A stretch of DNA of 28,098 nt, taken from an uncultured Planctomycetaceae bacterium (lineage in GTDB: Bacteria; Planctomycetota; Phycisphaerae; SM23-33). The translations under genes were made by a program, and so were the position numbers. This document shows, piece by piece, positions 1 to 28,098 of this stretch (the first letter of the stretch is position 1; the number at the start of each line of letters is the position of its first letter). The notes below the pieces were generated by a model. That model was not told the origin of the DNA. It worked only from the letters and a program-made list of their open reading frames with translations, and ran no database searches. Location of the stretch: the NCBI GenBank assembly GCA_964646065.1, contig CAZYDC010000001.1:1-28098 (forward strand), written 5' to 3'.

Positions 1-2010
1 GGCGGCCAGGTGGTCGGGATAGCCGCCGCCGTCCCAACGTTCGTGATGGTTTCGGACGGCGGGCAACTCCCGTTCGAGGAACCGCATCGAGTCCAGGATT
101 CGCACCGCGATCAGCGGGTGCTCTTCCATCACGTGGCGTTCGGCGGACGTGAGCTTGCCGGGCTTGAGCAGGATGGAGTCCGGGATGCCGAGTTTGCCGA
201 TGTCGTGAACCATGGCCGCGACCCGCACGGTCTCGATTTCCAAATCCGACAGCCCCATGACCCTGGCGGTGGCGACGGCGTACCGCAGCACGTTGTCGGA
301 GTGGCTCTTGGTGTAGGCGTCGCGGGCCTCCAGGGCCTCGACCAGCCCGCGCACGCTCTGGAGGAAGAACTCCCTGGACTTGGCCGACAAGACGGCCACC
401 TGATCGTGCAGGGCCTGGAGTTGCGGGGTCTGGGCCTTCGATGGCCCCTGGATACCGCTGGCGGTGACGTTCTCCCACGTCTCGATGCGGTCTCGCCCGA
501 GCTTCTTGGCCCGGTACAAGGCCATGTCGGCCCGTCGGACCAGTTCGTTGGACGTCATGTCGGGCGAGGGGATGAACTCGGCGACGCCGCAACTGAACGA
601 GATCGGGAAGTCCTTGGCCGCGGTCACCGCTTTGACCTTGGTCCGCAGGCGTTCCATGGCACGGACGGCGCCGGCGCAGGTCATCTCGGGCAGCAGCAGG
701 ACAAACTCGTCGCCGCCGTACCGGACCAGGATGTCGGTGGCGCGTTTTTCGGTTTGGAGACAGTGGCTTACCTGGGCCAGCACGCGGTCGCCCACCTGGT
801 GCCCCAGCGTGTCGTTGATCGACTTGAACCGGTCGATGTCCAGCATGGCCACGCAGTAGGTCCGGTGGTAGCGGATGGCGCGGGCAGACTCGGACTCCAG
901 GGCGGTCTCCAGGACTTTCCGCGTGCCCGCACCGGTCAGGGTGTCGGTCAGGAGCAGCGACTTGGTGTCCTGCCAAAGGCGGGCGTGGCTGAGGTTATAG
1001 CTGAGCACTTCACGGGCCAGAGTCGCCTTGTAGTTCAGCACATCGGCGCCGAGGTCTTTGTGGGCAAAGTCGCACAGGCAGAGGTAATTGTTCGATCCGG
1101 CGCGTTTCTTGCCCTCGGAGAACATGGTTACGTTCAGGGGAATGAGGATCCTGGACTGCCCGGCCTTGCACCGCCGGCAGGCGGGGGGGGTCTTGGTCAG
1201 GGACGCCGATCCCAACCGGGCCGCTCGTCGAACATCCCGGCGGGTGTTGACCTCGGCCTCGGGGCACAGGCAGTGATGCCCCTTGATGAGGGTCGTCACG
1301 CCGGCCGCGGACTTTTCACGGTTCCGGGGATGGATATCGGCCCGCGCGTGGGATAAGGCCTCCGAGCCCGTTCCCTCACGACCTTGGATCGCGGTGGAGA
1401 AGAAGGCCAGCGCGCGGGAGGCGGAAAAGATTCGAGGCACCTCACGCAGGATCATGGCTACCACGTCGTCGAAGTCGAGGTTCCTCAGCGAGGTGGAGAG
1501 CATGGCGATCTGCTCGGCGGCCCTCTGTTTGGCCTGGCTGGTTTGCACTTGGTGAGCGATGACATCGCGGCTGGAAATCATGCCCACCGCCCGTCCGGCC
1601 GCGGTGACCGGCAGGTGTCGGATATGGTGGTGGTTCATCAACTCCTCCACCCGCTCCATGGGCGTCCCGACCCGGACGGATATAACATCCGAACTCATGG
1701 CCTGTTGCACCGTTGCCCGGGCTGGGTCCAGTCCCACAGCCAGCACGCGGCTGGCGATGTCGCGTTCGGTGAACACGCCGGCAAGGGCGCCCTTGTCGTC
1801 TGTGACCACCAGGCAGCCTATCTTGGCCGAGGCCAGCGTCTTAGCGGCCTCAACAATGGTGGTGTCGCTTCTAACCGTGATAATGCCCCGGCCAGCTTTG
1901 GACGCTTTCAATGGCTTGTTGCCGACATGCCCGCCGGGCTTTGGGTGTGGAGCGCCGTTGCTTGCGTCCAACCAGTCATTGGCAGGCAACTTGTCTTTAA
2001 TCATGGGCAT
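1..2010 (-). CDS. CBS-pair / Cys-rich GAF-like / GGDEF / HD-GYP protein (diguanylate cyclase-phosphodiesterase); C-terminus runs off the window
   Basis: Translated by hand from ATG at 2010 (alternative 2004), open through position 1, so absent from the ORF track. Tandem CBS motifs (IGCLVVTDDKGALAGVFTERDI; HIRHLPV...VGMISSRDVI), GGDEF with I-site (KRATDILVRYGGDEF, GGDEF at 703-717), HD-GYP motifs (MVHDIGKLGIP; HHERWDGGGYP). Confidence 0.93.
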   Translation of the reverse strand, partial: MPMIKDKLPANDWLDASNGAPHPKPGGHVGNKPLKASKAGRGIITVRSDTTIVEAAKTLASAKIGCLVVTDDKGALAGVFTERDIASRVLAVGLDPARATVQQAMSSDVISVRVGTPMERVEELMNHHHIRHLPVTAAGRAVGMISSRDVIAHQVQTSQAKQRAAEQIAMLSTSLRNLDFDDVVAMILREVPRIFSASRALAFFSTAIQGREGTGSEALSHARADIHPRNREKSAAGVTTLIKGHHCLCPEAEVNTRRDVRRAARLGSASLTKTPPACRRCKAGQSRILIPLNVTMFSEGKKRAGSNNYLCLCDFAHKDLGADVLNYKATLAREVLSYNLSHARLWQDTKSLLLTDTLTGAGTRKVLETALESESARAIRYHRTYCVAMLDIDRFKSINDTLGHQVGDRVLAQVSHCLQTEKRATDILVRYGGDEFVLLLPEMTCAGAVRAMERLRTKVKAVTAAKDFPISFSCGVAEFIPSPDMTSNELVRRADMALYRAKKLGRDRIETWENVTASGIQGPSKAQTPQLQALHDQVAVLSAKSREFFLQSVRGLVEALEARDAYTKSHSDNVLRYAVATARVMGLSDLEIETVRVAAMVHDIGKLGIPDSILLKPGKLTSAERHVMEEHPLIAVRILDSMRFLERELPAVRNHHERWDGGGYPDHLAA

Positions 2011-2265
2011 TTCCAGACTACGGTTCCTGAATGCAACGCTTCAATCTGACGGAACTATCGTCATAAAGGGCGACGGGCTTTAGCATTGTATTACGGGGCG
2101 TGTTGTCTGCGAGAGCGACAGGATGGCTATTGGAACTCCATGACCGCTTGGCCTTCAGTGGAAGTTCAAGGCAGAATCTTCGACTAGCCAAGCGCTAGCC
2201 TGTCGTCCCGAGCGTTATGCACCTCGGACGGACTACCGACGGCGTTGTGAAGAACGGAGAATGTC

Positions 2266-2752
2266 GTGAGCCGAATGGTGACGATGTTGGTGGGGGGGGA
2301 TGATGTTCACGCACGTGAATTCGCGGACCTTTACGCAGGATCGAGACGAAGGCAAGCGATCGCGGGGCGATTTAGGCCTCGGCGCCGACAGGCCCAGGCC
2401 ATTGGACAGACTGCTTACGGAACTCAATCTGACCGAGGACCAGCGGAAGCAGGTCGGGCAGATCGTAGATACACACCGTCAGGCCACGGAGAACCGGCGG
2501 AAAGAGAACCAGGCCACGCTCAGGGACCTCAACAAGCAACTGGATGACGCCACGGAATCCGGCGACAAGGACAAGATCAAGGCGGCCGGCCAAGCCGTCG
2601 AGAAGATCGATCCGTCGCGAAAGGCCGAGCAGGAAAACGTGATCAAGCAACTCAAGGACGTGCTCACGCCCGACCAGTCGGAGAAGGCCAAGAAGTTCAT
2701 GGAAGAACGCGAGCGCCTTGGTGATCGGGGGCCGGGCGAAGCAGGATTGTGA
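2266..2752 (+). CDS. Spy/CpxP-family (LTxxQ) helical periplasmic protein, apparently frameshifted at the G8 tract (2292-2299); intact downstream frame 2300-2752
   Basis: Two LTxxQ motifs (LNLTEDQRKQ, VLTPDQSEK). SD GGAGA at 2256-2260 precedes GTG 2266. Removing one G joins MSRMVTMLVGG to MMFTHVNS..., giving a signal-peptide-like N-terminus. Confidence 0.72.
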
Positions 2753-2762
2753 AGATTGCCGG

Positions 2763-2798
2763 CGGTGGTCGTCGGCGAGAGGTCATATGGGAAATGTC
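2763..2798 (+). promoter_or_regulatory. Conserved 36-bp leader motif, copy A
   Basis: CGGTGGTCGTCGGCGAGAGGTCATATGGGAAATGTC; 31/36 identical to 12773-12808 and 32/36 to the minus-strand copy at 18325-18359. Confidence 0.7.
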
Positions 2799-2856
2799 GG
2801 GTCTTATGATTTGGGTGCGGCGAATTATTTGATATCGCAAGAGCGGACAGCGGACT

Positions 2857-2885
2857 TTGACAAGGAAGGCTATTGGGGATATTAT
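2857..2885 (+). promoter_or_regulatory. Near-consensus sigma70-type promoter for the hydrolase gene
   Basis: TTGACA (2857-2862), 17-nt spacer, TATTAT (2880-2885), about 70 nt upstream of ATG 2958. Confidence 0.65.
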
Positions 2886-2957
2886 GGATTGCCGCAATTT
2901 CCCGGCCTGGGTTGCGTTTGACGTTCAGAAGCAAGAGGAACTTGGGAGACTTCCGCC

Positions 2958-4745
2958 ATGTTTATCGCACAAAGCAAACGTTGGTTGATCCATGCAGTAT
3001 GCCTGGCGGGGATGCTGGCATCCGTCGGGCGCGTCTGCGCCGAGGAGGGCCCGGCATCGGCTGCTTCCGCAAGCACGCCGTCAACGGCGCCGGCCTCCGC
3101 CCCTGACGAGCGAGTCAAGCCGGGCGCAACGTTCTTCCTGGAATTTCCCAATTTGCCCAAGACCCGCCACGGCAAACTCACCACGATGCAGGTCTGCATT
3201 CCCAGGCAGTACGACCCGCGCAAGCTGTATCCACTTTATGCGTTCATGGGAGGGTCGGACGGCACATCCACCGTTGAGACCGACCTGGTGAACGACGACC
3301 GGTACGTCCGGATTGCGCTGCCGTTTCCCAAGGGCTCGAACAGTCCATATTGGGAAGGCATGATAGGCAAGTTCCCAATGGTCTGGCAATATCACAAGGC
3401 CATGTTGGACGAACTGTTCAAGGTGGTTCCGAACATCAGCCCGAGCCTGCGAATCATCGCCGGTTTCAGCAACGGCGGACACACCCTGGCCGGCTTGATG
3501 CAGTTGCCCAAGAGCGACTTCCTGGATTACTTCAACGTGTACATTCCCGTTGAAGGGGGCGGCATCGGCCCCTGGTGGTGGAGCGGCGCCAAGGGTTCCG
3601 GCTTGGACGTTCGTTTGAGAGGCCGCTACGCCTGCCTGCTCTGGGGCGAAAAGAGCATCGGCAAGGGCCAGGTCAAGCCGATGTCCGAGAAATTGGAAAG
3701 ATTCGGCGTGAAGGTGACCACCTTCGCGATGGAAGACACGGGGCACGACTTCCCGGCGGCGTATCAGGACAAGGTTCGCGATTGGATCAAGGGGCAGGCT
3801 GTTCCGGGGATGATCGCCGAGGCGATGGCGGTGGTGGAAAAGGCCCAGGGCGGCCCGGCCGCCGGAAAGGCCTACGGCCTTGCCAAGAGCCTGGAGCTCG
3901 CCGCCCAAAACGACAAGGACGCCGAGCGGATCCGAAAGCAGTTGGCCCGTCTGGAGGAGATCGCCGACAAGCGGTACGCGGACCTCAAGGCAACGGTCAA
4001 CGAAACTGGCGCGGTCTCAAAGACGCCCGCCAGCGTTCTGTCCAATCTGAAGTCGCTTATGAAGGAGTTCAACGGTTGCAAGGCATCGGACCAGTGCCGT
4101 GAGCTTTTGGGGCGGCTTGGCGGGCCTGAACTGGACAAGATCAAAGCCGGCTTGGCGAGAGAGATGACGGCCGATCAGCGTCTCGCGCTGGCGGCCAAAC
4201 TCAGACAGTTTGCCAAGGACTGGGAAGGCACCGCGCCCGCGGACCAATGCAACCAGGTCCTTCAGGGTGTCTCGGAGCAGGCGTTTGAAGGCCTCAAGGC
4301 CGACATTCCGGACAGCGCCGACGAGGCCGCTCGCCAAAAAGCCGTGCCGGAACTAAGGAAGTTCCTGGGCTCCTGGGAAGGAACGTCCGGCGCGACCAAA
4401 GCCAAGGCGATCCTGGACTCCATTGCCGCCAAAGCGCTTGATAAGATTAAGTCCGCCTCCAGCGGCAAGCTCACCGCGCCGCAGCGCGATGCTCTGGCCG
4501 CAAAGATCATCAAGTTTCAGGCCGAGTGGAAGGACACCCAGGCCGCCGGCGACGCGCAGGCGCTGCTGGACGACTTTTCGCAGCAGGAGCTCGACGAGTT
4601 CAAGGGAACGTGGCCCGCTTCGCCGACCCAGGCCCAAAAACAGGCGATCGTCGCCCAGCTCAAGAAACTTCAGGCTAAGTGGCAAGGCAGCTCAGCGGCG
4701 GACCTGTGCGACGATGAGATCAGGAAATTGGGCAATCCCAGGTAA
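2958..4745 (+). CDS. Secreted alpha/beta-hydrolase (esterase-like) with C-terminal 51-aa helical repeats
   Basis: Signal peptide (..GRVCA/EEG), nucleophile elbow GFSNGG (3462-3479), candidate catalytic His in DTGHDFP (3744), SD GGGAGA upstream. Confidence 0.8.
   Translation: MFIAQSKRWLIHAVCLAGMLASVGRVCAEEGPASAASASTPSTAPASAPDERVKPGATFFLEFPNLPKTRHGKLTTMQVCIPRQYDPRKLYPLYAFMGGSDGTSTVETDLVNDDRYVRIALPFPKGSNSPYWEGMIGKFPMVWQYHKAMLDELFKVVPNISPSLRIIAGFSNGGHTLAGLMQLPKSDFLDYFNVYIPVEGGGIGPWWWSGAKGSGLDVRLRGRYACLLWGEKSIGKGQVKPMSEKLERFGVKVTTFAMEDTGHDFPAAYQDKVRDWIKGQAVPGMIAEAMAVVEKAQGGPAAGKAYGLAKSLELAAQNDKDAERIRKQLARLEEIADKRYADLKATVNETGAVSKTPASVLSNLKSLMKEFNGCKASDQCRELLGRLGGPELDKIKAGLAREMTADQRLALAAKLRQFAKDWEGTAPADQCNQVLQGVSEQAFEGLKADIPDSADEAARQKAVPELRKFLGSWEGTSGATKAKAILDSIAAKALDKIKSASSGKLTAPQRDALAAKIIKFQAEWKDTQAAGDAQALLDDFSQQELDEFKGTWPASPTQAQKQAIVAQLKKLQAKWQGSSAADLCDDEIRKLGNPR
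4080..4742 (+). repeat. Four complete 51-aa (153-bp) degenerate helical repeats plus a partial fifth
   Basis: Units start KASDQC, APADQC, SGATKA, QAAGDA, SAADLC, and each complete unit ends W-x-[GD]-[TS]; the period is exactly 51 residues. Confidence 0.85.
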
Positions 4746-4852
4746 ATGACTCGGCGGCGGGCCGACGCGCTCGCCCGGCAAGGTCCAGTTCAACTGACAA
4801 GGTGGATATCGCCGTGAAATCGGATATCCTTCAATCCCGTGAAAGGACCACC

Positions 4853-5941
4853 ATGACAAATCAGCCGATGTCCCGTTCTCGGATCAAGCAGATCGTGGAC
4901 CGATATCAGGACCTTCGGGCCAGTCGCCAGGGACGCGCGACGGAGTTCCTTCAGGGGCGGCGGTCGCACCTGATTTTTCAGACACCCGGCGGCGACGTCT
5001 GGGGCGACGCCCGCACGCCCGAGGACTCCTTCGAGCGGAATCTGCGGTACATCGCCGACTCGCTGGAGGTCCCCAGCGACCATCTGCCCGTGCTGGAGCC
5101 ATGGTTCGGCACCGGGGTATACGCGAGCATCTTCGGCTGCCCGTACATGTGGCGGCAGGGCGCGGCGCCGGCGGTACATTATCGCTACCACGAGTTGGCC
5201 GAGGTCCGAGGTTTGGCCAGCCCGCGATGGCAGGACAGCGAAATCGCCCAACTGGTCCTGCGGACGATCGACTATTTCAAGTCGCGCACCGGCGACGCCC
5301 TGCCGATTGTCTGGACCGACACTCAATCGGCCCACGACACCGCCACGCTCGTGCTGGACGCCTCGGAGGTGTTCCTCAACTGCCTGATCGAGCCTGAGGC
5401 GACGATGGAGTTCCTGCGGACCGTCAACGACGTGATTATCGAGTTCAGCCGCGTGCAGGCGGAGCGGATCGGCCCGGCCCTTTTGTGCCCGGGGCACATC
5501 ATGCTCTCGGCCGGCGGCTTTGGCGGCATGAGCATCTCCGACGACAACCTGGCTGTCGGCTCGCCGGACGTGAACGCGCGATTCAACCTGCCGATGGACG
5601 AGGATCTCGGCCGGGCGATGGGTGGCGTGGCGATCCACTCTTGCGGCAAGTGGGACCACACCATGCCGATGCTTCACAAGCTTGTGCCTTCGCTGACGGC
5701 CGTGGACCTGGCCCTGGATAAGACCTGGGACCCCAACCCCAATGTGCCGGAGCTCGTTCGCGATGCCTTGGCCGGTACGGGCATCCACGTCCACGCACGG
5801 GTGACAGGCCAGACCGAAGAGATGATTGAGATTGTCAAACGGGTCATGTGCCCCAACCTCAAGCTGGTTGTGCATCCGATGTTCATCGACCTGCCAACAG
5901 CCGAACGGAATTACGAAGCGTTGGAACGTCTGCTGGCATGA
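4853..5941 (+). CDS. Uroporphyrinogen-decarboxylase-like (URO-D/MtaA-CmuA superfamily) TIM-barrel protein
   Basis: SD AAAGGA before ATG 4853; motifs TDTQSAHDTA, ISDDNLAVGSP and IHSCG (5636-5647), typical of URO-D-like families; no signal peptide. Confidence 0.7.
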   Translation: MTNQPMSRSRIKQIVDRYQDLRASRQGRATEFLQGRRSHLIFQTPGGDVWGDARTPEDSFERNLRYIADSLEVPSDHLPVLEPWFGTGVYASIFGCPYMWRQGAAPAVHYRYHELAEVRGLASPRWQDSEIAQLVLRTIDYFKSRTGDALPIVWTDTQSAHDTATLVLDASEVFLNCLIEPEATMEFLRTVNDVIIEFSRVQAERIGPALLCPGHIMLSAGGFGGMSISDDNLAVGSPDVNARFNLPMDEDLGRAMGGVAIHSCGKWDHTMPMLHKLVPSLTAVDLALDKTWDPNPNVPELVRDALAGTGIHVHARVTGQTEEMIEIVKRVMCPNLKLVVHPMFIDLPTAERNYEALERLLA

Positions 5942-6133
5942 GCGTTCACTGCCAATGAGGCTAATGGCTGCGTTCGCCGCAGTTCTATCCCGATTGCCGC
6001 CTGTACGGATCTGCGCGGGATGCGGCCCGAAGAGCCCGTCCCTGCTACCGCGCCCAGCCACCACAGAGGATCCTAGCCCGCAAATTACCGGTTTTCGGGG
6101 GAAACACAATAGTTTGTCTCAAAAACCGTTAAG

Positions 6134-6260
6134 ATTCCCCGGAAAACTGTGGATATTTTCCTTGATCGTCTCTCCGGGCAAGGGCAACATGACCGTTGGT
6201 TTCAGGTCGCGTAGCCTGATAAAGGGCCAGGTCGGGCAAGGACTCGTTCCATCCGGCCCC
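6134..6260 (+). ncRNA. Unassigned promoter plus structured 5' leader element, copy 1 (upstream of HU)
   Basis: Aligns end to end with 26059-26186. Contains TTGATC-17-CAACAT, hairpin TCAGG/CCTGA (6202-6219), and stem GGGCC/GGCCC (6224-6259) enclosing the invariant CAGGTCGGGCAAGGACTCGTTCC. Confidence 0.6.
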
Positions 6261-6304
6261 GCTAGGTGCGAACGTTTTTGGACCATTTTAGAAGGAGCGC
6301 AAGA

Positions 6305-6613
6305 ATGGCAAAGGCACTGACGAAGTCGGAAATCGTTGCAAAATTGGCCGAGTGTGGCGAACTTCAGAAGAAACAGGTCGCGTGCGTGCTGGAAGGCCTT
6401 GGCTGCCTGATCAAGGCGGCCTTGGGCAAGAAAGGTCCGGGCTTGTTCGTGGTGCCCGGCCTGATGAAGATCACCGTCGTTCAGAAGCCGGCGGTTCCCG
6501 CCCACAAGGGAATCAACCCCTTCACGAAGGAACAGCAGATGTTCAAGGCGAAACCCGCCCGAAAAGTCGTCAAGGTCCGCCCGCTGAAGGCCCTCAAGGA
6601 CATGGCGAAGTAA
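6305..6613 (+). CDS. hup: HU-family histone-like DNA-binding protein
   Basis: SD GAAGGAG; MAKALTKSEIVAKLAE...FVVPGLMKITVVQKPAVPAHKGINPFTKE...KVVKVRPLKALKD matches the HU/IHF fold pattern. Confidence 0.92.
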   Translation: MAKALTKSEIVAKLAECGELQKKQVACVLEGLGCLIKAALGKKGPGLFVVPGLMKITVVQKPAVPAHKGINPFTKEQQMFKAKPARKVVKVRPLKALKDMAK

Positions 6614-6641
6614 CCTTCACCCCCGTTGACACCGCATAAGC

Positions 6642-6673
6642 GAAACCGCCCCGAAAAGGGCGGTTTCTTTATT
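6642..6673 (+). terminator. Rho-independent terminator after HU
   Basis: Perfect 10-bp stem GAAACCGCCC/GGGCGGTTTC, loop CGAAAA, followed by TTTATT; lies between convergent genes. Confidence 0.8.
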
Positions 6674-6768
6674 GCACTTCTCATCCTGGCGTTCCGGTAG
6701 AGGCCCAAGGCCCGCCTCCAACGGGTTGTCAGCCGCCCAGAGGCTGCGGATGGAATTTCTCAAACAGG

Positions 6769-9321
6769 CTATGTCTCTATCAGGAGGACCTGTCCCCAGG
6801 TGATCGGCGGCAGTACGAAGGTCCAGCTCCGGCCGCTCTTCCTGACCGGCAGGGCCGGGCCGACCTCCGGCAGGGCGCATCGCACCGACGTGGGCCTGGG
6901 GCCGTTCCAGCGGATCGTCGTGTCCCATCGCGTCGGCGGCTGGGGCTGTTGCGCGGTGGGTTCGTAGGGCGGCGCAAACTGCTGCACATGCACGACCGTC
7001 GTGTTTCTGCCCTTGCGGAACATGCCTGTCAACAGTGGCGTCCCGCCGACGGTCTCCACGATCGGGCGGGGAAGGTCCGTCATCAATGACGCCACGGCCT
7101 GCACCGCCAAGGGCGATTGTGTGTAACGGTACAGCGTGCCCATGTCCACGGCCAACTGAATCACCTGGCCTTTGCCGACCGTGGTTCGGCGGATGACGGG
7201 ATTGTCCTTGCCCCAGCCCAGGCGGATTGTGCGGCCGACCAGTGTCTGGGCCGCCAGCGGCTTGGCCAGCAGGCGGGCCTTCGTGTCATCGTCAGACAGT
7301 TCAAAGACGAACTCCCTGCGATGCTCCAACTCGTCCCAAGTTGGGAACGACTGGCCGAAGGGCAGCATCGCGCGGTCGCCGACGCTCTGGGCGTGCTTCT
7401 GGCCCCAGCGGTCGCATAAGCCGAACCAGGGCCCGGCAATGACGGTCCCTCCGGCCCGGGCATACCGCAGGATCTGCTCGTATTGCGCGATTTCCAGGGC
7501 TACGGGCAGCGGCAGCAGCAGCAGGGGATAGTCTTTCAGCCCGGTCGCCGTCAGGTCTTCGTCGAAGATCACGTCGCAGGGCCGCCCATTGAAAGCCAGC
7601 GCGTGATGCCATCCGACGACGCTGTTCCAGTAGTAATCCTTCCACTGCTGGCTTTGGGTGAAGGCGGGGTTACGGCCGAAAACGAAGGTTTCTGTCTGTT
7701 GCGAGATGTGCAGGGCCAAGTAGGGCACGGCCGGCAGGTTGAGGTAGTCCTTACGCGCATGGAGTTCGTCGGCCAGACGCTGTATGGTGGGCATATGCAC
7801 GTCAATCCCGCCGCCGCCGAAGCTGGCATGCCCGCCTGCCGTGGCGCAGGCCAGGCCGAAATCTAGAATCTTCCGTGGATTGTGGTGCGGTCCGCGCGGG
7901 CCGTCCTGTTTGCCCATATTCATGGTCATCCATGCCTCGGTGGTCGCCCGCCCGCAGGCACGCATCATCCGCGTGTGCAGGTCGCCCTTGAGCGGCTCGT
8001 CGTCCACCTCGATGCCGCTGACGAAGTTCCGCCCGAACCGCGCCAGCGGGATCGCGGAGTTCCAACCGATGTTCTCGCGATGGTAGTGGTTGAAGACAAT
8101 GGTTGCCTGGGGCACCTTGGCGTGGACAGCGTCGACCAGTCGCTGCCAGTATTGGCTGAACGAATCGTACCGCCACTGCACGAAACGGCGCATCTCTGGC
8201 AGTGACCAGTCGTACCGGGCAGGCAATTCCATGCCGATGGCTTGGCGGAAAGCCGCCGCGCAGCCAGGGCACGTGCATGAGACCGGCTGGGGCGATTGCC
8301 AGATAGGCGTAAACGCCGAACCGTCGAACCAGATCCCATCGAGGTCGAAACGCTCCAACACCTCGATGCTGAAGTCGATCAGGGCCTGGCCGTAGCCGCT
8401 GTTGATGCAGCAACCGATGTCGCATGAGGTGGTCTGGCCGGCTTGGGGTGGCACCAGGTACTGCTGTCGCCACCCCGGTCGGGCCAGCCAGGCGGACCGC
8501 GATAGTGCCATCGGATACCAGGTCATGGCGCTGATTTTGTGGCGATGCAGCAGGCTTACCCAGTCGCGGAGCTGACGCTCGTAGTCGTCGCTGGCGACTT
8601 TGTCGGTGGGCATACAGGCCGATGGAAAATACGGCGAGCCGTTGCCGTCCACCATGCCGATCCACCGGGCATCCACGCCGCTGTTGGCGCAGGCGAGTTC
8701 ATAGACTTCTTTGACCGCGCCGCCGCAGCGGCCATCGGGCGCGGGGCGGTTCTCGTGGCGGACCACCGTCTGCGTGTAGTCGCGCCAGCGGGCGTCGCGG
8801 TCGGTCCGCAGAATGTCCAGGATGCCTCGCCGCACGTGTTCGACGTTGACGATGAGCTTCCAGCCCTTGACTCCGCTGATGACTCGTATGGCCAGCGTGT
8901 GCTGCCCGGGTGTCAGGCCCAGCGTTACGGGAAAGCGGATCTCGCCGACCGTGCCGGAGTTGCCCCCGCGAGTGTCGAATACTTCCCGTCCGTCCAGCCA
9001 CCACGCGGCGTACCAGTCGGCGTCGTAGGTGAGATTGACCGTGCAGGCCTCTGGGATCTCCAGTTGCATCAGGGCGTACGCCTGAGGAGAGCCATTGGGA
9101 TGGCCCAGGTGCTCGTGGAAGTCCACCACGGGGCCCTCAATCTGCACCGGCTTAACCGTCAGCGGCTTGCTGTCCAGACTGAAAGCATGCGGGATTGTCC
9201 TGGTGCCGTCCAAATCGACGGGGAACCAGAGATCGTTACCGCTTGGAGCGAAGAAAGGTCCAACCAGTGTCCAACGGGAGAACTGCTGGCGGATGTTTTG
9301 GGACAATGCGTCACGGGCCAT
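6769..9321 (-). CDS. Cytoplasmic glycoside-hydrolase-like protein: N-terminal beta-sandwich, GHL6/GH29-like TIM barrel, GH42-type trimerisation (GATase-like) domain
   Basis: SD GAAAGGA before ATG 9321. CCINSGY...FDLDGIWFDG resembles GH29/GHL6 barrels; CDVIFDEDLTATGLKDYPLLLLP...AGGTVIAG resembles the beta-galactosidase trimerisation domain; no signal peptide. Confidence 0.7.
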   Translation of the reverse strand: MARDALSQNIRQQFSRWTLVGPFFAPSGNDLWFPVDLDGTRTIPHAFSLDSKPLTVKPVQIEGPVVDFHEHLGHPNGSPQAYALMQLEIPEACTVNLTYDADWYAAWWLDGREVFDTRGGNSGTVGEIRFPVTLGLTPGQHTLAIRVISGVKGWKLIVNVEHVRRGILDILRTDRDARWRDYTQTVVRHENRPAPDGRCGGAVKEVYELACANSGVDARWIGMVDGNGSPYFPSACMPTDKVASDDYERQLRDWVSLLHRHKISAMTWYPMALSRSAWLARPGWRQQYLVPPQAGQTTSCDIGCCINSGYGQALIDFSIEVLERFDLDGIWFDGSAFTPIWQSPQPVSCTCPGCAAAFRQAIGMELPARYDWSLPEMRRFVQWRYDSFSQYWQRLVDAVHAKVPQATIVFNHYHRENIGWNSAIPLARFGRNFVSGIEVDDEPLKGDLHTRMMRACGRATTEAWMTMNMGKQDGPRGPHHNPRKILDFGLACATAGGHASFGGGGIDVHMPTIQRLADELHARKDYLNLPAVPYLALHISQQTETFVFGRNPAFTQSQQWKDYYWNSVVGWHHALAFNGRPCDVIFDEDLTATGLKDYPLLLLPLPVALEIAQYEQILRYARAGGTVIAGPWFGLCDRWGQKHAQSVGDRAMLPFGQSFPTWDELEHRREFVFELSDDDTKARLLAKPLAAQTLVGRTIRLGWGKDNPVIRRTTVGKGQVIQLAVDMGTLYRYTQSPLAVQAVASLMTDLPRPIVETVGGTPLLTGMFRKGRNTTVVHVQQFAPPYEPTAQQPQPPTRWDTTIRWNGPRPTSVRCALPEVGPALPVRKSGRSWTFVLPPITWGQVLLIET

Positions 9322-9472
9322 CGGTGATCCTTTCAGCGAGAACGGCCAAGCCAACGTTTTTTCCGTTTCCTGGTGGCGACCAGCCGTTCGCATGGTTTCC
9401 ATAACTTTACACTGCTTTGGCGTAGCCACAAGCAGATTACCCCTATGGTCCTGAGGGGTTCATCTTCTATTA

Positions 9473-9493
9473 GCGGGTCACTGCGGGTCACTG
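9473..9493. promoter_or_regulatory. Tandem 10-bp direct repeat in the divergent promoter region
   Basis: GCGGGTCACT x2, immediately upstream of a TTGGCG-18-TAAGAT promoter candidate (9496-9525). Confidence 0.45.
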
Positions 9494-9641
9494 TCTTGGC
9501 GGGCAGGCCCGAACATGGTTAAGATACCCGCCTGCGGATGCTGAGCCGGTAGAGAAACATCCGATCCGGTGATGAAAATGGCGTGGGTTGAGGGCGTCTG
9601 CAGAAACCGCCTTGCGGCGGCACTACGAACAAGGAGAACGA

Positions 9642-11720
9642 ATGCTGGCGAGACTAGGTCGATTGGCGGTCCCGGCGACGGGAATGGCGTTTCACTACTA
9701 CCACAAGCAGGCGCGATCCTCGCAGCGGGATCAACTCCGCCAGATCAAGGACCTGGGGTTTGACGTCATTCAGACGGAGGAATCCCCGGTCGCGCCCGGC
9801 AGTCCGTCCGGGCCGCTGGACCCGGTGATCGCCTGGAACCACATCGAGATCGGCAAGGACAAGTACGATTGGGGCTTCCTGGACCGCCTCGTGGAGGACT
9901 GCGAAGCGGTCGGCCTGAAGCTTTTCCACGACATCGAACTGGTGCATCACCTGCCGACCTGGGTGGCCCGGAAGTATCCGGGCACCGAGTGGGTTTACCC
10001 TACAGGCGAGACACTGGGATTTTACCACCGCCGGTTCTGCTATGCGGATTACCACATGCGATGCTTCAGCATGGCCCATCCTGCCTGCCGAGCGGCGGCC
10101 GCTGACTTCATGCACAAGGTGGCCCATCGATACGCCGCATCTCCGGCGGTGGTGGGCTACATTCTTTTCGAGGAGATCGGCCTGAACTATCCGCACGACC
10201 TGACCTGGTACGGTCAGGATGTGGGTCCGGCCACGGTGGCGGGTTTCCGCGAATATCTCGAGAAGGAATATGGCACGCTGGCGAATCTCAATCGGCGGTA
10301 CGAGAGGAAGTACCGCGATTTCAAGGCGGCGGCTTCGGATCGCACGATTTTCGACGCGCACCCCAGGCCGCATCGCGGGTGGATGGACTGGTGCTACTAT
10401 CGCGCCCAGTACGTGTCCAGGTTCTTCCGCGACGCCCGCGACGCGGTCAAGCAGGCCGACCCCCAGGCCGTCATGGTCGCCTCGGGGGCCGACGCCTACG
10501 AAAGCTACTGGATCGTCCAGGGCTTCCGCGACGAGTCCGCGCCGTTCTTCGACATCATGCCGCACAAACTCGGCCCGGAGGCGGGGAGGCAGGACGTCGT
10601 CCGAAACTATTTCTCCAACAACACCCGGTCGGCCGTCGGCCTGAGCAACCTCAACGGCGGAACGCTCAACGACCAAATGCCCGCGCACGACATCGCCCGC
10701 AAGATGTTCGCCGCCCTGGGCATGGCCTGCCGGTGGACATCGCTGTACGCGTGGCATTGGTACTCGCACGACGACCCAAAAACCGGAAAGCGAATCCTGC
10801 ATGAAAACCTGCGGGGGCTGCTGCCCTATGTGCGATGGATCGCGCCGCGGCGCGAACTGTTCGGCAATCTCCGCCCAGCGGACGCCCAGGTCGCCGTCCT
10901 CAAGCCCGAACGGTCCGACGCCGTTAATTTCTGGCAGTACATGGCTCACGACCCGCGGATTCTTCGCAAAAGCCATTCCTGGCCCAGCCTTTTCACGCAG
11001 GCGGGCTGCCGCATCAAGTCGTTTCTGACCGATGCGAACATCCCCATCAACGTCTTTGCCGAGGAACGCCTCGCCGAGGAACTCGCATCGGGGCAGTATC
11101 GCATGTTGCTCCTGATCGACTCCCATCTGACGGCCAACACCGCGCAGGCCATTCGCGACTGGGTAGACAAAGGCGGAAAACTCCTGCTGACGCCGGGCGC
11201 CGGAAGGTACGACGAGGCCGGGAATCCCAGGGGATACTTCGACGATCTGATTCGCCATTGCAATTATCTGTCGCTTTTGCATCGGGATTTTGGCGGCTGG
11301 AAAGAAGACGGCCGGTTCCCTATGGATGCCGAGGTCGTGATGCTGGAGGCGCCGTCGTCCCTTCAGTTGCCGCCGTTGATGAAATGGGCGGGTATCCAAC
11401 AGGCATTGGAATTCGAGGGCGACTTGCGGCCCGAAGACCCGGATTTCGAGGTCGGCACCAATGACTTCCATCCCGGCGCCGGCCTTTGGCAGGGGCGGAT
11501 CAGCGTCTACCCGCTGACGAATCCCGACGGGCAAACCGTCTACATTCTGGTCCAAAAGGGAACGGACGTCCAGCCGCTTAAGGAGGTTCCGGTGGTCTGG
11601 TCCGGCGGGCCGGTGCGTGTGCTGCGGCCGCCATCGCCCCGATCCGTTCGGGTCCTGCCGGCCAAGGGCAAGCTGGTGTTGCCGGCCTGGCGAGATGTCC
11701 TTATCATGGTCCCGGAATAG
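9642..11720 (+). CDS. GH42-like (clan GH-A) beta-galactosidase-family protein with trimerisation domain; atypical catalytic motifs
   Basis: SD AAGGAG before ATG 9642. AWNHIEIGKDKYDWGFLDRLVE, LANLNRRY and YRMLLL...WVDKGGKLLLTPGAGRYDE resemble GH42; no signal peptide. Confidence 0.75.
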   Translation: MLARLGRLAVPATGMAFHYYHKQARSSQRDQLRQIKDLGFDVIQTEESPVAPGSPSGPLDPVIAWNHIEIGKDKYDWGFLDRLVEDCEAVGLKLFHDIELVHHLPTWVARKYPGTEWVYPTGETLGFYHRRFCYADYHMRCFSMAHPACRAAAADFMHKVAHRYAASPAVVGYILFEEIGLNYPHDLTWYGQDVGPATVAGFREYLEKEYGTLANLNRRYERKYRDFKAAASDRTIFDAHPRPHRGWMDWCYYRAQYVSRFFRDARDAVKQADPQAVMVASGADAYESYWIVQGFRDESAPFFDIMPHKLGPEAGRQDVVRNYFSNNTRSAVGLSNLNGGTLNDQMPAHDIARKMFAALGMACRWTSLYAWHWYSHDDPKTGKRILHENLRGLLPYVRWIAPRRELFGNLRPADAQVAVLKPERSDAVNFWQYMAHDPRILRKSHSWPSLFTQAGCRIKSFLTDANIPINVFAEERLAEELASGQYRMLLLIDSHLTANTAQAIRDWVDKGGKLLLTPGAGRYDEAGNPRGYFDDLIRHCNYLSLLHRDFGGWKEDGRFPMDAEVVMLEAPSSLQLPPLMKWAGIQQALEFEGDLRPEDPDFEVGTNDFHPGAGLWQGRISVYPLTNPDGQTVYILVQKGTDVQPLKEVPVVWSGGPVRVLRPPSPRSVRVLPAKGKLVLPAWRDVLIMVPE

Positions 11721-11732
11721 CGAGCCGCGACC

Positions 11733-11950
11733 GGTAGGAAGCGGAAAGGAACAGGGTGCCACGTCCAGGTCTGCGCGAACATCCGCAATCCGCGCCTGAT
11801 ACACCGGGCCATGGCGTTTCAGCAGGACAACATGAACCGCACGCTCGACTCGTACCAGGATCTCGATGTGCTGAGCATCAACACCGCACCCGAGGATCAC
11901 TTCCTTATGGGCGGAGCCCGGCCTTACAGCAGGTCGATGATCCACTTGAG
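11733..11950 (+). pseudogene. Headless coding-like fragment of an unknown enzyme
   Basis: Open frame HVQVCANIRNPRLIHRAMAFQQDNMNRTLDSYQDLDVLSINT has coding-like codon usage but no convincing start or family motif. Confidence 0.3.
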
Positions 11951-12118
11951 GGTCCAGAAATACTCCCGCAACCTGCGTTGCACCCCGGGGAGTCCTCTGT
12001 ATCGCTGCTTTGAGTCCCTCCCGTGTAATCTCGATCGAGTTGTGTTTGTCGTCCTCGATTCGAGCCCAGACCTTGTCGGCCGCCGCACGTCCTGTCCCCG
12101 ACATGACGACTGCCGATT

Positions 12119-12374
12119 ATGCGATAAACCCGTTCGATTGGCCATATCGCGATCTTTCTTGAACTATGGCTTCCCTTGTCTGCGGGATGGTGTTTCTGGG
12201 TTGCCCGGTCCAGCAGGCCAATCCGACATCGCTGCCGGCGGGGGACATCGAAGTGTACTTCTCCCCAAGGGCGGCCGCACGGACGCCGTTGTGAGGGCGC
12301 TGGCGGACGCCAAACAAACCGTTTACGTCCAGGCCTATTCCTTCGCATCGGCCCCAATGGCCAAGGCCCTCGTT
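12119..12374 (+). pseudogene. Truncated, frameshifted phospholipase-D-family (Nuc-like) nuclease
   Basis: ..FLGC lipobox-like segment, then DIEVYFSP | frameshift near 12262-12266 | KGGRTDAVVRALADAKQTVYVQAYSFASAPMAKALV, the characteristic Nuc N-terminus; cut off before any HKD motif. Confidence 0.8.
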
Positions 12375-12663
12375 GTGCGGTCCGTTCGCAGCAGCGGGGA
12401 GATCAAGTGGCAAGGACAACGGATGTATCTGGGGGAAGTGTTGGCCGACGAGAACGTCGGACTGGAGCCGATCATGGAGGGTGGCTGGTGTACTTTTGCA
12501 AGATGCCGCTTGGGGTGCTGGACGATCGGCGGGGAAAGGTGTGGACGTTGGAGGCGGCGATACGGAAGGGCTGGTTATCGGCGGACGCTCTGCCCGCCTC
12601 CTTCCGCCGCGCTCCATGGACCGGGCAGAGCGTGGATGTGTAAACAAGGTTCCCGGTTGCACA
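12375..12663 (+). mobile_element. IS481-family insertion sequence remnant (transposase C-terminus and right end)
   Basis: VRSVRSSGEIKWQGQRMYLGEVLADENVGLEPI | frameshift | WLVYFCKMPLGVLDDRR resembles the IS481 transposase tail; terminal-repeat-like TGTAAACAAGGTTCCCGGTTGCACA ends in ACA at 12663. Confidence 0.75.
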
Positions 12664-12772
12664 AGATGCTCTAACTCAAATCCTCCAGTGCCATCCTTTG
12701 CGGAATCGCTGAGGACATGGGCGAAACATGTAATATCACGCCCAAGTCCGGTAGAATCGTGCACAACGTCGA

Positions 12773-12808
12773 CGGTGGTCGGCAACGAGAGTTTATATGG
12801 GAAATGTC
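12773..12808 (+). promoter_or_regulatory. Conserved 36-bp leader motif, copy B
   Basis: CGGTGGTCGGCAACGAGAGTTTATATGGGAAATGTC; TAGAAT (12752-12757) lies 15 nt upstream. Confidence 0.7.
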
Positions 12809-12841
12809 AGTTCGGAGTTCCGGCCATCGGAGACCCAGAAG

Positions 12842-15800
12842 ATGAAACGACAAACGAACAACTACGTGCGGGGAATCGCGGGAATACTTCTGGCGTTGGC
12901 TACGATTGGAGGATGCGCCCCGGAACCGAAGTGCTTTGAAGTGGACGACGTTTTTCTGGCGCACGCGCCGACATTTGAACCGGGCCGGTTCGGTCAGGCG
13001 GTGCGCGATCCGCTGGCGGGACACGGCGGCCTGTTCTTGTGGTATCCCAGCGTCCTGCCGGAAGAAGGAACTTTTTCCGGGTGGGTCAAACCGGAGGCCG
13101 GGCTGGGATGGGGGCCGCTGTTTCCGCATATTCAGACGGACACGGCGCTGGGCGGGAAACCGGATTACGGGTTGGAGGTCAATCCCGACTGGCTGGGGCT
13201 GGCGATTCAGGGCCAGCGGCCGGACAAGCTCACGACGGACGCCCAAGAGCGATTCGGAGTCGGCCGGCATTTGAAGATTCGCCAGTGGAACCACATCGCG
13301 GCAACCTTCGGGCCACAGGAGACGAAGGTGTACGTCAACGGGGAACTGGCCGCGACAGGTCCGGGTATTGCGCTGCGGGGCAACCCGGGGCGCGACTACC
13401 TGAGCCTGGTGACGGACCTCATGCAGATCCATGCCCCGGGGCTCCTGGACGAATTCATCCTGTTCAACCGGGTGCTGCCGGCCCAAGAGGTTCAGGCACT
13501 GTACAGGCGAACCGAGCCCTACCCGGAAGGACAGGACACGGTGGCCATCTGGCGGTTCGACGGCGACACACGAATGCGATTGCCCAAACAGGCAAGGGCA
13601 ACCGGCGGCTCGCTGTTCTACCGCACTGGCAGTGCGTACAGCCTCTTCCGCGACGAGCGGGGGGTGGCGATCAAGATGAATGTCATCAACTGGAACGCCC
13701 AGCCGGTGGAATGGACGGTGAGGCTCAAGGTGGACGACATGCACCGCAACCGGGTGTATGACAAGACCCTCCCGGTCAGTCTTGCCGCCCGCAGCCAGAA
13801 GCAGTGGTCGCAGAAGTTCGAGGGATTGGCCAACGGCATGTTCTATGGCACGTTCGAGCTGGCGGCCAAAGACGGAACGGTGCTGGACCGGCGGGGCTCG
13901 ATCTTCGGCAAGACGCTGGCGCCGGACCGGATGAAGATTACCCAGGACGCGCGGTTCCAGGTCGGGGCCGAGGCCGCCACGTACTGCAACTGGCCGGACA
14001 ACGGCATGACGTTCACGCTGATGCGCCAGTCCAACTGGGCCGACGTCGAACCGGAACAAGGAAAATGGTCTTGGGCCATCCTGGACGCCTTTGTGAAACA
14101 AGCGAGGGCGGAAAACATTCACTTTGTCTTCGGATCGGCGAGCTGTCCGCTCTGGGCGGTGAAGGAAGGCGCCACATGGGCATCGGGTAATTGGGAGATG
14201 GTCCCCCAAAACCCCCAGGGCTTTTCGACCTACGTGGAGGCGCTGGCCCGTCGTTACAAGGGGCAGGTCGAAACCTTCGAGGTGTGCAACGAGCCGGGCT
14301 ACCTGACGCCGACGGAATACGCCGACTTTGTCGCTCGGGCCAAGCGGGCGATACAAACGGCGGGCGCGGACATCAAGGTGATCGCCGGTTTCCATTCCAG
14401 TCAGCAATGGCTGGACCAGATGGTCGTAAAGACCAAAGGCTCGATGGATATCCTCAGCACGCACCCCTACTGCTGCCTGACCCTGGAAAATGAAAAGGAC
14501 GTCTATCCCACCTACCTGAAAATGCTGCCACACGTGCGATCTCTGGGCATGACCGGCCCGTGGTGGGCCACCGAGGTAGGCAACTGGGGCGGCCACTTGC
14601 GGGCCGACGGCTATCCGATGACGCGGGAGGACGAACGGCGGTTCCGCGGCGAAACGCCGGCGCGGCGAGAACAGTCGCTGGAGTATTTCAATTCGCAGGA
14701 AGACCTGGCCAACATGGCCGTCCGGTCCATGCTGGTGAGTTTTGCCTCCGGAGTGGAACGGTACAGTTGGCATTACTACAGGGCGTTGAGTTCGTGCGAC
14801 TGCATCGCCGACTACCACCTGCTGGCGTTCGGGAACGTCGTTGGGCTGCTGACCGGAGGCGAGTTCGTCCGGCAACTGGACCTGGGCGGCGACGACCTGT
14901 GGGCCTTCCAATTCCGCAACAAGGGCCGGACGATCATCGCGTATTGGCAGGCGGCCAAGGCCCCCGCGCCCCGCAAGGCGCACTTCAAGGTGAACACGGC
15001 GACGTATGCCCTGACCGACATCTACGGCAACAGCAAGGAATACAAGAGTCAGGAGGGTCTGGCCGAGGTGGAAGTGACCTCGGTGCCGCAATTCCTGCGG
15101 ACATCGGACACAGACATAACGGTGATCGAACCGGTGCTGGCGCTGCGCGGCGACGCGGTGATTATGCCCGGACAGGAGAGCAAAATTACGGCGACCATCC
15201 GCGATCCGCTGTCCAAAACGATAACGGGCAAGCTGACGTTGCATGCTCCGGCCGGTGTCACGCTGGCGCCCGCGGATTTCACGTTCGAGGCCGGGCCCGG
15301 CGAGGAAAGGAGCCTTCAGAGCACTCTGCTCGTTCCGCCAGGCCTGGGACTGATGGACAGGCAGATCCGTGCGGAAATCCAGACGGACCGCCTCGGTTCG
15401 CTGGAGCGGACGCTTGCGATGAACGTGCGGCAGTCCACCACGTGCGCGAAGCTGAACAAGGAAATCCGGATCGACGGAGACCTGGGCAAATGGGCGGATG
15501 TCCCGGCGATCCATCTGGACCGCAAGAGCCAGGTGATCGCCGGATCGGTGCGCCCCGAAGGAGACCCCAACCCGACGATGCTCTATGAGTGGGACGGGCC
15601 CCAAGACCTCAGCGGGATAGTCAGGACGGCATGGGATCCAACGAATCTGTACATGAGCGTCAAGGTGCGAAAAAAAGGCCGGATTCTGAACACGCCGCGC
15701 CAGCAACGGAGCACGGCGCTGTACGAGGGCGACTGCGTCGAGCTGTTCCTGGATTTTGAGCCCAGGGAAGGCAAAGGTTATGGGCCCAATACATGGCAAA

Positions 15801-16135
15801 TCTTCCTTGTACCGCCGACCGAGGATCACCCGACGGCCACTTGCAACGTGTTCCAGCCGGCGGCGAGGCAACTGGCGGGCATCGAGCTCGTGGGCAAGGT
15901 CGTGGAAGGCGGGTATGTGATCGAGGCGAAAATTCCGTGGTCGAACTTCGCGCCCTTTGCGCATGAGGCGGGTAAGGTTATCGGGTTCGACGTGGCCATT
16001 GACGACCAGGATAGCCCGGTCGAACAGGTTTACTCCGACGGCAAGGGGTTCCGCAAATGCCAGATCGGCTGGGGAGAAAACAAGAATTTCTCTGGAGACC
16101 GGAGCCAGTTCGGCCGGATGGTTCTTGGAAAGTAA
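12842..16135 (+). CDS. Multidomain lipoprotein glycoside hydrolase: LamG-like, GH39-like clan GH-A barrel, NEW3-like, CBM9-like
   Basis: Lipobox IGG-C; LamG motif WNHIAATF..KVYVNGEL..LDEFILFNRVL; acid/base VCNEP (14288-14296); nucleophile WATE (14573); CBM9-like IDGDLGKW..DLSGIVRTAWDPTNLY..GDCVELFLD..IEAKIPW..GFDVAIDDQD. Confidence 0.85.
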   Translation: MKRQTNNYVRGIAGILLALATIGGCAPEPKCFEVDDVFLAHAPTFEPGRFGQAVRDPLAGHGGLFLWYPSVLPEEGTFSGWVKPEAGLGWGPLFPHIQTDTALGGKPDYGLEVNPDWLGLAIQGQRPDKLTTDAQERFGVGRHLKIRQWNHIAATFGPQETKVYVNGELAATGPGIALRGNPGRDYLSLVTDLMQIHAPGLLDEFILFNRVLPAQEVQALYRRTEPYPEGQDTVAIWRFDGDTRMRLPKQARATGGSLFYRTGSAYSLFRDERGVAIKMNVINWNAQPVEWTVRLKVDDMHRNRVYDKTLPVSLAARSQKQWSQKFEGLANGMFYGTFELAAKDGTVLDRRGSIFGKTLAPDRMKITQDARFQVGAEAATYCNWPDNGMTFTLMRQSNWADVEPEQGKWSWAILDAFVKQARAENIHFVFGSASCPLWAVKEGATWASGNWEMVPQNPQGFSTYVEALARRYKGQVETFEVCNEPGYLTPTEYADFVARAKRAIQTAGADIKVIAGFHSSQQWLDQMVVKTKGSMDILSTHPYCCLTLENEKDVYPTYLKMLPHVRSLGMTGPWWATEVGNWGGHLRADGYPMTREDERRFRGETPARREQSLEYFNSQEDLANMAVRSMLVSFASGVERYSWHYYRALSSCDCIADYHLLAFGNVVGLLTGGEFVRQLDLGGDDLWAFQFRNKGRTIIAYWQAAKAPAPRKAHFKVNTATYALTDIYGNSKEYKSQEGLAEVEVTSVPQFLRTSDTDITVIEPVLALRGDAVIMPGQESKITATIRDPLSKTITGKLTLHAPAGVTLAPADFTFEAGPGEERSLQSTLLVPPGLGLMDRQIRAEIQTDRLGSLERTLAMNVRQSTTCAKLNKEIRIDGDLGKWADVPAIHLDRKSQVIAGSVRPEGDPNPTMLYEWDGPQDLSGIVRTAWDPTNLYMSVKVRKKGRILNTPRQQRSTALYEGDCVELFLDFEPREGKGYGPNTWQIFLVPPTEDHPTATCNVFQPAARQLAGIELVGKVVEGGYVIEAKIPWSNFAPFAHEAGKVIGFDVAIDDQDSPVEQVYSDGKGFRKCQIGWGENKNFSGDRSQFGRMVLGK

Positions 16136-16402
16136 CTGGACGGGCATAACGTATGAAGGAGCCTCGCCGGCCCTTACCGTATGTGAATACCACCCCCGGC
16201 AAGTTCTCCGCCAACGACGACAAGGGCAGGTATCCTGAACACGTGAGATATGAATACCACGTTTGGGTCTATGAGACTGTTGGCCATCACCGTTGCAGGG
16301 CTGGCCGTGTGGGTTGGAATAGCGGTAGCCACGCGTCAAGGTGAGGCAGGTTGGCTGCCAACAAGGCAATGGACGAAACACATAATGTCCCGGGCTCGCC
16401 AG

Positions 16403-16600
16403 CTATCTAAGTTCCCGTAGGGCTTCGGCAAGCTCCATCAGGTCCAGAGGCTTGCCCACCCGCTTCGAGGCCGCAGATATTCCCCACCATCCTGCCGCAG
16501 GCAAGGGTGTTAATCGGGATTTTCCGAATGGCGTCTCGCGGACGGCCATCGCCATCGGTCTCCATCATTTTACTTTGAATTTGCCACGTCCATGCTTTCC
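16403..16600 (-). pseudogene. Degenerate response-regulator receiver-domain C-terminal fragment
   Basis: Across frameshifts it reads RKIPINTLACGRMVGNICGLEAG and KPLDLMELAEALRELR*, resembling receiver IPIIALTA..M.GD...LEAG...KP.D...L. Confidence 0.45.
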
Positions 16601-16632
16601 GGCGCTTCGTCGGAAGCATCTCCGTAAACATG

Positions 16633-18306
16633 TCACGGCTGTGCGGGTTTGCCGGTGGCGGCTGGGGCGGTGTAGGGCTTGCCCTGGTCGTCCACGGGGG
16701 TGGCCTGCGTGTTGTCGATGTTGTAGTTGTTGCGGCAGATCACCGACGACTGGACCTGCTGGGTCGAGCCGACCACAATGCCGCGATGATTGCCGCTGTC
16801 GAACACCACGTTGTCGATGATCTGCGAGCCCTCCTCGCCGCAAAGGCGAATGCCCGTGCTGGGGATGCGATTCTTTCCGTCGCTGCTGTAGGGCCGCACG
16901 ACGTTGCCCGAGATCACGAAGTTCTTGAGCGAATGCACTTCTTTGGCGTTGCCGCCCGAAAAGAGGTTGATGCCCTCCGGCGTGGGCGTCGTGCAACCGT
17001 ACTGCACGCCGTAGGAGAACCCGCCGGTGGCCGTGTCGGCCACGTCGCTCTTGCCGTCTTTGAGGGTCGAGTACGTGAAGGTCGTGCGGCTGGGCGTGGA
17101 GGTGACGTACACAACCTGGTCGTTCTTAATCGACCCGCCCGTGATCTTCATGCTGCGGAAGCCGATCTGCTTGCCGGGGGTCAGGCTGTACGGGATGTCG
17201 GTCGTGACCACGCCTTTCTCGATCTTGACCACGTCGTACCCGTCGTGGAGCTGGATGATGTTCCCGCGGATCTGGAAGTTGGACAGGTCCCAGGTGTCGG
17301 CCGCCAGGAAGATCGCCTGGTTCACGTCGCAGAAGATATTGTTCTGGTAGATGTGGTCGCGCAGCGGCCAGGTGTCCGTGTATATGGCGCAGCCCATGAA
17401 GTGCTCGAAGTAGTTATCCTCGACGAGGCAACCCTGGCAGCCGGACATGGTGATGCCGTGGCAGCCGAAGTGGTGGCCGAGAAAGTGGTTTCTTCGCATC
17501 ACGGCCCCGCGCGACCAATGGGGCACGTTGATGTCGCTCTTGCCGGGCCCGCCGGAGATGGTGGCGACCGAGCAGCCGGTCGGCTGGAGCAGCGATTGAC
17601 CGGTGAAGACGCAATCCTCGATGATCAGGTTGGTGGCGTCGGTCTCCATGCTGCCGAAGAGAGCGACGGCGAAGTTCTCGCCGGTCTCGTCGTCGTAGGT
17701 GCTGCCGTAGTTGGACACCATGCACCGCCTCACGGCGCAGTTGCTGCCCATCAAATGGATGGCGGCCGCGTTGGACTTGATGACGCCGTTCACCTTACGC
17801 TGGTTCTGGTACCCGCAGTCGATGGAGAGGTCGTCGATCTCGATGCCGCCGTCATTGCCCTCGAAGACGGTCGCGTGGGACTGGCCGGAGTTGTCCTGGA
17901 TGATCTTCGTGACCTCCATGCCGGCTCCGTGGATCTTGGTGTTGGCCTTGACGGTGAAGACGGCCGTTCCGCGCGTGTGGAACGTGCCGGGGCCGAGGTG
18001 GACGGCGCCCGCGGGCTTGATCGCCGCAAAGGCCGCGTCGAACTTGGCGGCCGTCGAAACGTCCAACGGGTCCGTCGCCGTGCCCTTGCCCGCCTGCCCA
18101 TCTGTGCGAAAGGCCAGGTACACCTCCGACGGGACCATGGATATGGAGGTGGACGCCGTGACGTTTGGGTGGCCGGGGCTGGGCGTCAAAGACACATCAC
18201 CCTTTCTTTGGTCCGGCCGCCCCCGGCTGACTTCCGCCCCAACATTGGTGCATCCTGTGGAGGTGAATAATCCGACGGCCGTCAACATCAATGCAAAGTA
18301 TTTCAT
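16633..18306 (-). CDS. Lipoprotein with right-handed parallel beta-helix (pectin-lyase-like fold), possible polysaccharide lyase/hydrolase
   Basis: ATG 18306, lipobox STG-C; VHLGPGTF..IHGAGMEVTKI start motif and Asn-rich periodic strands (VEDNYFEH, YQNNIFCD, IRGNIIQ, ISGNVVR, ICRNNYN). Confidence 0.8.
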   Translation of the reverse strand: MKYFALMLTAVGLFTSTGCTNVGAEVSRGRPDQRKGDVSLTPSPGHPNVTASTSISMVPSEVYLAFRTDGQAGKGTATDPLDVSTAAKFDAAFAAIKPAGAVHLGPGTFHTRGTAVFTVKANTKIHGAGMEVTKIIQDNSGQSHATVFEGNDGGIEIDDLSIDCGYQNQRKVNGVIKSNAAAIHLMGSNCAVRRCMVSNYGSTYDDETGENFAVALFGSMETDATNLIIEDCVFTGQSLLQPTGCSVATISGGPGKSDINVPHWSRGAVMRRNHFLGHHFGCHGITMSGCQGCLVEDNYFEHFMGCAIYTDTWPLRDHIYQNNIFCDVNQAIFLAADTWDLSNFQIRGNIIQLHDGYDVVKIEKGVVTTDIPYSLTPGKQIGFRSMKITGGSIKNDQVVYVTSTPSRTTFTYSTLKDGKSDVADTATGGFSYGVQYGCTTPTPEGINLFSGGNAKEVHSLKNFVISGNVVRPYSSDGKNRIPSTGIRLCGEEGSQIIDNVVFDSGNHRGIVVGSTQQVQSSVICRNNYNIDNTQATPVDDQGKPYTAPAATGKPAQP

Positions 18307-18324
18307 TGGATCGCCTTTATCCGG

Positions 18325-18402
18325 GACTTTCCCGGATGACCTCTCGCTGACGACCACCGCCAGCAGTCTGTGTGATCTTACTTAGTTTTGGCGTTTCGAC
18401 AA
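18325..18402 (-). promoter_or_regulatory. sigma70-type promoter followed by the 36-bp leader motif, copy C
   Basis: Minus strand: TTGTCG (18397-18402), 16 nt, TAAGAT (18375-18380), 15 nt, CGGTGGTCGTCAGCGAGAGGTCATCCGGGAAAGTC (18359-18325). Confidence 0.7.
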
Positions 18403-18515
18403 GACAATCCCAGGCCGGCGGCAATGCCACATAGTGCCAACAGCAACAGCATCGAACCGATCGGTCGTCTCATATACTGCTCTCCGGCTCGGTGGGGCCT
18501 TGGGCGCGCCGCGTA

Positions 18516-21500
18516 CTACCGGTAGGCCACCTCTATCTGGACCGTTCCCGTGACGTGGGACAGGCGGATCCATCCCTTGTCGGCGTCCCCATGTGAAAAA
18601 TCCTTCCACGCCTTGCCGTTGACCGTGACGCTCTTGATCGGGAGGGCCTTGGGATGGCGAAGCCGAAGTAGCACGGCCTGGGGCGGCCCGCGCGTGGGCA
18701 TTGTGATGGTTGCGACAATCCTGCCGGCGTCCACGTTGGAAACGATCTCGTACGCGACGTCGCCGAAATGCGTCGGGGCATGCTGGACGGAAATCTTCTT
18801 GCCCTGCTCCAACCACGCGCGGGGTGTGGCTCTGGCCAACCACAGGTTCGGGCCCTCTTCCATGACCAGCATCATGCGGAAGCGTTCGAGGAAAGCGGAC
18901 TCCTCGAAGCTCTTGTCCGGCGGTCCGCCGGTTGTGTGCTCGCGGAAGGTGTACTCGCCCGGCTGGATGTCCACGGCGTACTGGTTGAGCATCGAGCGAA
19001 TGAAGTTCGGAATGTCATCGGCGCCCAGGTGGATGTTGGCGTGGCGCTCCAGGCCGCACTGGTACTGCCAACTGGCCTGGTCGAACCAGTCCTTTTGCGG
19101 GTCGAAACGGCCGCCGGACCGTTCGTGGATCTTGCTGTTCTCCAGCAGCAACCGGTCTTCCAACACGTCCAGGTGCCCCTGCACGCGCGGGTCCTGAGGC
19201 GAGAGCAGACCGCTGGGGCTGACCAGCGGATCCGCCGACTGCACCGTGTCCCAGTAGATCGCGCCGACGTGCCCCTGGCAGCGTTGCCAGCCCCATGCGC
19301 CCGAGGCGAACCCGCGCACGTACGGGGCGAACGGGATGAATGAATGGTACGTGCCGTCGCGAACCGGCACCACAGGGGTCAGGGCGATGGACTGGTCGAT
19401 GGCCGCCAGGAGGTCCTTGCGGTAGGCCTCCGCCTCTGCCGACATCTTGGCGCCTTCCTTCGGGTCGATCATCGCCAGCATTTCGGCCATGTGGTGAACT
19501 GCCAGCCAGTAATAGGCCTCGGTTTCATAGAATTGCATGTGCATGCACATGCTGTCGGGGGTGACGACCTGTGCCGGTTGTAGCCCTTTGCACCAGAGGC
19601 GCTGCCCGCCGGGAAGTGTGCTCGCCAGCAGTTGCCGCTGACGCAGAATCCATTGTGCGTTGGCCTTCATGCGCGGAACGTTGGCCTTGAGCCATTCCAT
19701 GTCGCCGGTCAGACGGAAATGTTCCCAAAGGGCGAACATGATGGCGCCCGGGCCCATGCAATGGATGCCGTCCATGTTCTCGCCGATTCCTGGCGGGCCC
19801 TCGGCGTGGGTGAGGCAGCCGTAGCCGTCCGAGAAATTGCCCAGGGGCCGGTCGGGCCTGGCCGCACCGTTGTGTCCGCCCTGTCCGGGCACGATCTTGT
19901 GTTCCATCGGCAACCGCATCCACTGATCCAAGCCTTCCGCGGCCTCCTTGTGCATTCCCTGAAGGTCCAGCGCGTGGAGAATCTGGTAAGTCTCCGACGC
20001 GAGGACGCCGAAGGGGTAATCGTTGAAAAAACACTTCCCGTTTGCGTCCTTGGGGGTTCTCCGCAGGATGTGCCATGCGCCGAGATTCCACTGCGCCGTC
20101 AATTGCTCGCAGGGCACTTCCACCCGCATGGCCGGCTCAAACGGGGGGGTGGGGAAGGGCGGCAACGACTCGCCCGGGCGCATCGCCGCGACCGCCTGGG
20201 CCCAGGTTTGCTCGGAATGTTGGCGAACGCGCTGGCGGACGGTCGAGAGATTCCTGGCGGCCAGTTCACTGACGAACTCCTTCGCTGTTCGCGCGGTCGA
20301 TTCCATACGGAAGGGCGGCTCCGATACTGCCGGACGGAGCGTGGGTTGCGGCGTGTCGAGGGAATAGAAACGCCACACGTCCGCATTGCCCAGAGAGTCC
20401 GCGTGCGGATTACCCGCGTGGATGTTGTCGATCACGTCCTTGGCCAGACTCCAAACGCGGCCCTGGCCGCCGGCCTGGGCGATCGTCAGTTCAATGACGG
20501 TCGTATCGCAGCTATGATTGCCATCCTTGGGGCCAACAACCAGCGACACCATATCGCCGGATTCCACGGTTACGTCGGCCAATTGTTTCGCGTTGGCCTG
20601 GTCTGGGATCGGCTCCGCCCCGCCTGCGCCGATGGCCCCATGGGCGAGGGCCTGCCGGCCCGACTTGTTCTCCCGCACGATGGACCATTCGATGCCGTTT
20701 CCTCCCTTCGAATCGCCCATCGCCACGCTGCCCTTGATGCTGACTTCTCCACGAATAGGGCTCCGCCAGCCGACGGCCACGACGTGGTCGGGGCCCGGGT
20801 GCATGGCCACGGCACGAGCGGGGATGGTCAGGCTGCCGGCCGCACCAGGTTTATCGGTGGGGTTCACGCCAAACCATGGGATGACGTTGTCGGCCCATCC
20901 TCGAATCAGGGGGACACCGGGAATCGCGTCCATTTTCTGTGCCAACATCCGAGTCGTCAGATTTGGAACAGCCGGCGCCGCCTCCGGAACTGGAACGGCC
21001 TGGTGGTTCGCGGTGTCGCGGACAAAGAAACCATATTCCGGGGCCAGGATCGGCCCCTGTTCCAGATCGGACACGTTGAAGGAGAAACTTCCGGACCGGG
21101 TCCAAACGGTGAGGATCGTTCGCGCCACGTCCTGGGCCTGGGCGTGATACGGCCACACTCGCGGCCAGTGCGGACTGCCGATGTAAAGGACACTCAATCG
21201 CACGCCGCGGCGCCCGTCGCCTTTGGAGGCGGATTGCCACGCCCCCGGGCCGGTCATGGTCGTGGCGCGGGCGTCGGCCAGCGGCTGCACGTCGGCGAGC
21301 ACCCCGTTATAGGCCTCGACGCGCCCGTCATAGTTCAACTTGTCCCGTCCGTCCTGGAAACCCCACTCGATCTCCAGGTTCATCTTCTTCCAGGTATCGG
21401 GCACGATCGCACGAATGGCGGGGATGTCAAAAGCCGACGCGACTTTCTCGTCGCGCATGGCCGCCACCAAGGCCCAGGTGCCGACGGGAATTTTGTAGAC

Positions 21501-21998
21501 GTATGTAGGACCGTCGGCAGACACCTCTGGCTTGCCCGCTTCCTTGACGGTTCGAGGGTTCCACCAGGTGTGCGCCTGGTCATCCGTCGCGTCGAAGAAA
21601 CTGAGCACCACCTCGTCGGGCGATGGGCGGCGCTTGGCGTTGGCCGGCCAAGATAGTTCGACCCGCTGCACCGGCCGCACTTCTTCCCACATCAGTCCGC
21701 GCAGCACCTTCTTGATCGCCGGCGCGTCGGCATCTACCGGCTTGTCGTACGGAAGGTGCGCGTACTGCATGAGCATGACCCAGCTCTCCGGAGGATTTTC
21801 ATCCGCCTTGCGGTCGGCTCGGTATTGATACGCGTATGGCGCCATGTCGGCCGCCTGGCCCGCCCAGGAGGAGAATTCCGCCGTGGTTCGGATCGGTGGC
21901 GAGTCGGCTGGAAGTCCGCTGGTCGGCTGGGCAGTGCAGCCGCTCATGACAAGAACGATGGAGAACGCCAGTAAGGCCAGGCTTATTGAGGCTAACAT
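18516..21998 (-). CDS. Large lipoprotein with C-terminal (alpha/alpha)6 six-hairpin glycosidase-like barrel and an inserted PSD1/DUF1553-type domain
   Basis: SD GAGGTG, ATG 21998, lipobox MSG-C; GPGAIMFALWEHFRLTGDMEWLK..MKANAQWILRQR and EAYYWLAV..AEML helices typical of six-hairpin glycosidases; C-terminal beta-domain (LWLARATPRAWLE..ISVQHAPTHFG). Confidence 0.75.
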   Translation of the reverse strand: MLASISLALLAFSIVLVMSGCTAQPTSGLPADSPPIRTTAEFSSWAGQAADMAPYAYQYRADRKADENPPESWVMLMQYAHLPYDKPVDADAPAIKKVLRGLMWEEVRPVQRVELSWPANAKRRPSPDEVVLSFFDATDDQAHTWWNPRTVKEAGKPEVSADGPTYVYKIPVGTWALVAAMRDEKVASAFDIPAIRAIVPDTWKKMNLEIEWGFQDGRDKLNYDGRVEAYNGVLADVQPLADARATTMTGPGAWQSASKGDGRRGVRLSVLYIGSPHWPRVWPYHAQAQDVARTILTVWTRSGSFSFNVSDLEQGPILAPEYGFFVRDTANHQAVPVPEAAPAVPNLTTRMLAQKMDAIPGVPLIRGWADNVIPWFGVNPTDKPGAAGSLTIPARAVAMHPGPDHVVAVGWRSPIRGEVSIKGSVAMGDSKGGNGIEWSIVRENKSGRQALAHGAIGAGGAEPIPDQANAKQLADVTVESGDMVSLVVGPKDGNHSCDTTVIELTIAQAGGQGRVWSLAKDVIDNIHAGNPHADSLGNADVWRFYSLDTPQPTLRPAVSEPPFRMESTARTAKEFVSELAARNLSTVRQRVRQHSEQTWAQAVAAMRPGESLPPFPTPPFEPAMRVEVPCEQLTAQWNLGAWHILRRTPKDANGKCFFNDYPFGVLASETYQILHALDLQGMHKEAAEGLDQWMRLPMEHKIVPGQGGHNGAARPDRPLGNFSDGYGCLTHAEGPPGIGENMDGIHCMGPGAIMFALWEHFRLTGDMEWLKANVPRMKANAQWILRQRQLLASTLPGGQRLWCKGLQPAQVVTPDSMCMHMQFYETEAYYWLAVHHMAEMLAMIDPKEGAKMSAEAEAYRKDLLAAIDQSIALTPVVPVRDGTYHSFIPFAPYVRGFASGAWGWQRCQGHVGAIYWDTVQSADPLVSPSGLLSPQDPRVQGHLDVLEDRLLLENSKIHERSGGRFDPQKDWFDQASWQYQCGLERHANIHLGADDIPNFIRSMLNQYAVDIQPGEYTFREHTTGGPPDKSFEESAFLERFRMMLVMEEGPNLWLARATPRAWLEQGKKISVQHAPTHFGDVAYEIVSNVDAGRIVATITMPTRGPPQAVLLRLRHPKALPIKSVTVNGKAWKDFSHGDADKGWIRLSHVTGTVQIEVAYR

Positions 21999-22119
21999 GG
22001 GGCACCTCGGTGAAGTTGACGGTATCCTATCGTCGCGGACAGCCATAGTCTATCCAGTGATCGCCACCGAAGTGGGGGTATCCCTGACGCCAGGCCACCG
22101 GCCGCGAATAGCCCCAACT

Positions 22120-22326
22120 TTATTCGAGCCCTTTTCTTGTTATAATCATGTACACAAGATAGTTGTTGGCCAGCCATTCGGCAATCATGCGGTCGTACTC
22201 GACGTAGCTGGCCTTGCTCTTGCAAGGAGCGAAGTAGATCATGCGGCCTCCAAGAACGACAACTGCCTGGCCGGAGGCCCTGTGGCGGCAGTACGACGGA
22301 GTTTTTTTGAAGTGGGTGTTGGCTAT
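22120..22326 (-). pseudogene. N-terminal remnant of a Planctomycete-type tyrosine integrase
   Basis: KTPSYCRHRASGQAVVVLGGRMIYF...EYDRMIAEWLAN resembles the arm-binding N-terminus PSYRLHKASGQAVV.L.G...YLG...EYDRLIAEWLAN. Strong SD GAAAGGAG is followed by ATA instead of ATG; stop after about 68 codons. Confidence 0.8.
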
Positions 22327-22344
22327 CAGCGTGCTCCTTTCCAA

Positions 22345-22370
22345 ACGGTTTTTGTATGTACAAAACCCGT
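22345..22370. repeat. 12-bp imperfect inverted repeat upstream of the integrase remnant
   Basis: ACGGTTTTTGTA-TG-TACAAAACCCGT, one mismatch. Confidence 0.6.
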
Positions 22371-22443
22371 GAGGATTCCTGAGCCGCAGTGACCAACGCG
22401 GTCAGGTACGCTAATTCCAACGTTCGGCCTATTTTACATCCAC

Positions 22444-22486
22444 TGAGCCGTAGTAGACTTGAACTATTGACCTCCTGCGTGTCGAA
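22444..22486 (-). tRNA. 3' fragment only of a tRNA-Val(GAC)-like gene (att-type duplication, not a functional tRNA)
   Basis: Minus strand TTCGACACGCAGGAGGTCAATAGTTCAAGTCTACTACGGCTCA has a GAC-AC anticodon context, variable loop AGGTC, T-loop TTCAAGT, acceptor 3' strand and discriminator A. No 5' half upstream; one T-stem mismatch. Confidence 0.65.
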
Positions 22487-22574
22487 AAAGGGCCATTGAT
22501 TTCCGCATTCCGTGTTAATCGCTAGAGATGTGAAGCAAAGCTCTTGTTTTGCAGTGGCAAATGAATATTGCGAA

Positions 22575-22601
22575 TGGTTCGGGGCGGTTCGACACGGTTC
22601 G
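22575..22601. repeat. Three YGGTTCG units phased at 10 bp
   Basis: TGGTTCG 22575, CGGTTCG 22585, CGGTTCG 22595; weaker copies near 22612 and 22625. Confidence 0.6.
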
Positions 22602-22851
22602 TATAAAAGAGCGGTTTCCAACAATGGTTCCTACAATCGAAGCCACAGACATTTTATGAGATTGTTTTCAGGTTCCGAGTGTCAGGGTTTGACGGCGTGG
22701 ACACGGTTGGCCAGTGATACTCAGAGTTCCACGTGAGCGCCGCTGGAAGGCTGGTTCCCATCGCTCTGCACTCAAGCGGTCCACCGTCTGGATGCCGTGA
22801 TGACCATCGCATCTCGGGCAGTTCTATTGGAGCCACGCCTTGATTCCTGCA

Positions 22852-23472
22852 TTACGGATGCTCGCTGTCCTTCCACCGGCCCTTGCCGTCAAGATACTCC
22901 TCTTGCATGGCCTTGAGTTCGGCCGGCGAGAGGGTCGGTCGACCACAGGTTACCAGCGGGGTGATGTGATTGCGATACCAGAACCGCTCCGGGGGCTCAA
23001 CGTCCTTGGGCACTTTGCCGTTGGTCCGAAAGAGCCGCGAGACCATCTGCGAGCCCGGCGTCAGCCAGCGGTAGGTATCCCAGTTTCGCACGCCGGACCA
23101 GAAGTTGTAGCTGGCGGTCTTGCCCTCGGCATTGCCGTTGAGCTCGGTCTCGCTGTGGCCGGCGCTGTAGGGCATCACCGCGTCGCATGGGTGCTCGGCG
23201 AAGGTCTGGATGTCCGGCCCCAGCTGAGAGCGGAGAAACTGCATGAGCTTCACGTCCTCCAGCGAGTCGCCGAAACTGTCAAGGTAGAAGAAGGTGCAGC
23301 CGCGGTCGATCATGTTCTTAAAGCGAGTCCAGAGCATCTTCCGGTGGCCTGTGTCTTCGGAGTTGACGTCGATTATGGTGTCGGACCTCCAGTTGTCCCG
23401 GACGGCGCGGTGGCGAGGCCGGGTCGTCACGCCCAGGCGGGCGCCATTGCGGTTAATGTTAGAAATATGCCT
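22852..23472 (-). pseudogene. 5'-truncated fragment of a glycoside-hydrolase-like protein
   Basis: The open frame begins directly after the OPT stop with no SD or start (RHISNINRNGARLGVTTRP...GCTFFYLDSFG...FAEHPCD); strong coding codon bias; ends at TAA 22852. Confidence 0.55.
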
Positions 23473-25971
23473 TTAGGCATCAGTGCCATGTTCCTTTTTG
23501 CGGCCTACCAGCGGGAGCAGCAGGGCGATCACCGTAAAAGGCAACAAGGACAGGAGGTCTGCGTAGGGCCCTGCGAATAGCGGGTTGTTGTCGCTCGCCC
23601 AGGACTCAATGGTCCGGTTGACGTCACCCAGCACGCCGGCCATGACGGCGATGACGATGCCCGCAATGGCCCCGCCGGCGATATAGCCGGATGCCAACAG
23701 CACTCCCGGGCCTTGATCGCCATGGACTGTCGGCAAACCCTTCTCGTTCTTACGATGGAAGAAGTCCCCATCGACAAGGCGACGAATCAGCCCTCCCACG
23801 AAGATCGGTGAGGAAGCCGACAGGGGCAGGTATACGCCGACCGCGAAGGCCAGGGAAGGAATGCCGGCCAATTCCAATACCACCGCGATCATAACGCCCA
23901 GCAGCACAAGCCCCCAAGGCAACTGATGATTCAGGATGCCCTTGATAATGTAGGATACCAGGGTTGCCTTCGGGGAATCGTACTTCGTGACGGTCGAGCC
24001 GTCCGGCCGGGTGTCATGGACGCCATTGATACCAGGATCAACCAGGTAGACTGGCACGTCTTGTTCGTTTACCAGATATTTTCCGGCTGAACCGCCTTCG
24101 TTGTCGGTCTTTTGCCAGGTGCGGTAAGAACCGCTGTCCGATGACGCCTGCGGCCCCTGGAGTTGCTCGGCCGCGCCAAGCTCCGAAGAAGGCGCTCTCA
24201 GGTCCGGCAAGAAATTCCGTTCGAGCCGATAAGCAATGCGGCCGGAGTCGTCAACCAGGTACTGGCCTTTCTCCAGACCGCTGAGCGAGGGGCGCGTGGC
24301 GGGGGTCGAAAGGTCCAGCAAGTGGTAGGGGGTCTGGTCGGCCGGATTGAAGCCGCTTTTCCATGGTGGCAGCCGCCGCACATCCTGTGTATCCAGAGCA
24401 GGAGCGGCCTTGGCCGGCGCGAAGGTGACGGCGGGCACGTAGACGGTCGAGGTTCTGTTGAGTTGCAACAAGACCGGCCCCATCACCAAGGCCGACGCCA
24501 AGGCGCCGACAAGAATCGCGATCTGCTGGTACCGAGGGGTGGCGCCCAGCAGGTAACCGGTTTTCAGGTCCTGCGAGGTCGCGCCGCCGTTGGAGGCGGC
24601 GATACAAACGATGGCTCCCACAGACAGCGCGGTGACGTAGTAGATCGGCCCGGTCCACCCGACCAGCAGGAAGATCAGGCATGTCAGCAACAGTGTTGCG
24701 ACGGTCATGCCGGAGATGGGGTTGGAGGATGACCCGATCTCACCGGTCAGGCGGGAGGATACCGTCACAAACAGGAAGCCAAACGCGATGATCAGGACCG
24801 CCCCCAGCACATTCATGTGCAATGTCCGAAACAGGACAATCGCGGCCGTCAGCAGCACGATGCCGCCGATGACAAATCGCATCGAAAGATCGCGGTCTGT
24901 TCGCAGGGCACCGGCGCCGCCGCGCTTGGCTTGGAGGTCCTGCAATCCACGCCTGAGGCTGCTCCAGATGATCGGCAGGGAGCGGAACAGACTGATGATT
25001 CCACCGGCGGCAACCGCTCCAGCGCCGATGTAGAGGACATACGCGCCACGAACCTGGTTCGGGGGCATCTGGTCAATCGGGATCGTTCCCGGCGCCAGGG
25101 CTTGAGGCAGGCCCGCCCCGAAGAATTTGATCGCGGGGATGAGCACCAGATAGGCCAGCACCCCGCCGGCACACATGATGGAGGCGATCCTGGGACCGAT
25201 GATATAGCCCCCGCCCAGCAGTGCCGGCGAGACCTCCATGCCTATCGATCCGCCCGTCAGTGGGGGGCCAAAGAGTTTCTGTGGGATGCTCTTCCAGCCC
25301 TTGAGCACCTCCATCAAGACCACGTAGGCAGCGCCGATCCCAAACCCCATGAAGACCGTCCTGCCTCCGGAGTCTGTCGAATCTGCGACGGAGGGGGCTG
25401 CGTGATGGGTAGTGGCGGCCACCTTGGACTCCTCCGAAGCGCCGGCCTTGAGAACTTCCGCGCAGGCGGTTCCTTCGGGATACTTCAGCACCCTGTGCTG
25501 GCGGACGATCAGGGCCCGACGAAGCGGGATCATCATCAAGATACCAAGGCATGCCCCCAGCACAGCCACCAGAAGGACCCGCGTGACCTCCAGGTCAAAA
25601 CCCAGGATCAGGATGGCGGGCATCGTGATCCCCACGCCAAAGGCGATCGACTCGCCGGCAGAACCGGCCGTCTGCACAATGTTGTGCTCCAGGATCGTCG
25701 CGTTTCGCAGACCGGCCTTGGAAAGGAGTCGAAAGAGCGTGATGGAGATCACCGCCACCGGAATGGACGCGCTGACCGTCATGCCCACCTTCAGGACCAG
25801 GTAAAGCGAAGAGGTTCCGAAGATCACGCCCAGCAGGGTTCCCACGATCAGCGGCAGGGGGGTGAACTCCCTGAGCCTGGCCTCGGGGGCGATATACGGC
25901 TGAAACCCTTGTTGGTCCGGCGGCTGCCATGGTTGTTCGCGGGCCGTGTCGGGTGGGTCTTTGATGGCCAT
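23473..25971 (-). CDS. OPT-family (OPT/YSL) oligopeptide / metal-chelate transporter with a large soluble insertion
   Basis: SD GGAGAG, ATG 25971; YLVLKVGMTVSASIP, NIVQTAGSAGES, KYPEGTACAEVL, SSNPISGMT, SQDLKTGYLLGATP, LLASGYIAGG motifs. Confidence 0.93.
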   Translation of the reverse strand: MAIKDPPDTAREQPWQPPDQQGFQPYIAPEARLREFTPLPLIVGTLLGVIFGTSSLYLVLKVGMTVSASIPVAVISITLFRLLSKAGLRNATILEHNIVQTAGSAGESIAFGVGITMPAILILGFDLEVTRVLLVAVLGACLGILMMIPLRRALIVRQHRVLKYPEGTACAEVLKAGASEESKVAATTHHAAPSVADSTDSGGRTVFMGFGIGAAYVVLMEVLKGWKSIPQKLFGPPLTGGSIGMEVSPALLGGGYIIGPRIASIMCAGGVLAYLVLIPAIKFFGAGLPQALAPGTIPIDQMPPNQVRGAYVLYIGAGAVAAGGIISLFRSLPIIWSSLRRGLQDLQAKRGGAGALRTDRDLSMRFVIGGIVLLTAAIVLFRTLHMNVLGAVLIIAFGFLFVTVSSRLTGEIGSSSNPISGMTVATLLLTCLIFLLVGWTGPIYYVTALSVGAIVCIAASNGGATSQDLKTGYLLGATPRYQQIAILVGALASALVMGPVLLQLNRTSTVYVPAVTFAPAKAAPALDTQDVRRLPPWKSGFNPADQTPYHLLDLSTPATRPSLSGLEKGQYLVDDSGRIAYRLERNFLPDLRAPSSELGAAEQLQGPQASSDSGSYRTWQKTDNEGGSAGKYLVNEQDVPVYLVDPGINGVHDTRPDGSTVTKYDSPKATLVSYIIKGILNHQLPWGLVLLGVMIAVVLELAGIPSLAFAVGVYLPLSASSPIFVGGLIRRLVDGDFFHRKNEKGLPTVHGDQGPGVLLASGYIAGGAIAGIVIAVMAGVLGDVNRTIESWASDNNPLFAGPYADLLSLLPFTVIALLLPLVGRKKEHGTDA

Positions 25972-26058
25972 GACCGTTTGAGCTCTCCAACAAAGAGTAC
26001 CTTTGTCCACACCAGATTACCTGATCCAAGGCTGGGACACTATGACGAAGCGGACAGC

Positions 26059-26186
26059 ATACCCCTGGAGAACGGTGGATATTTCCTCTGATCACCCCTC
26101 TGGACAAGGGCAATATGACCATCTGTTTCAGGTCGTGTGGCCTGATAAGGGGTCAGGTCGGGCAAGGACTCGTTCCCTATGACCCT
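26059..26186 (+). ncRNA. Unassigned promoter plus structured 5' leader element, copy 2 (upstream of GH16)
   Basis: CTGATC-17-CAATAT, hairpin TCAGG/CCTGA (26128-26145), stem GGGTCA/TGACCC (26150-26185) around the same invariant 23-mer (26154-26176). Confidence 0.6.
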
Positions 26187-26285
26187 GTCCAATGGGCGCC
26201 GGGCAATCCTCGGCCGATTCTGATCCGCGACATTCGGAAGCCTTTCGTAACAGTGGAGGACATCCGGGCGTGCCTGCGAGGACTT

Positions 26286-26310
26286 GGCTGCTGCTGACAG
26301 CAGCCCATTT
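26286..26310 (+). terminator. Possible attenuator/terminator hairpin in the GH16 leader
   Basis: Perfect 8-bp stem GGCTGCTG/CAGCAGCC, loop CTGA, but only a short CATTT tail. Confidence 0.35.
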
Positions 26311-26344
26311 ACAAGGTAGACTCATGTCTTCACAGGAGATCGTC

Positions 26345-27325
26345 ATGAATGTATCGAGAATAGCTGCGACAACATTGCCCCTGGGGGCGATCATCGCCGT
26401 CTGTTTCATCTCTTACCAGCCATCCTATGCGCAGGAAAAACCTTTGGATCATCCCATCGCTGCATCGCGGCCGGCTGAGTTGGCCCCGGTCAGCAATAGT
26501 CGTCCCGCCGCGGAACGTAAAGGCTGGCAGTTGGTCTGGTCGGACGAGTTCGACAACGAAGGCCTGCCCGACCCGAAGAAGTGGACCTACGAGGTTGGTT
26601 TCGTCCGCAATCAGGAGAAGCAGTACTACACGCAGGCTCGCAAGGAGAACGCCCGAGTGGAGCATGGCGTGCTGATCATCGAAGGCCGCAAGGAGCATTT
26701 CCCCAACGCCCAACATGATCCCAAGGCCAAGGACAACTGGCAGAAAGATCGCCCGAACGCGGATTACACGTCGTCGAGCATTACCACCGAAGGCAAGGCC
26801 TCGTGGACGTACGGCCGGATCGAGGTTCGGGCCAAGCTGCCGCAAGGCAAGGGTGTCTGGCCGGCGATCTGGACGCTGGGCACCAGCCGTTCGAAGATCG
26901 GCTGGCCACGGTGCGGGGAGATTGACATCATGGAGTTCGTCGGTCACACGCCGGACAAAGTGCATGGCACCGTACACTATGGACCGGACGGCAAGCACCT
27001 CAGCCAGGGCGACAAACTCACGATGGACAGGCCTTGGGAGGACTTCCACGTGTACGCCGTCGAGTGGGAGGCGGACCGGATCGAGTTCTACTTCGACGAC
27101 ACGAAGTACTTCACGTTCAAGACGGCGGCCGCCGATTCCGCCGGTTCCAACGCCTTCCGCCAGCCGCATTACCTGCTGCTGAACATGGCCTTGGGCGGCA
27201 GTTGGGGCGGCCATATCGACGACAGCATCCTTCCGCAGCGATTCGTGATCGATTACGTCCGGGTCTACCAGCGGCCTGGGAGCACTACGAAATCACAGCC
27301 TGTATTGGATTCGGGTCATCGTTAG
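26345..27325 (+). CDS. Secreted GH16 laminarinase/beta-glucanase-like protein
   Basis: SD AGGAG before ATG 26345, signal peptide (..PSYA/QEK), WSDEF, YGRIEVRAKLP, WPAIW and catalytic EIDIME (26918-26935). Confidence 0.93.
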   Translation: MNVSRIAATTLPLGAIIAVCFISYQPSYAQEKPLDHPIAASRPAELAPVSNSRPAAERKGWQLVWSDEFDNEGLPDPKKWTYEVGFVRNQEKQYYTQARKENARVEHGVLIIEGRKEHFPNAQHDPKAKDNWQKDRPNADYTSSSITTEGKASWTYGRIEVRAKLPQGKGVWPAIWTLGTSRSKIGWPRCGEIDIMEFVGHTPDKVHGTVHYGPDGKHLSQGDKLTMDRPWEDFHVYAVEWEADRIEFYFDDTKYFTFKTAAADSAGSNAFRQPHYLLLNMALGGSWGGHIDDSILPQRFVIDYVRVYQRPGSTTKSQPVLDSGHR

Positions 27326-27364
27326 TTTTCGAACGGTGTCCTGTGCGGGCGATTGTGGAGCACA

Positions 27365-28098
27365 ATGATGGCACGATTTTTGAAAGCAGCGGTCTGCATC
27401 GTGTTGGTTACGCTGGCCTTGGCGGCGATAGCGACCGCGACGTCCGGGCCTTCCAGGCCGTACGCCCAGTGGAAGCACGGCCCGCCTGCCGAGGATGCGT
27501 TCTTCCCGATTGCGGCATGGCTTCAGAACCCCAGGAATACCTCGAAGTTCAAGGAGGTAGGCATCAACACCTACGTGGGGCTATGGGAAGGACCCACCGA
27601 GGGACAATTGGCCGAACTCAAGAAGCAAGGCATGAAAGTTATTTGCGACTTCAACGAGGTCGGCCAAAAGCATCTGGACGATCCGACCATCATCGGTTGG
27701 ATGCACGGCGATGAGCCCGACAATGCCCAGGACATACAACGCTGGAAGAGCGCCGAGGAGATCAGGAAGGCCTGGCCGGAGGCACCGGATCGGACGCTCG
27801 GTCAGTGGGGCCGGTACGGCCCGCCGTTGCCGCCCAAGGATATCGTGGCGGACTACGAGCGGATTCGCAAGGCCGACCCCTCTCGGCCGGTGCTGCTGAA
27901 CCTCGGCCAGGGGGTCGCCTTCGACAAATACGTCGGCCGGGGCTATCGCAGCAGCCACCTTGAGGACTATCCCGAATACATTAAGGGTTGCGACATCGTC
28001 TCGTTCGATATCTACCCGGTCGTTCACGACTCGCCGCAGGTTGCCGGCAAGTTGTGGTACGTGCCTCAGGGCGTTGGGCGGCTGACGAAATGGTCAGG
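27365..28098 (+). CDS. Secreted clan GH-A-like hypothetical protein; C-terminus runs off the window
   Basis: Translated by hand, open to the end of the window: MMARFLKAAVCIVLVTLALAAIATA signal peptide, FFPIAAWLQNP, GINTYVGLW, IIGWMHGDEPDNAQ, CDIVSFDIYPV; SD GGAG. Confidence 0.75.
   Translation, partial: MMARFLKAAVCIVLVTLALAAIATATSGPSRPYAQWKHGPPAEDAFFPIAAWLQNPRNTSKFKEVGINTYVGLWEGPTEGQLAELKKQGMKVICDFNEVGQKHLDDPTIIGWMHGDEPDNAQDIQRWKSAEEIRKAWPEAPDRTLGQWGRYGPPLPPKDIVADYERIRKADPSRPVLLNLGQGVAFDKYVGRGYRSSHLEDYPEYIKGCDIVSFDIYPVVHDSPQVAGKLWYVPQGVGRLTKWS

Follow-up and report, generated by a model that had tools for sequence, protein, structure and literature searches.

The window analysed here is the whole 28,098-nt stretch of contig CAZYDC010000001.1, from an uncultured member of the Planctomycetaceae. 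It contains four copies, called A to D in the following, of a short element that is preceded in each case by a -10-like hexamer. The element has two hairpins, P1 and P2, and two covariance models, R1 and R2, were used to search for it, the alignment of R2 including copy D. The copies, their parts and the genes that accompany them are as follows.

2742..2747, + strand: -10-like hexamer CAGGAT of copy A, 3/6 to TATAAT, 8 nt before the element
2756..2804, + strand: leader element, copy A, 67.4 bits and E = 6e-21 with R1, also placed by alignments and fold
2757-2764, 2765-2769 and 2770-2777, + strand: 5' arm, loop GUGGU and 3' arm of P1 in copy A
2778-2786, + strand: linker AGAGGUCAU of copy A
2787-2800, + strand: P2 of copy A, weak (AUGGG/GUCGG)
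2857..2885, + strand: near-consensus sigma-70 promoter, TTGACA-17-TATTAT (11/12), between copy A and the start codon at 2958
2958..4745, + strand: gene downstream of copy A, 595-aa exported protein with the signal peptide MFIAQSKRWLIHAVCLAGMLASVGRVCA
12752..12757, + strand: -10 box TAGAAT of copy B (5/6), 8 nt before the element
12766..12814, + strand: leader element, copy B, 56.5 bits with R1
12842..16135, + strand: gene downstream of copy B, 1097-aa lipoprotein with Laminin_G_3, GH42/GH10-like and CBM9 domains
16510..16558, - strand: copy D, a diverged orphan element with loop AUGGC and linker GAGACGCCAU
16567..16572, - strand: -10 box TAAAAT of copy D (5/6), 8 nt before the element
16633..18306, - strand: gene downstream of copy C, 557-aa lipoprotein whose homologues have Beta_helix/NosD Pfam matches
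18317..18366, - strand: leader element, copy C, 65.3 bits with R1, fold z = -3.45
18375..18380, - strand: -10-like hexamer TAAGAT of copy C (4/6), with a -35 hexamer TTGTCG 16 nt upstream

Copies A, B and C had been reported in a preliminary description of this DNA as a 36-bp motif. Direct reading of the window finds all three where they were placed, with 31/36 identities to copy A for copy B and 32/36, with one gap, for copy C, as described. The consensus with up to three mismatches matches exactly these three sites, and 100 shuffles give no match. Together with covariance-model E-values of 1e-17 to 1e-23 for the canonical copies, this puts the number of copies in the window far above the chance expectation. 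The motif is thus real, but its extent had been set too short and one copy had been missed. The conserved unit (2756-2804, 12766-12814 and 18366-18317) is an element of 49 nt that starts 7 nt upstream of the reported motif, and in the alignment profile the information content is high at model positions 2-45 and zero beyond. The fourth copy, D, at 16558-16510 on the minus strand, is diverged; it scores 33.1 bits (E = 3e-9) with R1 and 56.4 bits with R2, the latter score not being independent because the training alignment of R2 included copy D. Searching with R2 gave no copies beyond those already found. The 36-bp motif is the core of a putative two-hairpin RNA leader of about 50 nt that lies directly after a predicted promoter.

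Copies A to C are intergenic and co-oriented with genes that encode a signal peptide or a lipobox (translations judged by eye), in agreement with the preliminary description. The start codon follows 10 nt after the element at copy C, where the TAAGAT hexamer also overlaps the stop codon of a 31-codon ORF. The 595-aa protein downstream of copy A gave no match in a Pfam search. Copy D sits just past the stop of the beta-helix gene and is aimed into the 3' end of a convergent GH gene, with no convincing ORF downstream of it.

We now consider the sequence in front of the element. Exactly 15 nt separate each of the hexamers CAGGAT (2742-2747), TAGAAT (12752-12757) and TAAGAT (18380-18375) from CGGTGG, as had been noted. 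CAGGAT is a poor -10 box. Over the whole family, 19 of the 25 copies are preceded by a TAnAAT hexamer (at least 4/6) at a distance of exactly 8 or 9 nt, which supports the earlier suggestion of a promoter-proximal, transcribed leader. Often, TTGTCG or TTGACG stands 16 nt upstream of TAnAAT, and the 8 bases of the spacer vary. A strict promoter scan called no promoter at copies B, C and D (8/12 or less). With the box ending 8-9 nt before the element, 0-4 unpaired nucleotides are predicted at the 5' end. The promoter at 2857-2885 is confirmed, and it may be the one that drives the gene downstream of copy A at present. Copy A, with its poor -10 box and this separate strong promoter downstream, is a weak case for the promoter reading. 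In a subset of the copies the conservation reaches 75-190 nt upstream of the promoter.

The order of the parts is a TAnAAT box, an 8-nt spacer, the 8-bp hairpin P1 with loop GUGGU, the linker AGAGGUCAU, and the short hairpin P2, which displays GGGAAAU. In single-sequence folds P1 and P2 form and the linker is unpaired; the pairing of P2 is only 75-81%. Copy C has P1 UGCUGGCG/CGUCAGCG around GUGGU, the linker AGAGGUCAU, and P2 AUCCGGG-AAAGU-CCCGGAU. Copy B has two mismatches in P1 in the standard register, and its single-sequence fold retains a 5' hairpin of 6 bp with the register shifted (GUCGAC-GGUG-GUCGGC). The 3-bp TCG-N4-CGA tetraloop hairpin that had been proposed does not stand, as its N4 turns out to be part of P1: these bases are the 3' arm, and the 5' arm lies upstream of the reported start. 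It should be noted that the canonical copies were retrieved by a pattern that fixes GGTGGTCG, CGAGAG and GGGAA, and the invariance of these three strings is therefore partly by construction.

In the canonical copies, the linker AGAGGUCAUC is complementary at 8/10 positions to GAUCACCUCC, the 16S 3' tail presumed for this lineage. The downstream genes have GGAG/GAGG boxes of their own ahead of their start codons, which indicates that the lineage uses Shine-Dalgarno pairing. A GAGG-like linker is absent in 6 of the 9 copies that were found by the covariance model only, and this weakens the ribosome-binding part of the model presented below. The start codon follows the element at a variable distance, between about 10 and about 155 nt. 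We also considered a leader peptide or start codon within the motif and rejected it: copies A and B and the copy of a named Planctomycetota MAG (L004) contain an AUG at ...CAUAUGGG, and most copies have CAUCCGGG. As the AUG is not conserved, the 44-aa JGI gene call at the position of copy A is probably spurious.

Pattern and covariance-model searches yielded 25 copies in about 320 kb, made up of the window and the retrieved loci; four of the copies are in this contig and 21 in other DNA. Gene contexts were determined by hand and from Pfam matches. Among the genome representatives there was one true match, in the MAG just mentioned, besides three chance matches in coding DNA; the true one lies at position 5-35 of an 8-kb genome slice. 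The 25 metagenome matches comprise true copies on 11 contigs, one of which duplicates another, and one second source-sequence copy, the others being coincidences in coding sequences. No match to the element was found in the scan of viral contigs. The contigs with canonical copies have a G+C content of 0.54 to 0.69, to which the MAG is added. They are otherwise dissimilar to the window DNA, so that several organisms keep nearly identical 45 nt in front of unrelated genes.

For about 21 of the 25 copies, the start of a co-oriented gene lies no more than about 200 nt ahead; no co-oriented gene follows copy D of the window or the copy at 6240 of contig L009. The downstream genes encode GH2, GH20, GH51, GH95-like and GH116 enzymes, SASA esterases, a beta-helix protein, a peptidase and an oxidoreductase. 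They are thus mostly glycan-degrading enzymes, mostly in single genes of 1-3 kb, and the Pfam families bear out the earlier idea that the motif marks a set of polysaccharide-degrading enzyme genes. The general link to secretion that had been drawn as well has to be given up, since about 5 of 13 downstream proteins (GH2, GH51, GH116, GH95-like and GNAT) have no signal peptide; the association is with glycan breakdown.

An orthologue of the beta-helix gene with 85% identity (contig L032) has the element in the same place, with a compensated change of C-G to U-A and an AGGAG linker. Six further contigs with orthologues or homologues (L034 to L039) have no copy, and at the homologues of gene B (63-64% identity) and of gene C (52-68%) the element is missing or only a weak copy is present, which points to a fast turnover. 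Tandem or partly duplicated copies also occur, at 67 and 119 in L009 and, with a doubled P2, in L016.

The evidence that the element is read as RNA comes mainly from P1, whose 5' arm was absent from every search pattern. It is paired in 94% of the cells in an alignment of 16 sequences and in 90.5% with 24 sequences, compared to 31-49% for slid controls. Three to four of the 8 pairs show changes on both sides, and none of 500 shuffles reached the observed covariation score. The exchanges are C-G/U-A, G-C/C-G and G-U/A-U, and some of them are seen between copies in this contig. For example, pair 5 is C-G in copy A and U-A in copy C. Such compensated differences within one contig argue against a single dimeric DNA-binding protein that reads fixed half-sites. 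Furthermore, there are 27 G-U pairs in P1 against 9 A-C mismatches, which indicates the sense strand. That the N4 covaries with bases upstream of the reported motif thus speaks for an RNA hairpin on the sense strand rather than for a protein operator. Since the copies are paralogues of one another, few of the compensatory events can be counted as independent.

The reading that we prefer, to which we assign a probability of roughly 45%, is that the element is a functional cis-acting 5' leader RNA. A sigma-70-type promoter (TTGnCG, 16-17 nt, TAnAAT) would set the start of transcription about 0-4 nt before P1. The transcript would then begin with P1 and its GUGGU loop, continue with the purine-rich, unpaired and Shine-Dalgarno-like linker AGAGGUCAUC, and end the element with P2 presenting GGGAAAU. 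It would act as RNA and in cis, at the mRNA 5' ends of dispersed genes for glycan-degrading enzymes. A post-transcriptional action is the most likely one on the present evidence: the leader would either stabilise the mRNA or offer the ribosome or a regulator a platform for binding. In the mechanism that we consider most plausible, the 5'-terminal hairpin would shield the mRNA from 5'-end-dependent RNases, assisted by a 30S subunit or a dedicated protein that is bound to the conserved unpaired bases, and the shielding would give a common high or co-regulated level of expression. That the element is specifically an mRNA stabiliser is a tentative proposal. A plain stabiliser hairpin needs no invariant loop, and this counts against it.

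The invariant bases lead directly to the alternative that survives best, namely that they are a signal to a factor in trans. We regard it as doubtful that the element is the tag of a post-transcriptional regulon, in which one RNA-binding factor or ligand would read GUGGU, AGAGGUCAU and GGGAAAU at the 5' ends of dozens of mRNAs. A related version, in which a trans-acting RNA-binding regulator or a small RNA reads the loop, the linker and the GGGAAAU on P2 and switches the whole enzyme set on or off, with stabilisation being secondary, is unlikely. Candidates would be a CsrA-like protein or an antitermination factor of the lambda nut or LoaP kind. Loop and linker do stay invariant in organisms that range from 54 to 69% G+C, with covarying stems; a common functional theme links the genes downstream, and the duplicated copies in L009 and L016, as well as the orphan ones, could serve as decoys. 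The arrangement of hairpin, linear box and hairpin after a promoter also recalls nut and other loading sites for antiterminators. However, the proteins encoded in the window include no candidate factor, and a binding site would not need a strictly 5'-terminal position. Leaders bound by CsrA have two or more GGA motifs in hairpin loops, one of which overlaps the SD of the gene. Here each element has a single motif of the GGA type, the GGGAAA at the stem-loop junction of P2, and further GGA near the Shine-Dalgarno sequence is present in some leaders (L016, L031) inconsistently. Most targets are single genes of 1-3 kb and the leaders have no predicted terminators, which leaves little for processive antitermination to act on. 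If the reading as a regulon tag were true, dispersed glycan-degrading enzymes in Planctomycetota would be coordinated, and the orphan copies would be antisense promoters or decoys.

The next alternative places the function in the DNA. The stretch from +2 to +46 would be an operator or promoter-proximal site that binds a repressor or influences promoter escape or pausing, and it would be recognised either in double-stranded form or as the non-template strand. The fixed distance to the -10 box fits this, P1 and P2 are both inverted repeats like many operators, and the conserved 75-190 nt upstream of the promoter in a subset could hold further protein sites. We nevertheless judge it quite unlikely. 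The half-sites differ between copies of the same contig with complementarity kept, G-U pairs exceed A-C mismatches in P1 by 27 to 9, and P2 variants such as CCGGG/GUCGG break the DNA palindrome yet retain the RNA pairing. An asymmetric footprint of 45 bp would also be unusually long for a single factor.

Slightly less credit still is given to a mobile promoter repeat, that is, a cassette that spreads by duplication or recombination and is kept for its promoter, the leader having no specific regulatory role. Near-identical segments do stand before non-homologous genes within and across genomes, which is how such promoters are defined (PMC3575422). The tandem and partial duplications, the orphan or decaying copies (A and D of the window, and L009 at 6240) and the orthologous positions without the element in more distant relatives point in the same direction. 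Against this, the conservation is strongest in the transcribed 45 nt and not in the promoter hexamers, compensatory changes maintain the pairing of P1, the copies are oriented towards gene starts, and the viral contigs have no matches. Random placement or the target-site duplications of a MITE had been named beforehand as signs that would speak against a functional motif, and the outcome of this check does not count against the finding. The copies show neither terminal inverted repeats nor target-site duplications, and no sharp boundary on the left; unlike in MITE or REP-type elements, which insert in either orientation relative to genes, the conservation is asymmetric and the termini are not repeated.

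A small riboswitch or another ligand or temperature sensor in the 5' UTR has a very low probability. The RNA is a compact two-hairpin structure with invariant loop and junction bases before metabolic genes, and pairing of the loop GUGGUC with GGUCAU of the linker is sequence-compatible in 93.5% of the cells, which hints at an alternative conformer. This helix was examined and rejected, as it has no two-sided changes and is equalled by shuffles. On geometric grounds it excludes a simultaneous P1, because P1 has 8 bp and the connector only 3-4 nt. There is moreover no expression platform, with no terminator-like sites in the four window leaders and a variable distance to the start codon; the downstream enzymes have unrelated substrates, and no Rfam family matches the motif even at E up to 10.

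Finally, the suggestion of an ops-like loading site for RfaH or a NusG paralogue, made from the likeness of GGCGGTGG to GGCGGTAG, is largely refuted and the least probable of all: the GGCGGT that opens copies A and C equals the first six ops bases, but the GC of GGCGG belongs to variable stem bases of P1 (GACGG, CGCGG, GATGG, TGCGG) that covary with their partners, a 21-nt hairpin exceeds what a transcription bubble can expose, and the targets are mostly single genes rather than long operons.

Planctomycetota have very large sets of carbohydrate-active enzymes (CAZymes), and to our knowledge their CAZyme gene clusters have not been functionally characterised. A near-invariant cassette on many such genes in several uncultured lineages is a concrete and testable handle on their regulation. 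It provides a search model for predicting co-expressed enzymes in metagenome bins, a candidate expression part for planctomycete engineering, and a clean example of a regulatory RNA propagated along with its promoter. Should it prove to be a stabilising leader and nothing more, it would add modestly to a known class.

The family is absent from Rfam and from the papers searched, in line with the earlier description of the motif as unassigned. The whole window has no match in Rfam 15 at gathering thresholds, and around copy A, with E up to 10, there are two chance-level matches (E of about 7-8) that do not overlap the motif. A literal search of the paper library for motif strings gave primer noise only, CGAGAGGTCAT being in none of the papers, and nothing relevant was found in the literature on promoters, leaders and RNA motifs of Planctomycetes. 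The closest candidate by lineage is the Rhodopirellula-1 motif, a candidate cis-regulatory hairpin of Planctomycetes (Weinberg et al. 2010, supplement of PMC2864571), which is listed without an Rfam accession in the motif table of that paper. An identity with it was rejected on the description and the example sequence given there: Rhodopirellula-1 is a long, bulged hairpin whose terminal loop varies and whose foot has conserved bases, in contrast to the 8-bp P1 with its fixed 5-nt loop, and its sequences (e.g. AACCAGGCGAUGAACUGG...) are unrelated to the present leader.

With the RfaH ops element (GGCGGTAGnnTG), the family shares the leader location and, in two of the four window copies, six identical starting bases. 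Copies A and C match 7/12 positions of the consensus, which is not kept family-wide: the first five positions vary because they are stem bases of P1. The planctomycete element is moreover, in the reading preferred here, an RNA hairpin, whereas ops is an element of the non-template DNA. Ops lies in the leaders of long multi-gene operons (capsule, LPS, pili, toxins); downstream of the present family are mostly single enzyme genes, with the two copies that have no co-oriented gene. The DNA at hand from the source organism, 28 kb and about 8 kb of flank, encodes no specialised NusG paralogue. Promoter-proximal antiterminator RNAs, such as the nut sites of phage lambda (boxA/boxB), put and the LoaP leader hairpins, are similar in having a short hairpin and a linear box soon after the promoter; the differences are that the present family has no sequence match to them, no long operons or internal terminators to overcome, and no candidate partner protein encoded in the window.

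Putative mobile promoters (Nijveen, Matus-Garcia & van Passel 2012, PMC3575422) are similar promoter segments that occur before non-homologous genes and between genomes and may carry RNA motifs. The four copies in this contig and the 21 others, before unrelated Pfam families at 54-69% G+C, agree with that description. It is however a descriptive class with no mechanism, whereas here the conservation peaks in the leader and is accompanied by structural covariation.

The leader of B. subtilis aprE and the STAB-SD of B. thuringiensis cryIIIA (Hambraeus et al. 2000, 2002; Agaisse & Lereclus 1996, as cited in PMC7509114 and PMC11805744) are a close comparison. Their mRNAs begin with a hairpin, behind which comes a Shine-Dalgarno-like stretch distinct from the site of initiation, an arrangement that is predicted for the planctomycete leader too, and they precede genes for abundant, often secreted, degradative proteins. 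Their stabilising action would, by analogy, be shared by the planctomycete element. On the other hand, these are single-gene Firmicutes leaders with no sequence similarity to the present one, which consists of near-invariant 45 nt, including an invariant loop, that are reused before many unrelated genes, and several of its diverged copies have no SD-like box. The 5' stem-loop of E. coli ompA (Emory, Bouvet & Belasco 1992, as cited in PMC7509114) has very few unpaired 5' nucleotides, as predicted for the present element, a geometry that protects from 5'-end-dependent decay. The ompA hairpin acts regardless of its sequence, while the loop and linker of the planctomycete leader are strongly conserved, and this difference implies an additional, specific partner.

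The element is promoter-linked, strand-specific and structurally constrained, and it is conserved across organisms before unrelated genes that share one functional theme. The preliminary description had reported three 36-bp sites in the window, and their sequences indeed read as described, with each of the hexamers CAGGAT, TAGAAT and TAAGAT ending 15 nt before CGGTGG. With up to 3 mismatches, the consensus has exactly three matches in the 28,098-base window, namely these sites, and none in 100 dinucleotide-preserving shuffles of it. A repeat finder independently returned the A-B pair (61 nt, 75%) and the A-C pair (42 nt, 88%). When all copies are anchored on the element, the conserved unit is found to be 49 nt long, beginning 7 nt before the reported motif; the information content is high at positions 2-45 and essentially nil beyond position 46, and the -10 hexamer shows up as a second, lower peak. 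A covariance model (R1), built from 16 copies, yielded a fourth window copy (D; 33 bits, E ~3e-9) with a TAAAAT box exactly 8 nt upstream. The copies in the window are:

Copy A, 2756-2804 (+), before gene A, an exported 595-aa protein
Copy B, 12766-12814 (+), before gene B, a Laminin_G/GH42-like/CBM9 lipoprotein
Copy C, 18366-18317 (-), before gene C, a beta-helix lipoprotein
Copy D, 16558-16510 (-), just past the stop of the beta-helix gene and facing the 3' end of a convergent glycoside hydrolase gene; no convincing ORF was found after it

The separate promoter proposed downstream of copy A (2857-2885) is present, scoring 11/12, and with its degenerate -10 box and this strong promoter further downstream, copy A may be a decaying copy. 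It is preceded by a gene for an LTXXQ periplasmic protein (2300-2752), upstream of which, and divergent from it, lies a gene for a 751-aa CBS-GGDEF-HD-GYP-type protein of cyclic-di-GMP signalling (window 1-2005 (-); 7450-9705 in L005, the same sequence in its own numbering). At copy C, the TAA stop of a 31-codon ORF (MRRPIGSMLLLLALCGIAAGLGLSCRNAKTK, 18473-18378 (-)) overlaps the -10-like hexamer; this ORF resembles a bare lipoprotein signal peptide and could be a small protein or the remnant of a gene truncated on arrival of the cassette.

Among 185,579 species-representative genomes, a 20-base pattern had one true match, in a Planctomycetota MAG (L004), besides three coding-sequence coincidences. 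In metagenomes, 13 true copies were recovered from 11 contigs, of which L029 duplicates L017; L030 is the source sequence itself from another sample; the source sequence is also found on a 78.6-kb JGI contig. Diverged copies were added by covariance models, such as six in 12.4 kb at locus L009, including a tandem pair, which brings the total to 25 copies in ~320 kb, and a second, broader model found no further copies there. Canonical copies lie on contigs of 54-69% G+C in which no other DNA similarity to the window was found, so that several different organisms keep almost identical 45 nt, in copies ascertained by a pattern fixing 19 bases. Homologues of the window proteins are labelled Planctomycetota bacterium. 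An 85%-identical beta-helix gene keeps the element at the orthologous position (37 bits), with a C-G to U-A compensated change; its loop reads ACGGU and its linker AGGAGAUCAU. In a homologue at 68% the copy is weak, and none was found at the orthologous positions in homologues at 52-68% to gene C or at 63-64% to gene B. To judge from this presence across contigs and patchiness at orthologous positions, the element is widespread in one part of the phylum, but quickly gained and lost at individual genes.

In 19 of the 25 copies, the unit is separated from an upstream TAnAAT-like hexamer (at least 4 of 6 bases) by 8 nt, occasionally 9 nt, often with TTGTCG or TTGACG 16 nt further upstream; the eight bases between hexamer and unit are variable. 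A strict promoter scan called no promoter at window copies B, C and D. The promoter reading is based on TAnAAT being conserved at a constant distance throughout the family. In a subset of copies (L004, L008, L012, L016 (7430), L018 and L019, and partly at window 12690-12765 and 18367-18440) the similarity extends a further 75-190 nt upstream of the promoter (example ...CTTCGATGCTGTCCGGAGGGCTTCCGCAAGGGCTTGGGACGCCGGGAATCCGCTTGTCGAAGCGCC...), with a compensated hairpin (GGACAG/CTGTCC vs GGCAG/CTGCC vs AACGGA/TCCGTT). This stretch may serve as an upstream control region or belong to a larger repeat.

The RNA of the unit consists of the following parts:

P1, an 8-bp helix, most often CGCUGGCG/CGUCAGCG, with the invariant loop GUGGU
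Linker, AGAGGUCAU, between P1 and P2
P2, a 4-7 bp helix, most often CCGGG/CCCGG, with loop AAAU, carrying the conserved GGGAAAU
3' end, a few unconserved bases after P2

RNAalifold predicts P1 on its own. In an unbiased MAFFT alignment 94% of its cells are paired, against only 31-46% for slid controls, and the covariation score was reached by 0 of 500 shuffles; three of the eight pairs are changed on both sides, and four of eight are compensated in the 24-sequence model alignment (90.5% paired), the number of independent events being small among paralogous copies. The compensated differences within one contig (pair 5 is C-G in copy A and U-A in copy C) and the excess of G-U pairs (27) over A-C mismatches (9) point to a sense-strand RNA hairpin rather than a palindromic protein operator. 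The "N4" of the motif, previously taken for a tetraloop, turned out to be positions 3-6 of the P1 3' arm, whose partners lie upstream of the motif and in none of the search patterns. Pairing in P2 is less consistent (75-81%). Folded singly, most copies form P1 and P2 with the linker unpaired, and copy B retains the 5' hairpin in a shifted register. At L009 67-167 two complete units stand in tandem, 52 nt apart, the first with linker CCACAGUCCAU, and both L016 copies (around 7375-7340 and 3357-3322) have a second GAUGGGAAAUGUCG half-unit after P2.

For about 21 of the 25 copies, a start codon in the same orientation follows at no more than some 200 nt, and in many the gene's own GGAG/GAGG box directly follows P2. 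Outside the window, the genes encode:

Two SASA carbohydrate esterases
GH20, GH2, GH51 arabinofuranosidase, GH116 and a GH95-like fucosidase N-terminus
A TAT-signal GFO/IDH/MocA oxidoreductase
A peptidase S41
Two GNAT acetyltransferases
Two uncharacterised exported proteins, paralogues of each other

The proposed link to secreted enzymes holds for glycan-enzyme genes, and the products of genes A, B and C in the window are exported or lipoproteins, but a link to secretion is not general: about 5 of 13 downstream proteins have no signal peptide, which makes glycan breakdown, not export, the common theme. Other CAZyme genes of the window (two GH42-like, GH16) are without the element. Two copies are orphans, D and that of L009 at 6240: directed into the 3' ends of convergent genes, they differ in their linkers from the other copies, and have good -10 boxes and no ORF following (window 16136-16560 (-); L009 6240-6350 (+)), and would, if active, yield antisense or small RNAs. 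At L031 (~1138-1050 (-)) the downstream gene opens with a clear signal peptide (MKKILVATLMLLGGGVCRA...), is interrupted by a stop 28 codons later and resumes in a different frame, probably a sequencing frameshift. A JGI 44-aa gene (window 2787-2921, L005 10488-10622) starts at an ATG inside copy A (CAUAUGGGAAAUG), and the deposited gene B at its in-motif ATG (1112 aa vs 1097 aa); since most family members lack this ATG, both starts are probably annotation artefacts.

A second intergenic repeat (~115-123 nt, 81-83% identity) occurs in the window on the plus strand, at 6137-6259 before an HU-like gene (about 6306-6613) and at 26063-26185 before the GH16 gene (26192-27325). It has no Rfam match and was not found in the other fetched loci; its consensus folds into three hairpins with one compensated pair, and it may represent a further shared leader or a small RNA.

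Our main reading, to which we give a probability of about 0.45, is that the element is a functional cis-acting 5' leader RNA, which would protect and tune these mRNAs. Because transcription is expected to start 5-9 nt after the -10 box, P1 would sit at the very start of the transcript, preceded by 0-4 unpaired nucleotides. Its neighbour, the linker (AGAGGUCAUC), could pair at 8 of 10 positions with the conserved 16S 3' tail GAUCACCUCC, and loop and linker together might be a docking site for the 30S subunit or a dedicated protein. Among specific mechanisms stabilisation is the favoured one, though with a clearly lower probability than the general claim. Its main rival is a dedicated regulator reading the invariant loop and linker, because the invariance of the loop exceeds the needs of a plain stabiliser and the SD-like box is lost in 6 of the 9 copies that covariance models alone detected. 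Progressively less likely are a DNA operator; a function-less mobile promoter, which fits the family's agreement with the descriptive definition of promoter reuse (PMC3575422), although the transposon-like termini of a mobile, MITE-type element were not seen; a riboswitch, for which no expression platform was detected; and the ops site earlier noted as a resemblance, whose consensus is not conserved across copies.

[quoted passage not shown] The Rfam search gave no matching family, as the initial description of the motif as unassigned would have it. Rhodopirellula-1, the only Planctomycetes-associated orphan motif without an Rfam accession in Weinberg et al., was rejected, the motif there being unlike the element. 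Since none of Rfam, Rhodopirellula-1, ops, riboswitch and transposon fits, we assign the element to no named family and file it as an undescribed family within a known kind, the promoter-proximal cis-acting leader RNA.

Follow-up and report, generated by a model that had tools for sequence, protein, structure and literature searches.

Two stretches of about 127 bp in the genome of an uncultured Planctomycetaceae bacterium lie 20 kb apart in front of unrelated genes, and carry matching promoter hexamers, the same pair of hairpins and an identical run of 23 nt. An earlier note on this DNA, made from the sequence alone, took them for a candidate new riboswitch or cis-regulatory RNA. The question raised by this locus is what the element is, how its two copies are related, and whether it senses a ligand, binds a protein or serves only the expression of the gene that follows it. 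The window is the whole stretch of DNA that was analysed, 28,098 nt of contig CAZYDC010000001.1; it also lies within a JGI metagenome contig of 78.6 kb. The answer reached here is that the element has not been described before, yet is ordinary in kind. It is a clade-specific promoter and structured leader of an HU gene, together with one partial paralogous copy. A new class of riboswitch is not supported.

The two copies and their promoter

Copy A (6134–6260, + strand) comprises the promoter and the first two-thirds of the leader of the HU gene. Copy B (26059–26186, + strand) is a partial duplicate containing the HU promoter and the two hairpins HP1 and HP2, located between an oligopeptide transporter (OPT) gene on the − strand and a GH16 gene on the + strand. 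The end-to-end alignment of the two stretches proposed earlier is confirmed. Positions 6137–6259 and 26063–26185 align without gaps with 100 identities in 123 positions (81%), and this pair is the top-scoring, and largest, direct repeat of the window. That the downstream genes are unrelated also holds; the HU and GH16 products belong to PF00216 and PF00722 respectively. The homology of the copies has sharp borders, ending at the limits given in the earlier note. Outside these the left flank of A aligns with that of B no better than shuffled sequence (976 of 2000 shuffles reach the score), and the same is true of the two right flanks (609 of 2000 shuffles).

The 23-mer CAGGTCGGGCAAGGACTCGTTCC occurs exactly twice in the window, at 6228–6250 and 26154–26176, and 0.00 matches to it are expected from shuffles, even with three mismatches permitted. 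If 23 mismatches fall at random among 123 positions, ~12% of trials contain an uninterrupted match of 23 nt or more, so the identity of the 23-mer between the copies is not significant alone. A third copy was found neither in the window (using a full-model, unfiltered covariance-model scan), nor in 20 kb of the adjoining contig, nor in ~170 kb of related loci. An exact scan of GTDB genomes with a 20-mer of the core gave one match only, within a gammaproteobacterial coding region, and a scan of JGI metagenomes with a 19-mer gave four matches with unlike flanks. All were judged to be chance matches, in collections that do not include the source contig. A scan of viral contigs with the HP1 consensus gave zero matches.

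Orthologous HU loci were retrieved from other metagenomes through their HU proteins, providing five usable distinct upstream regions. These are L012, L015, L013, L017 and L018, with HU identities to the window of 83, 83, 78, 79 and 77% respectively; another locus, L014, encodes the same HU protein as L013. Together with copies A and B they constitute the seven sequences compared below.

Starting at its 5′ side, copy A has an A-tract/T-tract inverted repeat on the + strand at 6141–6161. This is the GGAAAA-N9-TTTTCC palindrome that had been noticed before, with arms at 6141–6146 and 6156–6161; it is degenerate in copy B, and takes the form CGAAAAW-N7-WTTTTCG at the same place in the orthologues. 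It abuts the −35 hexamer, and may be an UP-element-like sequence or an operator. The −35 and −10 hexamers are those originally assigned, TTGATC (6162–6167) and CAACAT (6185–6190) on the + strand of copy A, and CTGATC (26088–26093) and CAATAT (26111–26116) on the + strand of copy B. All five orthologues have TTGACC or TTGACG at −35, and the −10 conforms to [CG]AA[CT]AT in all seven sequences. Both hexamers and their exact spacing of 17 nt are kept in seven out of seven while the sequence of the spacer varies, as expected of a sigma-70-type promoter (conserved hexamers separated by 17 ± 1 nt, with a varying spacer). A strict sigma-70 consensus scan of the window did not flag the copy A promoter, and this counts against the promoter part of the interpretation. 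On the comparative evidence the copy A region would be active as a promoter, with transcription predicted to start near 6197.

Fold and covariation of the leader

All seven sequences, folded singly, give both HP1 and HP2, and in six of them the fold of the + strand has greater stability than that of the − strand. HP1 extends from 6202 to 6219 on the + strand of copy A, with a stem formed by 6202–6207 and 6214–6219 and a loop of 6208–6213. It corresponds to the first hairpin of the earlier description (TCAGG-N8-CCTGA), and its counterpart in copy B is at 26128–26145. In single-sequence folding HP1 is predicted in seven of seven sequences, with 6–9 bp and a loop containing GUGU or UGU. The hairpin begins 8–10 nt past the −10 hexamer in every case, and is thus 1–4 nt from the start of the transcript if that is placed 7 nt after the −10. 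In both L017 and L018 HP1 is kept with a different stem sequence, using G-U pairs and a shifted register.

HP2 follows as a bulged hairpin at 6224–6259 (+ strand) in the minimum-free-energy fold of 6200–6262. In copy A it is built from an outer stem (6224–6228 with 6255–6259), a middle stem of GGU paired with AUC (6230–6232 with 6251–6253) and an inner stem of GGGC paired with GUUC (6234–6237 with 6246–6249) that includes two G-U pairs, closed by the 8-nt apical loop AAGGACUC (6238–6245), all on the + strand. The inner stem is GGGC/GCCC in L012 and L015. In copy B the hairpin occupies 26149–26186 on the + strand. A compensatory change in the outer stem, GGGCC/GGCCC in copy A and GGGTC/GACCC in copy B, had been pointed out from the two copies and is correct; the pair C6227–G6256 becomes U-A in copy B. 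The 23-nt core within this stem had been regarded as mostly unpaired. Instead it makes up the upper and mostly paired half of HP2, consisting of the middle and inner stems with the apical loop. The architecture of HP2 is predicted alike in all the orthologues, with bulges or internal loops in every sequence. The apical loop contains A-N-GGA in all seven, within the sequences AAGGAC, AAGGAG, AUGGAC, ACGGAA and AAGGAU.

The covariance model R1, built from five close sequences, is too sequence-specific, scoring L018 at 12.7 bits and missing L017. A model-fitted alignment of the seven sequences was therefore unusable, and the structural alignment was made by hand. RNAalifold, applied to an unfitted MAFFT alignment, finds HP1 and HP2 again, and in 5 of 15 pairs both partners have changed. 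In the hand-made alignment 126 of 141 cells are standard base pairs, 19 of them G-U, and 7 of 21 pairs are double-changed. The paired count is reached by none of 2000 column shuffles and the number of double changes by 4 of 2000. Compensatory changes are found in four of eight outer-stem pairs of HP2 and in one of five inner-stem pairs. Read on the − strand, the same helices of the hand alignment have only 112 paired cells versus 126 on the + strand. The single-sequence thermodynamic z-scores of the window copies are modest, at −1.3 and −1.8. The evidence from covariation draws on only seven sequences, representing about four independent lineages, and its best figures come from the hand-fitted alignment.

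Pairing specific to the + strand, covariation, the relative stability of the strands and the retention of HP1 in L017 and L018 together argue that this is a structure of the transcribed + strand RNA, and not a DNA operator. The comparisons support a structured RNA leader, with a two-hairpin fold that is conserved and covarying. The earlier proposal of a promoter followed by a structured leader is thus upheld, by the conserved hexamers and 17-nt spacing, the two-hairpin fold in seven of seven sequences and the + strand covariation.

Ancestry of copies A and B

Copy A and the five orthologous regions have in common the A/T inverted repeat, the −35, the 17-nt spacer, the −10 and a leader of 108–112 nt that ends in ACCAUUUU, GAAGGAG and AUG. 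In the window this 3′ part of the HU leader (6260–6304, + strand) is not duplicated; it contains ACCAUUUU and then the Shine–Dalgarno (SD) sequence AAGGAG at 6292–6297. The segments ACCATTTT and GAAGGAGC are kept in all the HU orthologues, including L010 (see below). The HU gene itself, identified by its translation and by PF00216, is located at 6305–6613 (+ strand) and encodes a DNA-binding protein of 102 aa with thousands of homologues, some of them assigned to Phycisphaerae and Tepidisphaerales. It is followed by a hairpin resembling an intrinsic terminator at 6642–6667 (+ strand), having a 10-bp stem and then TTTATT. Copy A thus has the HU gene on one side, and on the other a 379-aa gene (+ strand) of unknown function.

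The left flank of copy A (6060–6133, with CGGTTTTCGGGGGAAAC and the bases around it) shows significant similarity to the corresponding flanks of four orthologues. Its score is reached by 0 of 1000 shuffles for L012, where the match sits at the same offset as in copy A, by 2 of 1000 for L015, 10 of 1000 for L017 and 11 of 1000 for L018. The left flank of copy B is unlike those of the HU orthologues. As the homology extends leftwards from A and not from B, copy A is taken as the ancestral HU upstream region and copy B as derived from its central 127 bp. Judged by these alignments, copy A, continued as far as 6304, is the native HU promoter and 5′ untranslated leader of a Phycisphaerae-like clade of Planctomycetota. 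The element is absent from two more distant HU loci, L016 and L019.

The neighbourhood of the HU gene differs in every relative examined. A phage-type integrase gene lies upstream of HU in L015 (1926–3293), and a tRNA gene is located ∼400 nt upstream in L014 (4–90, − strand). In L010 the HU gene is followed by genes for a DUF7192 protein, an AAA_5 ATPase and a DUF3987 protein (10414–15845), which are mobile-element-like.

Copy B is located between divergent genes. The OPT gene (23473–25971, − strand; gene call and PF03169) points away from it, and the GH16 β-glucanase gene (26345–27325, + strand) was assigned from its translation, PF00722 and homologues, with a likely start at 26345 after AGGAG and an alternative ATG at 26324. 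A promoter scan places a promoter-like site, CTGACA-17-TAGACT, proximal to GH16 at 26294–26322 (+ strand). Its −35 is overlapped by a GC-rich hairpin with a perfect 8-bp stem (GGCUGCUG-CUGA-CAGCAGCC, 26286–26305, + strand), with a predicted free energy of −14.8 kcal/mol and z = −3.5, that L020, a GH16 orthologue, does not have. Because its U-tract is weak this hairpin was not called in the terminator scan; it could nevertheless limit read-through from copy B.

Three GH16 orthologues (L020, L021 and L022; 79% identity) have neighbours different from those in the window, and the covariance model finds no match to copy B upstream of any of them. They retain the proximal TAGACT promoter region (GGTAGACT-SD-ATG), the counterpart of 26294–26322, and GGTAGACT with the SD region is conserved in L020, which is without copy B. 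It follows that copy B is not part of the conserved control region of GH16. Copy B has retained both hairpins, but 10% of random mutants of copy A at equal divergence fold as well or better, so that this retention is indistinguishable from chance. From its distribution copy B is a lineage-specific partial paralogous duplicate of 127 bp.

Upstream of the GH16 orthologue in L020 there is an insertion of ∼430 bp (9442–9867) bounded by 69-nt inverted repeats that are 99% complementary, with shorter ones nested inside. In this it resembles a MITE or small palindromic element.

The locus L010, from the same sample as L020, brings the two sides of the window together. Its HU is 92% identical to that of the window, and an OPT orthologue is directly upstream of the HU gene. 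The spacer between the two genes (180 nt, L010 9821–10000) is hybrid, joining sequence from the left flank of copy B to sequence from the right flank of copy A. Positions 4–123 of the spacer match the copy B left flank and the 5′ part of the element (92 of 109), while positions 124–180 match copy A at 6248–6304 (53 of 57). The equivalent of ∼6172–6247 (∼76 nt), which includes the −10, HP1 and the greater part of HP2, has been deleted between two TCCGG microhomologies. The spacer looks like a B/A recombinant that was deleted afterwards, and so like evidence of recombination between the copies. Despite the deletion the HU gene of L010 is intact, and the element is therefore dispensable in that lineage. 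The left junction of copy B is common to the window and L010, which places the duplication before the split of the two organisms.

Function of the leader

Our reading of the element, which we consider probable on the basis of the sequence comparisons, is a strong promoter with a stabilising 5′ leader like that of Bacillus subtilis hbs, and not a sensor. The A/T inverted repeat, −35, 17-nt spacer and −10 would form a sigma-70-type promoter with its start near 6197. The transcript would open almost at once with HP1, followed by HP2 with the SD-like A-N-GGA presented in its apical loop, and then by the conserved and presumably single-stranded ACCAUUUU stretch and the strong SD ahead of the start codon. 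HP1 and HP2 would mainly shield the 5′ end of a very abundant mRNA against 5′-end-dependent decay, and so act as a constitutive module for high expression and stability; the GGA loop perhaps holds a 30S subunit or a protein. Copy B, placed between OPT and GH16, would provide GH16 with a distal promoter and with the same leader, or alternatively may be a decaying relic. The stabilising role of the leader is proposed by analogy, and any activity of copy B is putative.

The analogy is with two kinds of stabiliser. [quoted passage not shown] A very strong SD ties the stability of this mRNA to translation initiation, and the 5′ structures shield it from 5′-to-3′ decay (PMC5737220). Like the hbs leader, that described here is long and structured, is located before the gene of an HU-type nucleoid protein and ends with a very strong SD. 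It differs in having no sequence or structural homology to hbs, in belonging to another phylum and in that stabilisation is putative here. We know of no duplication of the hbs leader before another gene. 5′-terminal stabilising stem-loops of the ompA type and STAB-SD stabilisers have been reviewed (PMC3997798). HP1 resembles the former, since only a few nucleotides separate it from the predicted 5′ end. HP2 resembles the latter in that it presents a sequence like AAGGAG a long way before the start codon, although in the loop of a hairpin rather than in single-stranded RNA. In ompA-type stabilisers the 5′ end is shielded by a hairpin placed as close to it as HP1 would be. We know of no mRNA decay data for any planctomycete, and to our knowledge almost nothing is known about promoters, leaders and mRNA decay signals in Planctomycetota, above all in the uncultured Phycisphaerae.

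The locus contributes a promoter architecture validated comparatively, i.e. a UP-like A/T inverted repeat, TTGACC, 17 nt and CAACAT. The conserved two-hairpin leader of a gene that is probably very highly expressed may be a useful part for planctomycete genetic tools, and copy B provides a natural example of a promoter-plus-leader module copied before an unrelated gene. The parallel with the hbs leader hints that HU mRNAs have repeatedly acquired protective leaders.

Besides the missed promoter call, the modest z-scores, the small set of sequences and the chance-level retention of the fold in copy B, two observations speak against the stabiliser. The conserved A-N-GGA and GUGU loops suggest recognition of specific sequences, which a passive role does not need, and the module is dispensable in at least one lineage, that of L010, where the HU gene has stayed intact after most of it was lost. 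The loop sequences lead to the main rival, which we regard as unlikely though worth weighing, that a dimer of a CsrA-type regulator bridges the GGA of the HP2 loop and that of the SD, so repressing or tuning HU translation, with GH16 under partial control of the same protein through copy B. CsrA typically recognises GGA-containing hairpin loops (PMC13443453), and CsrA with FliW has been reported in Planctomycetes (PMC4682653). As in CsrA/RsmA sites, one GGA is in the loop of a hairpin and another at the SD. The first is found in all seven sequences as A-N-GGA although the rest of the HP2 interior diverges; the second is ∼54 nt downstream of the HP2 loop, but it is trivially present, being merely the SD consensus. 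The loop motif could equally be an SD mimic, copy B is without the SD region, and the site is missing in L010. HP2 is also much longer and more irregular than the typical short CsrA hairpins, and binding here is putative. More generally, the HU leader might be an undescribed cis-regulatory RNA of the Phycisphaerae clade, responsive to a protein or (less likely) to a ligand, with the GGA-loop hairpin as its sensor; this too we regard as unlikely. Were it true, the 127-bp promoter-plus-leader would be a portable cassette by which a secreted GH16 glucanase has been recruited to the HU regulon. Still less probable is autoregulation, where HU would bind the bulged HP2 or the HP1–HP2 junction of its own mRNA, with feedback on translation or stability. 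In its favour, structured RNAs are bound by Escherichia coli HU, six of the seven sequences precede HU genes, and the HP2 helix is irregular throughout the set, interrupted by bulges and internal loops. Yet the positions of the bulges are not conserved, L010 does without the element, and the presence of copy B before the gene of a secreted glycosidase makes little sense for HU feedback.

The remaining explanations are all very unlikely. The A/T inverted repeat and the HP1 palindrome might be DNA operators for a dimeric transcription factor, the RNA fold being incidental. CGAAAAW-N7-WTTTTCG is conserved beside the −35, and HP1 is a near-perfect palindrome ∼10–30 nt downstream of the −10. But an operator would conserve sequence and not pairing, and the arms of HP1 change (CAGGUC/GRCCUG versus GGGCG/CGCYY) with pairing kept through G-U. 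Such pairs become C-A mismatches on the other strand, consistent with 126 versus 112 paired cells. The upstream inverted repeat as operator or UP element may well coexist with the promoter and stabilising leader that we favour. A riboswitch in which the conserved core of HP2 binds a small molecule and controls HU and GH16 we rate lower again. In its favour there is a conserved and covarying RNA structure within a 5′ UTR, with no known family to which it belongs, as originally suspected. Rfam 15, searched at the gathering threshold and at E ≤ 10, offers nothing relevant for the window, copy A or the orthologues. It gives no hits in the window, only a chance MIR781 match (E = 8.8) when 6050–6320 is searched, and only a tRNA in the orthologous loci. 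The leader resembles the cis-regulatory leaders and riboswitches of Rfam in its 5′ UTR position and its covarying stems, but lacks the conserved junction core of the riboswitches, and no expression platform was seen in it. The idea of a ligand bound by an invariant core is unsupported on several points. Of the 23 positions of the core, five or six are changed in L012 and L015; in L013, L017 and L018 nothing of it can be aligned beyond the GGCA...GGA loop motif. Its identity between the copies has P ∼0.12. There are two simple hairpins and no multi-helix junction. No orthologue has a U-tract after HP2, and full-leader folds give no conserved pairing to the SD, so that neither a conserved terminator nor an alternative fold sequestering the SD was found in these minimum-free-energy folds. 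The downstream genes (HU in six of seven, GH16 in one) have no common pathway, and the close relative L010 has deleted the element. A link to c-di-GMP had been suggested from a nearby cyclase gene, that of a 751-aa CBS-GGDEF-HD protein (gene call) running on the − strand from ∼2004 off the start of the window; nothing was found that connects this gene to the repeat. Least probable of all is that the repeat is a mobile or repetitive element of the MITE or REP type, or a leader-peptide attenuator. There are indeed two copies 20 kb apart with sharp borders. Many randomly oriented copies with terminal repeats and target duplications were looked for, and not found. There are two copies only, in the same orientation and both upstream of genes. 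Their borders show neither terminal inverted repeats nor a target-site duplication, ∼170 kb of this and related genomes contain no further copies, and other species have an orthologue of copy A upstream of their HU genes. The leader peptide, suggested by a short ATG frame in both copies and already considered the weaker alternative, is now refuted. Its ATG overlaps the −10, upstream of the predicted transcription start, and is replaced by ATT or ATA in L012, L017 and L018.

Another family of shared upstream sequences is present in the window, with the core GGCGGTGGTCGTCRGCGAGAGGTCATATGGGAAA. Its members are at 2743–2803 (+ strand), 12753–12813 (+ strand) and 18328–18369 (− strand), respectively located immediately 5′ of a 44-aa ORF followed by a 595-aa gene, of a 1112-aa Laminin_G_3/CBM9 gene, and of a 574-aa gene on the − strand. 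The family may be a common promoter or operator of a glycan-utilisation regulon.
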